DNA from: Clostridia bacterium
Lineage (GTDB): Bacteria; Bacillota; Clostridia; Christensenellales; CAG-138
Assembly (NCBI GenBank): GCA_036652795.1
Contig: JAVVVD010000004.1
Coordinates: forward strand, 46,842 to 110,841
Direction: 5' to 3'
DNA length: 64,000 nucleotides
The notes beneath the pieces are model-generated. The model was given only the letters and a program-made list of their open reading frames with translations. It made no database searches and was not told the DNA's origin. The position numbers and the translations under genes are program-made. Positions 1 to 64,000 of the stretch are shown one piece after another (the first letter of the stretch is position 1; each line of letters opens with the position of its first letter).

Positions 1-1
1 T

Positions 2-508
2 ATCGTTATTGATATGCAGATGGACTTTGTAACCGGCTCGCTAGGCAGTGCGGACGCCGCCGCAATACTGCCTGGCGTATCCGCTAAGGTAAACGAAGCC
101 CATGCCCAAAACACGCCTGTGATATTTACTCGTGACACGCACCCCGAAAATTACCTTCAAACCTTTGAGGGCGCCCACCTACCAATTACACACTGCGTTG
201 CCGGAACGCCGGGGCATGCAATAGTGCCACAGCTTAACGTGACCGCTGCCGATATAATAATCGACAAGCCCACCTTTGGCTCAACCGAGCTTGCCGAACG
301 GCTGCATGGGCTGATAACACAAGACACCGTAATAGAGCTGTGCGGGCTATGCACCGATATATGCGTTGTATCCAATGCTCTGCTGCTGCGCGCTCATTTC
401 CCGGGCAATGAAATTGTGGTGGATTCTGCCGCCTGCGCTGGGGTCACCCAGCAGAGCCACAATGCGGCGCTTACCACAATGCGAATGTGCCAGATTACAG
501 TAAACTGA
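2..508 (+). CDS. Isochorismatase-family cysteine hydrolase (nicotinamidase-like); 5' end cut by window edge
   Basis: In frame from nt 2 the protein reads IVIDMQMDF, the classic N-terminal motif of isochorismatase/PncA hydrolases. Catalytic-Cys context ELCGLCTDICV lies near the C-terminus. ORF track 14..508. Confidence 0.8.
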   Translation: MVIDMQMDFVTGSLGSADAAAILPGVSAKVNEAHAQNTPVIFTRDTHPENYLQTFEGAHLPITHCVAGTPGHAIVPQLNVTAADIIIDKPTFGSTELAERLHGLITQDTVIELCGLCTDICVVSNALLLRAHFPGNEIVVDSAACAGVTQQSHNAALTTMRMCQITVN

Positions 509-648
509 CTTTTTCTTCAAGCACAATCAACACGCTGCTTTATGATGCAACACTTAAGCGGTAACCACAGCTCTGTGATTACCGCTTTAAAAAGCACTCT
601 TATCAACACCACCTCAGCCTATATCAGGCCCTTCAGGTGTATGCGATG

Positions 649-1068
649 CTACTTGGCAGACGTATATACCAGCACACCCAGCGTTCCACCAAAATCGATT
701 GATAGTTTGTCGTTTTCCAACGTATACGGCAGAGTGGCGGAGACGTCGCCCGTGTCGGATATTACCCTAAGCTCTGAGTCTGTAGCTATAATATCCATCG
801 ATGCACGGCTACCTGCGATATCATTTACCTCCGTTAGCGTGCCTGATTTTGCGTCAAATGTAAGCACAAAGTTGGAATCATACATATCCACCCAGCTGTG
901 CGCCGCCAGCAATTCTATCGGCGTAGGCTGGGTTATAACCGGTTCAACGGTAGATGAGACCACTGTGGTAGCTTCAGGTTGTGGCGCTGGCATTGCCGCG
1001 CAGCCACACATTAGCACAAATATAAGCACACTCAGAACTAGCGCTATTACAGCCACGGCCAGCTTCAT
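649..1068 (-). CDS. Small secreted or lipoprotein-like protein (139 aa), function unknown
   Basis: Hydrophobic N-terminus MKLAVAVIALVLSVLIFVLMCGCAA with a lipobox-like Cys. Its start overlaps the serS stop by 4 nt. Confidence 0.55.
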   Translation of the reverse strand: MKLAVAVIALVLSVLIFVLMCGCAAMPAPQPEATTVVSSTVEPVITQPTPIELLAAHSWVDMYDSNFVLTFDAKSGTLTEVNDIAGSRASMDIIATDSELRVISDTGDVSATLPYTLENDKLSIDFGGTLGVLVYTSAK

Positions 1069-2345
1069 TTTATGTACTCCTTGCCGCCCATATACATCCT
1101 CAGCGGTGCAGGTATACGCACGCTGCCGTCTGTCGTAAGGTTATTTTCCAAGAAGGCTATCAGCATCCGCGGCGGCGCAACCACGGTGTTGTTGAGCGTA
1201 TGCGCAAAATAGTTGCCCGTTTCCTTGTTACGCACACGGATTCCCAGTCTGCGCGCCTGCGCATCTCCAAGGTTGCTGCAACTGCCTACCTCGAAATACT
1301 TCTTTTGCCGCGGCGACCACGCCTCAACATCTATACTCCTAACCTTAAGGTCAGCAAGGTCGCCCGAGCAGCACTCCAGCGTGCGCACCGGAATATCCAA
1401 AGAGCGGAAAAATGCAACTGAGTGCTTCCAAAGCCTGTTGAACCAATCCGCGCTCTCCTCAGGTTTGCACACGATTATCATTTCTTGTTTTTCAAACTGA
1501 TGGATGCGGTATACTCCGCGCTCCTCTATGCCATGCGCACCCACTTCCTTGCGAAAGCATGGCGAATAGCTGGTGTATTTTTTAGGCAGCTCGCTTTCTT
1601 CTATGAAGGAATCGATGAATTTACCTATCATGGAATGCTCGCTTGTACCTATCAAATAAAGGTCTTCACCCTCTATTTTATACATCATATTTTGCATCTC
1701 ACTAAAGCTCATAACGCCATCCACCACGCCGGAGCGTATCATGTATGGTGGCACGCAATAGGTAAAGCCACGCTCAATCATAAAATCGCGCGCGTATGAC
1801 AGTATTGCGCTGTGCAGCCGCGCGATATCGCCGCAAAGATAGTAAAAGCCATTGCCGCTTATGTTTCGCGCACCATCAAGATCAATTCCGTTCATGCGCT
1901 CCATTATGTCCACATGGTACGGCACCTCAAAATCAGGCACCACCGGATCGCCAAAGCGCTCAAGCTCCACATTCTGCGAATCATCACGGCCTATAGGCAC
2001 TACCGGATCGATTATATTAGGTATTACCATCATGCGCTTTTTTATCTCGTCGTCAAGCTCGCCCACGCGTGCGGTAAGCGCCGCCATCTCGTCTGCCATG
2101 GACGTAACCAGCCGCTTTGATTCCTCGGCCTCGTCACGCTTACCCTGACCCATCAGCGCGCCTATCTGCTTGCTGATAACGTTACGCTTATTGCGCAGCT
2201 CGTCGTTTCTGGTTTGAGCCTCACGCTTTTGTTTGTCGAGTTCTAGCACCTCACCGACCAGTGGAAGCTTTTCATCCTGAAACTTCTTTTTTATATTTTC
2301 CCGCACCTGTTGGGCATTTGTGCGGATGAACTTAATATCCAGCAT
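1065..2345 (-). CDS. serS: Seryl-tRNA synthetase
   Basis: 426 aa. N-terminal coiled-coil arm (MLDIKFIRTN...) and class II core motifs (CFRKEVGAHG, RIHQFEKQE, HTLNNT...LENN). Confidence 0.95.
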   Translation of the reverse strand: MLDIKFIRTNAQQVRENIKKKFQDEKLPLVGEVLELDKQKREAQTRNDELRNKRNVISKQIGALMGQGKRDEAEESKRLVTSMADEMAALTARVGELDDEIKKRMMVIPNIIDPVVPIGRDDSQNVELERFGDPVVPDFEVPYHVDIMERMNGIDLDGARNISGNGFYYLCGDIARLHSAILSYARDFMIERGFTYCVPPYMIRSGVVDGVMSFSEMQNMMYKIEGEDLYLIGTSEHSMIGKFIDSFIEESELPKKYTSYSPCFRKEVGAHGIEERGVYRIHQFEKQEMIIVCKPEESADWFNRLWKHSVAFFRSLDIPVRTLECCSGDLADLKVRSIDVEAWSPRQKKYFEVGSCSNLGDAQARRLGIRVRNKETGNYFAHTLNNTVVAPPRMLIAFLENNLTTDGSVRIPAPLRMYMGGKEYIK

Positions 2346-2383
2346 ATTCTAATCCTCCGAAAAAGCTGATCCAGCAGTTTAAA

Positions 2384-4075
2384 TCACATGCGCTCTGGTG
2401 CTTTAAGGCCCACCAAATACAAGCCTGTGGCTATAACCTTGCGCGCTGCATCCGTGATAGCCAATCGTGCATTGCGAATGGCCGCATCATCATCCATTAT
2501 GCGGTTATCGTAATAGAACCTATTAAACGTGGCACAAATATCTATTGTGGCTCTGGCAACAATATACGGCTCATTCTTGGATGCGGCGGTCTGTATGGCA
2601 TCTGGGAATACCGCAATTGTCTTTACCAGTGCAGCCACAGCCGGATCGTCCAGTTTGCTATAATCTACGGCGTTAGCATCATATCCGCCAGCCTTATTGA
2701 GCACGGAGCAGCATCGCGCATGGGTATATTGTGCATATGGTCCTGTTTCGCCGTCAAAATTAAGTACCTTGCCCCATGAGAACGTTATGTCCTTTATGCG
2801 GGAATTGTACAACACTCCCCACACCACAGCTCCAACGCCCACCGCGCGCGCCGCGCTCTGTTTATCCTCAAGATCCGGACTTTTTTCTTTTATTATATCC
2901 AGCGTCTTATCTATTGCTGCCTTGAGCACATCCTCAAGGTATACAACATTGCCGTGACGGGTGGAAAGTGTTCCTTCCTCCATGGATACCATGCCGAAGT
3001 TGACATGCTCCATATCCTTCACCCAATCATCGCCCAACAGCTCCAACACCTTAAAGAATTGTTGAAAGTGCAGGTTCTGTTGATATGCCACAACATACAG
3101 CGATTTTACAAAATTGTATGTGGCCTTTCTGTATCTTGCTGCGGCAAGGTCGCGCGTAGCATACAGCGTAGCACCATCGCTGCGCAATATTATGCAGGGC
3201 GGCATACCATATTCCTCAAGCTCCACAAGCGTAGCGCCGTTATCCACCTTAAGAAGGCCCTTTGCGCCCAGCTCGTCTATTATTGGCTTCATCTTATCCT
3301 CGAAGAAGCTCTCGCCGGCATAGCTGTCAAAGTGTACGTCAAGCAGTTCGTATATCTGCATAACCTCCTTTAAGGAGATCTCTTTAAACCAATTGAACAG
3401 CTCCAGCGCATCCGGGTCGCCAAGTTCTATCTTCCGAAACCACGCGCGCGCCTCATCGTTGAGCGATTCATCCTTTTCGGCTTCTTCATGGAAGCGCACA
3501 TACAGCTTAACCAGCCCACGCACGGACTCCTTTTCGACCATTTCGCGGCTGCCCCATTTTTGATATGCCACTATCATCTTGCCAAACTGTGTTCCCCAGT
3601 CGCCAAGGTGGTTTATGGCAATGGTATTGTAGCCCAGGTATCCGTATATACGGCACAGCGAATTGCCAATCGCCGTGCTCGAAAGGTGTCCTATATGCAC
3701 AGGCTTAGCTATATTAATTGAAGAAAACTCGATGCATACATTTTTGTTTTCGCCCTGTTGTGTTGCGCCATAACGATCGGCCGAAAGCACAGCATCCAGC
3801 ACCGCCTTGGTATATTCATCCTTATTCGCAAAAAAATTAAGATAGCCGCCCGCCGCTTCTACACGGGCGATGCCACCAGGCAATTGCACCTCATCCTTTA
3901 GCTGCGCGGCTATTGCTGCCGGCGCTTTTTTAAGCGATTTTGCAAGGCGGAAGCAGGGGAATGCGTAATCACCCATCTCAGGATTGGGTGGTATTTCGAT
4001 ATAATCCACCAGCTCCGCCGCGGGAATTCCCGTCTGCGTGCCGATAGCGTTTGCCAGCTCGAGTTTATGATCCAT
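2384..4075 (-). CDS. argS: Arginyl-tRNA synthetase
   Basis: Class I motifs: HIGH-like PVHIGHL and KMSKS-like LSTRHG. I place the start at MDHKLELANAIG (ATG at 4075). The 69 codons upstream in the ORF track are AT-rich and low complexity, and they run into the divergent sortase promoter. Confidence 0.93.
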   Translation of the reverse strand: MDHKLELANAIGTQTGIPAAELVDYIEIPPNPEMGDYAFPCFRLAKSLKKAPAAIAAQLKDEVQLPGGIARVEAAGGYLNFFANKDEYTKAVLDAVLSADRYGATQQGENKNVCIEFSSINIAKPVHIGHLSSTAIGNSLCRIYGYLGYNTIAINHLGDWGTQFGKMIVAYQKWGSREMVEKESVRGLVKLYVRFHEEAEKDESLNDEARAWFRKIELGDPDALELFNWFKEISLKEVMQIYELLDVHFDSYAGESFFEDKMKPIIDELGAKGLLKVDNGATLVELEEYGMPPCIILRSDGATLYATRDLAAARYRKATYNFVKSLYVVAYQQNLHFQQFFKVLELLGDDWVKDMEHVNFGMVSMEEGTLSTRHGNVVYLEDVLKAAIDKTLDIIKEKSPDLEDKQSAARAVGVGAVVWGVLYNSRIKDITFSWGKVLNFDGETGPYAQYTHARCCSVLNKAGGYDANAVDYSKLDDPAVAALVKTIAVFPDAIQTAASKNEPYIVARATIDICATFNRFYYDNRIMDDDAAIRNARLAITDAARKVIATGLYLVGLKAPERM

Positions 4076-4171
4076 ATTTACTCTCCCATTACCATAATGA
4101 AAGGTAATTATATCACACAATATAAAAAATGTTAACTTGTTTGAGCCATAATTGTATGCTAAACTAGCGCT

Positions 4172-4849
4172 ATGGAAAATAATAATAGTGAAAAAAATAA
4201 AAAGAAAAAGGTTATAGATACACTCCTGCTCTCGGTAGCGGGCGTATTGCTGGTTGTCGGCGTTTTTTTGACGCTTCGCCAATATGTGTTTATTCCCGGC
4301 TCATACGTGCCGCCTCCCGCCGCCACGCTTCAGCCAACCCTTGCGCCCGTGCCTACCGCCACGCCGCAGCCTACCCCATTTGATATGCCATATCCAGCTG
4401 AGATGTATTTTACCGACCGCGAGGTAATGTGTGAAATGCAGCCCGTCGGCATAATCACAGAGGGCGATAAGGCCGGCAAGATGGATACACTGGATTCTCC
4501 TGAGCTTGCTGCGTGGTACGAACCAGGCCCCATACCGGGCGAGGCAGGCAATTCGCTTATTAACGGACACGTACGCTGGAAGGGCGTTGCGGGCACGTTT
4601 TCCGTGCTGCCTGATATGAAGGTCGGTGAAAAGGTCGTAATAGAATATGTAGACGGCTCCACCCGCAGCTTTACCACCCAGAGCATTGACTTTTATCCAT
4701 ACGACTCCGTACCCGCGCAAGCCCTTGAGCTTGACTTTGGCGGCAAACCGCGCATCACGCTTATCAGCTGCACCGGTACGTTTAACCACAGCGCCGGAAC
4801 CTCATCCGAGCGCGTGCTGGTAGTGTGTACGCTGGATGACGAAAACTAA
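4172..4849 (+). CDS. Sortase-family transpeptidase (class E/F-like), membrane anchored
   Basis: N-terminal TM LLLSVAGVLLVVGVFL, catalytic His context LINGHV, catalytic Cys context RITLISCTG, downstream Arg (SERVLV). Confidence 0.8.
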   Translation: MENNNSEKNKKKKVIDTLLLSVAGVLLVVGVFLTLRQYVFIPGSYVPPPAATLQPTLAPVPTATPQPTPFDMPYPAEMYFTDREVMCEMQPVGIITEGDKAGKMDTLDSPELAAWYEPGPIPGEAGNSLINGHVRWKGVAGTFSVLPDMKVGEKVVIEYVDGSTRSFTTQSIDFYPYDSVPAQALELDFGGKPRITLISCTGTFNHSAGTSSERVLVVCTLDDEN

Positions 4850-4986
4850 GAATTAATGCGTTAAAAGAGCCTTGCGGCTCTTTTTGCTTTGATTGTTAAC
4901 GTATTGTTACCAACACATATATTTACTTTTCAACATAAAAGTGGTATCGTAGCAGTCGGAAAAGTATATATCCAGTATGGAAAATT

Positions 4987-6534
4987 ATGAATACGAAAGT
5001 GAGACAAGCACACATGGAAACGGATATCAACCTCTTTGAGGAAAATAAAACCAACGATGCTTCTAAGCTGCGCGAAGATAGAAAGCGCAAAAAGAAAAAG
5101 AAGAAAAACGGCATCACAGCATTGATAATAGTAGTAGTCGTATTGCTGGCGCTTGGCGCGGCATACTATTTCTTCCTTGGTGATATGCTGAATGAATATC
5201 TTACCAATAGTCAGATTGCAAAGCTATCCCAGATGGACTCATTTGAAAGCGTGGATCAGTATGCCGTTAAGGTAAACGATGTGCGTGCCAAGTACGAAGC
5301 GCTCAATGAGGAAGTCAAGGCCAAAATCGATGTTGCAGCGCTTACTGATGCTGAAACTCGCAGCGCCACACTTCAAGAGCTTTACACTACAGTAGCTGCA
5401 CTTCCCCAGCAGGGTGTTACAGTACCCGAATATCCCGCCGCGCTTGCAATGGCTACGGCGGCACGCAGCGTAATCGACACACTCTCCCCCGCAGAGCAAT
5501 CGCTTGTTGGGGTTGAAGCGCTTACACGCGCTGAGGCACTGCTTGCCCAGTGCCGCGCCGATAATGAACCCGTTATAGTATTAAATGAGGATATCGCTGC
5601 CTTTGCCGTAGCTGAGGATATCACAAAGGTCAGTCTCGATGCCGAAATCGCGCAATACAGTGCGTTGGCTGCACGAGCACAGCAGCCCGGCAGCGCAAGC
5701 CCCGACATCGATACCACTGGACTGCTTGCTAAAAAGCAGTTGCTGGATACTAAGATATCCACCTATGCACAAATGTTGAACGATGACATGACCGAGCTTA
5801 ACGGCTATTCGACCGTTATGACAACGCAGCTTGACAATATTGAAAAGGCGATAGCGGCGGCCAAGAAATCCGGCTCCAAAACCACCTTCGACACAAACGC
5901 CATCAGCGGCTATATGGATCAGCTCACCACCGGCATTGATAACATGCTGGCATTCACCCAGAACTCCTTCATGATTGGCGAGCTTGCAACAGACGCAAGC
6001 GTGCTTAACGGCCAGTTGGAAACCGCAAAGACCAAATATACAACCGGCTTCTCCTATCTCAAGGATAACACCATTGATAAGGATTCCGAGCTTAAAACCC
6101 TGCAAACCTACTTTAAAGAAGCTAAGGACGCCCTTACCACCTGCATTACATCCATTACCGGTGTTAGCCAGAGCGCCAACGATCTGCTCAACGGCTATCT
6201 CAGCTTTACAGACGGCGGCGGCACCTCCATGCCTGGCGACCAAACCCCACCTGTAGATCCGACCGCTCCTGTAGATCCGACCGCTCCTGTAGATCCCGCA
6301 GCCCCTGATGCGCCTAGTGCGCCGGTAACTGATGGCCAAGCCGGTTACGTCAGCGCGGATGACGTTAATATGCGCAGCGAGCCCAACTCTGATTCCGAAG
6401 CGCTTGGCAAGCAAAAGCTTAATACCGCCCTTATAATACTTGAGGAAAAGAATGGCTGGTATCGTGTTAAGATAGGCGATAAGGAAGGCTTTATCCGCAG
6501 TGACTTTGTAGCTAAGGGTAACCCTCCCGCATAA
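4987..6534 (+). CDS. Membrane-anchored protein with a long helical region, PVDPTA repeats and a C-terminal SH3b domain
   Basis: Lys-rich N-terminus (KRKKKKKKNG), one TM, C-terminal GYVSADDVNMRSEPN...GWYRVKIGDKEGFIRSDFV typical of bacterial SH3. Start could instead be the ATG at 5014. Confidence 0.7.
   Translation: MNTKVRQAHMETDINLFEENKTNDASKLREDRKRKKKKKKNGITALIIVVVVLLALGAAYYFFLGDMLNEYLTNSQIAKLSQMDSFESVDQYAVKVNDVRAKYEALNEEVKAKIDVAALTDAETRSATLQELYTTVAALPQQGVTVPEYPAALAMATAARSVIDTLSPAEQSLVGVEALTRAEALLAQCRADNEPVIVLNEDIAAFAVAEDITKVSLDAEIAQYSALAARAQQPGSASPDIDTTGLLAKKQLLDTKISTYAQMLNDDMTELNGYSTVMTTQLDNIEKAIAAAKKSGSKTTFDTNAISGYMDQLTTGIDNMLAFTQNSFMIGELATDASVLNGQLETAKTKYTTGFSYLKDNTIDKDSELKTLQTYFKEAKDALTTCITSITGVSQSANDLLNGYLSFTDGGGTSMPGDQTPPVDPTAPVDPTAPVDPAAPDAPSAPVTDGQAGYVSADDVNMRSEPNSDSEALGKQKLNTALIILEEKNGWYRVKIGDKEGFIRSDFVAKGNPPA
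6250..6303 (+). repeat. Three tandem 18-nt units (cctgtagatccgaccgct) encoding PVDPTA
   Basis: Units 1 and 2 are identical and unit 3 has diverged. Read directly at 6250-6267, 6268-6285 and 6286-6303. Confidence 0.9.
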
Positions 6535-6589
6535 ACTATACAAGGCACGTTAGCCCTTGCGCGAGCCACCTAACATAACGATATTAATT

Positions 6590-6621
6590 AAGCCACAGGA
6601 TACTTCAGTATCCTGTGGCTT
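6590..6621. terminator. 14-bp stem hairpin between convergent genes
   Basis: AAGCCACAGGATAC-TTCA-GTATCCTGTGGCTT. Flanks are AT-rich but there is no long T-run. Confidence 0.6.
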
Positions 6622-6673
6622 CTAATTATCCAGCTATTGATGTTTGGAATATGCCGATATATCGGTTTGATTC

Positions 6674-8065
6674 TCAATTGGTTTTCTCAATCTCCTCAGC
6701 ATAGGCGCTCGCATCTATTACAGCCTTTGCATCCTTGGATAGATAATGGCGCATATAGCTTTTGTCTTGCTCCACCATATATCCGCGCGCATCTGCGCGA
6801 GCTATAATGCTATTTGCCACCACCGCATCGATGTTTATGGCATTTAGCACCAGGTACCACACAATAAGTATGCATGCGCAGGCTCTAAGCAGGCACAGCC
6901 GCTTAACAAACAGTTTTACACTGCACAGCAGCACCGCCGCCGTAAGGAACATCATAAACCACATTGGCAATATCCTTGCAAATGTAAGCCCATATGCGCC
7001 AATGTACATCGATAGGCGCATTATGCCGCTATATAGCACCACCAGTGTTGCCGCAAGCAGTGCCAGCAGCAGCGGCTTTAGTGCACGGTGCTGCTTACAC
7101 AGTGACACAGTAAACGCAAACACACCAAGGTTGATAGCCGCAACAAATAGCAGCTGCGTAAAGCCGCTTACGGCGTATTCAGAATATGTAAGGTCTAGAG
7201 GTAACCCCTTTATGCCCGTAAGATAAGCAAACTGAAAATATGCAAACACCGCATATACCACCAGCAGCAGAGATATCACTACTATCATGCTGGCAGCCTC
7301 AACATTCCGTTGCGCCTCACCCTCTTTGATCTGCGTTGGCTTATAAACGGTAGTGAATATGAATGAATAGAACAGCACCGCCACTGCAAGCCCGATTAAT
7401 GTGCGGCTTATAATAAGTCCCACTGAAATTCCGGCAAGCAGCTGCTTACCATAATAGCCCATTACAGAGTCGGCATTCATTAGCAGCGACGCCACCACCA
7501 CTACCACCGGTATGCCAAAAAGCAAACCAAGCAGCGCGGCACGTTTGGTAGGATTGCCGTCTTTTTTAAAAAGTGTGCCTAGTGCAGTAAAAAAGCGGCC
7601 GATATTCATGAACGGATACGCAAACCAACCCATAAAATATGGCCGTATATATTTGCCCTCCTGCCCCTTCTTTACATCGCGTGTAACCAGCACAGAGTGC
7701 AACATGAGCAGCATTGGAATTGCCAGATAATTAAGTGCGCCTATTGATTCGGATTTATAGAACGCATAGTGTACAAATAGCAGCGCAGCAGCGCCCAGCA
7801 CAAGCCACGCGTCAACATTACCTTTTGCACGCTGCCACGTCATCACATAAAAACCCGCAACATACAATCCCCAAAATAGCGCGTACGCAGGCGCCCAGCT
7901 CACCCACCCATCGCCTTTATCCATCGCCGTCACAATAACCAACGCGAATACCGTACCCAGCACGGCGCATATGAGCACAAGCCAGCGCGTAAGCGGCGTA
8001 TTTGCAATCATCTGCCTGACCTTATCCTCAGGCTCCTTTACAGATTGTGATGTATAATTTTCCAT
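6674..8065 (-). CDS. Polytopic membrane protein (DUF4153/DUF4173-like), function unknown
   Basis: More than 10 hydrophobic segments. Start placed at MENYTSQS (ATG 8065). The family name is from memory and is weak. Confidence 0.6.
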   Translation of the reverse strand: MENYTSQSVKEPEDKVRQMIANTPLTRWLVLICAVLGTVFALVIVTAMDKGDGWVSWAPAYALFWGLYVAGFYVMTWQRAKGNVDAWLVLGAAALLFVHYAFYKSESIGALNYLAIPMLLMLHSVLVTRDVKKGQEGKYIRPYFMGWFAYPFMNIGRFFTALGTLFKKDGNPTKRAALLGLLFGIPVVVVVASLLMNADSVMGYYGKQLLAGISVGLIISRTLIGLAVAVLFYSFIFTTVYKPTQIKEGEAQRNVEAASMIVVISLLLVVYAVFAYFQFAYLTGIKGLPLDLTYSEYAVSGFTQLLFVAAINLGVFAFTVSLCKQHRALKPLLLALLAATLVVLYSGIMRLSMYIGAYGLTFARILPMWFMMFLTAAVLLCSVKLFVKRLCLLRACACILIVWYLVLNAINIDAVVANSIIARADARGYMVEQDKSYMRHYLSKDAKAVIDASAYAEEIEKTN

Positions 8066-8189
8066 AAAAACCGTCTCCTTCCACCTTTGCCTTATCCTAT
8101 ATAATACCATTATACTGGTGGAAAAAGATTACATGCATTTAATGAATTATTGAACAAATCTTGAATTATTCACCGTATGCGCTCAAGCG

Positions 8190-9575
8190 TTACACAAGCG
8201 AACGCAGCCAATATTTGCTCCTTAGGCGCGTAGTAGTCATTATCATCCTTACTACATTGTTTGGAAATACGCATAAAAATACAATATCCAGCGGCAGCTT
8301 AAAATACAATCCAGCTACCGCCGTGATTGGCAGCGCCAGCAACCAAAGCGGTATAAGGTCTATCCATGCGGCAGCACGCGTATCCCCGCCACTGCGCAAT
8401 ATACCACAGACAATGGTGAAGTTCACCGCATAAATCGGCATGAAGAATCCCATTACGAATATTGTGCGCGCGGATAACGCCTGCACATGCATGGAGGTGT
8501 TCTGATACATCAGCGGCATAAGCGTGCCCACAGTGCTGCATATAACGCCAAATATAATGCCTACCATCACAGACAATACGACATACCGCTTACCATATAG
8601 ATACGCCCTGTCCGGATCGCCTTCGCCCAGCGTATTGCCCAGCACAACTGCCGCAGCGCTGCCTACGCCCATAAGTCCAACCATTGTAAGCTTGTCAACC
8701 GTGTTAACGATCATCATGGCAGCAAATGTATCAGTGCCCATCCTGCCGTATATATAGTTTATCACCAACATGCCTATCGCCCACAGCGCATCGTTGAGGA
8801 ACGCCGGCATACTGATTGAGATAAATTCCTTTACACCATTCCATGTTTGAGCAAGCAGCTCGCGCAGCCTTGCTTTGGCCACTGTTTCTTTTATATAACT
8901 AAAAAACAGCAGCGCCCCCGCATCACAAGCAGAGCCGATAAGTGTGGCGTATGCCGCGCCCGCAACGCCAAGCTTGGGAAAGCCAAGGTTGCCGAATATG
9001 AAGCAATAGTTGAAAAATATATTTACGGATAGCGCAATCGCGCCGCTTATCATAGGCAGTTTTGCATTGCCGCTTGACTTATGTGCCATTCCGTAAGGAT
9101 AGATTATCGCTTTAAACAGATACCCTATGCAGGCAATCGAAAGGTATTCAACCCCGCTGTCTATCACTGCCGCTTCCGTACTATACAGCCCCACAATAAG
9201 GCGGCCAAATACGCTTGCGATTATCACAAACAGCACGCTAAAGCCCAGGCACAGTATAGTGGAAAGGCCCAGGGTGCTGCGCAATCCCTTCGTGTCGCCC
9301 TTGCCAAAGTATTGCGACATATATACGCCGCCGCCGCTCATTACACCAAAAAGTACGATATCCAGCAAATATGCCAGCTGGTTTGCCGCACCCACACCGG
9401 CAAGCTGTATATCGCCCAATCCGCCTATCATAACCGTATCCACCATATACATGGCAGTCGTGATAAGTTGTTGCAGCATTATGGGTATGCTGATTACGAG
9501 CATACGGCGCATAAACGGTTTATCGCGGAACATCTCGCCTATTAGGCTTTTTTTTGCAATATTCATGCAGTACAT
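8190..9575 (-). CDS. MATE family efflux transporter
   Basis: About 460 aa, 12-TM pattern, N-terminal IPIMLQQLITTAMYMVDTVMIG typical of MATE. Start is 9575 or 9566. Confidence 0.85.
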   Translation of the reverse strand: MYCMNIAKKSLIGEMFRDKPFMRRMLVISIPIMLQQLITTAMYMVDTVMIGGLGDIQLAGVGAANQLAYLLDIVLFGVMSGGGVYMSQYFGKGDTKGLRSTLGLSTILCLGFSVLFVIIASVFGRLIVGLYSTEAAVIDSGVEYLSIACIGYLFKAIIYPYGMAHKSSGNAKLPMISGAIALSVNIFFNYCFIFGNLGFPKLGVAGAAYATLIGSACDAGALLFFSYIKETVAKARLRELLAQTWNGVKEFISISMPAFLNDALWAIGMLVINYIYGRMGTDTFAAMMIVNTVDKLTMVGLMGVGSAAAVVLGNTLGEGDPDRAYLYGKRYVVLSVMVGIIFGVICSTVGTLMPLMYQNTSMHVQALSARTIFVMGFFMPIYAVNFTIVCGILRSGGDTRAAAWIDLIPLWLLALPITAVAGLYFKLPLDIVFLCVFPNNVVRMIMTTTRLRSKYWLRSLV

Positions 9576-9683
9576 AGTATCATCAGATATGCGGATAAAG
9601 CAACAGCCTTTAAAAAAATTCTTTCGCTGTGCCGCACGGCTATATTGACATTGATGAATTGCACACTCAACCAGCCTTGTTTT

Positions 9684-11594
9684 TTACATACAGTCTTCAA
9701 ACAGCGCCAAGGACTCCCCCATTGGCATGGGCCTTGCAAAGTAATAGCCTTGTATCGCATCGCATGAAAGCTTGGTTAATATATCGGCCTGAGCTTTTTC
9801 CTCAACGCCTTCAGAAATAATTGTTTTATTAAGGCTTTTGAACATGGGGATCAGCGCGCTTATAAACGTACTATCGGCAACCACATTATCGATTATGCTC
9901 TTATCCAGCTTTACAAATGTAAATGGCAGATTTATCAAATATGATATGTTGGAATATCCCTGCCCATAATCATCAAGTGCAAATGTGATACCATACTCAT
10001 TAAGCCCTTTCATCGCCGTCTTTATATCGTCGAACGAATCGGCAATTATACTTTCAGTAATTTCAATTTTAATAAGCTTGGGTGACACCCCATAGTTTTC
10101 TATTATGGTTTTAACCTTTTCGACCATATCATTTTGCATAAATTGTATCACAGAAAAATTGACTGAGATTGAAACCTTGTCCTGCATAATTTTGCGATTT
10201 TCCTTTAAAAACGCGCACACCTTCTCAAGCACACAATAGGTAATCTCAACAATTTGGCCTGTTTCCTCCGCAATTGGAACGAATTCGGCAGCAGGTATAT
10301 TCCCTAATGCCGGGTCGTTCAACCGCAAAAGCGCTTCACCAAATAGGAATTGTCTTTTTTCGATGTGATAAATTGGCTGTATGTAAACCTCAAATGATTG
10401 GTTTTCTATTGCACTTGTCAGCGCGCTCACTATCTCATGCCGGCGTTTAAATTGATTTACCAGCGCTTCGTTAAAAAACGTGATCTGACCCCTCTCGCGT
10501 TTTTTCGCCTGATAAATTGCGAAGTCCATTGCTGAAATAATCGAATCATTTTTATCCGTCGCCTTATCCTGATATTCCACCACACCAAGACAGGTCGAAA
10601 CCGTATACTCTATGTTTTCAATATAAAACGATTCTTTGAACCGATCCATAATCGTATTTGCAAGCTTTAGCGCTGCTTGTTCGTCAGCTCTTCTTAAAAT
10701 TAACGTAAATATATCGCCGCCATATCGATAGGCAGTCTTGCTAGGCGAAATGCTTATGAAATACTCCGCGATTTTGCAAAGCAACATATCTCCTGTTTTT
10801 TGTCCAAATATCTGATTGAACAGCTTAAAATCGTCCAATGCAGCAACCAGAATATAACCATGCTCTCTTCCTTTTGTAAGTCTTTCAACGGCAATGGAGA
10901 ATGACATCCTGTTGTTAAGCCCCGTTAAGTTATCCCTTGTTGCTTTGCGATTTTGCAGGAACATATAGGTGATTAATAGTATTAGAGTAAACGCCGACCC
11001 GGTAATCAGATATCCACTCCAAAGCTCCTGCATTATAACCCCAAGTCCAGCGATAATCGGGAAAGTTGACAGTACAATGCTTGTGGTTCGCTCCGTTTTT
11101 TTGAAATTTACGCAAGCCAGAATCAATGTTGCTAAGCTGTATCCATAAAACACAATGAAAATAACGTTGAATAGCGCACCTCGCGCATATTCATTGACCG
11201 CGGAAAGCTGAAACATCCAGCCTGTATATGGATTGGATAATACTACCATCAAATAAGCAATATAAGGTATCACGTTGATAAGCAAATAACTGGTTTTAAT
11301 TCTGGCGGCTCTGTTTACGACGGCGATCGCATATAATTGCCATAGCATAGAGAGCATAGGCGTTAAAACAAAATACAGCAGCAATGTGATTTGTGTAAAC
11401 CACCACGATGCCGTATGATAGCTGACCATTGCTGCACTGGAAATAATGTCTGATATTATCGCACATATTGTTACTGCCGCTATGGCAACGAACAGCTTGT
11501 CCTTAAGAACTTTAACTGTATTCGTCTTGATAATGTCGGCCATAATTACAAGCATGAATGCCAATGATATTATTTCCGCATCAATATGCCACAT
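9684..11594 (-). CDS. Membrane sensor with a degenerate GGDEF (GGDIF) domain and an intact EAL domain
   Basis: About 7 N-terminal TMs. RDNLTGLNNR and YGGDIF mark the GGDEF domain. EALLRL, DDYGQGYSN, KLDKS and SEGVE mark the EAL domain. Confidence 0.9.
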   Translation of the reverse strand: MWHIDAEIISLAFMLVIMADIIKTNTVKVLKDKLFVAIAAVTICAIISDIISSAAMVSYHTASWWFTQITLLLYFVLTPMLSMLWQLYAIAVVNRAARIKTSYLLINVIPYIAYLMVVLSNPYTGWMFQLSAVNEYARGALFNVIFIVFYGYSLATLILACVNFKKTERTTSIVLSTFPIIAGLGVIMQELWSGYLITGSAFTLILLITYMFLQNRKATRDNLTGLNNRMSFSIAVERLTKGREHGYILVAALDDFKLFNQIFGQKTGDMLLCKIAEYFISISPSKTAYRYGGDIFTLILRRADEQAALKLANTIMDRFKESFYIENIEYTVSTCLGVVEYQDKATDKNDSIISAMDFAIYQAKKRERGQITFFNEALVNQFKRRHEIVSALTSAIENQSFEVYIQPIYHIEKRQFLFGEALLRLNDPALGNIPAAEFVPIAEETGQIVEITYCVLEKVCAFLKENRKIMQDKVSISVNFSVIQFMQNDMVEKVKTIIENYGVSPKLIKIEITESIIADSFDDIKTAMKGLNEYGITFALDDYGQGYSNISYLINLPFTFVKLDKSIIDNVVADSTFISALIPMFKSLNKTIISEGVEEKAQADILTKLSCDAIQGYYFARPMPMGESLALFEDCM

Positions 11595-11981
11595 AATGCC
11601 ATCTCTTCCTAAATTATGTAAGAATTCTGTATTAGAATATCACATTAAAAACATAAATGAAAGCATGCTATGCATTATATAATATCGTCTATCATTTGCA
11701 GCATCAGCGTGCATACAAATAATTTAAAATATCACATTCCACCCGCATATTGCCCACAGTAGCTTAAGTATTTAAGACCATATTTTTCGATTGAGCCGTG
11801 CAAAAGCTCATTCGCTTTTCAGCAATATTCTGTATTTTATTTTGTGATGAAGCTACTTATTTAGTCAGCGCCTCTTTGAACCATATAAAGAGACTGCTTC
11901 AGTCAATTGGATTGGTTTACTTTTTATGATAATGGTAGAAAAATGGCTGTTGCACTTTGGCGCGCGTTATGCTACATAACC

Positions 11982-12857
11982 TCACTTGCTGTCTGTTGTT
12001 GCGAAATAAGTTCCTGTAATCATAATCACAAGCGCAACAACAAAGGTAACGCTCGGCAATTCTCCGAATATAACAAGTGAAAGTGCCACCCCTATGAATG
12101 GAGCAACAGCATAATATGCACTTGTTTTCGCTGCGCCAAGCTCTCGTTGGGCGTGGATATAGAAGAAAATGCTTAATCCATATGCCACAAACCCCAGTAA
12201 TAATGTGGCGAGAATATACCATATGTTTGTTGTTGTTTCTCCAAGTATAAAAGCAATTAGCAAAGAACCAAGTCCGGAGAAAAAACCTTTGATAACCACA
12301 ATTTGCAATGGATTTTTTGCAGAAATCATGCGTGTACAATTGTTTTCAAATCCCCAGCAAACACAAGCTAAAAGAACAAAGATTGAGCCATAGGAAAAAG
12401 AAAAACTGCTCATGTCTTCAATTGACAGCAAAATGCTGGAGATGGTAACAAGTACAATGGCAAGCCAAAGCCTTTTTGATATAGACTCCTTGAATATGAA
12501 TAGCGCAATGACACCAGTTGCTACAATTTCAAAGTTGTTGAGCAATGATGCATTTGCCGCTGTTGTCATAGAAAGTCCTATCATTAAGAAAATTGGTGCG
12601 GCAATATCCAGTACCACCATTCCGATTATAAATGGTAAATCTTTTTTGGTAAGAGATACTTCCTTGGGTTGATTGCCTGCTTTTTTTTGAATAAGGCCAA
12701 TTATGAAAAGACCAATTCCGGCACCCAGATATAAAAGTGCGGCCATCATAGTTGGAGGAATTTTTCTTAACAGCAGCTTTGAAAAAGGTGAGTTTATTGC
12801 ATACAATGCCGCTGCCAAAATGGCATAAAATATTGCTATGCTTTGTTTTGATTTCAT
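11982..12857 (-). CDS. DMT/EamA family transporter
   Basis: 291 aa, 10-TM pattern as two EamA-like halves (AALYAINSPFSKLLL...). Confidence 0.8.
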   Translation of the reverse strand: MKSKQSIAIFYAILAAALYAINSPFSKLLLRKIPPTMMAALLYLGAGIGLFIIGLIQKKAGNQPKEVSLTKKDLPFIIGMVVLDIAAPIFLMIGLSMTTAANASLLNNFEIVATGVIALFIFKESISKRLWLAIVLVTISSILLSIEDMSSFSFSYGSIFVLLACVCWGFENNCTRMISAKNPLQIVVIKGFFSGLGSLLIAFILGETTTNIWYILATLLLGFVAYGLSIFFYIHAQRELGAAKTSAYYAVAPFIGVALSLVIFGELPSVTFVVALVIMITGTYFATTDSK

Positions 12858-12966
12858 CTGCTCCCCCTATTTCATAAACTTATCAATGGCAACAGCTAAA
12901 TCCTCAAGCACTTTTTTAACATAGAAAAAGACCCATTTTCACTTGACGGAAAACAGGTCTTTATCC

Positions 12967-13043
12967 TGGCGCGCCCAGAGGGATTCGAACCCCCGACCTT
13001 CTGGTCCGTAGCCAAACGCTCTATCCAGCTGAGCCATGGGCGC
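12967..13043 (-). tRNA. tRNA-Arg (anticodon ACG)
   Basis: Reverse complement folds as a cloverleaf: GCGCCCA acceptor, anticodon loop CTACGGA, TTCGAAT T-loop, encoded CCA. Confidence 0.95.
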
Positions 13044-13119
13044 ACACTGCTGAAATACCCACATTCGCAACCAGTACATCATATATGACAAGTTGCGGAT
13101 ACGCTTTTCATGCTTTGCT

Positions 13120-13148
13120 ATTGTAGCGCATCAGACATCGAATGTCAA
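13120..13148 (-). promoter_or_regulatory. Sigma-A-type promoter for tRNA-Arg
   Basis: Minus strand reads TTGACA-17 nt-TACAAT, about 70 nt upstream of the mature 5' end. Confidence 0.6.
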
Positions 13149-13179
13149 GCAATTCATGCCAACGCATCCAAAATTGCTG

Positions 13180-13208
13180 TTGATTTTTTGTACAGCTTAG
13201 TGTATAGT
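13180..13208 (+). promoter_or_regulatory. Sigma-A-type promoter for tRNA-Ala
   Basis: TTGATT-17 nt-TATAGT, ending 12 nt before the tRNA 5' end. Confidence 0.55.
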
Positions 13209-13220
13209 ATTCACATTCGC

Positions 13221-13296
13221 GGGGCATTAGCTAAGTTGGTATAGCGCTGCGTTCGCAATGCAGAGGCCAGGAGTTCGAGTCTCCTATGCTCCACCA
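13221..13296 (+). tRNA. tRNA-Ala (anticodon CGC)
   Basis: Cloverleaf with G3:U70 Ala identity pair, anticodon loop TTCGCAA, TTCGAGT T-loop, encoded CCA. Confidence 0.95.
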
Positions 13297-13359
13297 AACA
13301 GTGCAAATACGAACTATTTCTTCTTTGTGAAGAACGTGTTCGGATTTGTCATAGAAATA

Positions 13360-13397
13360 CCGGGGAAGGTGTAACGCCGTCCCCGGTTTTCTTTTTT
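13360..13397 (+). terminator. Intrinsic terminator after tRNA-Ala
   Basis: CCGGGGA...TCCCCGG stem followed by TTTTCTTTTTT. Confidence 0.75.
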
Positions 13398-13467
13398 ATA
13401 TATTTTTTGATTCGCCGCTATCCGTTTTTAGCTTTTCAAGAGCTTTTTTCAGCGCACCCGGCACACG

Positions 13468-13496
13468 AAAAAGACCAGATTATATCTGGTCTTTTT
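13468..13496. terminator. Bidirectional hairpin terminator downstream of the kdpE-like gene
   Basis: AAAAAGACCAGAT-TATA-TCTGGTCTTTTT, with A-run and T-run flanks. Confidence 0.75.
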
Positions 13497-13627
13497 GTAT
13501 CATATAAATTGAAAATACGCGCTCAAGTAAACATTATATTAGTTCATCGAATGGGCTATCACAATCTGAGCCGCACGCTGTATAATTGTCATTTTGCACT
13601 GCGCTGTTACCCCATCGCGTATCCGGA

Positions 13628-14347
13628 CTATTCCGATATCACCTTATCGCCAGTAAGCCTAAGCATACGGTAGCCTATCCCGACGTGGGTTTGTATCAGC
13701 TTTTGTCCCAGCGGTATTTCAACCTTTTTACGCAGCGTTGCCATGTATACGCGCAGCGATGGCGTATCCTCCGGCAGCGTATTCTGCCAAACCTCTTTGA
13801 TAAAGCAATTGTGCGTCAGCACCTTACCCACATTGCGCGCCATAAGGCACAATAGTTTATATTCCACAGGCGTAAGATGCAGCTCTTCATCGTCTATATA
13901 TGTGCAACCCGCGGCATAATCCACCCTAAGCCGCCCATTTGTGAACACCGCTTCATCTGCGGGTGAAAAATCACGCATATACTGCAAGCGTCTGAGCGCC
14001 ACGCGCAGCCTGGCAAGCAGTTCGTCCACGCTGAATGGTTTGGTCAGGTAATCATCCGCGCCAGCGTCAAGCGCCGCAATCTTATCCGTATCATCGCTTC
14101 TGGAGCTTACTATTATAATTGGCATATTAGACCATGAACGCGTTTTTTTAATAACCTCAAGTCCATCCATGTCAGGAAGCCCCAGATCCAATATCATAAG
14201 ATCCGGTTGATGCGATACAGATGCAAGTATGGCGGCATTCCCCGTTTCTGCCGACTGATAGCGGTATCCCTGAGAATCCAGCGTAAGCGTAATAAGATTG
14301 CGCACTGGCTTATCATCCTCCACAACAAGAACAAGTGGTTTATTCAT
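13628..14347 (-). CDS. kdpE: OmpR-family response regulator, KdpE-like
   Basis: Receiver domain (LVVEDD, DLMILDLGLPDMDG, KPF) plus winged-helix output. Overlaps the kinase gene by 8 nt. Confidence 0.8.
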   Translation of the reverse strand: MNKPLVLVVEDDKPVRNLITLTLDSQGYRYQSAETGNAAILASVSHQPDLMILDLGLPDMDGLEVIKKTRSWSNMPIIIVSSRSDDTDKIAALDAGADDYLTKPFSVDELLARLRVALRRLQYMRDFSPADEAVFTNGRLRVDYAAGCTYIDDEELHLTPVEYKLLCLMARNVGKVLTHNCFIKEVWQNTLPEDTPSLRVYMATLRKKVEIPLGQKLIQTHVGIGYRMLRLTGDKVISE

Positions 14348-16313
14348 CTATGGATACCTCCTCGCGTATAAGTGAAAATGTGAAAACCGCTCCGTGCGGG
14401 ACGTTGTTGTATACCCATATATCGCCACCATGTGCCCTTACGATAGAGCGGCACAGTGCCAAGCCCAGTCCCAAGCCGCGTCTGCCATCGCCCCTATGGC
14501 TGTTGCCGGTGGAGAACATGTCAAAAATGCTATCCTTGCTTTCGTCTGAAACGCCACCGCCATCGTCCGCAACCGATATAAGCACGTTATCACCCTCACA
14601 CTTGCCGGAAAGAACTATGTTTGACCCTGCCGGCGTATACTTTATCGCATTATCTATCAGATTTACCAACACCTGAATTATAAGCGGCGCATCCATGCGC
14701 GCCATCAAAAGCTCCTCCCCCTGTTCAATGGTTATATGGTAAGCTGTGCCCTTTCTACCCAGATGTGATACGGCCTCCTCCATAACATCAAACACCATCT
14801 CAGGCTTCATGTGCAGTTTTAGCGAGCTATCGTCCATGCGCGTTATGGACAAAAGGTTTTCCACAAGGTTGATAAGCCATATAGAGTCGTCATATATGTC
14901 CAAATACAATGCCCGTTTTTGCTTGTTGCCCAGCGAAATATCTGCATTTAGCAGCATATCTGCATTCCCGGATATGCTTGTGAGCGGTGTGCGCAGATCA
15001 TGCGATATCGATCTGAGCAAATTCGCCCGCAGCTGCTCCTGTTGAGCGGTGAGCATAAGCGCATTCTTTGCTTCATCCAGCTTTTGTTTTTCAAGCGCAA
15101 GCCCACACTCGCCAAGAAGGGCAAGCAGCAGGCTTTTATCGAACGCCTCCAGCGTATCGTCTGTTTCCATCATAATGCCTGCGACTGCATGGACGGTTGT
15201 ATGGCCGCGAACGGCAAAATACAGGCAGCACGCATCAGGATAGGTTTTTGTGGTTTTGCCGGCATGTCTATTGTTTTTAAGCACCCACATGGCAGCGTCC
15301 ATTTCTTTTTGAGCCGAAAGATCCTCAAGCTTATCTGCGGATACGCCATCCGCACCAAAGAGCAGCGGAGTGCCTAGCTGCTCATGTGAAGCTGGATATA
15401 TAAGCACAACACGATCAAGCAGCTTGTTGAGCTGCTTGGCTGTTTCTGCAAGTATTTCATCTATGCTCTGCGCCTGCTGAAGGTTGCGGCTGGCTGTAAG
15501 AAGCACCTCTGTGCGGTAAGCCTTTTGCGCACTGCTTTTTGCTTGCTGCTTTGCCTTAGCGGTAATTGAGCTTGTGAGTATGGCGGCAATAAACATGATT
15601 ATAAACGTGAGCGGATAGCCTGTACCATATGCCTGCAAGGTAAATCTCGGCTCGGTGAACAGGTAGTTAAACACGATAACGCTCAATACCGAGGATGCAA
15701 CACCATACCCCGTGCCATCCGTCAGATATGCGGCGAACAACACAGAAAGAATATATACCGTAATGATATTTGCGTCTGTGAATCCAAGCTTTTTAAGCGT
15801 TAATCCGATCAGCGTGGCGATTATGAGCAGTGCGGCTACCATTATGGCGGATCTCCATGAAAAAGGCTTTTTTTGCACCAGCTTTTCATTTTGATCCGTG
15901 TATGGTGGCAGCGCATCCGGTATTATATACACTTCAAGCTCCGGCACAAGCAATATAAGGTGTTCAGTAAGGGTGGGTTTATTAAACAGCAATCTGCGCT
16001 TGTGGTTGGAGCGGCCGATAACGATCTTTGTAATCCCGGCAGCCTTTGCATATTCCGATATCTGCGTCGGTATGTCGTCACCATATACCGACGCGATATG
16101 CGCGCCATATTTTTCGGCCGCACGGATACTTTTGTTTAGCCAATCCTTGATTTCGTGGTTGGTCTGCGCCGCAGGCGTTTCTACATACAGCGCGGTAAGC
16201 TCTGCGTCAAAGGCGTGCGCCATCTTGTATGCCGCCAGAACAACCTTGTTATTTGACGGCGATGGCGACAGGCACACCAATATATGTTCTTTCATTCTAC
16301 CCACTGCTTCCAT
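14340..16313 (-). CDS. kdpD: KdpD-family sensor histidine kinase lacking the N-terminal KdpD P-loop domain
   Basis: Usp-like module (ILVCLSPSPSNNKVVLAAYKMA...ALYVETP), TM block, HisKA H-box SISHDLRTPLTSI, HATPase N/G boxes (LIDNAIKYTP, GLGLGLALC). Start is 16313 or 16295. Confidence 0.8.
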   Translation of the reverse strand: MEAVGRMKEHILVCLSPSPSNNKVVLAAYKMAHAFDAELTALYVETPAAQTNHEIKDWLNKSIRAAEKYGAHIASVYGDDIPTQISEYAKAAGITKIVIGRSNHKRRLLFNKPTLTEHLILLVPELEVYIIPDALPPYTDQNEKLVQKKPFSWRSAIMVAALLIIATLIGLTLKKLGFTDANIITVYILSVLFAAYLTDGTGYGVASSVLSVIVFNYLFTEPRFTLQAYGTGYPLTFIIMFIAAILTSSITAKAKQQAKSSAQKAYRTEVLLTASRNLQQAQSIDEILAETAKQLNKLLDRVVLIYPASHEQLGTPLLFGADGVSADKLEDLSAQKEMDAAMWVLKNNRHAGKTTKTYPDACCLYFAVRGHTTVHAVAGIMMETDDTLEAFDKSLLLALLGECGLALEKQKLDEAKNALMLTAQQEQLRANLLRSISHDLRTPLTSISGNADMLLNADISLGNKQKRALYLDIYDDSIWLINLVENLLSITRMDDSSLKLHMKPEMVFDVMEEAVSHLGRKGTAYHITIEQGEELLMARMDAPLIIQVLVNLIDNAIKYTPAGSNIVLSGKCEGDNVLISVADDGGGVSDESKDSIFDMFSTGNSHRGDGRRGLGLGLALCRSIVRAHGGDIWVYNNVPHGAVFTFSLIREEVSIDE

Positions 16314-16340
16314 AGCACAACGCCTTTTGTTTTAATTATA

Positions 16341-16823
16341 TCACCTATACTTTCTGATTACGAGTACAACCATTGCCGCCGCCCCAATAACAAGTACACA
16401 TGTAAAAACCAAATAAAGCTGCGAGTATTCGTGCTGCTCGGCATATCCTTTTTGAATGATATTCAACCCATCAGCATGGATATCCATGTCGCCGCCATGT
16501 TGGGCGCAGGCACGGTGGAATATACCATCCACCGCCACTACATCGCCCTTTTGTCCGTATTTTCCCATATGGGTTATGGCATTTGTGGCTTCTGTTGGCG
16601 CATATACGCTGATGGTGTTATTTCCATCCGTTATACTCACCCACGCCGATTCCCCGCGCAGCAGGATATCGCCCACCACTTCGCCTGTATATGATACCAT
16701 GCTCTCATCAAGCGCCTTTGCGTTTTCTATAAGCTGCGTGCTTGAAACACTCGCATCCGCCGCCTGCGCAGTAACCGGAAACAGCAGCAGCAAAGCGGCC
16801 ATCGCATAATATTTTAATCGCAT
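16341..16823 (-). CDS. Secreted, C-terminally anchored protein with an OB-fold-like (BOF/YgiW-like) core
   Basis: Signal peptide MRLKYYAMAALLLLFPVTAQA, C-terminal TM plus RKYR. Start overlaps the trkH stop. The fold assignment is weak. Confidence 0.5.
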   Translation of the reverse strand: MRLKYYAMAALLLLFPVTAQAADASVSSTQLIENAKALDESMVSYTGEVVGDILLRGESAWVSITDGNNTISVYAPTEATNAITHMGKYGQKGDVVAVDGIFHRACAQHGGDMDIHADGLNIIQKGYAEQHEYSQLYLVFTCVLVIGAAAMVVLVIRKYR

Positions 16824-18325
16824 TTTCTTCTAGCCTTTCTGACGCAGTATGCCCCAAGCGCCAATACGGACATGAACTCAAGGCGTGCAAGCCACATTAT
16901 GATTATGTATGTAATCTTAAGGAAGGCAGGCATCACGCTCGATGTCACGCCTATGCTTAACCCAACGTTGCCCGTAACAGAGGCCGATTCAAACGCCGCC
17001 ATACCAAACGGATACCCCGCCAGCATACCGGCAAGAGTCCCCAGCGAAAACGTGACAACATAGGCGGTCACAATCAAAAACGCGCTCCTTACCACCGCAT
17101 CGCTAAGCACCACATCCCTGATATGATGTATCTTTTGCTCGCTCACGCGGGATTCCGGCAGCATCATGCGGCGTATTTCGGTTTTAAAGGTGGTAAATAT
17201 TATGCCTGTGCGCAATCCTTTAAAGCCACCCGCCGTAGAGCAGGCGCTACCGCCCAGCAGCATGGATATAATTATCGCGAACAGCGCAATATCGCCCCAT
17301 TCAAGATAAAACTGCTTGGCATAGACGGTCATGAAGCCTGTGGTGGTATGCCCCGATATAAGCTGATAAAAGCCCTTGCGAAACATTGCAACCGCATCGG
17401 GATATACGTTTTCACGCATAAGCCCAATTGTAGTGATAAGCACAAGCAACGTGCAGGTTGTGGCAAAGGTAACCGTTTCTATATTTTTGCGCAGCTCCCT
17501 GTGATTGCCTGAAAGCACCGCATGATGCAGCGCAAAGTTGAATGAGCCTATCACAAAAAACACCACCGTAGCAAGTTCAAAAAACGCGCTGTGATAGTAC
17601 AGCATGTTCTGCGACATTGGCGCAAAACCGCCCGTACTCCATGCCGACATGAATATCCACATACCGTGTAAAAACGCACGGCCTACGGGAACCCCTGCCG
17701 ACATAGCCGCAACCCACATCACCAGCGTGCCTACGCCAAGGTATATAAGGCTTATTATCCAGATGCGCCGCGCCGTGCTCACAGCATTTGGGAACAGTCT
17801 CTCATCCTTGCCCTCGCCCACATACATCTTGTAGGCACCGCTGGAATCCTTTGTCAAAAACGTCAGCGCCAGCACCACCATGCCCTGTCCGCCAACAAAC
17901 GTAAGAATATGCCGCCACATGTTTAGACCGTTGGATGCATGGTCCATATCCTGTATCAGCGTTACGCCCGTTGTGGTAAGCCCGCTCATAACATCGAAGC
18001 AGCAATCCAAATAGGAAAGATAGTTGCCCGAAAGATAGTATGGCAGCGCGCAAAGAAGCATCCCTAAAAACCATGATCCCGCAGCCACCACCATCCCCTC
18101 GCCAAAGCTTAGATGCATTGAACGTTGCTTATGGCCAAGCAGCATAAGCGAGCATCCCGTTATTACGGCAATCGATGTCGTAATGGCAAACACCATCGCT
18201 ATGTGCCACTCGCTGCAAATAAGCGCCGTCAAAACCGGCAAAAGTTGGAGAGCGCCAAGCACCACCATTATAATGCCGATAAAATAACATATCGGCAACA
18301 CCTTATTTACGGATTTTTCGATCAT
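16814..18325 (-). CDS. trkH: TrkH/KtrB-family potassium uptake permease
   Basis: 503 aa polytopic protein with repeated selectivity-filter-like TTTG/TGGF/STGG motifs (GLTTTGVT, GHTTTGF, WSTGGF). Confidence 0.9.
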   Translation of the reverse strand: MIEKSVNKVLPICYFIGIIMVVLGALQLLPVLTALICSEWHIAMVFAITTSIAVITGCSLMLLGHKQRSMHLSFGEGMVVAAGSWFLGMLLCALPYYLSGNYLSYLDCCFDVMSGLTTTGVTLIQDMDHASNGLNMWRHILTFVGGQGMVVLALTFLTKDSSGAYKMYVGEGKDERLFPNAVSTARRIWIISLIYLGVGTLVMWVAAMSAGVPVGRAFLHGMWIFMSAWSTGGFAPMSQNMLYYHSAFFELATVVFFVIGSFNFALHHAVLSGNHRELRKNIETVTFATTCTLLVLITTIGLMRENVYPDAVAMFRKGFYQLISGHTTTGFMTVYAKQFYLEWGDIALFAIIISMLLGGSACSTAGGFKGLRTGIIFTTFKTEIRRMMLPESRVSEQKIHHIRDVVLSDAVVRSAFLIVTAYVVTFSLGTLAGMLAGYPFGMAAFESASVTGNVGLSIGVTSSVMPAFLKITYIIIMWLARLEFMSVLALGAYCVRKARRKCD

Positions 18326-18339
18326 ATCACAACCTCACA

Positions 18340-18447
18340 TCAAAACAGGCAAAGCATACTTATGCATATACCGGCGCCTATTGTGCCAAGTGCAAATACG
18401 ATCTCAAGCAAAATGCCCCCTACAGTACCATCAAAATGCCTTTTCAT
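18340..18447 (-). CDS. Candidate 35-aa membrane micro-protein between trkA and trkH
   Basis: ATG preceded by GGGGGG 8 nt upstream. Translation is MKRHFDGTVGGILLEIVFALGTIGAGICISMLCLF, with one hydrophobic helix. It fills the only gap in an otherwise overlapping operon. Too short for the ORF track. Confidence 0.4.
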   Translation of the reverse strand: MKRHFDGTVGGILLEIVFALGTIGAGICISMLCLF

Positions 18448-18460
18448 CTCTCAACCCCCC

Positions 18461-19129
18461 TTATACCCCGTTAAAGCGGAAAACTACCTCGTTTATCTCA
18501 TTTTCCTGCCCCATTATAATTACGCTATCCCCCGTATGCAGCCGCGTGTCTCCGCTTGGTATTATCGCTTCATCGCCGCGGATTACCGAAACTAGTATCA
18601 TTCCCTTGGGCAGCCCCAGCTCCATCAGACACTTTTCGGCAAAGCTGCTTCCGGGCTCCACTGTTGCTTCCCGTATGCGTACACCTGTGGCTTTGCATTT
18701 TAGCAACCGGTTTACGTCCGTCCAATCCAGCTCCTGATTGATTATGCCGGCAATACGCGCCGTGCTGCTTATAACCGAATCCACACCCAGCTTTTCAAAC
18801 ACCCTGATGTTTTTTGGATTGTTCACGCGGGATATGGTGCGTGAAACGCCAAAATACTCCTTTGCCAGCTGGCAGGCAACAAAATTCGTCTGGTCATGCC
18901 CTGTCACAGCTATAAGCGCCTCAGTATGATGTATGCCGGATTCGCGCAGGCAGTTTACATCTGTACCATCGCCGTGGGTAACCTCCACATGCTTGCCGCC
19001 CAGCTCCGCTGCGATTCTTTCGCAATGCTCTAGATTGCTCTCTATCAGCATGATCTCGTGTTTTTCCGCCATCAGCGTTTTTACGAGATAATATCCCACC
19101 TTGCCGCCGCCCACTATTGTGATCTTCAT
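18461..19129 (-). CDS. trkA: TrkA/KtrA regulatory subunit (RCK_N plus RCK_C)
   Basis: MKITIVGGGKVGYYL Rossmann motif and a C-terminal TrkA-C-like region. Confidence 0.88.
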   Translation of the reverse strand: MKITIVGGGKVGYYLVKTLMAEKHEIMLIESNLEHCERIAAELGGKHVEVTHGDGTDVNCLRESGIHHTEALIAVTGHDQTNFVACQLAKEYFGVSRTISRVNNPKNIRVFEKLGVDSVISSTARIAGIINQELDWTDVNRLLKCKATGVRIREATVEPGSSFAEKCLMELGLPKGMILVSVIRGDEAIIPSGDTRLHTGDSVIIMGQENEINEVVFRFNGV

Positions 19130-19539
19130 TTTTGACTACCCCCCGTCAGCATATCTGAAAACATATCCACCGCAAGCGTTGTTGGGCAGATTGTATCAAG
19201 CCCCATACGGATAAGCACTTCCTCGCGCTCAGGATCATATGACCTGGTTATAACCGTTTTCACATGGTATAGCTGCCGCGCAATCTGCGACGTCATTATG
19301 TTCATGTTATCGTCAGACGTAACTGCCGCTAGCGCATCCGCATGTTCTATACCCGCCTGCCTAAGCGTATCCTCGTCAATTGGCATCCCAATTACCGTCA
19401 TTCCGTTAAACCCATTGCCCAGTCGGTCAAAGCTGCTGCTGTTATGGTCAATTATCGCAACGTCGTGCCCATCCTGTGAAAGCTTTTTGGCCAAGTTTGC
19501 TCCTACCCTGCCGCATCCCGCAATTATTATATACATCAT
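19126..19539 (-). CDS. TrkA-N (RCK_N only) protein
   Basis: IIIAGCGRVGANLAKKL Rossmann motif, 137 aa, overlaps trkA by 4 nt. Confidence 0.85.
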   Translation of the reverse strand: MMYIIIAGCGRVGANLAKKLSQDGHDVAIIDHNSSSFDRLGNGFNGMTVIGMPIDEDTLRQAGIEHADALAAVTSDDNMNIMTSQIARQLYHVKTVITRSYDPEREEVLIRMGLDTICPTTLAVDMFSDMLTGGSQK

Positions 19540-19874
19540 TCATTTACCGCCTTTCCATTTTCACCCTGCATATCGCCCATACAATCATCTATGCAATATG
19601 CTTCTATCGTGGTTTTATAAAACTCACCGAAGCATTCAAGGTTCCATGCCGCCGGTCTATAGGATGGATCAAGCGCGTATGCGGCCCTAAAGTGTTTCAT
19701 TGCGTTGGCATGCTCCTGCTTTTTTTCCAGCAGCAGCCCCATCAGGTTGTGCGGTATCGCATCGTGTGGATGCGACATCATGGATGAACTCAATATCGCT
19801 TCACACTCGTTGAAGCGCTGTGCTTGTATCAGCATTTTTGCCATATTTATTGTATTACGTAAGGCTTCCTCCAT
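19536..19874 (-). CDS. Small TPR-like protein heading the trk operon
   Basis: Start at MEEALRN (GGGAGG RBS 9 nt upstream). TPR-like helices (HNLMGLLLEKKQEHANAMKHFRAAYALDPSY). Confidence 0.55.
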   Translation of the reverse strand: MEEALRNTINMAKMLIQAQRFNECEAILSSSMMSHPHDAIPHNLMGLLLEKKQEHANAMKHFRAAYALDPSYRPAAWNLECFGEFYKTTIEAYCIDDCMGDMQGENGKAVNE

Positions 19875-20098
19875 ATTTATGAGGCCTCCCTTCAGTCGAT
19901 TGACATGCATATATGATATGCTCAGCAATGCAACAATGCCGTTTAGGATAACAGAAGTATGTTATAACTTTGTTAAAATGGTATAATATATGAACTTAGT
20001 GTTTGTACATGTTGACAACAATGCAAAATCATTTCATACGTTGTCTATTAATCGCATGTCTGTGTTATAATAACTACAATTTTATTGGAGGTAATCGC

Positions 20099-20794
20099 AT
20101 GTATAACAATATGTATTATGGTAATGATCCATGGCTGCTTGCAGTGTTCGCCATGCTTATCGTCAGCTTTATAGTTCAGGGCAGCGTACAGCGCACCTTC
20201 AAACGGTTTTCCAGCCTGGCCGCCTCAAGCGGTATTACCGCGGCCGATATGGCGGATCATCTGCTGCGCGATAACGGCAGCTCCGTATCCATCACGCAGG
20301 TACCGGGAATGCTTACTGATCATTTTAATCCCAAAACAAACGTTGTAGGCCTTTCGGATGCGGTATACGGGCAACGCTCCGTGGCAGCGCTGGCTGTGGC
20401 GGCGCACGAAATTGGCCATGTGCTCCAACACGAACAAGGCTATGCTCCAATCAAGCTGCGCAACTTTATCCTGCCCGTGGCGCAGATCGGTTCCTCAATG
20501 GCTCCACTCATAATATTGGTAGGGCTATTAATTGGTTCTTTCAATGTGGGAATGATAGGCGTATGCCTGTATGCTGCGGTGCTTTTCTTTCAGGTTGCAA
20601 CCCTGCCGGTTGAGTTCAACGCTTCTCGGCGCGGCATAGAAATGCTTATTTCTGGCGGATACATCGGCGTCGATCAGGAAGGCAGCGCCAAAAAGGTGCT
20701 CAACGCCGCGGCTATGACGTATGTTGTGGCGGCACTCGCAACCTTTGTTTCGCTTCTTCGCATGTTTTCATTTGTTAAGCGCAACAATAAATAA
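20099..20794 (+). CDS. YugP-type putative neutral zinc metallopeptidase (membrane)
   Basis: HEIGH zinc motif (AAHEIGHVLQHE), RTFKRF and TDHFNP signatures, TM helices at both ends. GGAG RBS before the ATG at 20099. Confidence 0.85.
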   Translation: MYNNMYYGNDPWLLAVFAMLIVSFIVQGSVQRTFKRFSSLAASSGITAADMADHLLRDNGSSVSITQVPGMLTDHFNPKTNVVGLSDAVYGQRSVAALAVAAHEIGHVLQHEQGYAPIKLRNFILPVAQIGSSMAPLIILVGLLIGSFNVGMIGVCLYAAVLFFQVATLPVEFNASRRGIEMLISGGYIGVDQEGSAKKVLNAAAMTYVVAALATFVSLLRMFSFVKRNNK

Positions 20795-20851
20795 TCCGAA
20801 ATTCCACTCGCTCAATATCCCCATATGCGGCTAAATAATGCTCAAGCCATG

Positions 20852-21874
20852 TCATTTATGCACAGCCGACATATCCGATATTGTTATCCCTGTATAATAA
20901 TGTTCCAGTATATCCTCATATCCATCGCCCTCCTTCGCCATGGCGTTTGCGCCATATTGACTCAATCCCACGCCATGGCCAAAGCCTACGGTATTTACGT
21001 ATACGTGCTCATCCGTAAAGCGCAGCTTGAAATTGGCGCTGTCCAGTTCAAACAGCTTGCGCAACTCCCTTCCGCTGAGCGTTGCTCCACCTAACCTTAT
21101 ACGTTCTACCCTTCCGCTTTCAAAGCGGGCTTCTATCTTAATCTGTTTTTTTAACCCCTTTGCGGTAAGCTTTGCAGTGCGATATGTGGAATTGACTGTA
21201 GCGGCAAATGTTTTGCGTGAAAACCTTACCTCGGACTCATATCGCGTGGCGCTTTCCTCACCGGGGCTGGATACGCTCACAAGGTATGGCAGAGCGGCTG
21301 CAAACACATTGACTACATCCTCCGTATATCCACCTGAGCATGAATGATACAGCGCCTCTATCGGCATACCGTCATACAATGCCACCTTGCCGGCCGTTGC
21401 AAGCACTGCCCCACGCACACGGGAAAAATTGGTTTCATATGCTGTGCCCCAATTTTTCTTCAGCTGTTCCAAACTCCTGTAAGCCTGGCAGCAAGTGCTA
21501 TCCGTGCATACGTCCGCTTTACCGCACGGCGTTCCGCCGTATTGCGCCATACGGCGCACAGCAAATGTACGTGCCGCCACCGCCTGTGCCTTTAGTGCCT
21601 CGATTTCAAAGCTTACAGGCATCTCTGCGGCCACAACCTGCGCAATATACTCCTCCAGCTCCATATGCATCACCTTGCCCGTTTTACGATTTAAAACGGT
21701 AAGCTCCGCACACTGCGCTTCATCCGTGGTCGGCATTAGCTCTTCCCTTGGCGCACAGCTCATTGCGCAGCCGCGTATCATCAGCACAGCTACGCACAGG
21801 CATAGCGAGCATACAAGAACCGCTTTCCAGCTTATATTGATTTCCCTCAAACTAAAACGACGATAATAGCTCAT
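20852..21874 (-). CDS. spoIID: Stage II sporulation protein D (lytic transglycosylase)
   Basis: LKAQAVAARTFAVRR, CTDSTCCQAY, YHSCSGGYTE, YLVSVSSPGEE motifs. Start placed at MSYYRRF (21874). Confidence 0.88.
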   Translation of the reverse strand: MSYYRRFSLREINISWKAVLVCSLCLCVAVLMIRGCAMSCAPREELMPTTDEAQCAELTVLNRKTGKVMHMELEEYIAQVVAAEMPVSFEIEALKAQAVAARTFAVRRMAQYGGTPCGKADVCTDSTCCQAYRSLEQLKKNWGTAYETNFSRVRGAVLATAGKVALYDGMPIEALYHSCSGGYTEDVVNVFAAALPYLVSVSSPGEESATRYESEVRFSRKTFAATVNSTYRTAKLTAKGLKKQIKIEARFESGRVERIRLGGATLSGRELRKLFELDSANFKLRFTDEHVYVNTVGFGHGVGLSQYGANAMAKEGDGYEDILEHYYTGITISDMSAVHK

Positions 21875-22029
21875 AATGTTAATATTTATGAAAGTATTGC
21901 CCCATAGATGCTGTTGGTATTGAATGGATCTGCAAAAGGATTTATAATGGATCATGGCGCATTGTATGCTATATACGTTGATAAGCACGCAATATGCAAT
22001 ATACACTGGTACCCATCATAGGAGGAATC

Positions 22030-22737
22030 ATGATAGACCGAATAAATCAAGGTGACAAACAGGCCCTTAAAGACCTTTTGACGCTTTATACAAAACCCAT
22101 ATTTAACCGTGCTTTGCACTCCTCCGGCAACGACGCCACAGCTAAGGCGGTTACTCGCGCCACGCTAAGCGATATTATGCAGGCAGCGGAGCGCGGCGTA
22201 TGCCCATCCGATGTAGAGCCATGGATAATGCAGTTGGTTGACAGGCATAGCGCACAGGAGTACGACGTAAGAAAAATCGCTGACGCCAGACTTTCAGATG
22301 CAACCGAGCCTGAGTTTCCATACAACTGGGCGCCGCCAGAAAGGCAATCGAGCTGGACGCCGCCTGAGATTTCCACCCCGGCTGCTGCTCAGCAGCCGCA
22401 GCCACGCAAAAAGCCCGTGACCGAATCCAACCCACGCCGCACACAGATCACACCCGTGCGCGCGCAGGAGCAGCCTGCGCCCACGCGTGGAGTCGCCGCA
22501 TCGCGCAGCACAGATCTGTTTGAGGATACTGATGATGAGGACATTTTTGAAGACGAGGAAGACGAGGATGCCCACAAGGGCGGTATAGGCATGGTGTTGC
22601 TTATAATGGCGTTGGTGCTCGTGGTGGCAGGACTTGCATGGATACTTGTGGTCATGATGATGACACGTGGCATACTGCCTATGGCGGACATGGGCTTTGC
22701 AAGCTGGTTTAACACCCATCTGTTTAAGCTATATTGA
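22030..22737 (+). CDS. Membrane-anchored protein with a sigma-70 region-2-like N-terminus, function unknown
   Basis: AGGAGG RBS, N-terminal helices (GDKQALKDLLTLYTKPIFNRAL), Pro/Gln-rich and acidic linker (DDEDIFEDEEDED), one C-terminal TM. Confidence 0.5.
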   Translation: MIDRINQGDKQALKDLLTLYTKPIFNRALHSSGNDATAKAVTRATLSDIMQAAERGVCPSDVEPWIMQLVDRHSAQEYDVRKIADARLSDATEPEFPYNWAPPERQSSWTPPEISTPAAAQQPQPRKKPVTESNPRRTQITPVRAQEQPAPTRGVAASRSTDLFEDTDDEDIFEDEEDEDAHKGGIGMVLLIMALVLVVAGLAWILVVMMMTRGILPMADMGFASWFNTHLFKLY

Positions 22738-22835
22738 TTTGTTGCCACCATGTCACATGGAATTTACAATAGGGTGATATACTTATAACTATAAGATGTT
22801 TAGAATTTTTGTGTTAACATGAAAGGAGGTTGTTT

Positions 22836-23336
22836 ATGACCTTTACAGAATACATAATGGGATGGAATGTTGCCGCGCTGGTATGCCTGTTGGTTGGTCT
22901 CGCGCTAGTATCTATCGAGATGTTTATCCCCGGCATTGGCGTACCCGGCATACTTGGTGCTATATCGCTTATCGCGGCAGTCGTGCTGCGCGCAAATTCA
23001 GTGTTGTCATCACTTATTACGCTAGTAATTGTGCTGGTGTTCATTGGTGTGGCAGCATTTGTAGTGCTGCGCTCGCTAAAAAAGGGAAAACTTCAAAAAA
23101 CCCCGCTCGTGCTGCACGAATCCATTAATTCCGGCTCAACAGAGCTTTCGCAGGATGATATGCGTTCACTGATCGGGTTTCAAGGCGTATGCCTTAACAC
23201 ACTACGCCCATCGGGCAACGCTGAAATCGCAGGCAAAAAGCTGGATGTGGTAAGCGAAGGCGCATTTATCAAAAAGGGCGCTTCCATAAAAGTGGTCCGC
23301 GTGGAAGGCGTTCGTATACTTGTCAAGGAAGTGTAA
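22836..23336 (+). CDS. NfeD-family membrane protein
   Basis: AGGAGG 6 nt before the ATG. Three TMs plus a C-terminal OB-like NfeD domain (LRPSGNAEIAGKKLDVVSEGAFIKKGASIKVVRVEG). Confidence 0.85.
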   Translation: MTFTEYIMGWNVAALVCLLVGLALVSIEMFIPGIGVPGILGAISLIAAVVLRANSVLSSLITLVIVLVFIGVAAFVVLRSLKKGKLQKTPLVLHESINSGSTELSQDDMRSLIGFQGVCLNTLRPSGNAEIAGKKLDVVSEGAFIKKGASIKVVRVEGVRILVKEV

Positions 23337-23339
23337 GCG

Positions 23340-23561
23340 ATGTTCTGTAAAACCTGTGGTACTCTCTATAACCCCAAAGATGGCCAGTGCCCCAAATGCT
23401 CCACCAGAGGCATGGAGTGCGATGTTCCTCCAGCCGAAATGAGCGATGCTGAGGCACGGCGGTTACGCAAGCGCTCATGGATTCAGCTTGTGATAGGCAT
23501 ACCCGCCTTCATTGGCTTCATCTACCTATTGGTATATCTGGTAAAGCTGTTTAACAGCTAA
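23340..23561 (+). CDS. Zinc-ribbon plus single-TM small protein
   Basis: CKTCG...CPKC followed by a TM ([22 protein letters not shown]). Confidence 0.6.
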
Positions 23562-23580
23562 ATTTGAAAGGAGAAAATAT

Positions 23581-24561
23581 ATGGAACCCTTTGTACTCAT
23601 TATCGTAATTATCGTAGCGGCGATAATATTCCTTGCGCTCTTCTTTAGTTTTGTTCCCATAGGTCTATGGATAAGCTCCACTGCTTCCGGCGTAAAGGTT
23701 GGAATATTCCAGCTTATTGCTATGCGCATAAGGAAGGTTGTTCCCAGCCGGATAGTCAATCCCATGATAAAGGCCACCAAGGCCGGGCTTGATCTGTCGC
23801 TAAACAAGATGGAAGCGCATTTTCTCGCAGGCGGTAATATCGACAGAGTCGTCAATGCCCTTATTGCGGCTCAGCGCGCCGGAATCCCACTGGATTTTGA
23901 GCGTTCCTGCGCAATAGACCTTGCCGGCCGTGATGTGCTCAACGCCGTGCAGATGAGCGTTAATCCCAAGGTAATTGAAACACCCGTTATTGCAGCCATT
24001 GCTAAGGATGGCATAGAGCTTCGCGCCAAGGCACGTGTAACGGTGCGCGCAAACATAGATCGTTTGGTCGGCGGCGCAGGCGAAGAAACCATAATTGCCC
24101 GTATCGGTGAAGGCATCGTAACCACGGTTGGCTCATCCCGCAGCCACAAGGACGTGCTCGAAAATCCTGATCTGATCTCCCAGACGGTGCTAAACAAGGG
24201 TCTGGATGCAGGCACCGCATTTGAAATACTGTCCATAGATATAGCCGACGTAGATGTTGGTAGAAACATCGGCGCGCAGCTTCAGATCGATCAGGCAGAA
24301 GCAGATAAGCGCATTGCACAGGCCAAAGCTGAAGAACGCAGAGCCATGGCTGTTGCCCAAGAGCAGGAGAACAAGGCTGAGGTCCAGGGGATGCGCGCAC
24401 GCGTTATAGAGGCCGAGGCAGAGGTGCCACGGGCGATTGCAGCAGCGTTTCGCGATGGTAAGCTTGGCGTAATGGACTACTATAACATGCAAAATGTTAT
24501 ATCAGATACAAAGATGCGCGATTCGATTGCGGGCGAGCCACACGCAGGTAAGGAGAAATAA
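23581..24561 (+). CDS. floA: Flotillin-like protein FloA (SPFH, UPF0365/YqfA family)
   Basis: N-terminal hairpin TM followed by [21 protein letters not shown] core and Ala/Glu-rich C-terminus. Lies downstream of nfeD, as in B. subtilis yqeZ-yqfA. Confidence 0.9.
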
Positions 24562-24562
24562 G

Positions 24563-25156
24563 ATGGGCGCATTCATACCCATCATAATAATCGCCATAGT
24601 GTTTTTTTCTGCCGTCTCCAACGCCAACAAAAGGCAGAAGGAGCAGCAGGAGCGCGCGCGCCGCGTGGCTGCGAGCGTGGACGCCGTCAATAATGCAGCG
24701 CCTCCGTCTCGCACCTATACGCCTGTGCGCGATGCGTACAGCGGAAGCATGGATTATGAATCCAGTGAGGGCAGAGCCGTCTCGGCATCTGTTGAGGGTT
24801 CTTCTATTGGATTTGAGGGGTCCTCCGATCCGGCAACCCCCCCACTTGGTCGCTCCACTATGGTTGCTGCCGGTGGTTCTGATCTGCGCCATGACGTAAA
24901 GCCAATTACCGAAAGCAGTCATTCCCATACCGAAAGCTCTATAACAGGCTTTACTGAATGTGAGGTTGACAATTCCTCCGCTTTTGCAGCAGCCGCAGCG
25001 GAAGCCGTTACTGTGGCTGCCGACGCTGCCTACGATATAGAGCTAAACTCCACTACGGGGCATATACTCCGTTTTGATCACAGCAGCGTAGTGCAGGGCT
25101 TTATCTATGGCGAGATACTTAGTAAGCCGCGTGCCCGAAGATGTGGGATACGCTAA
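24563..25156 (+). CDS. Single-TM protein with a disordered Ser/Ala-rich region, function unknown
   Basis: ATG at 24563 with an AGGAG RBS, starting just after the floA stop. MGAFIPIIIIAIVFFSAV forms the TM. Confidence 0.55.
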   Translation: MGAFIPIIIIAIVFFSAVSNANKRQKEQQERARRVAASVDAVNNAAPPSRTYTPVRDAYSGSMDYESSEGRAVSASVEGSSIGFEGSSDPATPPLGRSTMVAAGGSDLRHDVKPITESSHSHTESSITGFTECEVDNSSAFAAAAAEAVTVAADAAYDIELNSTTGHILRFDHSSVVQGFIYGEILSKPRARRCGIR

Positions 25157-25171
25157 GATACGCATTAACCT

Positions 25172-25198
25172 AAGCAGCCTGTAAAGGCTGCTTTTTTT
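25172..25198 (+). terminator. Intrinsic terminator of the nfeD-floA operon
   Basis: AAGCAGCCT-GTAA-AGGCTGCTT followed by TTTTT. Confidence 0.85.
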
Positions 25199-25270
25199 AT
25201 GTGGCACGATTCAAATTACGATTCATTTAATTGATACTCTATATCTGCATTATTTCATTCACAACTTTTC

Positions 25271-25298
25271 ACGTGCCGCCATATTTTTACATATCTTA
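25271..25298 (+). promoter_or_regulatory. Possible sigma-K-type promoter (AC-N17-CATAnnnTA)
   Basis: AC at 25271-25272, a 17-nt spacer, then CATATCTTA at 25290-25298, about 50 nt upstream of the ATG at 25350. The motif carries little information. Confidence 0.3.
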
Positions 25299-25349
25299 TA
25301 CTGAGTATAAAATATAAAACTCGATAATAAAAAAAGGAGAATAGCTCTT

Positions 25350-25637
25350 ATGAGTATGCCCGTTATCACGCCCAGCACTGCAACCAGATGCCAGGCCATC
25401 ACGGATGTAATCGAATCCGTCGCCCTTGAGCAGACTGCTCTTTCCCACATACTTAATGCAGAGGGTGAGAAGCTGCAAGCCATGATCGGCATGGCTGCCA
25501 TTACCCCCGCCCAACTCTTGGCGACAAATAAATCCGTGCGTGCAATGGTAGATTCAATAGTCAGGCTGGAAATGATCTTCCAAACAAAGCTCGGCTTGTT
25601 TGAAGACTGCCTCTGCGTCGATTGCCACAAAACATAA
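25350..25637 (+). CDS. 95-aa protein made only of the conserved helical, Cys-terminated module shared with the 27158..28345 product
   Basis: AAGGAGA RBS. QAITDVIESVALEQTALSHILNAEGEKLQ is near-identical to QAINDLIESTALEQTALSHILNAEGEKLQ in the larger protein. No signal peptide. Ends CLCVDCHKT. Confidence 0.75.
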   Translation: MSMPVITPSTATRCQAITDVIESVALEQTALSHILNAEGEKLQAMIGMAAITPAQLLATNKSVRAMVDSIVRLEMIFQTKLGLFEDCLCVDCHKT

Positions 25638-25770
25638 GCATTTTAGCCCTTAGCAGCTCAGGTGGACATAACGCGCATATGTTATGTTCACTTTTGCTTG
25701 CTTTTCGTATCCATATGATATGCCTAATGTTTCAAAATGTGCAATTGCCCTATATTATGCTGGCTCAGTA

Positions 25771-26964
25771 TTATGTCAGATAGGTTTTCAAAAGCAGTGG
25801 CTTCAATTGATTTTTATATATCCATTCGTTTGAATATCTGGTTCTGGATAGCGTTTTTGACCAGATTACAGGATTATTCCGCATATTGCTAAGGATATTT
25901 TGAGCGTGATCTATATAATATACCCTTTCGGAGGGATGGTAGTTTTCGTAGGTGTCATAATCAAAGTTCCTGGCCGACCAGCGCATGAAATCCGCGTGTA
26001 TATTCGCGCCCAATTCCTCAAGCGCAGGGACCGCCTCATTTAGAATTATATAATTGCCTCTGCTGGCCGCTTCTATCACGGTTAAACCAAATGACTCCGA
26101 ATATGAAGGGCATATAAACAGATTGCTCAGCGAAAACAGATTGAATACCGTTTCTCTTTTTACACCATTTTTGAAGCCACACTCCGATGTGAATATTATA
26201 TCCTTGCTCTCAAGCCCGCTTTTGACGCCCACATCCTTTATTATTAATTTATACACGTCTGGACTGATATCCGCAGAAGGAAAATCGCACAATACAACGC
26301 CCACGCTTTTTGAACAGTATCTTTTAATGCAACCCGCAAATTCCGCAATCACATGAAATCTCTTTGCCATGTTCAGCCTTCCCGGGTAAACTATGATTAT
26401 CTCATTTTGAGTGAAATCAATATGTCTGCCTATCTCTACCGTTTCATCATCCATGCCCAGCATTATATCTACGCTGTTGTTTACGCATACACAATTTGAA
26501 ATATCCGTACCATATTGCTTCGCCAAGGCTCCAAGTCCACACTGGGTAGGGTAAACAAACATCGTATTTGGCATAGTTGAAAACATGCAGTTTATCGGAT
26601 ACGGCGCATCTATTCGCCTTGCGGGGGCAGAATGCGTAAATGATAAAAATTTTACGCTAGGTAACAGTGCCTGGGCTTTTCTTATCGCCACATTATGCAA
26701 TAGATGCACCCCCTGATACAGAATATCATGCATTATACATATATCCACATCCGCAAGATGCTTTACAAAATCTCTTGATATTATTTCGGCCTCATCAAAA
26801 AAGCCGCCGGCAATTTCATCATCGGCTTTTGTATAGGTTTTCCAGTTGAATCTATTTCCGTCTTTACTGTTTACTATTTTTATCCATTCTATTCGCTCGT
26901 CGGCAAATATCCCTGTTCTATCGCTATCAGGGCAGTGCTCGCTCACAAGCATTTTTACATGCAT
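25771..26964 (-). CDS. GT4-family (GT-B) glycosyltransferase
   Basis: EX7E motif in PSYSESFGLTVIEAAS and typical GT-B halves. Start placed at MHVKMLVSEH (26964, AAGGA RBS). The longer ORF-track start (27201) would overlap the divergent gene. Confidence 0.8.
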   Translation of the reverse strand: MHVKMLVSEHCPDSDRTGIFADERIEWIKIVNSKDGNRFNWKTYTKADDEIAGGFFDEAEIISRDFVKHLADVDICIMHDILYQGVHLLHNVAIRKAQALLPSVKFLSFTHSAPARRIDAPYPINCMFSTMPNTMFVYPTQCGLGALAKQYGTDISNCVCVNNSVDIMLGMDDETVEIGRHIDFTQNEIIIVYPGRLNMAKRFHVIAEFAGCIKRYCSKSVGVVLCDFPSADISPDVYKLIIKDVGVKSGLESKDIIFTSECGFKNGVKRETVFNLFSLSNLFICPSYSESFGLTVIEAASRGNYIILNEAVPALEELGANIHADFMRWSARNFDYDTYENYHPSERVYYIDHAQNILSNMRNNPVIWSKTLSRTRYSNEWIYKNQLKPLLLKTYLT

Positions 26965-27157
26965 GTTATCCTTAAGCAGCATTTCCAGTTGCTCTCTTAC
27001 AACGTTCACCAATGAATAGGTATTTGATAATCCGTTGAACATGGTTAAAATCGCAATTCTCAATGCAATTACTCCAATCACATCTAATATGAGCATATCA
27101 TAATATATACCGAGGTAATGCCATGCGTACCTCAATAAAATAATAGAAGGTAAATAT

Positions 27158-28345
27158 ATGGCTATAAATTTTTGGCTGGCAAACTCATTTAATATATTCA
27201 CTATAGCAAATCATACGCAAAGCAACGCAAACGCCACCGGTGCTGTATGGGTCGGTCAAACGGCAACCTATTTTAACTATAACGTCGGTTCCAGTCTTCC
27301 GTTTTCTACTAGCGCATATATGTTCGCTTTGCAGGTGCTAGGAAGCATGAATGTAAGCGGTGGCATAAACTACTCTCAAAACAGCGGAATTGATGCATTG
27401 GGCAGCGTAGCTCTGTACACGATGCATAACAATAATAACGTACCCAACCAGCCGCTTAGCTTTGTTTATAGACCCTTCGATGTTTATGCTTATAATTATT
27501 TATATCAATCCTCCGTAGGCTGGGCAAGTCTGCCGGCAAACGGCACAGTGTTGCATGCTGGCCCAGTATTAACCCTAACGGGAACGGATCCATCTTTAAA
27601 TATTTTTTTAATAAATACCGCATCGGTAAATATAAACGCTATCTCAACTATCAACCTGGTTGTTCCGGTCAATTCCACTGTTCTTATCAGCATTACCGGC
27701 AATACCGTAGCCCTTACCAGCCTTACAACACAGTTCAACGGCACACCTATATCCCAAGCGCAGGCTGCATATGTGTTATGGAATTTCCCCGATGCCATCA
27801 CGCTTAACCTACATTCGAATATATATGGTTCGTTGCTTGCGCCCTTCGCATCTGTTGCCACAAGTGCCGGAACCATATATGGAACGCTGATGTCATACAA
27901 CCTTACCGGCCAAATAAACGCCGTGAAAAACGACTTTATGGGCACGCTCCCGGATCTTTATGATCCGTCCACCACAAATACAACTTGCAGTTTTACTACC
28001 TCAACTACCACCACCACCACCACCACGACTACAACAACCACCACTACAACCACCCATACGCACACGCACACCACTATGTCCACTACAACCGTGGCACCGC
28101 CTCCGCGGGCACAGGCGATCAATGATTTAATTGAATCCACTGCGCTTGAACAAACTGCGCTATCCCATATTTTAAATGCGGAGGGAGAGAAGCTGCAAAA
28201 AGCGCTTAAAATGGACATGAGCGCAGAGCAGCTTACTGCAATGAATAAATCTGTGATGCGTATGGCGAATGCCGTAGGTAAGTTGGAGATACTGTTGCAG
28301 GAAAAATTGGAAACGCTTGGTTGTGACAACCTATGCAATAAATGA
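27158..28345 (+). CDS. Leaderless three-part protein: choice-of-anchor-A-like beta-rich domain, poly-Thr/His-Thr stalk, and conserved C-terminal helical module
   Basis: N-terminus LANSFNIFTIANHTQSNANATGAVWVGQTA resembles the choice-of-anchor A signature (adFNvfv..d...snsd.eGrvavGg). T-run plus HTHTHT. The C-terminal roughly 75 aa are paralogous to the 25350..25637 product. Confidence 0.75.
   Translation: MAINFWLANSFNIFTIANHTQSNANATGAVWVGQTATYFNYNVGSSLPFSTSAYMFALQVLGSMNVSGGINYSQNSGIDALGSVALYTMHNNNNVPNQPLSFVYRPFDVYAYNYLYQSSVGWASLPANGTVLHAGPVLTLTGTDPSLNIFLINTASVNINAISTINLVVPVNSTVLISITGNTVALTSLTTQFNGTPISQAQAAYVLWNFPDAITLNLHSNIYGSLLAPFASVATSAGTIYGTLMSYNLTGQINAVKNDFMGTLPDLYDPSTTNTTCSFTTSTTTTTTTTTTTTTTTTTHTHTHTTMSTTTVAPPPRAQAINDLIESTALEQTALSHILNAEGEKLQKALKMDMSAEQLTAMNKSVMRMANAVGKLEILLQEKLETLGCDNLCNK
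27995..28090 (+). repeat. ACC/ACA/ACG-rich low-complexity tract encoding a poly-Thr run then HTHTHT
   Basis: Read directly: actacctcaactaccaccaccaccaccaccacgactacaacaaccaccactacaaccacccatacgcacacgcacacc. Confidence 0.9.
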
Positions 28346-28385
28346 GCATGTAGCCCATTGCTTATTGAATTATGCTGTTAAATTA

Positions 28386-28424
28386 ATACTACCGTCAGTT
28401 TTCACCGACGGTAGTATTTTGTTT
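28386..28424 (+). terminator. Intrinsic terminator (11-bp stem)
   Basis: ATACTACCGTC-loop-GACGGTAGTAT followed by TTTGTTTG. Confidence 0.8.
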
Positions 28425-28475
28425 GTAATCTGTTATTTCAAGGTATATCAAGCTTTAAGCTAGCGGCAATGGCGT

Positions 28476-29570
28476 TTATTTTTCCGTATCGTCAAATATG
28501 CAATGTGCCTTCACGTCTGCAAGGCAAGTGCGATTGCACCTGATGCAGTGCCTAATCTCCTGTTCCCGTCCGCTAAAGGCCTTATTTGGCCATTCGGGAT
28601 CTGCAACCAGCTGCCGGCCCATGGCTGCGCATTCGATTCGCCCGCATTCAAGCTGCGCTTCAATAAACCCGGGCGTAGTAAGCCCGCCCACCCCCGATAT
28701 CGGCAGAGATGTATATTTGCGCACCTCATCACAATAGCGCAAAAAGCAGCCTTCCTCTGAAAAGCACGGATGATCCTTGGGTGGAAGCGTATCGGATAGC
28801 GCCGCATAGCCGCCCAGCGTCACGTGGAAGCTGGTAACCCCCGCCTTTTCGAGTAGCGGAATAAATTCCGGCAGCTCCTCAAGCAGCACACCCGCATTGC
28901 CGTAGTGGGGGTTCTCCTGCCGAACGGCAAGCTTATAATCAATTGGAAAGTCCGCAAGCGCCTTTCGAATGGCACTAACTACCTCCACAGCAAATCCAGC
29001 ACGCTTTACGGCGCTGCCGCCATACTCGTCGGTGCGCTGATTAAAAATGGATGAGCTGAATCGACCACACAGCTTATCTCCATGCACCTGAACCATGTCG
29101 AACCCCGCGCGCTTGGCAAGCACCGCAGCCTCGCCAAATGACGCCGTTATGGCATTTATCTTCTTTTTAGTAATCAGGTTTATATATGGCGGAACCTTTC
29201 CGCTTCGCAGCAGGTTAAGTTCCTGCTTGGTGATCTTCTTGGTTAAAATATCAGGGATATATCTGAGCAGTCCCTTGGGGGTTGGCTCCGGATAATATAG
29301 CTGTGCGCTAATCTTGCATCCGTTTTCATGCGCAGCAGCTATCAGCTTTTGATAGTATGCAACCCCGTCTTTGTTGTAAATGGATGAATATTGCTTTTTT
29401 GCAACTGATACATCGCCAATGGTCATCATAGCACAGCCACCATCGGCAATCCGTTTGATTGTTTGTAAGTACTCCTCGCTTCCAAATTCCATTGACATCG
29501 GCGCAAGTACAATGCGGTTTTTCAATGTGAGGCCGCCTAATACAACCGGTGATTCGATTTTGTTGAACAT
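28476..29570 (-). CDS. Old-yellow-enzyme-family NADH:flavin oxidoreductase, short form with a C-terminal Cys cluster
   Basis: LKNRIVLAPM N-terminal signature, TIM-barrel-length core, C-terminal CIRCNRTCL...C resembling the Fe-S site of 2,4-dienoyl-CoA-reductase-like enzymes. No FAD/NAD(P) C-terminal domain. Confidence 0.75.
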   Translation of the reverse strand: MFNKIESPVVLGGLTLKNRIVLAPMSMEFGSEEYLQTIKRIADGGCAMMTIGDVSVAKKQYSSIYNKDGVAYYQKLIAAAHENGCKISAQLYYPEPTPKGLLRYIPDILTKKITKQELNLLRSGKVPPYINLITKKKINAITASFGEAAVLAKRAGFDMVQVHGDKLCGRFSSSIFNQRTDEYGGSAVKRAGFAVEVVSAIRKALADFPIDYKLAVRQENPHYGNAGVLLEELPEFIPLLEKAGVTSFHVTLGGYAALSDTLPPKDHPCFSEEGCFLRYCDEVRKYTSLPISGVGGLTTPGFIEAQLECGRIECAAMGRQLVADPEWPNKAFSGREQEIRHCIRCNRTCLADVKAHCIFDDTEK

Positions 29571-29633
29571 ACCCCTAATTTTCCCCTTCCATTCTACGAT
29601 CCTATCTAAAAGTGGATGTATATAAGGTATATG

Positions 29634-30647
29634 TTAATCATCGTCCGTAGCGCTGTCAAGCTTGTCTGCCAGTTTATCGGCAGCTTCCCTTGCGGCATCT
29701 GCTTTTGATTCTAGATCTTCCTCAAGATCCTCGCCCTCTTCGTTCTCGCCGACATCATCGGCATCATCCTTTGACGTTATATCGTCAGACTCCATCTCGG
29801 CGTCAGGCTCCAACTCGGCGTCATCCTCAACATCCTGTTCGTCGCGCTCCTCGTCATCTTCCGTAGGCGCAAACTCACCATCGCCACGGTAAATTGACAT
29901 TGCTTCATCGTCATCCATTATCCCAAGATCATCCGCAAGCTCGATCAACTCATGAATTGTAAGTTTAAGCAGCTGCTCCATATCAGGCGCACCACCATGC
30001 TCAGATATACGTTCAATTAGCGCTATGTGCCCTGCGCTCATGCCAAAGCTTAATGCGCTTTGATTAAGTCGAGGATTAAAGCTTAGGCTTTGCGAAACAA
30101 TCGTTGGGCAGCCCTGCGTGGATTGCAACATTGTCTTAAGTTTTGATGAGATAGCCTTGCTCAGCACATTTGCCTTGCTGGTAGTTACACTGCTTACAGA
30201 CAGCATAACTATACCGTCAGGGCCTGCAAAATAACCTTTTTTTGTCATTAACCCAACAATACTGCCCAATGCGTCTTCAAGCGGCATACCGCTAAACGAT
30301 ACCCCTGTTATGGTGTTTTCGCCATTGGTATCAAGGCCCTTAATGCTGACTACCTTTTCGTTTGGTCCTGATATTATACGAAAGCCTGCGTCCATGTCCA
30401 GCTCAACCATGCTGTATGAGTTAAGCGCAATGCCCATCCCTGTAAAGAGCATTACCACCGTGGCGCATGCGGCAAGCACATGGCGCATCGCAGCGGATAT
30501 GTGCCTATGGCTGCTATTTTTGATTTTTGTGCGCTGTCCTTCTAGGGGCATTATTATACATTCAGGCTGTGAATCCTTCAGCTTATCCGGTGAGGGATGC
30601 GGCAGCTGGTCAACAGCATTCTTTAGCATCGCTTCGATTTTTTTCAT
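29634..30647 (-). CDS. Anti-sigma-like single-pass membrane protein with an RsgI-type extracytoplasmic domain and an acidic tail
   Basis: ATG overlaps the sigma gene stop (ATGA). About 60-aa cytoplasmic N-terminus, one TM, and a domain paralogous to the 31337..32290 product. C-terminus is very rich in D/E. Confidence 0.65.
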   Translation of the reverse strand: MKKIEAMLKNAVDQLPHPSPDKLKDSQPECIIMPLEGQRTKIKNSSHRHISAAMRHVLAACATVVMLFTGMGIALNSYSMVELDMDAGFRIISGPNEKVVSIKGLDTNGENTITGVSFSGMPLEDALGSIVGLMTKKGYFAGPDGIVMLSVSSVTTSKANVLSKAISSKLKTMLQSTQGCPTIVSQSLSFNPRLNQSALSFGMSAGHIALIERISEHGGAPDMEQLLKLTIHELIELADDLGIMDDDEAMSIYRGDGEFAPTEDDEERDEQDVEDDAELEPDAEMESDDITSKDDADDVGENEEGEDLEEDLESKADAAREAADKLADKLDSATDDD

Positions 30648-31228
30648 ATACAAGCTCCCTCCCGTATGAGCATCTGTTTAAGCTTGGATAATGCGCGTGT
30701 GTATTTTGAAAGGACTGTGGGCAGCGCAAGTCCAAGCAGCTCTGCCGTTTCCCTGTGTTTTAGTCCGGCCACCGCATGCAGCAGCACTATCCGGCGATCC
30801 TGCTCATTTAGCGAATTTAGCACCTTCAATAGCACAAGCCGTTCCGTTGGATCATCGATACATGAAAAACGCACATCGTTTTGTGCAATATCCATCCCCA
30901 TCGCGGTGGCTGCACCTGATTTGCGCATATGATCCGCCGTAATGCTTTTTGCTATGCTAAACATCCATGCAAGAGGCTTATCCATGCCCTTGTACAGATG
31001 CGAGGAGGTGCGTATTTTAATGTAGGTATCGGATACTATATCCTGCGTTGCGTACGGATCCCTCACCATTGAGAGTACATATGAGTATATAATGCGTTCG
31101 GTCTGTGCATATAATAAAGCAAAGGCGTCCGCATCACCCTGCGCTATAAGGGCAAAAACGACGTCGTCTATATGTACATGCGTCCTATTTGACACAGCCT
31201 GTTGCTCTAGCAAAAAGAATATCATCAA
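30644..31228 (-). CDS. ECF-type sigma-70 family RNA polymerase sigma factor
   Basis: Region 2 (DAFALLYAQTERIIYSYVLSMVRDPYATQDIVSDTYIKI) and region 4 HTH (RETAELLGLALPTVLSKYTRALSKLK). Exact start uncertain. Confidence 0.85.
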   Translation of the reverse strand: MMIFFLLEQQAVSNRTHVHIDDVVFALIAQGDADAFALLYAQTERIIYSYVLSMVRDPYATQDIVSDTYIKIRTSSHLYKGMDKPLAWMFSIAKSITADHMRKSGAATAMGMDIAQNDVRFSCIDDPTERLVLLKVLNSLNEQDRRIVLLHAVAGLKHRETAELLGLALPTVLSKYTRALSKLKQMLIREGACI

Positions 31229-31336
31229 TTGCTTTTAGCCCTCCGGGTCCTTTAGCTTTAATATACCATACGTGCATTACCCCACACAATGCTATGGGGC
31301 GGGAAATACCCACCCCATATATAGCTACCTATTATA

Positions 31337-32290
31337 TTAGTCGTTATCTTCTGCGTCATCCGCACCATCAGTCTCATCTGCATCGGTATCGGCTGCATCT
31401 TTGGCACTATCGGCAAGCTCCTCAGCCTCGTCCGCCAGCTTTTCCGCTTCTTCCTCAAGCTTATCAGCTTCTTCCTTAAGTCTATCGGCTTCTTCTTCGG
31501 CCTCATCCTTTAGCCTGTCCGCTTCATCAGCAAGCCTGTCAGCCTCTTCCTCAAGCCTTTCAGCCTCTTGCTCAAGTCTATCCTCTTCTTCCTCTGCTAG
31601 GTCATCAAGCTCGTCAAGTTCATCGAGATCCTGCTCGAACATATCATTTATATCCTCTTGTGTAAGTGGCTCGGTAAGGGATTCTTCACTCAACTCATCG
31701 ATATCCACGCCCTTGGCCTTGGCAATTTCATTCAGCTCAGCTATGCTCATCTGCGTAAGCTGTGAGAGTAGCGCCTCATCGCCGCCGGCAAGGTATTCAA
31801 GCACCAGCATCTTGCCTACAGACACGCCATACTTTTCTGCCATTGCCACATCCTCTGCTGAATACTCGGCGACACGGCTGTTTATTTTTGCAGCAACGCC
31901 CACTTTGCTCAGCGATTCAGCGATGCAAGCGTTCAGCTTTTGAATATTCTCCTCAGCTGCACCGTCCTGCTTTACAGTAACAAGAACATCGCCCGTTCCG
32001 TTAATGAGATACCCATTGGCTATCAGCAGCCCTGAGATATCTTCAACAACATTTTCAAGCTCGTTGCTCGCATAGTTGTAATTCTCGAGCAGCTTCTGCG
32101 CGTCTTCATTTATTCCCGTTACGCTCACTACCCTGCCAAGCCGGTTTGTTTCGATGCTTATGCTTGGGTTTACGTCAATGGTAAAATGATGAGCTGGAGC
32201 TATTACGAATACATACGCCGATACCAATAATACCAGTACAAGCGCTATGCCCGCGATCATCAGACCGCTTTTGTTTTTGATGTTTTGCAT
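31337..32290 (-). CDS. RsgI-like single-pass membrane protein with no cytoplasmic anti-sigma domain and a hyper-acidic repeat tail
   Basis: Start at MQNIKNK (32290). TM, then DVNPSISIETNRLGRVVSVTGINEDAQKLL, a signature typical of clostridial RsgI-type proteins. Tail carries EEADRL/EEAEKL repeats. Confidence 0.65.
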   Translation of the reverse strand: MQNIKNKSGLMIAGIALVLVLLVSAYVFVIAPAHHFTIDVNPSISIETNRLGRVVSVTGINEDAQKLLENYNYASNELENVVEDISGLLIANGYLINGTGDVLVTVKQDGAAEENIQKLNACIAESLSKVGVAAKINSRVAEYSAEDVAMAEKYGVSVGKMLVLEYLAGGDEALLSQLTQMSIAELNEIAKAKGVDIDELSEESLTEPLTQEDINDMFEQDLDELDELDDLAEEEEDRLEQEAERLEEEADRLADEADRLKDEAEEEADRLKEEADKLEEEAEKLADEAEELADSAKDAADTDADETDGADDAEDND

Positions 32291-32520
32291 ATATGTTTCT
32301 CCTTTGTGTGTTATATATGTATAACCCATAAAAGCGCCATTTTATTGCATGAAAATTTTTTTCATACGACATATCTGTGTAACAACAACGTTATATATCA
32401 AAAAATCCATAATGAATTTATGCTCCTTATTTTCTGCTATTAAAAATTGTGATAGAATACGTATAAATATATAGGCGACCATTGGCCACCAAAACGAATT
32501 GTGTTTTTAGGAGGCACGCT

Positions 32521-33561
32521 ATGCAAACAATGATGGATGCGCTGGTAAAGCCAGCGCGTGAACCAGGACTTATTCTCAAGCAAGTACCAATACCCCGCCC
32601 CGGTATAGGCGAGGTTCTTATCAAGATCCATAAAACCGCTATCTGTGGCACAGATGTGCACATTTACAACTGGGATCAATGGAGTCAAAAACATATAAAT
32701 CCGCCACTTGTTGTGGGGCATGAATATGTTGGCGAGATAGCCGAGCTTGGCTCTGGCGTTACGGATTACTCTGTTGGTCAGCTTGTTTCAGGCGAAGGAC
32801 ACATAGTGTGTGGGCATTGCAGAAACTGCCGCGCAGGCAATGGGCATTGGTGCAAATATACCTATGGCGTGGGCGTTGAGCGCGAAGGTGCGTTTGCAGA
32901 GTATCTGTGCATACCCGAAACCAACGTTATATCAATTCCTGCCGGCATGAACGAGGAAATAGTATCCTTTTTCGATGCATACGGCAACGCCGCGCATACC
33001 GCTACAATGTTTGACGTGGTAGGTGAGGATGTGCTTATAACCGGTGCGGGACCCATTGGCATGATGGCCGCCGGGATATGCCGCCAGAACGGTGCTCGCC
33101 GCGTTATCGTAACGGATGTTAACGATTACCGTCTTGCGATAGCAAAAAAGATGGGCGCGCACGCCACTGTTAACCTCACCAAGCAAAGCCTTGAAACAAC
33201 CATGAAAGAACAGGACATGGTTGAAGGCTTCGACGTAGGGCTTGAAATGAGCGGTGCGGGCGCGGCCCTTAATCAAATGCTTAAATCCATGCGCAACGGC
33301 GGCAAGGTAGCCCTGCTTGGCATAGCCAAGGCAGGAACCATAATAGATTGGGACGATGTAATATTCAAGGGGCTTACGCTTCAGGGCATCTACGGCCGCA
33401 AGATGTACGAAACATGGTACAAGATGATGGCCATAATACAGGCAGGCCTTGACCTTTCGCCAATAATAACGCACCGCTACCATTACACCGATTTTGAGGC
33501 TGGCTTTGCGGCCATGAACAGCGGAGAATCCGGCAAGGTAATACTTGACTGGAGCAAATAG
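32521..33561 (+). CDS. tdh: L-threonine 3-dehydrogenase
   Basis: [45 protein letters not shown] zinc-ADH motifs. Confidence 0.92.
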
Positions 33562-33574
33562 TGAAGGAGCAACC

Positions 33575-34765
33575 ATGAAAACAGCATTATCAATTTTTTC
33601 ACAGCAGCTTGAGGATATACGCGCAGCAGGTACATATAAGGATGAGCGCATTATCACCACACCGCAGCGCGCCCGTATCGACACCACTAAAACGCACGGT
33701 GTGCTCAATATGTGCGCCAACAACTACCTTGGTCTTTCCAACGACCCTGATCTTATCGCCGCCGCCAAGGCTAGTTATGATGAATGGGGCTTCGGCCTTT
33801 CCTCCGTGCGCTTTATATGCGGCACACAGCAGCTGCATAAGCGCTTGGAGAGCAAGCTTGCCGAATTTCTGAGCATGGACGATGCTATACTCTATTCCTC
33901 CTGCTTTGACGCAAACGGGGGATTGTTTGAAACTCTTCTCACCGAGGAGGACGCAGTAATAAGCGACGAATTAAACCATGCCAGCATAATCGATGGTGTG
34001 CGCCTTTGCAAAGCTAAGCGCTTCCGCTATAAAAACAGCGATATGCAGGATCTGCGATTGCAGCTTATCGCGGCGGGCGACGCGCGCATAAAGCTAATCG
34101 CCACAGACGGCGTGTTTTCAATGGATGGCTTTATTGCAAACCTCAAGGGCATATGTGACCTTGCAGATGAATTCAATGCACTTGTTATGGTGGATGATTC
34201 ACACGCAGTTGGCTTTATGGGTGAAACCGGCAGGGGCACCCCCGAATACTGCGGCGTAACGGATCGTGTGGATATAATCACCGGCACGCTTGGCAAAGCG
34301 CTTGGCGGCGCATCCGGCGGATATACCGCCGCGCGCCATGAAATCGTTGACCTTTTACGCCAGCGTTCCCGCCCATACCTGTTTTCAAATACGGTTGCTC
34401 CAGCAATATGCGCCGCAAGCATCGCGGTAATAGATAAGCTGACCGCCTCCACCACCTTGCGCGATCGTGTACATGCCAATACCGCATACTTTCGTGCGGC
34501 GCTTTCAGAGCTCGGGTTCGATGTGCCTGTAAGCACACATCCGATTGTACCCGTTATGCTGTATGAAGCGAATATCGCACAGGAATTTGCCACCCGTATG
34601 CTGGAAAAGGGTGTATATGTTGTTGGCTTCTGCTATCCCGTTGTTCCACAGGGCAAGGCGCGTATACGTACGCAGGTGTCCGCCGCGCACACGAAGGAGG
34701 ATCTCGATTTTGCCGTGAACTGCTTTGCGCAGGTAAAACGTGAGATGGGGATAGGCATAAGATAA
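33575..34765 (+). CDS. kbl: Glycine C-acetyltransferase (2-amino-3-ketobutyrate CoA ligase)
   Basis: PLP-dependent family ([22 protein letters not shown] with the PLP Lys). Directly follows tdh. Confidence 0.92.
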
Positions 34766-34807
34766 TGATATTTGTCAAATTGTTACAAACAGGATAAAAT
34801 GTGCAAT

Positions 34808-35638
34808 ATGAAAGCATATTTTATAGCTAAACATGGCTTCACACTGGTGGAGTTAATAGTAGTGATAGCGATACTGGTTATACTTGCCGCAATATTGATA
34901 CCGCTTGTTGGCGGCTATATTGATGATGCCGAAGCAGCTGTGTGCCTAGCCAATAGGCACACGCTGATGCGCGACTATTCTGTGGCGCGGCGGCTAAACC
35001 CTGCACTTACACCGGAGAGCTATATTGCAACTTATCCTGATGCGCTCAATGCCGGCCTATGCCCATCCTCTGTTATCTATACCATATCCGAGGATAGCGA
35101 ACATCAGCTTACGGTGTTTTGCATGAAGCACAGCGACGAGCGCGAGTATGCCCCCATCGGCCTTGCGGAGATAATCAAGTCAATACGTGACAAGTGGCAA
35201 AAAATGACCGACGCACAAAAACGCGCGTTCAATTTGAAATATATGAAATCCAACAACACCATTATGCCAAGTAATGATGCTTTCCGCAGAGCTGCCAGCG
35301 AGCAGGTAGGCGGCAGTTGGCCAAAGGCGTCCACTGCGTTGGTCAGTGCCTCAAAGGATATAGCGGCGCAAAACGGTATAACCGATCGCTATAATTCGCT
35401 TTATATTCAGCCGTATATAATCCCCCAGACCGGCAAAACGGTAATCTTTGCAGTGGATAGCAGTGGCACTAATTGGAATGCAAAGATGATCTATGAGCCG
35501 GAAAGCAAGCAATGGTACCGCTATATTGGCGGTAAAACCGGATATGGGCTTGCCGCGCTTAGCTCCACATTAACCTATGATGAAGTGATGGCAGATCTTA
35601 AGGACAGTACAAAATTTAAGCCTGTCAACGCACATTGA
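34808..35638 (+). CDS. Prepilin-type N-terminal cleavage/methylation domain protein (orphan pilin or pseudopilin)
   Basis: MKAYFIAKHG/FTLVELIVVIAILVILAAIL class III signal. Confidence 0.8.
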   Translation: MKAYFIAKHGFTLVELIVVIAILVILAAILIPLVGGYIDDAEAAVCLANRHTLMRDYSVARRLNPALTPESYIATYPDALNAGLCPSSVIYTISEDSEHQLTVFCMKHSDEREYAPIGLAEIIKSIRDKWQKMTDAQKRAFNLKYMKSNNTIMPSNDAFRRAASEQVGGSWPKASTALVSASKDIAAQNGITDRYNSLYIQPYIIPQTGKTVIFAVDSSGTNWNAKMIYEPESKQWYRYIGGKTGYGLAALSSTLTYDEVMADLKDSTKFKPVNAH

Positions 35639-35665
35639 CAGGCTTAAATCAAAAGTACAATTATT

Positions 35666-37612
35666 TTACTTGCCTATACCAAACAGCGCAAGCAGCCGTG
35701 ACCAGAATGTGGTTTCGGCTTTTTCCGCTACCACTACATCCGCCGCAGGCGCATCTATGCCCTTGGTCATCATCACAAACTGCACCGAGTTCACATTGGC
35801 GTTAGTCGGATCAACAAATGAGGTAAGTTCGCCGTCCGATGAATACTCCGCCAGTATATTGTCTATCGCTGTATCGATCTGTTCATCCATATCGCCTGTT
35901 GAATTGCGCAGCTCGCCTGTACCATCAGCCAGCTTACCCATACCGCTTTTCAAATCTTTTGAGCCCTTGTAAAGCTCGTTCACGCCATCAAGCAGTTGAT
36001 CCATACCTCCGGATGCCTGACCCACTCCGCCAACGTACTGCCCAAGTCCCGAGCGGAAATCATCAAAGCCCGTCAGCATCGATAGCAGCTGCGCCGCCTG
36101 CTTTATGGAATCCCCCGCGCTTGCCAGCACAAGCTTTGTGAGGAATGCGGTCACACCGGCGGCCGTAGGCGTACCGGCAGACTGCACCTTTGCCGCGCTA
36201 TTTAATATGCGCCCAGCGCTTGCAAAAGCCACATCCTGCGCCGCGCCGCTTCCCATCTCATTTGCCGCTATCACCGTAAACAGCGCCGCAGACTCAGCCG
36301 TAAGCGATGGGTTCTGTGCCATTATGCCCTGTATGAATTGCCCGTAAGCTTCCGCTGTGTTTATCTTCAAAGCCTGTTGTACGCTCGCCACGCTCCATGG
36401 CTCTCCGGCTGCCGTTTGCAGCATCTGACCGGCAGCGCCGGCTTTTCCCGCATCCAGCAACAGCGCCCCCGCACTGCTAAGCGCCGTATTGCAATCATCC
36501 GCTGTAGGTTTGCTTGAGGTCAGCTCACTGTTTGCAAGGTATATAAGCAGATTGAGATCTTCACCCGAAAGACCTGTGCTCGCTGCAATTCCCTGCTTTG
36601 CCTGCGCACGCATCTCGTCTGTTACGCCCGCAAGCTTACCCAGCTCAGATTGATAGTTTTTCCATGTAAGAGTTGGCACGCCGCTGCCTGCAAGCTGCGC
36701 GTTCACCATAGCCAGCACTCCGTCTGCAAGTCCCTTTGCGCCGGAGGTAAGCTTGCCGCCGTTGTTGGCAAGCTGATCCATGCCGCCCTTAAGCTCGCCC
36801 ACACCGCCTTTAAGCTCGCCTACGCCCGATGAGAATTTGCCAATCCCCTTTTCAAGTGCCTGTGCGCCATCATCAAGCTGCGCAATGCCATCCTGCAATT
36901 CGGCTATGCTGTCCGTAAATTCATCCGTGGCTATATCACCCATAGGCATGTTAAGCGGTATGCCTGCAAACTGGATTGGTGTCATGGAAAAATTCACAAC
37001 ATCTGCCGTTATGCTGTAATGCGACTCACTCTTGGGCAACGACATAATCGTTATCAGCTTGTTGCTGCCCGCAGAAGCTACGGTTGCATCAGTGGCTATT
37101 ATGTTTGAGCATTTTGCACCGTCCAGCGTAACCGTCCCCTGCAAAACAAAGCTGTCAAAAAACGTGGTGGCCGACGCGGCATTGCGTGTTATATCTATTG
37201 TTAACCCTACCTTGCCAGATGCGCCCACGAGCTGCTCTGTAGTCGCTGGTGCGCCATTTAGCGTCCAGTTCAGCACTATGAGCCACGGTAGCTGCAATCC
37301 GCCGGAAAGGTCGCCCTGGTAATAAAACCTACCCGCTTGCGCATTGGCTGTAATTGAGCTGCCATCAAGCGAAATGGCTTCCATGTTTGTAAGATTGGTG
37401 ACTTTGTCGTATGCGCCGCAGTCTGTTATTGTGCCGGGCGCACTCATATAGAATTCATTCACAACGTATGCCGCTGCTGGTGCGCCGGAATTCTCCATCT
37501 CAACATATACCACCTCATCCTTGCGCGTTGTGGCGAAGGATACCGACGCCGTACCGGCCACAATAGCGGCCACCAGTGTCAGCGCTATAATTTGCATACT
37601 GCTTTTACGCAT
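35666..37612 (-). CDS. YhgE/Pip-like heptad-repeat protein with N- and C-terminal anchors, partner of the MMPL transporter
   Basis: Signal/TM MRKSSMQIIALTLVAAIVAG. xxxLxxG heptads (LQDGIAQLDDGAQALEKGIGKFSSGVGELKGGVGELKGGMDQL; later GGMDQLLDGVNELYKGSKDLKSGMGKLADGTGEL). C-terminal TM. The ATG lies 1 nt after the MMPL stop. Confidence 0.7.
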   Translation of the reverse strand: MRKSSMQIIALTLVAAIVAGTASVSFATTRKDEVVYVEMENSGAPAAAYVVNEFYMSAPGTITDCGAYDKVTNLTNMEAISLDGSSITANAQAGRFYYQGDLSGGLQLPWLIVLNWTLNGAPATTEQLVGASGKVGLTIDITRNAASATTFFDSFVLQGTVTLDGAKCSNIIATDATVASAGSNKLITIMSLPKSESHYSITADVVNFSMTPIQFAGIPLNMPMGDIATDEFTDSIAELQDGIAQLDDGAQALEKGIGKFSSGVGELKGGVGELKGGMDQLANNGGKLTSGAKGLADGVLAMVNAQLAGSGVPTLTWKNYQSELGKLAGVTDEMRAQAKQGIAASTGLSGEDLNLLIYLANSELTSSKPTADDCNTALSSAGALLLDAGKAGAAGQMLQTAAGEPWSVASVQQALKINTAEAYGQFIQGIMAQNPSLTAESAALFTVIAANEMGSGAAQDVAFASAGRILNSAAKVQSAGTPTAAGVTAFLTKLVLASAGDSIKQAAQLLSMLTGFDDFRSGLGQYVGGVGQASGGMDQLLDGVNELYKGSKDLKSGMGKLADGTGELRNSTGDMDEQIDTAIDNILAEYSSDGELTSFVDPTNANVNSVQFVMMTKGIDAPAADVVVAEKAETTFWSRLLALFGIGK

Positions 37613-37613
37613 A

Positions 37614-39695
37614 TTAGTTACCACCTTTTGAAGTTTTTCTATGCTTGAGCTTAGGCCAGTTAAACGAGGTACGCTGCACAATCGTATCAAATATCACCAG
37701 CATAGCGGGCAGGAACAGCATCACCATTACGCCAGATATTATAGCGCCCCTGCCAAGTATCGTGCCCAATTCGCTTATCACGCGACTGCTGGACACTACG
37801 CCCAGCATAATCCCCGCACATGCCAGTATCGCTACCGGAGTAAGTATGCTGGCCGCCGTGCTACTCACCGCATTGGATACGGCGGGAAGCTTAGTCATTG
37901 TTTTTCGATTTTCCATGTACTTTTGAGCAAACAATATCCCATAGTCCACAGTAGCGCCCAACTGCACTGAGCTGATTATCTGATAACCGATATAATTTAA
38001 CGTGTTGCCCGCAAAATACGGTAATCCCAGATTTATCCATATAGCACCCTCTATCGTGAGCACAAGTATTATAGGTATGGATATGTTTTTAAACGTCAGC
38101 AGCAATATTAGGCCAATAGAGAGTATGGCAGCCCATGTAACAAGCGCGCTGTCGCTGATTATTGTGCTCTTAAGATCATAGTTTACCGCGTTCTGTCCAA
38201 GCATATGATAGCTTTCGCCATAGTATGTTTTGGCGGTATTGCGCACATCCTCAACCACCTTAAAGGCTTCCTCGCCCTCGTCTGTGGTGGTGGCATACAG
38301 TATTATACGGCTGTATCCGTTGGCGCGCAGCTGTGAAAGCTGATCCTTCGGGATAAGCTTGTCAGGTATCTGCGTACCTACAGCAGTGGCGTATGATGTC
38401 ACTGATGATATGTTTTCAACATCCATGAGCGCATGGCTTAGCTGCTCCTCGGCAACGGGATCGCCCGATGGAACCAGCAGCACCATCTGTTGATGCTGGC
38501 CAAACTGTTTGTTTATTAGATTAGCCTCCTGTTGCACATAGGAATCCTCGCTGTGCATACCGGAGGAACCATATTTAAAGTCGTTGCTGCGCTGCGCCAA
38601 ATAGCTTGGAACTATAATCAGCGCCACTACTATCGACAACGGTATAAACAGCTTGCTTACGCCGTTACCAAACCGTTTAAATGACGGCAAAAACGGCCTG
38701 TGCCGTGTTTTATCAAGCAGCTTTGATGTGGTAACTATCATCACCGGCAGCAGGAACATTACCGCAATATAGCTCAGCACTACGCCCTTGGCCAGCACTA
38801 TTCCCATGTCAGGCCCTATTTTGAAGCTCATTAGTGCAAGCACTAGGAAGCCGGCTATTGTGGTGGTGGCACTTGCCGCTATGGTGGAAGCAGCTTCGCA
38901 CATGGCCTTTTTCATTGCCTCTACAACATCCAAGCCTGTATCACGCCAGCGCTGGAAAGCATGCAAAAGGAACACCGCATAGTCCATGGATACGGCAAGC
39001 TGCAACAGCGCGGCCGTAGCCTGGGTAATAAACGATATCTCTCCCATCACTATGTTTGTGCCTTCGTTTATTAATATGGCAATGCCAATCGTAACAAGGA
39101 ATAGCAGCGGTTCAAGCCAAGATGATGTGGACAGCAGCAGTATTATAAACACAAGCGGCAGAACATAGTACATTATCTTGCCTACTTCCGCCATACCTGA
39201 ATTTTGCACCTCGGACTGATTATACGCATCGCCCGAAAGCGCGACGCCCTCGCCCACTATGCTTTTAACCTGGCCGATTACGCTTACGGCTTTTGTTGCG
39301 TCCACTGCCATCATAAACAGTGCGGCGTCATCCTTATACCATGCCTCGACAAGTGCCTTATCCTGCATTTGGATGGGTTTTTTAACATCGGCAATATCAT
39401 CCAACCACAGCACATCGCGCACGCCGTCTATTTCGCTAAGGCGCTGCTTGGTTTCCAATGCCTCAGTTAAGGAAACATCCGGCATGTACACATTGAGGTT
39501 GGGTGGCTCCTCGTCGAATATCTGATCATATGCAGTAAGTGCAACCGTAGTAGGCGCATCATCCGGAAGATAGGCCGACATATCATAGTTGATGTTTACA
39601 AGTTGCATGAGCAGGAAAGAAATTAACGTTACAGCAACGGCTATAACGATTATTATCCACCTGTGTTTTAGTATAGCGCAAGCTAATTTATTGAT
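37614..39695 (-). CDS. MMPL-family (RND superfamily) transporter, probable non-ATG start
   Basis: Two 6-TM bundles with large loops. The first ATG (39608) lies after TM1. The in-frame upstream sequence encodes INKLACAILKHRWIIIVIAVAVTLISFLL with no ATG/GTG/TTG. A GGGGGG RBS precedes in-frame ATA-ATT-ATC codons (39693-39701). Confidence 0.75.
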   Translation of the reverse strand: MNKLACAILKHRWIIIVIAVAVTLISFLLMQLVNINYDMSAYLPDDAPTTVALTAYDQIFDEEPPNLNVYMPDVSLTEALETKQRLSEIDGVRDVLWLDDIADVKKPIQMQDKALVEAWYKDDAALFMMAVDATKAVSVIGQVKSIVGEGVALSGDAYNQSEVQNSGMAEVGKIMYYVLPLVFIILLLSTSSWLEPLLFLVTIGIAILINEGTNIVMGEISFITQATAALLQLAVSMDYAVFLLHAFQRWRDTGLDVVEAMKKAMCEAASTIAASATTTIAGFLVLALMSFKIGPDMGIVLAKGVVLSYIAVMFLLPVMIVTTSKLLDKTRHRPFLPSFKRFGNGVSKLFIPLSIVVALIIVPSYLAQRSNDFKYGSSGMHSEDSYVQQEANLINKQFGQHQQMVLLVPSGDPVAEEQLSHALMDVENISSVTSYATAVGTQIPDKLIPKDQLSQLRANGYSRIILYATTTDEGEEAFKVVEDVRNTAKTYYGESYHMLGQNAVNYDLKSTIISDSALVTWAAILSIGLILLLTFKNISIPIILVLTIEGAIWINLGLPYFAGNTLNYIGYQIISSVQLGATVDYGILFAQKYMENRKTMTKLPAVSNAVSSTAASILTPVAILACAGIMLGVVSSSRVISELGTILGRGAIISGVMVMLFLPAMLVIFDTIVQRTSFNWPKLKHRKTSKGGN

Positions 39696-39891
39696 AATTA
39701 TCCCCCCGCATAAGCAAACTGAAAGGCCTAATCGGCCTATACAACTTGATTATATTGCAGTATCACACTCAATTCAACCGCCTGCGAAAGTCTTGGCATT
39801 TAATACATATTTCATTCACAATTGGGTCAACAACTGAATTGTTTACAGGTTGTTTGGCGCAATTATAAGAAAACGACAGCGAAGTGACTGA

Positions 39892-40365
39892 CTACTTTGC
39901 GCTTTCTTCCATCTCATGCTTTCCGGCTTCGCTTGTAAACATATCCTTGCGATACACAACAAAGCGGCAAAATGAAAATTCCGTAATAAGGTTAATCACC
40001 ATTGTGCCAAGCAGCACTACATACTCATTCCAGCCTATGCGTGTAAGCGCCTCGCCCCACCAAGTGGACAACGGCGTAAATACAAGATAATATCCGATCA
40101 CCTGCATCATCGCCAGTGGCACGCTCTTTGCGGATTTAAACGTGAATCTGCGGTTAACTGTAAAATTGTATATTACGGACATGGTAAGCGCGATAAGATA
40201 TGCCGGCCAATAGTTAAATCTCGCAAGCTCGTTTAGCAAGGTAAACGACACGATCTGAATCACCCCTGCCGACATTGAAAATAACACGAACTTTAGCATT
40301 TGAATCATATTTTGTTTTTTTGTAAGCATTGTCTGCTGAGGGGCTTGTGGCTGCATGTTTTCCAT
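39892..40365 (-). CDS. GtrA-family membrane protein
   Basis: Four TMs. FVLFSMSAGVIQIVSFTLL...YNFTVNRRFTFK matches the GtrA signature. Confidence 0.8.
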   Translation of the reverse strand: MENMQPQAPQQTMLTKKQNMIQMLKFVLFSMSAGVIQIVSFTLLNELARFNYWPAYLIALTMSVIYNFTVNRRFTFKSAKSVPLAMMQVIGYYLVFTPLSTWWGEALTRIGWNEYVVLLGTMVINLITEFSFCRFVVYRKDMFTSEAGKHEMEESAK

Positions 40366-40427
40366 AAAATCACACCTCTGAATATATTTTTATATGCCAA
40401 TTAAAAATGTTTTTCAGAATATAACGC

Positions 40428-41369
40428 TCAGTTTATCGCCACACGCATATCAGCACCCTCAAGTTGAATAACGGTGCAAAGTCGCGGTGCTATCAGGCGC
40501 GAAAACAGACGTTCACCATAGCGGTCCAAAATATCTGTGGGTGCAAGATTTGTGGCTATGGCTGTGGCCAGCCCTGCATTTTGTCGCTCATTTATAACAG
40601 AAAAAAGATATTCGATTGTGATATTCGGTATCACCGGTTCACTGCCAAGGTCATCTATTATAAGCAGCTCCGGCATTATACATTCTATTTCCTTTGCGCC
40701 CGCAAAAATACTCGACCGATAAGCATCTACCATATTATACGATGTCAGCTTTAATACCGAGTGCCCATTCGCAATTATTCGATCCGCCACGCAATTGAGC
40801 AAAAACGTTTTGCCAAGCCCTGTTTTACCTATCAATAGCAGGCTATGGCGCTCGTTATTCGGGAATGCGTCGGCGTATTGCTCACATATCTCCTTTGCGC
40901 GCGTCGTAAGCCTGCGCTGACGCTCGTCCTTATATATATCTGTGCGAAATGCAGAAAAGCTATCGCTGGGCTGTATATCGCCAGTGGCGTAATTGGTCCT
41001 AAGCAGCCGCTGCTTAAGGCACATGCACATGCGGCGGTGTACGGCGCCCACAAACCCCGTATCCTCACAGGCGGCACAGCTCCAGCGCGGCAAAAGGTAG
41101 TCCGCACCCACACCATATTTTTTCAGTATCTCTGTCTGCTCCATATCCAGTCGTGCTATATGCTGATGCGCCTTATCCATGGTCTCCTGCCTGTCCTGAG
41201 CGGTGCGCAGCGCGATTCCCAGCTCAAATGCCGTATCGCGCCTATCCTCAGCTATCTCGCGCAGTCTGGGCAGTGCGGCATAAGCGGCACTTGTGCGTTC
41301 ATCGCATTCGGCAATTGCCAGCGCGCGTTTGCGCGCATATTCCCGTTTTATCTCACGTGTAAGCTGCAT
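40428..41369 (-). CDS. dnaI: Helicase loader DnaI/DnaC-type AAA+ ATPase
   Basis: Walker A GKTGLGKTF, Walker B LLIIDDLG, Cys-rich N-terminal region (CAACEDTGF...CMC). Confidence 0.85.
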   Translation of the reverse strand: MQLTREIKREYARKRALAIAECDERTSAAYAALPRLREIAEDRRDTAFELGIALRTAQDRQETMDKAHQHIARLDMEQTEILKKYGVGADYLLPRWSCAACEDTGFVGAVHRRMCMCLKQRLLRTNYATGDIQPSDSFSAFRTDIYKDERQRRLTTRAKEICEQYADAFPNNERHSLLLIGKTGLGKTFLLNCVADRIIANGHSVLKLTSYNMVDAYRSSIFAGAKEIECIMPELLIIDDLGSEPVIPNITIEYLFSVINERQNAGLATAIATNLAPTDILDRYGERLFSRLIAPRLCTVIQLEGADMRVAIN

Positions 41370-42535
41370 TATTTTTCCTCATCCAACAGGTCTATTCCAA
41401 GTTTTTTTAATTCATCTGCACTGTATCCGCGCTGGGGGTATTGCAATGAACGCGGCTTTTTAGCGCCGGCAGCCTCCTTATGGGCAAATGTTTTCTTGGC
41501 TGCGGACACACTGTCTATGCCACCCACATGCCATGCTTCTATATATTTACGCAAAACAGGGAATGGCGAGGACGCGTCTTTGGCCTGTTCCGCTGCAAGC
41601 AGCATAATCTCCGTGTCCATATGCCAAATATCTTTCCATCTTATTATCTGCTCAAGCTCGCTCTCAGTGTGCTTGCGCTGTAGACCAGCGCGCGCAAAAA
41701 GCATACGCCCAAGCTCGGCTGCCGCATCGCGGCGTTTGAGATATTCATTTATTTGCGTTGTATTTGACCGGCCGCTTATCTTCCAGCTTTCCAGTATGCT
41801 GTTTAGATATTTAAAGCTTGGATCGTTTATGCCAGCCATCTGTGCGCAGGCGGACAGTATCGCCTCGTTGTCAAAGCCCCATTCCTGCCAACGCTTGTAC
41901 ATATCCAGTTCGTCCCTGGTAGGCGGTTTTTTGCTCCAGCCCTTTTTTATACTTTGGGCTGCACTATGCATCTGTTCGTATCCGGCTATATATTCCTCTG
42001 CCGCTTCCGCGCTGAGCACACCTGAATCCGCCCAATTTTTGGCCACCGCATCCATGTACGCCATGCTTACCCGCGCGCCCTTGAGCGAAACGCAATATTG
42101 CACCAGCATTATCGCAGCGGCCTCCTCCATGCCAAACACATCTATCCAATCATACATGCGCTGCAGCTCCGCACCCGATAGCATACGTGTGCCAAGCACA
42201 TTTTGCAGCGCATCCACCAGCGGCGCATTGTGCCGCAGTGTGCAGGCTGCGCCATCCTTTATCACGGCATATTCAATATATGGCGGCGTTGTGGCGGTTA
42301 CGCTTATAAGTCCCTGCGTCTGCCAATATGAAAAGGCCTTGCCAACCTCACTTTCAGGCATACTCAGGGCTGAGGCAATATCCGTATTGAGCGCCGGCGC
42401 ACAGCAGCACATAAGCCCATAGAGATATACCTTAACATATCTCTCTGGCGCGCCAGGCATATATTCCACTAAAAAGCGGTTGCTTACTGGCGTTGTAAGC
42501 AGCAGATTCTCATTCCGCTTAAAATTGAATTGCAT
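41369..42535 (-). CDS. dnaB: DnaD-domain replication initiation/membrane attachment protein (DnaB of Firmicutes)
   Basis: N-terminal winged-helix-like region (YVKVYLYGL), two DnaD-like repeats (YIAGYEQ..., WKISGRSNTTQINEYL). Stop abuts the dnaI start. Confidence 0.75.
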   Translation of the reverse strand: MQFNFKRNENLLLTTPVSNRFLVEYMPGAPERYVKVYLYGLMCCCAPALNTDIASALSMPESEVGKAFSYWQTQGLISVTATTPPYIEYAVIKDGAACTLRHNAPLVDALQNVLGTRMLSGAELQRMYDWIDVFGMEEAAAIMLVQYCVSLKGARVSMAYMDAVAKNWADSGVLSAEAAEEYIAGYEQMHSAAQSIKKGWSKKPPTRDELDMYKRWQEWGFDNEAILSACAQMAGINDPSFKYLNSILESWKISGRSNTTQINEYLKRRDAAAELGRMLFARAGLQRKHTESELEQIIRWKDIWHMDTEIMLLAAEQAKDASSPFPVLRKYIEAWHVGGIDSVSAAKKTFAHKEAAGAKKPRSLQYPQRGYSADELKKLGIDLLDEEK

Positions 42536-42665
42536 CTAATGGCTCCTATTTTTATTGTCGCTTTATTGTAATTTATATGATTATACCACACACATCGCCA
42601 TGCAAACCAACAAGATTGATTAAGCGCATTGACATATTTTTCTTGTAATATGCTATAATGTTCTC

Positions 42666-44189
42666 ATGATAAGGAATAAGCGTAAACGCAAAACAAAGCT
42701 GATTTTAACCATATTTTTGATAGTTGCAGCGCTTGCCACTGCGGCTGTGCTGCTGATATTTAATCCCTTTGATCAAACGCAGCAGGACGGCGTTGACGAC
42801 ATTCTCTCTACCCCTGCGCAGACTATCCCACCACCCTCGCCTACGCCGCCAAATATAACCCCCTCCCCCACACCTGAGCCGCAGCTATTGCGCAGCCTAT
42901 ACGAGGTGCTGCTTGATATTGATCCAACGGCCATGACGGTGCATGGACGAATGCGGATGAACTACCTATACAGTGGCGATAATCCCATTTGTACGCTGGC
43001 GCTTAATCTGTTTCCCAATGCGGTAGCGTCCGGCTGTATGCGCATTGACACCATTACGCTATCCGGTGCCGATGTTTATTATCAATTAAGCGATGATGGC
43101 GCGCAGCTTACCGTTCCGCTTGATCGTGACCTTTCCGCAGGAGATAGCGTTACGCTGTTTATCGACTACACGATAGACATTCCCAAAACGGGCAATCGCT
43201 TTGGCTATGGCGAGAACGGAATATTGCTGGGCAACGCACTGCCTATCGCCGCTATGCAGGATGATAACGGCACGTGGCGCAAAGACAAATATTCCGACAG
43301 AGGAGATTCATTCTATAGCGAAATAGCGGATTATAAGGTGGTAGTAACGCTGCCACATGGCTATACCTTGGCCTCAACCGGCAGTGTGACGGAGCAGCAG
43401 ACGCACAATGGCCTTATCCAATACTATATATTCGCCCCACAGGTACGCGAATTTGCGCTTTCAGCGCACAAGGACGCATCCGTTGCCACGCTTATGAGCG
43501 GTGATATTGAGATACTATGCGTTGCGCGCAACTCCGCCGAAGCAGAATTCGGCGCGACAACCGCCAAGTATGCGCTGGAGCTGTTTTCATCCACTATTGG
43601 CGTATATCCATATAAAAGATTATGCGTAGTGCAATTCGATAGTGGTGGCGGCATGGAATACCCCGGCTTAATAATGGTGGATAAGCAGCTATTTGATAAT
43701 GATTCGCAGCACGCCGGCAGCTTTGTTATCGCCCATGAGACTGCTCATCAGTGGTGGTATGCCGTTGTAGGCAGCGATCAGATACGCTCCCCTTGGCTTG
43801 ATGAATCCCTCACCGAATTCATGGGATTGGAGTTCTACCGTCTGCTCGGCGGGAGAGAGCTTTATCTGTCCGTATGTCAAAACGAATTCGCGCCACTTTC
43901 CGGCTATAAGCGCACAGCCAGGCTTGACCTTGCGCTGCCGTACTTTGCCGATGATGAGGAATATGCCACGGTCGTCTACCGCTATGGCGCAAAGCTTTAC
44001 AGCGATCTATTCGATAAGCTGGGTGAAAACGCGTTCTATGACGCATTGGCTACCTATTATAATGCTCACAGGTTTGGCATAGCCACGGCGCAGGATCTTA
44101 TCGGCGCTTTTTCTGATGCCTACGGCAGCGATCTTACAGAATGGTTTGAAACGCGGCTGGAGGCTCCATATCAGGTAAATACACAATAA
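42666..44189 (+). CDS. Membrane-anchored M1-family zinc metallopeptidase
   Basis: N-terminal TM, GGGMEYPG exopeptidase-like motif, HETAHQWWY...WLDESLTEF zinc site. Confidence 0.85.
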   Translation: MIRNKRKRKTKLILTIFLIVAALATAAVLLIFNPFDQTQQDGVDDILSTPAQTIPPPSPTPPNITPSPTPEPQLLRSLYEVLLDIDPTAMTVHGRMRMNYLYSGDNPICTLALNLFPNAVASGCMRIDTITLSGADVYYQLSDDGAQLTVPLDRDLSAGDSVTLFIDYTIDIPKTGNRFGYGENGILLGNALPIAAMQDDNGTWRKDKYSDRGDSFYSEIADYKVVVTLPHGYTLASTGSVTEQQTHNGLIQYYIFAPQVREFALSAHKDASVATLMSGDIEILCVARNSAEAEFGATTAKYALELFSSTIGVYPYKRLCVVQFDSGGGMEYPGLIMVDKQLFDNDSQHAGSFVIAHETAHQWWYAVVGSDQIRSPWLDESLTEFMGLEFYRLLGGRELYLSVCQNEFAPLSGYKRTARLDLALPYFADDEEYATVVYRYGAKLYSDLFDKLGENAFYDALATYYNAHRFGIATAQDLIGAFSDAYGSDLTEWFETRLEAPYQVNTQ

Positions 44190-44194
44190 ACATC

Positions 44195-44220
44195 AACGGC
44201 GGCCTCATGAGGCCGCCGTT
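44195..44220. terminator. Perfect 26-nt palindrome between convergent genes
   Basis: AACGGCGGCCTCA/TGAGGCCGCCGTT. Confidence 0.7.
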
Positions 44221-44235
44221 AAAATTATAATTAAA

Positions 44236-45426
44236 TTATCCTAGCTTCTTGCCGCACCCTGGGCAAAACTTTGCTGCCGGATCTATCTTAGCGCCGCATT
44301 CCGGACAAAATCCACCGGCTGGCGCATCGGGCTTCTTTGCGCCGCACTGTGGACAGAATTTAGCGTTTGCCGATACAGCGGCCCCGCATCCGCAGCTCCA
44401 AGTGCCCTGTGTGGCCGTTTGAGACTGCTGCATCTGTGACTGATTGCTCTGCGAGAAAGCCGCAGCAGCGCCGCCAGACGCCTGCATACCAAAGCCCATG
44501 CCCATGAATGCCGTACCTGCACCTGCCGTGTTTGATCCGGCGGCCTCAATGCCGCTGGCTATTGCGCTCTGCACATAGCCTTCGCGTATGCTCGGATCTC
44601 CCATCATTGCGCCCTGGTTGCGCATATTGATCAGCTTCTGGGATTCCTCATCATACGAGATGCTTGCGATACCAACCGATTGCACCTCCATGCCACGCAT
44701 CTGCTTCCAGTCTACGTCCAGCGTTTCGGCCATATGCTTGCTCAGCTCCGGCCCTTTGCTTGGCAGGAACGATATGCGCTGTCCATCCTCAGACATCTTG
44801 TTGATTGCCGCTTGCAGCGCTTGCAGGAATTCAGAAATATACTGCTCGTTTATATCGTTTATATCAACTGATTCCGCGCTGCGTGGAACCGCCTCCTGGT
44901 AGAACTTTAGTGGGTCGGTTATCTTTATGGAATATGAGCCGTGCGCCCTCAAAAACAGTTCTGCATTATAGAAGCAGTCAAAATAGTTTACCGCGCTATG
45001 GGTGCCAAATTTTATGCCCTTTATCTCCTGAAGGTTGATGTAGAACACAACCTGCTTTTTAGGTGTGCCTCCGCCAAATTTGATACGTTCCCACGCATCC
45101 TTCAGGCTATCTCCAAACTGGCCGTTAAACAATGATGGCGTTGATGAATCATCCACCTTGTAATAGCCCGGTTCCGCCGTATAATCCACCACCTTGCCGC
45201 CGTCCACCAGCATCATAAACTGGTTGTCGTATACATGGATCATCGAGCCGTTTGACACCAAGTTATCTGTGCCGCGCACGTTAGATGAACGTCGATCATT
45301 CTCACGGAGCTTTACGCCCTTTACAAACACCGTATTGTCACCCATCTGAGCCGGTTCTATCGCATCCAGCCAAGAATCAGCCAGCGCACCGCCCACAGCA
45401 CCTACAGCTGCTTTGATTATTCCCAT
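44236..45426 (-). CDS. SPFH-domain protein (YdjI-like) with a C-terminal triple zinc-ribbon
   Basis: MGIIKAAVGAVGGALADSWLD N-terminus as in YdjI-type proteins. C-terminus has CGCG...CPQCG, CPECG, CPGCG. Confidence 0.75.
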   Translation of the reverse strand: MGIIKAAVGAVGGALADSWLDAIEPAQMGDNTVFVKGVKLRENDRRSSNVRGTDNLVSNGSMIHVYDNQFMMLVDGGKVVDYTAEPGYYKVDDSSTPSLFNGQFGDSLKDAWERIKFGGGTPKKQVVFYINLQEIKGIKFGTHSAVNYFDCFYNAELFLRAHGSYSIKITDPLKFYQEAVPRSAESVDINDINEQYISEFLQALQAAINKMSEDGQRISFLPSKGPELSKHMAETLDVDWKQMRGMEVQSVGIASISYDEESQKLINMRNQGAMMGDPSIREGYVQSAIASGIEAAGSNTAGAGTAFMGMGFGMQASGGAAAAFSQSNQSQMQQSQTATQGTWSCGCGAAVSANAKFCPQCGAKKPDAPAGGFCPECGAKIDPAAKFCPGCGKKLG

Positions 45427-45545
45427 TGCATATACCTCCGAGCTGTTATTATTTGATATGATTATATCTATATTCCATTATAGTTTAATACACGCTACAA
45501 TAAAATACAATACCTGTAGATGCCAGCGCTATCAGTAAGTCGACC

Positions 45546-45574
45546 TTGACACTCAATCCGTGTTTTGCTATAAT
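45546..45574 (+). promoter_or_regulatory. Consensus sigma-A promoter for the tRNA-Ser pair
   Basis: TTGACA-17 nt-TATAAT, ending 35 nt before the tRNA. Confidence 0.75.
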
Positions 45575-45609
45575 GTGAGGGTTGATTCACTTGGATTGCG
45601 ATGTTTTAT

Positions 45610-45698
45610 GGAGAGATGTCCGAGTGGTTTATGGAGCCGGTCTTGAAAACCGGTGATGCCGCAAGGCACCGGGGGTTCGAATCCCTCTCTCTCCGCCA
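45610..45698 (+). tRNA. tRNA-Ser (anticodon UGA)
   Basis: Acceptor GGAGAGA/TCTCTCC, anticodon loop CTTGAAA, long variable arm, encoded CCA. Confidence 0.93.
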
Positions 45699-45733
45699 AA
45701 CAATGGAATTTTCTAATTCATATAGTAGCACAC

Positions 45734-45826
45734 GGAGAAGTACCCAAGTGGCTGTAAGGGGCTCCCCTGCTAAGGGAGTAGGCTGGGGTAACTGGCGCGA
45801 GGGTTCAAATCCCTCCTTCTCCGCCA
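45734..45826 (+). tRNA. tRNA-Ser (anticodon GCU)
   Basis: Acceptor GGAGAAG/CTTCTCC, anticodon loop CTGCTAA, long variable arm, encoded CCA. Confidence 0.93.
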
Positions 45827-45827
45827 A

Positions 45828-45864
45828 ACCCCCGAAAACATAGACGTTTTCGGGGGTTTTTATT
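45828..45864 (+). terminator. Intrinsic terminator after the tRNA-Ser pair
   Basis: ACCCCCGAAAAC-loop-GTTTTCGGGGGT followed by TTTTTAT. Confidence 0.85.
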
Positions 45865-46013
45865 TGCCGATAGCTTGATTTTGTGGTTCCGGTCATTTTT
45901 ATTTATAAATCGGCTTTATCATCTAAATATGGCGCACAATGGCAACAGTTGGCAGACTAAATCATACGCTTAATTGCACATTTAACGAACAACACTATTT
46001 CCGCTAAAGCGGA

Positions 46014-46042
46014 TTGACAATTCTTACTGATTGAATTATAAT
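46014..46042 (+). promoter_or_regulatory. Consensus sigma-A promoter for the triple-RidA gene
   Basis: TTGACA (46014-46019), 17 nt, TATAAT (46037-46042). Confidence 0.7.
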
Positions 46043-46104
46043 TGCTCCGCAAGAGTATATATCAAAAATCCACAATAACATTTATTTTAAAGGGGAATAC
46101 TATC

Positions 46105-47373
46105 ATGAGCGCCAACAACGCAGTACTACCAAGAAATACGGAAAATGCACCAATAAATCCTATGTTTTCACAAACTGTAGCCTTCTCTCACTACAATAAT
46201 CTTTCAGCCCAATTGCCTATTGTTCCCAAAACCGGCAAATTGGTAGCTGGTGGTGTAAAGGAGCAGGCTGAACAGTGCTTTAAAAATATCAAGGCAATTG
46301 TAGAGAGCATCGAGCATGTCATGAGCGATATTGTTAGAATCACTGTATTCGTTAAAAATATCAAAGATGTTGACGCTATAGATGAAGTTTACAAAACATT
46401 CTTTACAACCTATGTTCCTTCACGCACGATAGTCGCAGTTGCGGCTTTGCCGATGAATGCTTTGGTGCAAATTGAGGCACTTGTTTTAAACGGCGAGGGT
46501 ACAATTCCAAACGCGCCACAAGCAGGGGATCTGATAAAGCTTACAAACAACACGGCAAATGCGCCAACAAATCCTCTTTCTACACAGAGTGTAGCTTTTT
46601 CCCATTACAATAATCTTTCAGCGCAATTACCTATCGATCCTAAAACCGGCAGGGTGATAGCCGGTGGCGTAAAAGAGCAGACCATACAGTGCTTAAAGAA
46701 TATCAAAGCAATTTTAGAAAGTATCGACGTCCCTTTTGACGATATTGTTAAAACCACTATATTCCTCAAGGACCTCGCGGATATTGATGCAGTGAATGAA
46801 GTTTACACAACGTTTTTCCCAGACTCGGCTATCGCCAGAGCCGTAGCCTATGTCCCTGCACGGACAATAGTTGCAGCTTCAGCCTTGCCTATGGGCGCTT
46901 TAGTGCAAATTGAAGCCGTGGCATCTCACGGAGATGGCACCCCGCCTCAGGCTGTTGAAGACAGGCATGGGCTAATCATAGAGGCAAGCAATACGGCAAA
47001 TGCGCCAATCAGCCCTCTGTCTACCCAAACCGTAGCTTTTTCTCATTACAATAATCTTTCCGCCCAATTACCTTTAGACCCCAAAACTGGTAAAATGGTG
47101 GCTGGTTGTGTAAAGGAGCAGACCAAGCAGTGCTTGAAAAATATCAAGGCAATTATAGAAAGTGTCGACCATGTTATGGATGATGTTGTTAAAATCAATA
47201 TCTTCCTTAAAAATATCGCGGATATCGATGCTGTTAACGAGGTTTATGCAACATTCTTCCCAGGCGGTGTTCCTGCATGCAGAGTAGTTGGCGTAGCAGC
47301 ATTGCCTAATGATGCTCTGGTTCAAATTGACGCAATTGTTGCAAACGCTGAAGGAACACCTCCGCGGGCATAG
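46105..47373 (+). CDS. Single polypeptide with three tandem RidA/YjgF/RutC-family domains
   Basis: Three units of about 140 aa each begin NAP(I/T)(N/S)P..SQ.VAFSHYNNLSAQLP..PKTG and end ALP..ALVQI(E/D)A. Start at MSANNAV, with a GGGG RBS upstream. Confidence 0.85.
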   Translation: MSANNAVLPRNTENAPINPMFSQTVAFSHYNNLSAQLPIVPKTGKLVAGGVKEQAEQCFKNIKAIVESIEHVMSDIVRITVFVKNIKDVDAIDEVYKTFFTTYVPSRTIVAVAALPMNALVQIEALVLNGEGTIPNAPQAGDLIKLTNNTANAPTNPLSTQSVAFSHYNNLSAQLPIDPKTGRVIAGGVKEQTIQCLKNIKAILESIDVPFDDIVKTTIFLKDLADIDAVNEVYTTFFPDSAIARAVAYVPARTIVAASALPMGALVQIEAVASHGDGTPPQAVEDRHGLIIEASNTANAPISPLSTQTVAFSHYNNLSAQLPLDPKTGKMVAGCVKEQTKQCLKNIKAIIESVDHVMDDVVKINIFLKNIADIDAVNEVYATFFPGGVPACRVVGVAALPNDALVQIDAIVANAEGTPPRA

Positions 47374-47444
47374 ATAACAGCGTAGCATGAGCTGAATCTA
47401 TTCTTAATTGCAACTCCTTTCCCACGCATCTTTGCAAAAAGTCG

Positions 47445-47478
47445 CTCCCGCAAGCATTTAAGCTTGCGGGAGTTTTTT
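47445..47478. terminator. Bidirectional intrinsic terminator
   Basis: CTCCCGCAAGC-loop-GCTTGCGGGAG with an A-run upstream and a T-run downstream. Confidence 0.85.
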
Positions 47479-47833
47479 ATTCTCTGCTCTTTTGCAAGAG
47501 TTTTATAATCTCGCTCTTTTTTAATACCTTACCATACGAAACCACACTTCCATCCACCATAAGCGCCGGCGTCGTCATTACTCCGTATGCGGCGATCTGC
47601 GCAAAATCTGTTACATGCTCGATACTCGCATCCATACCAAGCTCCGTAAGCGCTTCAAGCGTTGCTTTTTCCAGCTCGTTGCATTTTTTGCAACCACCGC
47701 CCAACACCTTTACGCCTGAAACAGCCTTATCGCACTCAGCTTGCACAGACTTTTTCGAAACGCAGCTGCCATCACAGCATGAGCTTTCCTTTTTTTCTTC
47801 CATATCCTTCTTGTTTTTTGTAAAAACGTCCAT
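47477..47833 (-). CDS. Thioredoxin-fold redox-active disulfide protein (Thioredoxin_3 type)
   Basis: VKVLGGGCKKCNELE CxxC motif and a Cys-rich N-terminal extension. Sits in the typical position downstream of an ArsP-like permease. Confidence 0.8.
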   Translation of the reverse strand: MDVFTKNKKDMEEKKESSCCDGSCVSKKSVQAECDKAVSGVKVLGGGCKKCNELEKATLEALTELGMDASIEHVTDFAQIAAYGVMTTPALMVDGSVVSYGKVLKKSEIIKLLQKSRE

Positions 47834-47846
47834 TCTATCTCCCTCC

Positions 47847-48845
47847 TTATATCAGCAGATATTCAAATAAATTGAACAGGTAACCAACAATGATGATTCC
47901 CACCGTACATATCGCGATAAATAGCCCCAACAATCTCAGCTTAATGGCTTTTCTGAGCATAATCATCGATGGCAGTGAAAGCGTAGTTACGGCCATCATA
48001 AACGCTAAAACAGTGCCCAACTGCGCGCCCTTGGACAGCAGCGCTTGCGCAACCGGAATTGTTCCAAATATATCCGCATACATTGGAACGCCAATCAATG
48101 TGGCAATAACTACGCCAAACGGATTATTATTGCCCAGGATCGCTTCCACCCAGCCTTGAGGGATCCAGTTGTGAATTGCCGCGCCTATGCCCACGCCTAT
48201 CATTATATAGGGAAACACCCTTTTAAATGTGGCTGCCATCTGATCCTTAGCATATGTCAACCGCTCCTTTTGTTGCAGTGCTGGCAAATCGATCTCCACC
48301 GCGCTAGCGCTGTGAATGAAATCCTCCACATATGACTCCATGTGCAGCTTTCCTATTAGTGTTCCGCCGATTATGGCGATAGCAAGCCCCAGTGCAACGT
48401 ACACAACAGCGACCTTTGCGCCAAATATACTCATAAGCAGTACAAGGCTGCCTAGATCTACCATCGGAGAGGAAATCAAAAATGAAAACGTTACACCCAG
48501 CGGCAGCCCCGCACTAGTAAAGCCGATAAACAGCGGGATTGACGAGCATGAGCAAAACGGCGTAACCGTACCAAGCAGGGCCGCTACACAGTTTGCGCCT
48601 ACGCCAGAAAATCGCCCAAGTATTTTTTTACTTCTCTCAGGTGGAAAATAACTTTGTACATAGCTTATTGCAAAAATCAACACACATAGCAGCACTGTAA
48701 TCTTTATAACATCGTACACAAAAAACTGCGCGCTCGCTACCCATCTGTTTTCTACGTCCAAACCTACCGCATAAAACGCCCTGCCTATGAGTTCATTGAG
48801 CCACTTCATGCCCAAAATCTGATTTTGGATAAAATTCCATATCAT
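47847..48845 (-). CDS. Permease of the DUF318/ArsP-like family
   Basis: 332 aa polytopic protein with TPFCSCSSIPLF, the conserved Cys motif of this family. Confidence 0.75.
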   Translation of the reverse strand: MIWNFIQNQILGMKWLNELIGRAFYAVGLDVENRWVASAQFFVYDVIKITVLLCVLIFAISYVQSYFPPERSKKILGRFSGVGANCVAALLGTVTPFCSCSSIPLFIGFTSAGLPLGVTFSFLISSPMVDLGSLVLLMSIFGAKVAVVYVALGLAIAIIGGTLIGKLHMESYVEDFIHSASAVEIDLPALQQKERLTYAKDQMAATFKRVFPYIMIGVGIGAAIHNWIPQGWVEAILGNNNPFGVVIATLIGVPMYADIFGTIPVAQALLSKGAQLGTVLAFMMAVTTLSLPSMIMLRKAIKLRLLGLFIAICTVGIIIVGYLFNLFEYLLI

Positions 48846-48847
48846 TC

Positions 48848-49141
48848 TCAGCAGCCCTCGCCATTATGTTTGCAGCAGGAAAGCTTACCTATAAACTCTT
48901 TAAAGGCATAAAATGCTTCACAGTTGAGCGAATAGTGGCTCCACTTGCCATCCCTGCGCGCATTCACAAGTCCACAGCCGCATAGCACCTTCATATGATG
49001 TGAAAGTGTTGGCTGTGTGATTTCAAATGCCTCAAGCAGCTTGCAGGCGCACTTCTCGCCGTCGGAGAGCATCTGCACGATTTGCAAACGGTTGCTGTCC
49101 CCCAATGCTTTGCATATCAGCGCAATATCGATTACGTTCAT
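48848..49141 (-). CDS. ArsR/SmtB family metalloregulator
   Basis: LGDSNRLQIVQML..GEKCACKL...QPTLSHHMKVL HTH with a CxC metal site. Confidence 0.88.
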   Translation of the reverse strand: MNVIDIALICKALGDSNRLQIVQMLSDGEKCACKLLEAFEITQPTLSHHMKVLCGCGLVNARRDGKWSHYSLNCEAFYAFKEFIGKLSCCKHNGEGC

Positions 49142-49293
49142 ACTTCCACCTCACATAGATAAACATCTATGCATTATTATATGCAATACATTGATTGTTG
49201 TCAATGTATTGCATGGCTGAATTCTAATATTTGCTTAGCAAAGCCCAATTGTGAGTTTTTGATGTTTAATTATATTTTTGAAATGCGCAATCC

Positions 49294-50613
49294 CTAGCAC
49301 GCCGCTGAAGCATCGTGGTTTTGTGGCGTTTTCATAAGCGGCAATACAGCCTTTAAAGAAAAGCGGTTATTCTCTGCTGCGAATGAGCAGTAGCCGTTAT
49401 ATTTTTTTATTATCATTTCAATGCTCTTTACACCAAGCCCATGTCCCGCCATGCCACTTTGGGGTACTCCATATTCCATTATAATCTCACCCTCGTATGG
49501 ATTTTCAATATAAATGAGCAAGTTACCTTTATTAATATGGCAGTTGATGGATACATTTCTATCTGCCGCATCTGCCTTTGCCGCCGCAGAAACAGCATTT
49601 TCCAAAGCATTTGAAAAGATTACGCACAGCTCTGTTCCGGACAATGGTAGTATTTGCGGCAAATCCAATTCCGCCTGTAGCTTAACGCCCTCCCTCTTCG
49701 CCTTTTGCGCAAAAGCAGAAATAATCATATTGACCTCATTATTTAAGCAATAATGCACAGGAGTTACGCCATCAATATCTGATTGCGCGTCACCGATATA
49801 CTCCATTGCCGCAGATATATCGCCATTGGCAAGATATCTGCCAATCAATGCAAAACTATGGCGCATATCGTGGCGGTAGATTTTTGCCTGCTCCTGAAAA
49901 TTTGCCATTTCATCCATTTGGCGACCGGCATCCTCGATCAATACTGCCATCATGCTTTGCTCATTTTGAAGCATGTTTTTTTCGCGCATGGCTTTGAATA
50001 GATACATCAGGAGCAAATACGTAGCATATACAATGGCATCTGGAATCAAGCTGAGGAAGATATTGCCATTTGCGTTAAATGTTGCAAATTGGTATCGGGT
50101 CGTTCCATATGCATACAGATAATGAAGGATCGGAATCACAGAAAACATCCAGAACAGCCTGTTTTCACCATGCTCCAGCATATAGTTAAAGGATGGTTTT
50201 AAGAAGCGATAAACCAAGAATATAACAATGGCATAGGATATGACATTCGACGCCAAAATCATCAGAATAGTGGGCTCGCAAGCTTTTTTTATAATCATCG
50301 CAATCGTAATAGTTGGTGCAGTCAAAACAATGGCTGTAAGTAGCACAAAAAGCACCTTAACACCCTTATACCGCGAGGCCATGCAAAACAGAACGAATAG
50401 TGGCGCCTGTACAAAGAATAGATAAAACTTCGAATATGTTGCGTTGCCAAAATAAATCCTGGCAATAATGTTGCCCAATAGCACTAGTGTAAAAAGCACC
50501 AATACAACCGCCCTGCGCCTTCGCGACAAATCACGTAGCCTAACATCCAAAAGTAGGTAGATTACCACACTGCCAAACAATATTAGTAAGGCGGAAGATG
50601 CTACAGCCGTCAT
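49294..50613 (-). CDS. Polytopic GHKL sensor histidine kinase of the AgrC/LytTR-partner type
   Basis: About 6 N-terminal TMs, His context YRHDMRHSF, ATPase motifs (FSNALENAV, GHGLGVKS). Confidence 0.8.
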   Translation of the reverse strand: MTAVASSALLILFGSVVIYLLLDVRLRDLSRRRRAVVLVLFTLVLLGNIIARIYFGNATYSKFYLFFVQAPLFVLFCMASRYKGVKVLFVLLTAIVLTAPTITIAMIIKKACEPTILMILASNVISYAIVIFLVYRFLKPSFNYMLEHGENRLFWMFSVIPILHYLYAYGTTRYQFATFNANGNIFLSLIPDAIVYATYLLLMYLFKAMREKNMLQNEQSMMAVLIEDAGRQMDEMANFQEQAKIYRHDMRHSFALIGRYLANGDISAAMEYIGDAQSDIDGVTPVHYCLNNEVNMIISAFAQKAKREGVKLQAELDLPQILPLSGTELCVIFSNALENAVSAAAKADAADRNVSINCHINKGNLLIYIENPYEGEIIMEYGVPQSGMAGHGLGVKSIEMIIKKYNGYCSFAAENNRFSLKAVLPLMKTPQNHDASAAC

Positions 50614-50614
50614 A

Positions 50615-51364
50615 TCATTCCGTCTCCTTTTCTAGGAACAAATGCTTCATATACGCTTGGCGCACCTGGCTATAAAGCAAACGCGAAATTGGTACGGTTT
50701 GCCCATCGTGCGTGGTAAACCCATTTGCAGTAAGTTCGCCCATCTGCCATAGGTTTGCTATGTAGGAGCGATGCACTTTGATAAACTCCGGCCTGATCAA
50801 AAGCTTTTTTTCATACTCGGAGAGGGAGGCGCGGACTTCACGAACAGCACCATCCGACAAATGAAAGTAAAGCCACTTATTCATAACTTCCACAAATACC
50901 AGCTTTGAGAATAATATCCTTGCCATACCGCTTTGCGTTTTAACGGAGAAGCCCTCAAATGACCTTTGCTCCTCGGCCGATATTTCATCCAACGCGGAAA
51001 ACAGCTTGTCCTTTGAAACCGGCTTGAGAATATAATCCCATGCTTTCACCTCATAGCCGTCCAAAGCGTATTCTGGGGATGAAGTAAAAAACATTATTTT
51101 AATACTCTTATCAAATGTTCGTATTTCTTGGGCCGCCTGAATACCGGTAAAACCTGGCATCATAATATCCAGCAGAAGCAAATCGTACTGATAGTTTTTA
51201 ATAGTAGAAAGCAGCTCCGCAGCGCTTAGGTAGGTTTTATATGTAAGGCACGCATTTTTCTCTTGCCTGTATGTATTGAGCAACGATGAAATCCGAGTAA
51301 GCTCTAACAAATCATCATCACAGACAGCAATATGCAAAAAATCACCTCCAACAATATGTAACAT
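50615..51364 (-). CDS. LytTR-family response regulator
   Basis: Receiver domain (IAVCDDD, LLLLDIMMPG) plus LytTR output (FIKVHRSYIANL). Confidence 0.88.
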   Translation of the reverse strand: MLHIVGGDFLHIAVCDDDLLELTRISSLLNTYRQEKNACLTYKTYLSAAELLSTIKNYQYDLLLLDIMMPGFTGIQAAQEIRTFDKSIKIMFFTSSPEYALDGYEVKAWDYILKPVSKDKLFSALDEISAEEQRSFEGFSVKTQSGMARILFSKLVFVEVMNKWLYFHLSDGAVREVRASLSEYEKKLLIRPEFIKVHRSYIANLWQMGELTANGFTTHDGQTVPISRLLYSQVRQAYMKHLFLEKETE

Positions 51365-51780
51365 TCCGTTTTAATTTTATGACATATCCCCCTTATTTTC
51401 AAGTCGTTTTTACATTTGAGGTCGAATTCCCATATATTTCAGGAAAATCTTATCGCTTTTTTCCAAAGCTTGCTAAAGTTAAACAGCAAAATATCGTGTA
51501 ACAAATGCATCCGTACTTTCAAAATTAGGTTGATCTTGGTGAGCGTATCAATCAGCTCCATCTTCTATAGTTCGTTGAAAGCAACAGTTGTATCTCTTAG
51601 ATATTTGCGGCGCCTTATGCAAAAACAGCGAGGTAATGTCTATTGGGCAACGAAAAGGACACCTTGCAACGATTATAACGCGATGTTTTCCCGTTTGAGC
51701 GCCACAAAACCACATTGATATAAGTCACTAATATGGGTGGTTTATATATAAAGACACAGTATAAGAGGAGAAAAACAAAA

Positions 51781-52296
51781 ATGAAAAAACTATTAGTACT
51801 TATTACAGTAATCGCAATGATCTTGAGCCTTGTCGCTTGCGCGGCTAATCCCGCACCCGATGCAGATGCACAGCCTCCAGTTGATGCGACTCAGGCTGAT
51901 GACCAGGAGGCCCTGGCGGCTGCCGATTTTGAACAGGTGAAGACGTTCCTTGCCGCTGTGCAGGCACATCATGCATTGGCAGTACCTGTCGCCACTATAC
52001 GTGAACAGGTTATAAGCGGAGAAGCAGATGCGAGCGAATTGCTCGATGGATTAAAAATGCTATCGGATGATTCTCAAGCTTTGCTTGCAAACGTGCAGGC
52101 TGCCGAGTGGAAAACTGAGGATTGCAGTGAACATGTTGCACTTTTAAACGAGCTGGCTGATTCCCTTGCGCAGGCTGAGCTGTTGTGCTATGAAGCAGCC
52201 GGTGAAAATGACGAGGCCAAGCTTGAGAGCTCTTCCGCATTTCTGAGGACCTACGAAGAGAAGCTTAGCGCACTCCTTGACCTGATGGGTGTATAA
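51781..52296 (+). CDS. Small acidic helical lipoprotein
   Basis: MKKLLVLITVIAMILSLVAC lipobox. GAGGAG RBS. Confidence 0.7.
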   Translation: MKKLLVLITVIAMILSLVACAANPAPDADAQPPVDATQADDQEALAAADFEQVKTFLAAVQAHHALAVPVATIREQVISGEADASELLDGLKMLSDDSQALLANVQAAEWKTEDCSEHVALLNELADSLAQAELLCYEAAGENDEAKLESSSAFLRTYEEKLSALLDLMGV

Positions 52297-52312
52297 TTTA
52301 AAAAGCTAAAAA

Positions 52313-52342
52313 TGACAGGTAGGGATTAGTCTCTACCTGTCA
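52313..52342 (+). terminator. Hairpin after the lipoprotein gene
   Basis: TGACAGGTAG-loop-CTACCTGTCA with T-rich sequence a few nt downstream. Confidence 0.55.
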
Positions 52343-52422
52343 GTGCTTAAATTTTGTTTTTATCTTAGCGCCTATATAACTTGAATTCAGCGTAAAAGCA
52401 CACTACAGGAAAGGATTTTTTT

Positions 52423-55400
52423 ATGAACGGAAAATTATTAAAACGAATAAGCCTGTTACTTGCGCTTTTGATGATGTTGTCTATAATATCGTCGTGCGCA
52501 CCGGTACAAGAACCGGAAGCCCCAACGCAGCCAACTGATACAATCACTGATGAAGTGGCCCCCGAAGAGCCTGCTACGGCTGCCGGAACCAGATTTACCA
52601 CCAATGACGAAAACATTGAGATGATAGAGGTAAATCAGGTTATGAGCTATGGTCAAAATATTGACGATGGCTCTCTTTTTCCCATGGAAAACTTCGTATC
52701 CGGTAAAGATACGATTATCTTTGTAAAAACAGCTACACCAGCTGCCGTCAATGCGGACGGTACACAGCGATTAACCGTTTCCAAGGACGGCGAGCAGGTT
52801 GCTGAGCTTCTGCCCATGGATAGCGCGGAAAGCGACCGCATTGCCTTCATCCCCCCCTCCTTGGAAGACGTTGGCAATTGGGAACAAGGCGAATACACGC
52901 TTACCTATACCACTGAAGATGGCTGTGAGGCAACGCGCATAGTTAACTTTAATACGGCCAAGTCCATAAAGGTATTGGCTGTGCCCGTGCTGGCCAACTA
53001 TGCCGGTCAGGTTGTGGATGTTGAGGGCGAATGGAAAACAGCAATCCAGTTTACGGCGGAAACATATCCTTTGGCAAAGGGTGCAATCGAGTATATATTG
53101 GCGCCCTCTCTGGATCTTTCCGATATAAGCTACGACCTAACAACAGATGAGGGTATGTTCAACGTTTGGTCAGCGCTTACAAATCTGCAAACCCCAAATA
53201 ATGATTACGAGCTAATTCTCGGATTTGTGCGCAATCGTCAGGGAGAAGGCAATACGCAAGGCTACACCTATGGTTTGCCGGCTAATATCATTACAGAATC
53301 TGATGGTGATATGCAGCCCACTGTGGCACATGAAATTGCGCACTGCTATCAGGTTGGCGACGAATATCCCGGCGGCGCCATTAACCCTGCGATAAACCCC
53401 GCTCCATGCGGAATGGAAGGCTCTGATTGGAATAACAGGGATGAAACAATCGTATCCAACAAGCAGTTTGTTGTTGGCGGCAATGACATCGGTCAAACTG
53501 CGTCAGGCTCTGTTATCCCACTTGACCAATTCCCCGTAAATGCGGCGCAGCAATCCGTGCTGAGCAACAATGTATCCAGCTTTATGGGATCAGGAAGCAG
53601 CAATATTTCTGATTATTGGATTACCTCTGCGATTTGGGAGCAGTTGTATAAGTCCTTCGTATTTAACGATACATCTGCCATAACCACCAGCTCGACTGAA
53701 GGCTCTCAGGGCGATCAAGGCTCTGCTGACGGACAGCCATCTTCCGATACCATGCTGCCATGCCAGGGCTGCAACGAAAGCTATGCCATAACTGACTACA
53801 ATTTGTATGCCGTCTGCGAATCCTGTGAGCAGCTGACATCGGCCCAGTGGGGCAGTGAATCCGTTACTTGCGAATACTGCGGTGAAGAAATAGCAATTTC
53901 CACAGATAATTCCTATATTCTTTGCCCCGATGAAAATTGCAGCCAGATTTCTGCACTTTCAGACTATGTTCAGCAGAAGCGCGAGCAAAAAGTCAGCGCT
54001 GATACAGCAGAACCTGAAACTGAAGTTGCCACGGCCGAAGAGGAAAAAACCTATCGTGCCATTGACATTAAAGGCAACTTAAAAGCAGACGACACCTTTG
54101 CCCCCGAACCTTGGTTTTCCTATGATACTACTGAATTCCCACGCGCGCTAAAGGGTGATTACACTGTGGAAATGATGGATGCGTCCGGCAAGCTGCTTTC
54201 CAAGCACTGCTTCGATGTTTCGTTCTATACACAGACCAATCCACCTAAGAAGCTGGACTTTTCACCAATCAATCTCACCGTGTTCTACCCGGATGCAACG
54301 GCGAAAATTGCCATCACAAAAGAGGGCAAGGAGATTTATTCTGTAAACGTCTCGGCAAATGCACCAGAAATTGAATTCGTTGGATTGAAGGAAAATAAAA
54401 AGCTTAGCGGTGAGCAGACAATATCCTGGAAGGGCAGCGACCAGGACGGCGATAAGCTGATCTATGAGCTGTGGTACTGCACCGACGAAGGCGATTTTGT
54501 AAATGTTGCGTCTAATATTACAGCTACATCCTGTAAAGTGAATTTTGATACGCTGCCCGGCTCTGACAACGCGTATCTATATCTTTACGCCACAGACGGA
54601 ACCGTAACCGCGCAGATGGATAGCCCATACCTGAGCGTTAACTATAAGGCGCCTGAAATTTTGACCAAGCAGCCCACTGTGCCTGAGTATAAGATCACGG
54701 ACGAAATATTGCTTAGCGCAGACGTCTATGATATGCAGGATGGTTGGCTATACGACGATGATCAGGTGGTTTGGGTTGACGGCAGCGGACGCGAATACAC
54801 CACGGGCAGCTTGCTTTGGATTTATCCCTACGAGTTAACTCCCGGCGAGCATACATTTACAATGACCGCCACAAACTCCAAGGGCGTTTCCAGCAGCGCC
54901 AAATATACCTTTAAAATTGCTAATGATGAATCCGCACTGCCCAATGACTGGAGCAAGGATGATGTGCGCCAGGCTCTGTCCAACGGCTTTATTGCGCCAT
55001 TAGCCAATGTCAAGTCGCCAATCACGCGCGGCCAGTATGCGGCGCTGATGACCAACCTGTATTTCACGGTAGTTGACGAAAATACGGAAATCCTTGAGTA
55101 TGAAGACGGCATAGTTACGGATTGCGGTTCTGACGATTATAGCCAATTCCTGATGGCTAAGCTTGGTTTCATGGAAGCAAAGGGTGGAAAGTTTGCGCCT
55201 AACGATGCTTTAACAGAGGAAGAAGCCGCTAAAATACTCTACAACGTAGTTATTACTGCCACAAAGGTTGATGATGGCGTAGAAACCGCAATGGAGGACA
55301 TTATTGCAGAGCTAACGGATGCTAAAATTATTGATGATATTCCTGAGAATACCTATCAGGCCGCCAATAAAATAACCGGCCAGTTAGCTTTGGTTCGCTG

Positions 55401-55443
55401 CAATAGGCTATGGGAGTTCTTCTTCGGCGATACCGAAGGCTAA
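52423..55443 (+). CDS. Large (1006 aa) lipoprotein with an HExxH zincin motif, a zinc-ribbon-like Cys cluster, Ig-like regions and SLH-like C-terminal repeats
   Basis: Lipobox LSIISSC. VAHEIAHCYQVGDEY. CQGC...CESC...CEYC...CPDENC. C-terminal WSKDDVRQALSNGFI...ITRGQYAALM and GKFAPNDALTEEEAAKIL resemble SLH motifs. Confidence 0.7.
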   Translation: MNGKLLKRISLLLALLMMLSIISSCAPVQEPEAPTQPTDTITDEVAPEEPATAAGTRFTTNDENIEMIEVNQVMSYGQNIDDGSLFPMENFVSGKDTIIFVKTATPAAVNADGTQRLTVSKDGEQVAELLPMDSAESDRIAFIPPSLEDVGNWEQGEYTLTYTTEDGCEATRIVNFNTAKSIKVLAVPVLANYAGQVVDVEGEWKTAIQFTAETYPLAKGAIEYILAPSLDLSDISYDLTTDEGMFNVWSALTNLQTPNNDYELILGFVRNRQGEGNTQGYTYGLPANIITESDGDMQPTVAHEIAHCYQVGDEYPGGAINPAINPAPCGMEGSDWNNRDETIVSNKQFVVGGNDIGQTASGSVIPLDQFPVNAAQQSVLSNNVSSFMGSGSSNISDYWITSAIWEQLYKSFVFNDTSAITTSSTEGSQGDQGSADGQPSSDTMLPCQGCNESYAITDYNLYAVCESCEQLTSAQWGSESVTCEYCGEEIAISTDNSYILCPDENCSQISALSDYVQQKREQKVSADTAEPETEVATAEEEKTYRAIDIKGNLKADDTFAPEPWFSYDTTEFPRALKGDYTVEMMDASGKLLSKHCFDVSFYTQTNPPKKLDFSPINLTVFYPDATAKIAITKEGKEIYSVNVSANAPEIEFVGLKENKKLSGEQTISWKGSDQDGDKLIYELWYCTDEGDFVNVASNITATSCKVNFDTLPGSDNAYLYLYATDGTVTAQMDSPYLSVNYKAPEILTKQPTVPEYKITDEILLSADVYDMQDGWLYDDDQVVWVDGSGREYTTGSLLWIYPYELTPGEHTFTMTATNSKGVSSSAKYTFKIANDESALPNDWSKDDVRQALSNGFIAPLANVKSPITRGQYAALMTNLYFTVVDENTEILEYEDGIVTDCGSDDYSQFLMAKLGFMEAKGGKFAPNDALTEEEAAKILYNVVITATKVDDGVETAMEDIIAELTDAKIIDDIPENTYQAANKITGQLALVRCNRLWEFFFGDTEG

Positions 55444-55527
55444 TAACATTGCGCCAACATGATGCTGCAATGTGAAAATCCGCAATATGTGGTGATTCCA
55501 GTGAGCATCAAGTTTCTAAACTACAAC

Positions 55528-55562
55528 AAAGGCCCGATAAGCTCTATGCTTATCGGGCCTTT
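55528..55562. terminator. 15-bp stem hairpin terminator between convergent genes
   Basis: AAAGGCCCGATAAGC-TCTAT-GCTTATCGGGCCTTT. Confidence 0.85.
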
Positions 55563-55685
55563 ACTTGTGAACATATAATCACAGGCAGTGCATTATATAT
55601 TTTATTATTGTGCCAATCGCCAGTTCTACTTTGAATTCTATTCTATAGGTTTCTATACTGCGATCTCCTAATAGCGGTTGCCGCG

Positions 55686-56081
55686 TTATTCACCGCAATG
55701 GTGATCTGCGCAGCCATGTTCGCCACACGCATCGCCATGATGCTCACCGTGATGGCTGCACATTACGTTTGGATCAAAGCTTAGGGTTCCTGCAAGGAGT
55801 GCTTCAACCGCCTGATCCGCCTGTCCTGTTACGCCTCCATAGAGCTTGACGCCAACCTCCTCCAGCGCCTTGCGTGCGCCGCCGCCAATCCCTCCACAGA
55901 TGAGGGTATCGACCTTGATATTTTTTAGGATATTCGCCAATGCGCCATGTCCGCTTCCATTCGTGTTTACAATTGTAGCAAGCATTACTTTGTTATCCTC
56001 CACATCGTATACCTTAAAACGCTCAGTGTGGCCAAAATGCTGGAATACCTGCCCATTTTCATAAGCTACTGCAATTCTCAT
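55686..56081 (-). CDS. NifX/NifB-C-terminal-like (dinitrogenase FeMo-cofactor-binding fold) protein with a His/Cys-rich tail
   Basis: MRIAVAYENGQVFQHFGHTERFKVYDV...LICGGIGGGA. Tail is CSHHGEHHGDACGEHGCADHHCGE. GAGGAG RBS. Confidence 0.8.
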   Translation of the reverse strand: MRIAVAYENGQVFQHFGHTERFKVYDVEDNKVMLATIVNTNGSGHGALANILKNIKVDTLICGGIGGGARKALEEVGVKLYGGVTGQADQAVEALLAGTLSFDPNVMCSHHGEHHGDACGEHGCADHHCGE

Positions 56082-56116
56082 TGTAATTCTCCTCATTTGA
56101 TTATATTTTTGCTCTC

Positions 56117-56485
56117 TTAGTCTTCTATTTTATTGCCCCGATTACAGCGTCTTGCGCAATGACGGCCACAGCCGCATTTCTCTGCATCACCATCACAAAG
56201 CACATAATCTCCACCCTCAATGCACAGATCTTTTTCATTTACAAGGCACTCCGCCAGTTTAACGCGGGCGCTGTTATAAATTGCCTGCGCTGTCGTGCGT
56301 GCCACGTTCATACGCGCAGCACATTGCTCCTGCATCATACCTTCCAGATCTATCAAGCGGATACTCTCAAATTCATCTATTGTCATAGCAATCGTCTGGC
56401 GCACGGCAACAGTATCATCCTTTGGCCCAAATCGTCCACATTCCGGCATGGCGCAGATACGCCGCCGCTTGCATGGTCTTGCCAT
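56117..56485 (-). CDS. DUF134 (UPF0251) putative DNA-binding protein with a C-terminal Cys cluster
   Basis: MARPCKRRRI...FGPK signature, sigma-like HTH (QEQCAARMNVARTTAQ). Confidence 0.8.
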   Translation of the reverse strand: MARPCKRRRICAMPECGRFGPKDDTVAVRQTIAMTIDEFESIRLIDLEGMMQEQCAARMNVARTTAQAIYNSARVKLAECLVNEKDLCIEGGDYVLCDGDAEKCGCGRHCARRCNRGNKIED

Positions 56486-56750
56486 ATTAATCATCTCCCT
56501 CATTTATGGCATATGCCGTTAATCCTTATTTTACACCATTATCGGCATATGTCAACATCTATTTGATAAGCTTACTATGATATTTTTAATTTTTAGAGGT
56601 ATTCGCGTTTAAACGTGTGTGGGATATGCAATTGAATCCTGATAACCATCAATATACCCCGCAATCACGCGGGGTACTACATTAAACAGGTATTTTATTT
56701 TTTAACACTAAAGATAGAGTTTTGAGCTTTCTTTATCAGAATGCATGCGT

Positions 56751-57278
56751 CTAGTGCGTATCCTGCTTTGTGCGTTTCACCCAAAACACCAGATGCGGCA
56801 TGTCCATATTATAATAATGCTTTGTAAAGCTTCCATTTATTGTCATTCCGTTTCGTTTGGCCACACCCTGTGATGCGATATTGTTATCCCTGATAATTGA
56901 ATACACCTCATCCGCATTTAGCGTTTCAAAAGCATAGTGCTTGCAGGCAATTGCCGCTTCCGTGGCGTATCCGTTATTCCAATACGCCTTTTGAAATAAA
57001 TAGCCAACCTCGAGCACCTGCCGTCCATCGCAATCCTGCATGGTAAGCCCGCACTGGCCAATCATCTCGCCGGTCGCTTTCAATATTACCGCCCAAAGCC
57101 CAAAGCCATAATCCGCATACCGCTTTATCTGGCGATTAAGCCAATCGTGCGCCTCATCATCGCTAAACGGATGCTCGTATGCATACATTACCTCCGCATC
57201 CTGTAGCATTTTGCAAAGCGCAGGATAGTCTGTCTGTTTCATTTCCCTTAAATATAGCCTGTGCGTCTCTAATATCAT
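56751..57278 (-). CDS. GNAT family N-acetyltransferase (RimJ/RimL-like)
   Basis: ETHRLYLREM...GLWAVILK...GQCGL...VGYLFQKAYWNNGYATEA. Confidence 0.85.
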   Translation of the reverse strand: MILETHRLYLREMKQTDYPALCKMLQDAEVMYAYEHPFSDDEAHDWLNRQIKRYADYGFGLWAVILKATGEMIGQCGLTMQDCDGRQVLEVGYLFQKAYWNNGYATEAAIACKHYAFETLNADEVYSIIRDNNIASQGVAKRNGMTINGSFTKHYYNMDMPHLVFWVKRTKQDTH

Positions 57279-57587
57279 ATTTCTCCATCAGCGCAAAGCC
57301 GCTTGCAGCCTTGGCCGCTCAAAAACTTAATTTCCATTAAGGCTTTAAAGGCGCGTATAGCGCCGTATGCTCGGATGACTATAGCATTTCAGCGCTATTT
57401 TCAATGTTGCAATTTAAAAGTGTAAGGAGCATAGAGATTAATATCATCCCTAAAGCCGCCAAAGCAATATTGATCCCCGGCTTTTTTAGATTCTATAAAA
57501 CCCCTTGCCCCTGAGCGTATGCGCGTATATCATAATGCTCTGTTATTTTAAATGCCCATTGCACTTAATCCGCGATACGGCATCGCT

Positions 57588-58112
57588 TCAGCTCTTAAAC
57601 GACAAAGCCTTTTCATCCATATGCGCCCTGAATATGCTGCGTATCAGCGCTATGTCGGCCTGGTCTTTCATCTGATTTTTGGGCAGCACATAGGCGTGCA
57701 AATCCGTTAAAAAGATAAAAAAATCCCAGCGTGTCTCCACCACGTTCTTGATATGCTTGTAGGTAAGTTCCACCTCGCCGTTCTCGCTTTTTGCGTGGAT
57801 ACCCCCATTATGCAGCGTTATATCCTGCGTAAATACCGATATTTTGTTCTTTTTATAGAATGAGCGCACCTTAAGCTTGATTATGACTACGTTTATCAAA
57901 AACAGCAGCACGGCCCCTCCCAACGCCATAGGCAGTGACTTGAGCAACGCGCTATTGAGCGAGCCGTCCGCCGCGTAATATGTAAGTCCCAGCAGCAGCA
58001 TTATTATAATAAATACGATTAGGCAACTGACTATCAATTTTTTGTACGCCACATACATATTATATCTTTCGTTTTCCTTTGCTGCTATTTTGAATATTCC
58101 ATTATACTCCAT
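57588..58112 (-). CDS. YcxB-like membrane protein
   Basis: GGAGGA RBS before MEYNGIF. Two TMs followed by a YcxB-like C-terminal domain. Confidence 0.6.
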   Translation of the reverse strand: MEYNGIFKIAAKENERYNMYVAYKKLIVSCLIVFIIIMLLLGLTYYAADGSLNSALLKSLPMALGGAVLLFLINVVIIKLKVRSFYKKNKISVFTQDITLHNGGIHAKSENGEVELTYKHIKNVVETRWDFFIFLTDLHAYVLPKNQMKDQADIALIRSIFRAHMDEKALSFKS

Positions 58113-58238
58113 GCTGTATTCCTCCGTATTGATGTGTGTGCCTTTAAGTTTATACCGTGATTGGTAAATCGTCAAACATCTATGTCTTTTTATTTAAAAG
58201 GAGCCGCATACAACGGCTCCCTTCATAATGATTTTTTG

Positions 58239-59585
58239 TTATTGCTGTATATATCCCTTTATGCTTATATCACCCTGTCCATCGTCGAACTGATAGTCCT
58301 TACCGGGCAGCACGGCATTAACAAATATTCCTATTACCGCAGCGCAAGCCAGTCCGCCGAATGAAAGATTAACCGAGCCTATTACGATCGTAAGCGGATA
58401 TGTGTTAAAGCCAAGCCCACAGGCAAGTATGAGCGCCGCTACGATAACGTTGCGGAAGTTTTTGAAGTCTACCTTGTTTTCGACTATGGTGCGCACACCC
58501 GTGGCCGAGATCATTCCGTACAGCATCAGCGATACACCGCCGATTATGGACCAGGGGATTGTGTTGATGAATGATTCAAATATGGAGATGAACGAGAGCA
58601 GCACCGTGAAGATGGCCGCTAGCAGCATAACCTTGGGATCGTATACCTTGGTAAGCGCAACAACGCCGGTATTTTCAGAATATGTTGTGTTGGCTGGGCC
58701 GCCTATCACACCAGCGAGCGATGTCGCCAGGCCGTCACCAAGCAGCGTACGGGTAAGGCCAGGGTCGGCGATGAAGTTCTTGCCGCAGGTGGCGCCAATG
58801 GCCGCTATATCGCCAATGTGCTCTATCATGGCGGCAAGCGCCACAACACAGCAGGTGATTATTGCGCCAATCTCAAACTTAGGAAGGAAGAATGGGGGTA
58901 CGCTCACTATGTCCTTTATGGATTCAATCTTAAGCCCCGTGAAATCAACCCAAGGCAGACCGAACAGTGCGTTACCCGAGCATAGCGATATCACTGTGCC
59001 CACTATGTATGAGCCAAATATACCTATCAACAGGGGAAGTATCTTTACCATGCCCTTGCCATATATGTTGGCGATTATTATCAGAGCTATGGCGACAATT
59101 GCGAGTATCCAGTTTGAGCTGGCATTGATGAGGCCAACGGGTGCCAGTATAAGGCCGATAAGGATTATTATTGGACCTGTTACAACCGGTGGGAACAGCT
59201 TCATTATCTTTTTTGCGCCGAACACCTGGAAAAGCAGCGCCAGCACCACATATACAGCACCAGCACACACCACGCCGCCGGTGGCGTATGGCAGCAATTC
59301 CGGCATTAGCACACCATCAGCATTCCGTGTTATCGTGGCAAACGCGGCAAGGAATGCAAAGGATGAACCAAGGAATATTGGCACCTTGCGCTTGGTGATG
59401 AAGTAGAACAGTATCGTGCCTATGCCCGCGCAAAACAGCGTTACCGCTACGCTCAGGCCTGTAAGCAACGGCACAAGCACCGTCGCGCCGAACATGGCGA
59501 ACACATGCTGGATTCCCAGCACCGCCATCTTACCGGCGCCAAGCTCTTTAAATCCATCATGGACGCCTTCTAATTTCTTTTCCAT
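58239..59585 (-). CDS. NCS2-family uracil/xanthine permease
   Basis: 448 aa. LGIQHVFAMFGATVLVP and ENTGVVALT signatures. Confidence 0.88.
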   Translation of the reverse strand: MEKKLEGVHDGFKELGAGKMAVLGIQHVFAMFGATVLVPLLTGLSVAVTLFCAGIGTILFYFITKRKVPIFLGSSFAFLAAFATITRNADGVLMPELLPYATGGVVCAGAVYVVLALLFQVFGAKKIMKLFPPVVTGPIIILIGLILAPVGLINASSNWILAIVAIALIIIANIYGKGMVKILPLLIGIFGSYIVGTVISLCSGNALFGLPWVDFTGLKIESIKDIVSVPPFFLPKFEIGAIITCCVVALAAMIEHIGDIAAIGATCGKNFIADPGLTRTLLGDGLATSLAGVIGGPANTTYSENTGVVALTKVYDPKVMLLAAIFTVLLSFISIFESFINTIPWSIIGGVSLMLYGMISATGVRTIVENKVDFKNFRNVIVAALILACGLGFNTYPLTIVIGSVNLSFGGLACAAVIGIFVNAVLPGKDYQFDDGQGDISIKGYIQQ

Positions 59586-59689
59586 TGATATACCTCCCGA
59601 TAAATTTGATCAAGTATTGCGTTTCCGTTGAGTTTAGTATGATTCTTCCATTTAAATCTATATCACGGAGCTACCCCCGTTGATATCTT

Positions 59690-60250
59690 TTAATCCGCCG
59701 CGCCTTGAAGTAAGTCAAGCTTTTCACGGCACGCGGGCGTTATGATCGAAGCCAGTGTTACTGTGCGCAGATGCCGTTGCTTATATAAAAAAGATTCTAT
59801 ATCCTCTATATCCTTCTTTTCCACTATCACCGAAAAATCCTCTAAGGCGCTCAAAAATAGGTTCATCAAGTCATAGCAGTGGTTGAGACATGCATTATAC
59901 TTTTTATCTATCAGATTAAAGCCTGTCAGCAGCTTCTGCGCATTTATCCGTTGATCATGCATCACCCTAAAGCGCTGCATCGCATATTCGTCCACCTTCT
60001 GTGAAAACACCGCGCGCAATGCATCCGGCTGCTCGTCCAGTGGAAGCACATTTATTTTACCCGCTTCATTTACGGCATAAGCAAGGCTCTGCGCCGCTAG
60101 ATGCCTTGGCAATACGTGCTCCGCCGCCTCGCAAAAGGCAAGCGCAAACGCGTCGCAGTATGGGGCGATACGCTTTTTTCTAAGCTCCGTCAACGCAAGT
60201 ATCACAATTGTTATAACAGCCACTGCAAGTATAGCCAACCATTCTCTCAT
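59690..60250 (-). CDS. N-terminally anchored helical protein, function unknown
   Basis: MREWLAILAVAVITIVILAL TM. No motif recognised. Confidence 0.5.
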   Translation of the reverse strand: MREWLAILAVAVITIVILALTELRKKRIAPYCDAFALAFCEAAEHVLPRHLAAQSLAYAVNEAGKINVLPLDEQPDALRAVFSQKVDEYAMQRFRVMHDQRINAQKLLTGFNLIDKKYNACLNHCYDLMNLFLSALEDFSVIVEKKDIEDIESFLYKQRHLRTVTLASIITPACREKLDLLQGAAD

Positions 60251-60293
60251 AACGCCGATCCCTTCTTTCTATTTATAATTGTGTATTATAATA

Positions 60294-60324
60294 GGCGGTC
60301 AGTTCCTTATTGGAACTGACCGCC
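60294..60324. terminator. Perfect 13-bp stem hairpin
   Basis: GGCGGTCAGTTCC-TTATT-GGAACTGACCGCC. No strong T-run. Confidence 0.5.
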
Positions 60325-60330
60325 CTGTAA

Positions 60331-60501
60331 TTAATCAAATATATCCAAATCCTTTATCGGTGCACCATTTGCGACATGATTCCCATTATGTACAAAACCA
60401 ATACGGAACCCGGCTGCGACAACACTTCTATCGTACGTCCTGCCATCGGCAATATCACTGGAAAGCATATGCCGTTTTATATTTTTATCCGATATAATCA
60501 C
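60331..60501 (-). CDS. Candidate 56-aa protein (GTG start), unknown
   Basis: GGAGGG RBS 9 nt before the GTG. VIISDKNIKRHMLSSDIADGRTYDRSVVAAGFRIGFVHNGNHVANGAPIKDLDIFD. Below the ORF-track cutoff. Confidence 0.35.
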   Translation of the reverse strand: MIISDKNIKRHMLSSDIADGRTYDRSVVAAGFRIGFVHNGNHVANGAPIKDLDIFD

Positions 60502-60699
60502 GTGACAATGCCCTCCTTTTTAGCTTAGTTCTTCGGCTTATCCAAGCCTTTCCGTAGGTCTGATCTATTATAGCAGCGCACTTTAGCTTTGTCTAGTATT
60601 ATATTTGTAATTTCGCCACTAATTTTTCACCATATTTCCACACATGCGCATCTATTGACTATAAAGCAGGCATAACGTATCCTAATTAAAAACAGATAA

Positions 60700-61404
60700 A
60701 TGGGGTTATACATGTCCAGCGCTAGCAGCTATTTTTTAAAGTCGTATGATCTAACACGTTCGGATCGGCGCAGCATATGCATTGCTGTAACCGCCGACGG
60801 CAGACTTATCGTGCGTGCGCCCAAAAATGCTCCGCAGGCGGCCATCGACCGCTTTGTTGCACAAAAGGCGGACTGGATAGCCGCAACGCAAGCGGAGGCG
60901 TTAAATCGCAAGGCGGCCTGTTTTGTGCATCTGTTTGCCGATGGCGAACCGTTTCAATTTATGGGCAGCCGCTATACCCTGCATTACGCACAGATCGATG
61001 CGATTTGCGCCGCGCACGGCGAATTGCTTATTCCACATTGCGCACAACCGCGTATGGCCCTGCTCAAATGGTACAAGGCCCGCGCATATGAGGAGTTTAG
61101 TCTGCGCGCAGCACAGTTATCTAAGCTCATGGAGCTTCATGACATACCGCCCGTCAAGCTCTCCTGCGCGAAGAAGCGCTGGGGCTCATGCAGCCACAAC
61201 GGCATAAATATAAACTGGCGGCTCATAATGGCCCCGCCACAAGTTTTGGAGTATGTGCTCGTACATGAGCTGGCGCATGTGCGCTATCCTGATCATCAGC
61301 CGCATTTCTGGAGGTTTGTTGCCTCCATACTGCCGGATTACCACGAGCGCCGCGATTGGTTAAAAACACATGGCCATGAATTGTTAAACTGCATGGATGA
61401 ATAA
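60700..61404 (+). CDS. YgjP-like (DUF45, WLM/SprT-like) metal-dependent hydrolase
   Basis: RWGSCS...VHELAHVRYPDHQPHFW motif. Start is 60700 or 60712. Confidence 0.85.
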   Translation: MGLYMSSASSYFLKSYDLTRSDRRSICIAVTADGRLIVRAPKNAPQAAIDRFVAQKADWIAATQAEALNRKAACFVHLFADGEPFQFMGSRYTLHYAQIDAICAAHGELLIPHCAQPRMALLKWYKARAYEEFSLRAAQLSKLMELHDIPPVKLSCAKKRWGSCSHNGININWRLIMAPPQVLEYVLVHELAHVRYPDHQPHFWRFVASILPDYHERRDWLKTHGHELLNCMDE

Positions 61405-61426
61405 TAAGCGCACAAAGGTACAAAAA

Positions 61427-61452
61427 AAGGAGGGGCAACTATGTCCCTCCTT
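61427..61452. terminator. Hairpin terminator shared by convergent genes
   Basis: AAGGAGGG-loop-CCCTCCTT preceded by an A-run, which reads as a T-run on the hsp20 strand. Confidence 0.7.
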
Positions 61453-61475
61453 GTTGTATTGCAGCGTAAACCGCT

Positions 61476-61901
61476 TTACTGTATATCGATCTTCCTTTGT
61501 TCTGCGGGCTGTTCAACCTGCTTTGGCAGTTTAAGCTTAAGTATGCCGTTTTCATACTTTGCACCTATAGCCGAAGCGTCAATGCCTGTCATATCAAAGC
61601 TGCGCTGGTAACTGCCATAGCTGCGTTCGCGGCGTACATAGCTCTCGTGCTTATCCTCGCATCTGTCCTCATGCTTCGCTGCAATTACCAGATAATCGCC
61701 CTCGATATGGATATCAATATCCTCCTTGTTAAACCCTGGCAGCTCTGCCTCAAGCTGATAATGGTCGCCATTATCCAATATATCTGTCCTAAAGCCCGCC
61801 ATGCCTGTCATGCTCTGAAAACCTAAAAAGCGCTTTTCGAAATCATCGAAATAGTTGCCTACATCGCCGGTTTTATACGGCGTCAAACCGAAAATACTCA
61901 T
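61476..61901 (-). CDS. Hsp20/alpha-crystallin small heat-shock protein
   Basis: DILDNGDHYQLEAELPGFNKEDIDI...GILKLKLPK alpha-crystallin domain. AGGAGG RBS. Confidence 0.92.
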   Translation of the reverse strand: MSIFGLTPYKTGDVGNYFDDFEKRFLGFQSMTGMAGFRTDILDNGDHYQLEAELPGFNKEDIDIHIEGDYLVIAAKHEDRCEDKHESYVRRERSYGSYQRSFDMTGIDASAIGAKYENGILKLKLPKQVEQPAEQRKIDIQ

Positions 61902-62023
61902 AAAACTATCCTCCTAGTATTGTTGTCATATTATCATCCGGGAGCTGTCTCCCTGTTTACGATTATTAGTATACCCATTCATTGTTTCAAAAATTTGAAC
62001 ACATTTTTATGCAAAAGCAAACT

Positions 62024-62050
62024 TTAGCACTCTCATCAGCAGAGTGCTAA
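62024..62050. promoter_or_regulatory. CIRCE operator (HrcA binding site), perfect consensus
   Basis: TTAGCACTC-N9-GAGTGCTAA read directly, 123 nt upstream of the hsp20 start and 91 nt upstream of the divergent DUF1653 gene. Confidence 0.9.
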
Positions 62051-62140
62051 AGCAACGTCTTTTTTTACGCAGCTTCTACCCGGCAATCATTTTATGTTAT
62101 CCCATCGGTCTAGCCATGATATAATTCAAATACACGGAGG

Positions 62141-62365
62141 ATGATATTTATGCAGGATTTTCTGCCCGGTCGCTACCGCCATTTTAAAGGAAATGAATAC
62201 GAGCTTTTATATGTTGCGCATCACAGTGAAACGCTGGAGGAAATGGTTGTTTACCGCGCATGTTATGGCGAACATGGCATATGGGTACGGCCCGCGCGCA
62301 TGTGGAATGAGATCGTAGAGCGTGACGGCAAGCGTATGCTTCGTTTTGAATATATAGGCCAATAG
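62141..62365 (+). CDS. DUF1653 domain protein
   Basis: YRHFKGNEYELLYVAHHSETLEEMVVYRA...WVRPARMW signature. Confidence 0.8.
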   Translation: MIFMQDFLPGRYRHFKGNEYELLYVAHHSETLEEMVVYRACYGEHGIWVRPARMWNEIVERDGKRMLRFEYIGQ

Positions 62366-62542
62366 CCATAAAAGCACTTGTTTACCATAATTAGGTCGGT
62401 TTTTAAAAAAGCGGCCTTTTTTATCTGTTTTCGACATAACGTGTATTCATATATGCGCGCACTCACTCATAGGCTATGAGTGCACCTTGTGCGCCGGTGT
62501 GCCAATTCCGGCATTTTTACAATGTGCGGAAGGGGAACAACT

Positions 62543-63484
62543 ATGAAACCGCGTTTTTTTGCCGTGCTTATCGCCGCCATGCTGCTTGCCTCCCTTATAC
62601 CATCGCCATCGGGTTCACTGGCGGTTGACGATACCCTGCTGCCCGAGGATATACAATATGATAGCGCAACGCTTGGCAAAAGCGCCGCGCGCACCGGCAC
62701 AGATACATGGCGCATAACCCTTTCGGTTACACCCGAAACAGCGCCTTTAGAATTTGCGGCCATATCCGATGCCGCAGCTGATAATTTTTTTGTTGCAAGT
62801 ACGCCTGAGGTTGCTTTTTCCGGTATAGACGTTGATTATTCGCTATCCTATAGCAAAGATGAGATTCGTTTTTTGCCATCGGCCCCAATCCCGTGCGGTA
62901 CAACATTGCTTATCACCTATGCGTTGAGGTTGATCCCCGATAGCCTTATCCCAGGAGTATATAATCGCATACCGCTTGGAAAAAATGCAGCATTGAGCTT
63001 TGCACCTGGCAGCGGCAAGACCGCGCTTCTTTTCCCTGCGCCGATGTGCCGCTTTGAAGCCGGCAGGCTGGATCTTCTATATGAATTGTGCAACGGTGGC
63101 CGCGTGCTCACCTCAGGCCGTATCGGCGATGTGCGCGATACCTTCATCACCGACGCTGCCGATAAGCAATTCCGTTGGCAGGCGCCCAGCAGCTATACGT
63201 ATGGCGGCACAACCTATTTGCTGCGTGCTGAGAATACGCGCTACGAAAGCAGCAACGCACCCACCGCCCTTGTGCTTACCGGTGAAAGCGCTCAGTCCCT
63301 GTCCGCGCTGTCCGGTTCGCATACAATTACATATGTTTATATGCCCGCCACCTATGGAATCGCGCCCGGCATCCCCGACACAGGGGATGTTTCGCTGATA
63401 CTGCTTATCATTGCAACGGCGCTCATGCTTACGACCGGTCTGCTTATGCTTGCCGTAACCATGTGGTCACGGCGAAAGCGATAG
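62543..63484 (+). CDS. Cell-wall-anchored surface protein with an IPDTG sorting signal
   Basis: Signal peptide MKPRFFAVLIAAMLLASL. C-terminal IPDTG plus a hydrophobic stretch plus RRKR. Confidence 0.75.
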   Translation: MKPRFFAVLIAAMLLASLIPSPSGSLAVDDTLLPEDIQYDSATLGKSAARTGTDTWRITLSVTPETAPLEFAAISDAAADNFFVASTPEVAFSGIDVDYSLSYSKDEIRFLPSAPIPCGTTLLITYALRLIPDSLIPGVYNRIPLGKNAALSFAPGSGKTALLFPAPMCRFEAGRLDLLYELCNGGRVLTSGRIGDVRDTFITDAADKQFRWQAPSSYTYGGTTYLLRAENTRYESSNAPTALVLTGESAQSLSALSGSHTITYVYMPATYGIAPGIPDTGDVSLILLIIATALMLTTGLLMLAVTMWSRRKR

Positions 63485-63590
63485 ATCTATGCCCATTATA
63501 GCGCCAAGCATTTTTTATGGAACCGCCGAATGTGTGTTGATGTCGCCTTCTTCGCCCTTTTCAGCGTCTCCTTAAGGTTGGCATCGGTTA

Positions 63591-63836
63591 TTATTTCGTA
63601 CTCATCAGGGCACGGGCAAGCTGATCGCTGCACGAGGTATTGCTTTGGCCGCAGCGGATTCCATGCAGCCTTTTTATCACGTCGTCAACCTTCATGCCCT
63701 CCACCAGTGCACCAAGTGCCTTGAGGTTACCATCGCAGCCATCCGTATAGGCAACGTTGTGGACAGCACCGGCGTCAATGTCCAGGTCTATACGCGTTGA
63801 GCATACCCCCTGAGGATAAAATGTATAGTGTTTCAT
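63591..63836 (-). CDS. TSCPD-domain protein (TIGR03905-like)
   Basis: 81 aa. CSTRIDLDI....V....GC.GN...L..LV.G........L.GI.CG...TSC.DQLA pattern. Confidence 0.75.
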   Translation of the reverse strand: MKHYTFYPQGVCSTRIDLDIDAGAVHNVAYTDGCDGNLKALGALVEGMKVDDVIKRLHGIRCGQSNTSCSDQLARALMSTK

Positions 63837-63858
63837 GCCATTCCCCCTTGTATAACTA

Positions 63859-64000
63859 TTATATTGTCAACTCACCCATAAATACGAACTCCGCCGGGCC
63901 TGTCATGGATACCCTGTTATCCTCCGCCCATACTATATCAAGCGTACCCAGCTCCAGCTCCACACGCACGCTGCGGGATGTAAGTCCCGCCGCCGCGCAG
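63859..64000 (-). CDS. dapF: Diaminopimelate epimerase, C-terminal fragment (gene continues beyond the window)
   Basis: Translation ...VRVELELGTLDIVWAEDNRVSMTGPAEFVFMGELTI* matches the conserved DapF C-terminus (mtGpA..vf.G). Confidence 0.7.
   Translation of the reverse strand, partial: CAAAGLTSRSVRVELELGTLDIVWAEDNRVSMTGPAEFVFMGELTI

Follow-up and report, generated by a model that had tools for sequence, protein, structure and literature searches.

Organization of the locus

What kind of structure is specified by a glycosyltransferase gene lying between the genes of two leaderless, paralogous proteins? The question is raised by positions 25271..28345 of a 64-kb stretch of DNA (64,000 nucleotides; hereafter the window), which an earlier note made from the nucleotide sequence had read as a candidate glycosylated spore-surface or appendage module. 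Homology and comparative genomics support a leaderless spore-appendage module with a dedicated glycosyltransferase well, through its A-ENA identity and the covariation of glycosyltransferase and stalk. As judged from sequence, the three genes, from a gut member of the Oscillospiraceae, most likely form an A-ENA ('alpha endospore appendage', sporesilk) locus.

All three open reading frames named in the earlier note are present. The small gene (25350..25637, + strand, 95 aa) is preceded by the ribosome-binding site AAAGGAG (25333..25339, +), and the fusion gene (27158..28345, +) encodes 395 aa. The maximal glycosyltransferase ORF spans 25771..27201 on the − strand (476 aa), with the start most likely at a TTG at 27063, where a GGAG lies 8 nt upstream and gene callers agree, giving a gene at 25771..27063 and a product of 430 aa (~428). 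The description of this gene as divergently oriented holds relative to the fusion gene, but with the small gene it is convergent. A lower-GC pocket had also been noted; the dip is real but modest, with a GC content of 0.37–0.44 across approximately 25.0–28.0 kb against 0.47–0.56 in the flanks. The locus is chromosomal, with toxin genes absent nearby and no integrase or phage genes adjoining it among the annotated neighbours, and the genomic context of the module varies from genome to genome. The window contains spoIID, as stated earlier, in the form of a Pfam SpoIID gene at 20852..21850, and the spore genes of related loci include SipL, DUF1657, CotZ and a spore permease.

A-ENA homology of the 95-aa and 395-aa proteins

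Profile and Pfam searches, proposed earlier for both proteins, identified A-ENA (PF26595) and choice-of-anchor A (PF20597). In precomputed annotation PF26595 is assigned to the 95-aa protein and accompanies PF20597 in fusion homologs, while the window's own 395-aa product is without a precomputed match. A-ENA is the alpha-helical hairpin subunit of the 'sporesilk' fibres of Bacillus thuringiensis (Bt) (Sleutel, Sogues & Remaut 2026, PMC13111695); our reference was A-ENA / A-ENA1 of B. thuringiensis sv. israelensis (Q8KNV8, PDB 9ihh). By phmmer, the 95-aa protein aligned to 9ihh_A from residue 1, including the MxMP of the N-terminal lock (residues 1–82, E = 6.7e-14), and the C-terminus of the fusion matched the same chain (E = 8e-9). 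On this homology the module common to both proteins, which had been considered unassignable to a named family, is the A-ENA domain (PF26595), a named and structurally solved family (PDB 9ihh, PMC13111695).

In BLASTP, the 95-aa protein and the C-terminal part of the 395-aa protein proved to be paralogs, with 59% identity over 69 aa (E = 2e-22). An identity of about 80% in the core had been claimed; this applies to the first helix, where 27 of 31 residues are identical by eye and ALEQTALSHILNAEGEKLQ is wholly so, but the module overall stands at 59%. The A-ENA domain of the fusion, with its Cys tail GCDNLC and the stop codon, occupies 28106..28345 (+; aa 317–395; phmmer, Foldseek, BLASTP). In the AF2 model its helices lie at residues 316–351 and 356–386, and Foldseek superposed the hairpin on 9ihh_A with an rmsd of 2.4 Å, 42% identity and a TM(target) of 0.69.

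The 95-aa protein is a single-domain A-ENA subunit (phmmer, PF26595, residue mapping) comprising an N-terminal lock (aa 1–13), a helical hairpin (~aa 14–82) and a Cys tail CLCVDC (aa 87–92). Because it is homologous to Bt A-ENA over its full length, lock included, and has a Ser2 able to give a free N-terminal amine, it is the likely major fibre subunit. In the fusion the stalk stands where a free N-terminal lock would be. The earlier note had cast the small paralog as a basal or adaptor subunit; these features suggest that the roles are probably reversed, with the 395-aa protein the likely minor, decorating subunit.

Crosslinking residues and C-terminal cysteines

The residues of the five Bt isopeptide bonds (IPB1–5) were mapped onto approximately 220 homologs (111 small and 108 fusion). 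At the donor, acceptor and catalyst positions of IPB1–3 the residue is invariant or the change is conservative (E29 to Q, E28 to Q), and residue 2 is G or S in 109 of the 111 small subunits. The IPB4 donor K77 is replaced by L almost throughout (110/111 small, 106/108 fusion), and the IPB5 donor K76 by R in 95 of 111 small homologs and mostly by N in fusions. In the window's small protein, K76 is R, K77 is L and the IPB5 catalyst E86 is G. Two of the five Bt bonds, including the sole inter-protofilament one, are thus predicted to be unable to form, so the quaternary structure may differ from that in 9ihh. The fusion A-ENA domain keeps the IPB2 and IPB3 triads and the IPB1 acceptor. A C-terminal CxC(xxC) motif is conserved in 106 of 112 homologs.

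Head and stalk of the fusion protein

The N-terminal ~270 aa of the fusion had been likened to a choice-of-anchor-A domain. HMM searches bear this out: residues 7–260 matched TIGR04215 (128 bits against a cut-off of 29, 5e-37) and PF20597 pAdhesive_15 (116 bits against 23.8, E = 3e-33). This head spans 27158..27952 (+; aa 1–265; HMM, AF2, Foldseek). It is modelled by AF2 with pLDDT > 90, and its Foldseek matches included DUF3494 ice-binding proteins (9lhr, 7bwx, 5b5h and 6bg8; E = 4e-5 to 1e-3), which predicts an ice-binding-protein-like beta-solenoid. Architectures combining PF20597 and PF26595 number at least 189 clusters at 90% identity, and all start MAINF. The choice-of-anchor-A domain of the fusion begins at residue 2, and MAINF is the N-terminus of over 100 homologs as well, in agreement with the claim that the fusion is leaderless. 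At the C-terminal end there is the A-ENA domain, and neither a TM segment nor a sorting motif (LPXTG, PEP-CTERM, T9SS) was found.

Head and A-ENA domain are joined by a Thr-rich stalk (27953..28105, +; aa 266–316), a putative O-glycosylation substrate that contains the poly-Thr run (T17) and HTHTHT seen earlier and, after these, VAPPP. It is predicted to be disordered (AF2 pLDDT < 50 at residues 269–312), and its length is polymorphic across strains (T15/T17, (HT)3/(HT)4). S/T-rich linkers, mostly of 30–101 aa, occur in nearly all fusion homologs examined.

In the cyst walls of Acanthamoeba, choice-of-anchor-A domains are lectins that bind cellulose, and in diatoms they are found among the proteins of adhesive trails; the characterised relatives are lectins or adhesins. 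Besides choice-of-anchor A, the heads known on A-ENA comprise SdrD_B/DUF11 and several unknown folds.

The glycosyltransferase follows the stalk

The assignment of the enzyme to GT4 with an EX7E motif holds: Glycos_transf_1 is matched above threshold (34 bits against 26.4), and the motif reads ESFGLTVIE. The AF2 model (pLDDT 93) has the GT-B fold of a retaining-type enzyme, with MshA, BshA and GlgM as best Foldseek matches (E = 4e-15); the substrates of these nearest solved relatives are small molecules, not proteins. The GT4 subfamily is highly conserved and found mostly in spore formers.

A neighbourhood census, suggested earlier as a check on co-occurrence of module and enzyme, showed that the glycosyltransferase tracks A-ENA fusions with an S/T stalk. 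Orthologs 50–77% identical adjoin such fusions or lie a few kb away in 28 loci, and among 85 loci 28 have both, 52 have neither and 5 are discordant (2×2 table 28 / 3 / 2 / 52; Fisher p = 8e-17, a value that ignores kinship, the loci being phylogenetically non-independent). The 5 discordant loci likely have technical explanations. Four choice-of-anchor-A/A-ENA fusions with short non-S/T linkers are without the enzyme. The same glycosyltransferase also stands beside proteins of opposite topology, with an N-terminal A-ENA domain and a (TTSS)n or (TTTTE)n stalk, in loci from Bacillaceae, Halanaerobiales and one 34%-GC MAG, and in Virgibacillus the genes near it include those of CotZ, a collagen-like protein and an S/T-stalk protein that is not A-ENA. 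Presence of the enzyme follows the stalk, and not the A-ENA or choice-of-anchor-A domains. From this covariation and gene context, the GT4 is a putative O-glycosyltransferase of the Thr stalk.

Promoter motifs and sporulation

The sigma-K-like motif reported ahead of the small gene, AC-N17-CATATCTTA, is present at 25271..25298 (+; AC at 25271-72, CATATCTTA at 25290-98), with the −10 element ending 51 nt before the ATG. A pattern search located a second, AC-N17-CATAATATA, upstream of the fusion gene (27080..27107, +; 50 nt before the ATG). The general form AC-N17-CATANNNTA has low information content. It occurs 7 times in the 64-kb window against 2.3 expected, and upstream of 25 of 70 homologs against 11 of 778 control ORFs. 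Orthologous fusion genes carry it in 13 of 25 cases, mostly 45–54 nt before the start, and glycosyltransferase genes in 1 of 30. The SigK site of Bt a-ena is reported to have the same form and spacing, with a sporulation-specific promoter reporter (PMC13111695). The motif suggests sporulation-specific, mother-cell expression of the A-ENA genes. In the census, which had also been proposed as a test of restriction to spore formers, the named carriers are almost all endospore-forming lineages.

Proposed model and alternatives

We propose, with a probability of roughly 0.62, that the fibre consists mainly of the small protein, with the fusion crosslinked into it as a minor subunit that displays an O-glycosylated adhesin. 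Both A-ENA genes would be transcribed late in the mother cell from the sigma-K-type promoters, and the leaderless products would reach the surroundings of the spore on mother-cell lysis. As homology and residue conservation suggest, the 95-aa hairpins would stack into a cross-alpha fibre locked by intermolecular isopeptide bonds of three of the five Bt types, from the N-terminal amine of Ser2 to Q43, K41 to N60 and K80 to Q28, with E40, E38 and E27 as catalysts; speculatively, CxC(xxC) may replace the two missing bonds, which need K76 and K77, with disulfides or metal bridges. With its C-terminal A-ENA domain the 395-aa protein would join this fibre, donating and accepting the K-to-N and K-to-Q bonds and accepting the N-terminal-lock bond. 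Its stalk, by taking up the lock position, would keep it from donating the lock bond, and it would therefore have a minor place in the fibre, as a decorating or end subunit. The cytoplasmic GT4 would O-glycosylate the stalk before assembly, making it a stiff, protease-resistant, mucin-like spacer, as the strong covariation suggests. The stalk would present the head as a lectin or adhesin in spore–spore, spore–matrix or spore–host binding, a role proposed by analogy with other choice-of-anchor-A proteins.

A different division of roles, in which the fusion is a basal anchor or nucleator whose head binds coat, exosporium or surface polysaccharide while its A-ENA domain seeds or tethers the 95-aa fibre, is unlikely. 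F-ENA and S-ENA fibres do possess dedicated anchoring subunits (PMC12357932), choice-of-anchor-A domains bind polysaccharides in other systems, and a subunit unable to donate the lock bond could sit at one fibre end. Bt A-ENA, however, is described as an unanchored matrix rather than anchored pili (PMC13111695), and a long, variable-length, putatively glycosylated spacer fits an exposed, distal adhesin better than a buried anchor. We consider it quite improbable that the two proteins do not co-assemble, with the 95-aa protein making a plain fibre of its own and the fusion a separate homopolymeric 'bottle-brush' fibre or a small oligomer. Bt A-ENA and A-ENA1 each reportedly form fibres alone and are expressed independently (PMC13111695), the window's two A-ENA genes have separate promoter motifs, and loci L007, L010-L013 and L017 hold fusion and glycosyltransferase with no small subunit found within the locus sequence examined. 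Yet a small gene adjoins the fusion gene or lies within a few kb in about half of the fusion loci, in several directly upstream in an apparent operon with fusion and glycosyltransferase; interface and isopeptide residues are alike in both families; and a 265-aa head on every subunit at the 5.4-Å rise of the Bt cross-alpha fibre (PMC13111695) looks sterically implausible, judged from the helical parameters.

The enzyme could instead build or extend a spore-surface polysaccharide, or extend a glycan begun by another enzyme, and be merely co-located with spore-surface genes. Relatives that are not protein glycosyltransferases fit such a role, as does an Orenia locus (L093) in which a distant ortholog accompanies sugar-nucleotide genes, but neither a stalk protein nor an A-ENA gene lies within 6 kb. 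In Bacillaceae loci, moreover, an SgtA-like GT2+TPR enzyme, a known type of Thr O-GlcNAc initiator, adjoins the GT4, which could therefore be an extender. We nevertheless give this little credence: the GT4 is the sole glycosyltransferase seen in gut-Clostridia loci with annotated neighbours, it tracks the stalk, no GT2+TPR gene was found in the 64-kb window, and with an extender the stalk would still be glycosylated. That the locus is unrelated to spores, and represents a vegetative or biofilm-matrix structure released by lysis or mobile or phage genes, is very improbable. GC below the flanks, differing genomic contexts and carriers that are not known to sporulate in culture (Butyricicoccus pullicaecorum, a MAG labelled Faecalibacterium) point that way. 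Against it stand the spore specificity of the founding A-ENA member, the enrichment of the sigma-K-type motif upstream of homologs, the lineages of the named carriers and the lack of adjoining integrase or phage genes; a PHROG search, bearing on the earlier concern that the module might be a phage family, gave no match for the A-ENA module and a marginal, low-complexity match for the stalk.

More tentatively, and at somewhat less than even odds, A-ENA may constitute a fourth 'choice of anchor': a self-crosslinking module, independent of secretion and of sortase, by which mucin-like O-glycosylated stalks with interchangeable adhesin heads are covalently grafted onto spore fibres, with a single conserved GT4 subfamily as stalk glycosyltransferase for spore-surface proteins phylum-wide (Clostridia, Erysipelotrichales, Bacillaceae, Halanaerobiales). 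If true, this arrangement could rank among the main factors governing how spores of gut anaerobes stick to each other, to mucus or to dietary fibre, and thereby affect transmission between hosts.

Comparison with known systems

In serine-rich repeat adhesins, a cytoplasmic GT4 (GtfA/GtfB) glycosylates a long S/T-rich stalk presenting an adhesin domain; those proteins carry a signal peptide, are exported by accessory Sec and are anchored through LPXTG, three features absent here. The sgtA–bclA3 pair of C. difficile, invoked in the earlier note, offers a functional analogy only; glycosylated BclA / F-BclA tip fibrils belong to the same comparison. As there, a dedicated glycosyltransferase gene adjoins that of a leaderless Thr-rich protein, and modification in the mother cell is proposed here too, with glycosylation and spore location suggested by the genes. 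SgtA, however, is an inverting GT-A + TPR enzyme adding O-GlcNAc to Thr (PMC7157674), whereas the window's enzyme is of the retaining GT-B/GT4 type; in place of the collagen GXX repeats and C1q-like head of BclA, the fusion carries a homopolymeric Thr stalk and a choice-of-anchor-A head; and the anchoring modules differ. A BclA-type collagen-like exosporium glycoprotein with an SgtA-type enzyme was rejected, since HMM searches gave no collagen or C1q match, the glycosyltransferase is GT-B and the window lacks GT2+TPR. Like choice-of-anchor A proteins (TIGR04215 / PF20597), the fusion places an N-terminal beta-solenoid head before a C-terminal anchoring module. Members of that family carry an N-terminal signal peptide and alternative C-terminal sorting signals (LPXTG, PEP-CTERM, T9SS), whereas the fusion has no signal peptide and, as its 'anchor', a putatively self-polymerising A-ENA domain.

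The closest likeness is to Bt A-ENA, with which the locus shares a leaderless helical hairpin of ~95–100 aa with an N-terminal lock, the IPB1–3 donor, acceptor and catalyst residues, two paralogous genes with an oppositely oriented enzyme gene between them, an AC-N17-CATANNNTA promoter ~46–51 nt upstream, and single-domain subunits alongside fusion ('ruffle') subunits. It differs in the loss of IPB4 and IPB5 (K77, K76, E86), the conserved C-terminal CxC(xxC), a GT4 instead of an amidase as the intervening gene, and its host, an anaerobic gut Oscillospiraceae with a chromosomal locus and no toxin genes nearby. In the text of PMC13111695, A-ENA is N-terminal and followed by collagen/C1q, SdrD_B/OmcB or 4Fe-4S passengers, whereas here it is C-terminal behind an N-terminal passenger. 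The main text of that paper makes no mention of choice-of-anchor A, glycosylation or S/T stalks, and the putatively glycosylated Thr-rich stalk with its adhesin-like head most likely represents an A-ENA variant beyond those described there.

Results

Three ORFs were confirmed on the window sequence at the positions given by the earlier note: a 95-aa small gene (25350..25637, + strand), a glycosyltransferase (GT) gene within a maximal ORF at 25771..27201 (− strand), and a 395-aa fusion gene (27158..28345, + strand). The GT gene converges on the small gene and is transcribed divergently from the fusion gene. Its most likely start is a TTG at 27063 with GGAG 8 nt 5' of it, predicting a 430-aa protein with the N-terminus (M)RIAILT; this start was also picked by gene callers for the source contigs and has an equivalent in four orthologs. 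GC content is 0.37-0.44 across the module and 0.47-0.56 in the flanks, bearing out the lower-GC pocket noticed earlier. NCBIfam and Pfam scans matched residues 7-260 of the fusion protein to choice-of-anchor A (TIGR04215, 5e-37) and to PF20597 pAdhesive_15 (3e-33), and the Glycos_transf_1 match in the GT exceeds the Pfam threshold, with ESFGLTVIE as its EX7E motif; both assignments of the earlier note, a choice-of-anchor-A head and a GT4 enzyme, are thus upheld. The fusion C-terminus and the small protein are paralogous (E = 2e-22). The approximately 80% core identity claimed for this shared module fits the first helix, which is nearly identical, and is too high for the full 69 aa, across which identity is 59%. 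The relatives closest by protein sequence are labelled Ruthenibacterium or Oscillospiraceae.

A sequence search of the PDB revealed a match to one entry only for both proteins, 9ihh ('Ex vivo spore-silk A-ENA fibers'), covering residues 1-82 of the small protein (E = 6.7e-14) and residues 317-386 of the fusion protein (E = 8e-9). In precomputed annotation the homologs belong to Pfam family PF26595 (A_ENA). For the 95-aa protein, scans with local Pfam and NCBIfam gave no family, and the local Pfam copy gave no PF26595; the A-ENA assignment of the module that the earlier note left unassigned derives solely from the PDB sequence search and the precomputed annotations. A phage tail-fibre identity, which the earlier note had held to be fatal to its proposal, was rejected, as no PHROGs family matched the A-ENA module; the stalk gave only a marginal low-complexity match. 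A BclA-type assignment was ruled out by the lack of collagen repeats in the Pfam and NCBIfam scans. In Bacillus thuringiensis israelensis (Bt), A-ENA is a 101-aa leaderless helical hairpin whose copies stack as a two-start cross-alpha fibre. Intermolecular isopeptide bonds of five autocatalytic kinds (IPB1-5) lock the fibre, and in one kind the bond is made by an N-terminal amine left free in the 'N-terminal lock' (Sleutel, Sogues & Remaut, Nat Commun 2026, PMC13111695). To date, the only characterised A-ENA fibres are those of a single insect pathogen, in which they hold spores and toxin crystals together.

An AF2 model of the fusion protein (26 homologs, mean pLDDT 83) predicts a confident beta-solenoid with a flanking helix for residues 1-265, disorder for residues 269-312, and a helical hairpin formed by residues 316-351 and 356-386. 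Foldseek hits were DUF3494 ice-binding proteins for the head (E = 4e-5) and 9ihh_A for the tail (rmsd 2.4 Å, 42% identity). The PF20597 plus PF26595 architecture recurs in at least 189 clusters at 90% identity, labelled Oscillospiraceae, Lachnospiraceae, Erysipelotrichaceae, Anaerovoracaceae, 'Bacilli' MAGs and Butyricicoccus pullicaecorum, and a genome scan added Flavonifractor and Lawsonibacter as carriers. Carriers open to culture include Butyricicoccus pullicaecorum DSM 23266 (L025), Flavonifractor sp. AGMB03687 (L037), Lawsonibacter sp. LCP25S3_E2 (L027) and Oscillospiraceae bacterium PP1C4. All fusion homologs begin with MAINF..., or carry it behind an evidently over-extended start, so the lack of a signal peptide observed in the 395-aa protein is conserved. 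Nearly all have an S/T-rich linker, mostly of 30-101 aa and mostly 60-89% S/T. Among near-identical strains the stalk reads T17/(HT)3 in the window, T15/(HT)4 in L001 and T15/(HT)3 in L002 (L numbers denote homologous loci), differences consistent with slipped-strand variation in the ACC/ACG-CAC repeats encoding it (window 27990-28090; L001 and L002 12600-12780).

Among 1.84 billion representatives, the whole A-ENA family accounts for 1,534 clusters (50% identity, E <= 1e-3), and fusions with A-ENA at the N-terminus and at the C-terminus are both common in it. In Clostridia, C-terminal A-ENA often follows large passengers (SdrD_B, DUF11, unknown folds) of up to 1,859 aa; giants with SdrD_B/DUF11 repeats and a terminal A-ENA occur in L085 (4664-10243, 1859 aa) and L033 (8219-10321, 700 aa). 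The same passenger types are found in the B. cereus group, whereas in L085 and L033 the passenger sits N-terminal to A-ENA. Another recurrent protein, of approximately 330-370 aa, has a C-terminal A-ENA and an N-terminal part without a Pfam match, and adjoins a gene for an A-ENA protein of approximately 95 aa; this uncharacterised passenger class was found in many loci of Clostridia and Erysipelotrichales (L008 11340-12380, L009 11191-12261, L033, L036, L041-L043, L048, L050, L060, L076, L083).

Bt A-ENA and A-ENA1, recovered from pBtoxis, were aligned with 111 small and 108 fusion homologs, revealing that three of the five isopeptide triads are conserved. IPB1, which in Bt links the N-terminal amine of G2 to Q44 with E41 as catalyst, is conserved; 109/111 small subunits have G or S as residue 2, making a free amine after Met removal plausible. 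For IPB2 (K42 to N64), donor and acceptor are invariant, and the catalyst E39 is present in 108/108 fusion and 110/111 small homologs, with D in the remaining one. IPB3 (K84 to E29, catalyst E28) is conserved with E29 changed to Q, and E28 is Q in most fusions. The donors of the other two are lost: for IPB4 (K77 to E78, catalyst E28) it is L in 110/111 small and 106/108 fusion homologs, and for IPB5 (K76 to Q82, catalyst E86), the sole inter-protofilament bond in the Bt fibre (PMC13111695), it is R in 95/111 small homologs and mostly N in fusions.

Of the homologs (proteins P0001-P0240), 106/112 small and about 91/107 fusion proteins carry a Cys motif, F(E/D)DC(L/I)C(xxC), after helix 2; in the window it lies at 25596-25634 (small) and 28316-28342 (fusion). 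Bt A-ENA has no such motif; in Bt A-ENA1, LCSC is present. The motif marks a subfamily-level variant, and it might form disulfides or bind metal. Its presence in the clostridial proteins coincides with the loss of the K76 and K77 donors. It might also account for the '4Fe-4S' class of passengers reported in the A-ENA paper (PMC13111695).

The sigma-K-like motif described before the small gene was located as AC-N17-CATATCTTA at 25271-25298, and a second full motif, AC-N17-CATAATATA, lies ahead of the fusion gene at 27080-27107; the -10 elements end 51 and 50 nt ahead of the respective start codons. CATATCATA (27094-27102) was rejected as the fusion-gene -10, having no AC at the right spacing, and a pattern search gave CATAATATA at 27099-27107. 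The window contains 7 matches on both strands, compared with 2.3 expected. Across loci, 25/70 small and 13/25 fusion genes have AC-N16/17-CATANNNTA in the 150 nt upstream of them, in most cases 43-54 nt ahead of the start, compared with 1/30 GT genes and 11/778 control ORFs, a contrast somewhat inflated by non-genic ORFs in the control set. The Bt a-ena site is AC-N17-CATATAATA, 46 bp upstream (PMC13111695). A conserved element, ctGCGAGCgaaaGCTtAAT, directly follows the -10 box approximately 45 nt upstream of small A-ENA genes in L019, L020, L025, L031, L032, L037, L046, L047 and L062; it forms a short GAGC/GCTC hairpin with a variable loop at the predicted mRNA 5' end, and could be a 5' UTR stabiliser. 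A clear copy was not evident in the window.

Several other features of the window were recorded. A further AC-N17-CATATAGTA match at 45700-45727 lies approximately 315 nt upstream of the gene for a 443-aa protein (46042-47373) of three repeated modules, each approximately 130-140 aa, with a tRNA-like sequence between motif and gene. A type IV pilin-like gene (N_methyl and PilJ_C) occurs approximately 6.5 kb downstream of the module, from approximately 34.8 kb onward (L001 19459-20288). After the module come SigI/RsgI-like genes (RsgI_M, sigma-70, RsgI_M); L007 has this trio after its fusion gene as well.

In every locus inspected with full coverage, the fusion gene has a GT ortholog (approximately 428 aa, 50-77% identical) next to it, in divergent orientation like that of the window or immediately downstream within a small-fusion-GT array. 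A gene-neighbourhood census, proposed in the earlier note, was performed on 85 non-redundant loci scored with home-made HMMs, and revealed that the GT4 co-occurs with S/T-stalk A-ENA proteins: such a protein was present in 28 and absent in 3 loci with the GT, and present in 2 and absent in 52 without it (Fisher p = 8e-17, ignoring phylogeny). Among the discordant loci, the stalk of L032 is broken by in-frame stop codons, those of L064 are slightly below the scoring threshold, and L047 continues for only approximately 500 nt past the GT, and a fusion gene with a stalk could be located outside the contig. In L014 and L015 no GT was found; their fusion genes are close to the ends of the contigs, leaving the downstream position outside the sequence. 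No GT was detected within 10 kb in L018, L021, L022 and L024, whose choice-of-anchor-A/A-ENA proteins have short non-S/T linkers.

The GT subfamily is highly conserved, with a mean column identity of 68% across Bacilli, Clostridia and Halanaerobiales. Four of six distant orthologs lie in clusters with an A-ENA protein of opposite topology, in which an N-terminal A-ENA precedes a (TTSS)n, (TTTTE)n or (ESTTTTT)n stalk with or without a passenger. One, from Virgibacillus, has in its neighbourhood a collagen-like protein, CotZ and a protein outside the A-ENA family whose S/T stalk spans 75 aa; for another, from Orenia, neither an A-ENA nor a stalk protein was found within 6 kb. Strict A-ENA specificity of the GT4 is ruled out by these two loci. 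Together, the locus counts and distant orthologs indicate that the GT follows spore-surface S/T stalks, not A-ENA or choice-of-anchor-A domains. In Virgibacillus byunsanensis (L092), the S/T-stalk and collagen-like proteins (489-1583 and 7321-8010) share a Cys-rich C-terminal domain (CC..V.....Q.VPP...G) and adjoin CotZ, the GT4 ortholog, a GT2, an APS kinase and a sulfotransferase; the domain is a candidate for a further spore-surface anchoring module that this GT serves, and the glycans are possibly sulfated.

By sequence, the GT gave only a weak MshA match in the PDB; by fold (Foldseek), it is a generic GT-B retaining-type GT4 closest to MshA, BshA and GlgM. This likeness gives no donor sugar or acceptor specificity, and action on a protein acceptor is putative. 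The GT4 is accompanied by a GT2+TPR enzyme in two Bacillaceae loci (L088 4351-5538, L090 4595-5806). Since C. difficile SgtA, which O-GlcNAcylates BclA3 threonines, has this architecture (PMC7157674), the GT4 could be an initiator or an extender, and the arrangement suggests multi-step glycans on A-ENA stalks. Sugar epimerases/dehydratases and DUF7164 also occur in these Bacillaceae loci. A search for a GT2+TPR gene in the 64-kb window found none.

Discussion

We propose a cross-alpha spore fibre with covalent crosslinks, in which the 95-aa protein would be the major subunit and the 395-aa protein a minor one, built in via its A-ENA domain. The GT4 would glycosylate the stalk in the mother-cell cytoplasm, and the glycosylated stalk would hold out the choice-of-anchor-A lectin or adhesin head, for which an adhesin role is suggested by analogy with cellulose-binding Jonah lectins and the diatom proteins Trailins.

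Alternatively, the fusion protein could be a basal anchor, or the small and fusion proteins could assemble separately. The invariant IPB2 donor and acceptor are common to both sets of homologs, and the fusion can accept IPB1 and cannot donate it, since the stalk occupies the free-amine position of the lock. The GT could also act on another target; its covariation with the stalk is the strongest available support for the suggestion of the earlier note that it decorates the stalk.

A locus without a spore role is a further alternative. In Bt, an a-ena reporter and the tagged protein were seen in sporulating cells and spores only (PMC13111695), and the window does encode SpoIID, as noted before. 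The expected restriction to spore formers largely stands, named carriers being almost all from endospore-forming lineages, and departs from expectation in a few labels. Non-Firmicute or non-sporulating MAG labels occur on L021, L022 and L076 ('Muribaculaceae'), L091 ('Ignavibacteriales') and L086 ('Faecalibacterium'). The 'Muribaculaceae' and 'Ignavibacteriales' labels are on contigs of 23-34% GC, and such labels are probably binning or labelling errors, as argued for L021 and L022 (25-27%) and L091 (34%) by their low GC.

The A-ENA family, curated in Pfam, and its chemistry are already known (2026). Five passenger classes are distinguished in the A-ENA paper. The accessible text of the A-ENA paper describes N-terminal A-ENA fusions only, and its main text mentions neither choice-of-anchor A nor glycosylation (PMC13111695). 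Relative to the accessible literature, the new features are the choice-of-anchor-A passenger on A-ENA; the inverted topology of N-terminal passenger and C-terminal A-ENA, the latter being effectively the 'anchor' of the choice-of-anchor protein; the phylum-wide partnering of an S/T stalk with a dedicated GT4; and the loss of two isopeptide bonds with gain of a Cys motif.

The locus bears on spore biology and gut-microbiome transmission. If the proposed glycosylated fibre is correct, it would offer a concrete molecular candidate for gut-microbiota spore adhesion and transmission, a conserved spore-surface glycosyltransferase subfamily with a likely substrate class, and a natural modular scaffold (fibre subunit, passenger and glyco-spacer) for display on ultra-stable protein fibres. 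The predicted chemistry of this locus and its roughly 190 relatives, in common gut Clostridia and Erysipelotrichales, is that of Bt sporesilk, to which these gut relatives appear to add a lectin-like head on a probably glycosylated stalk.
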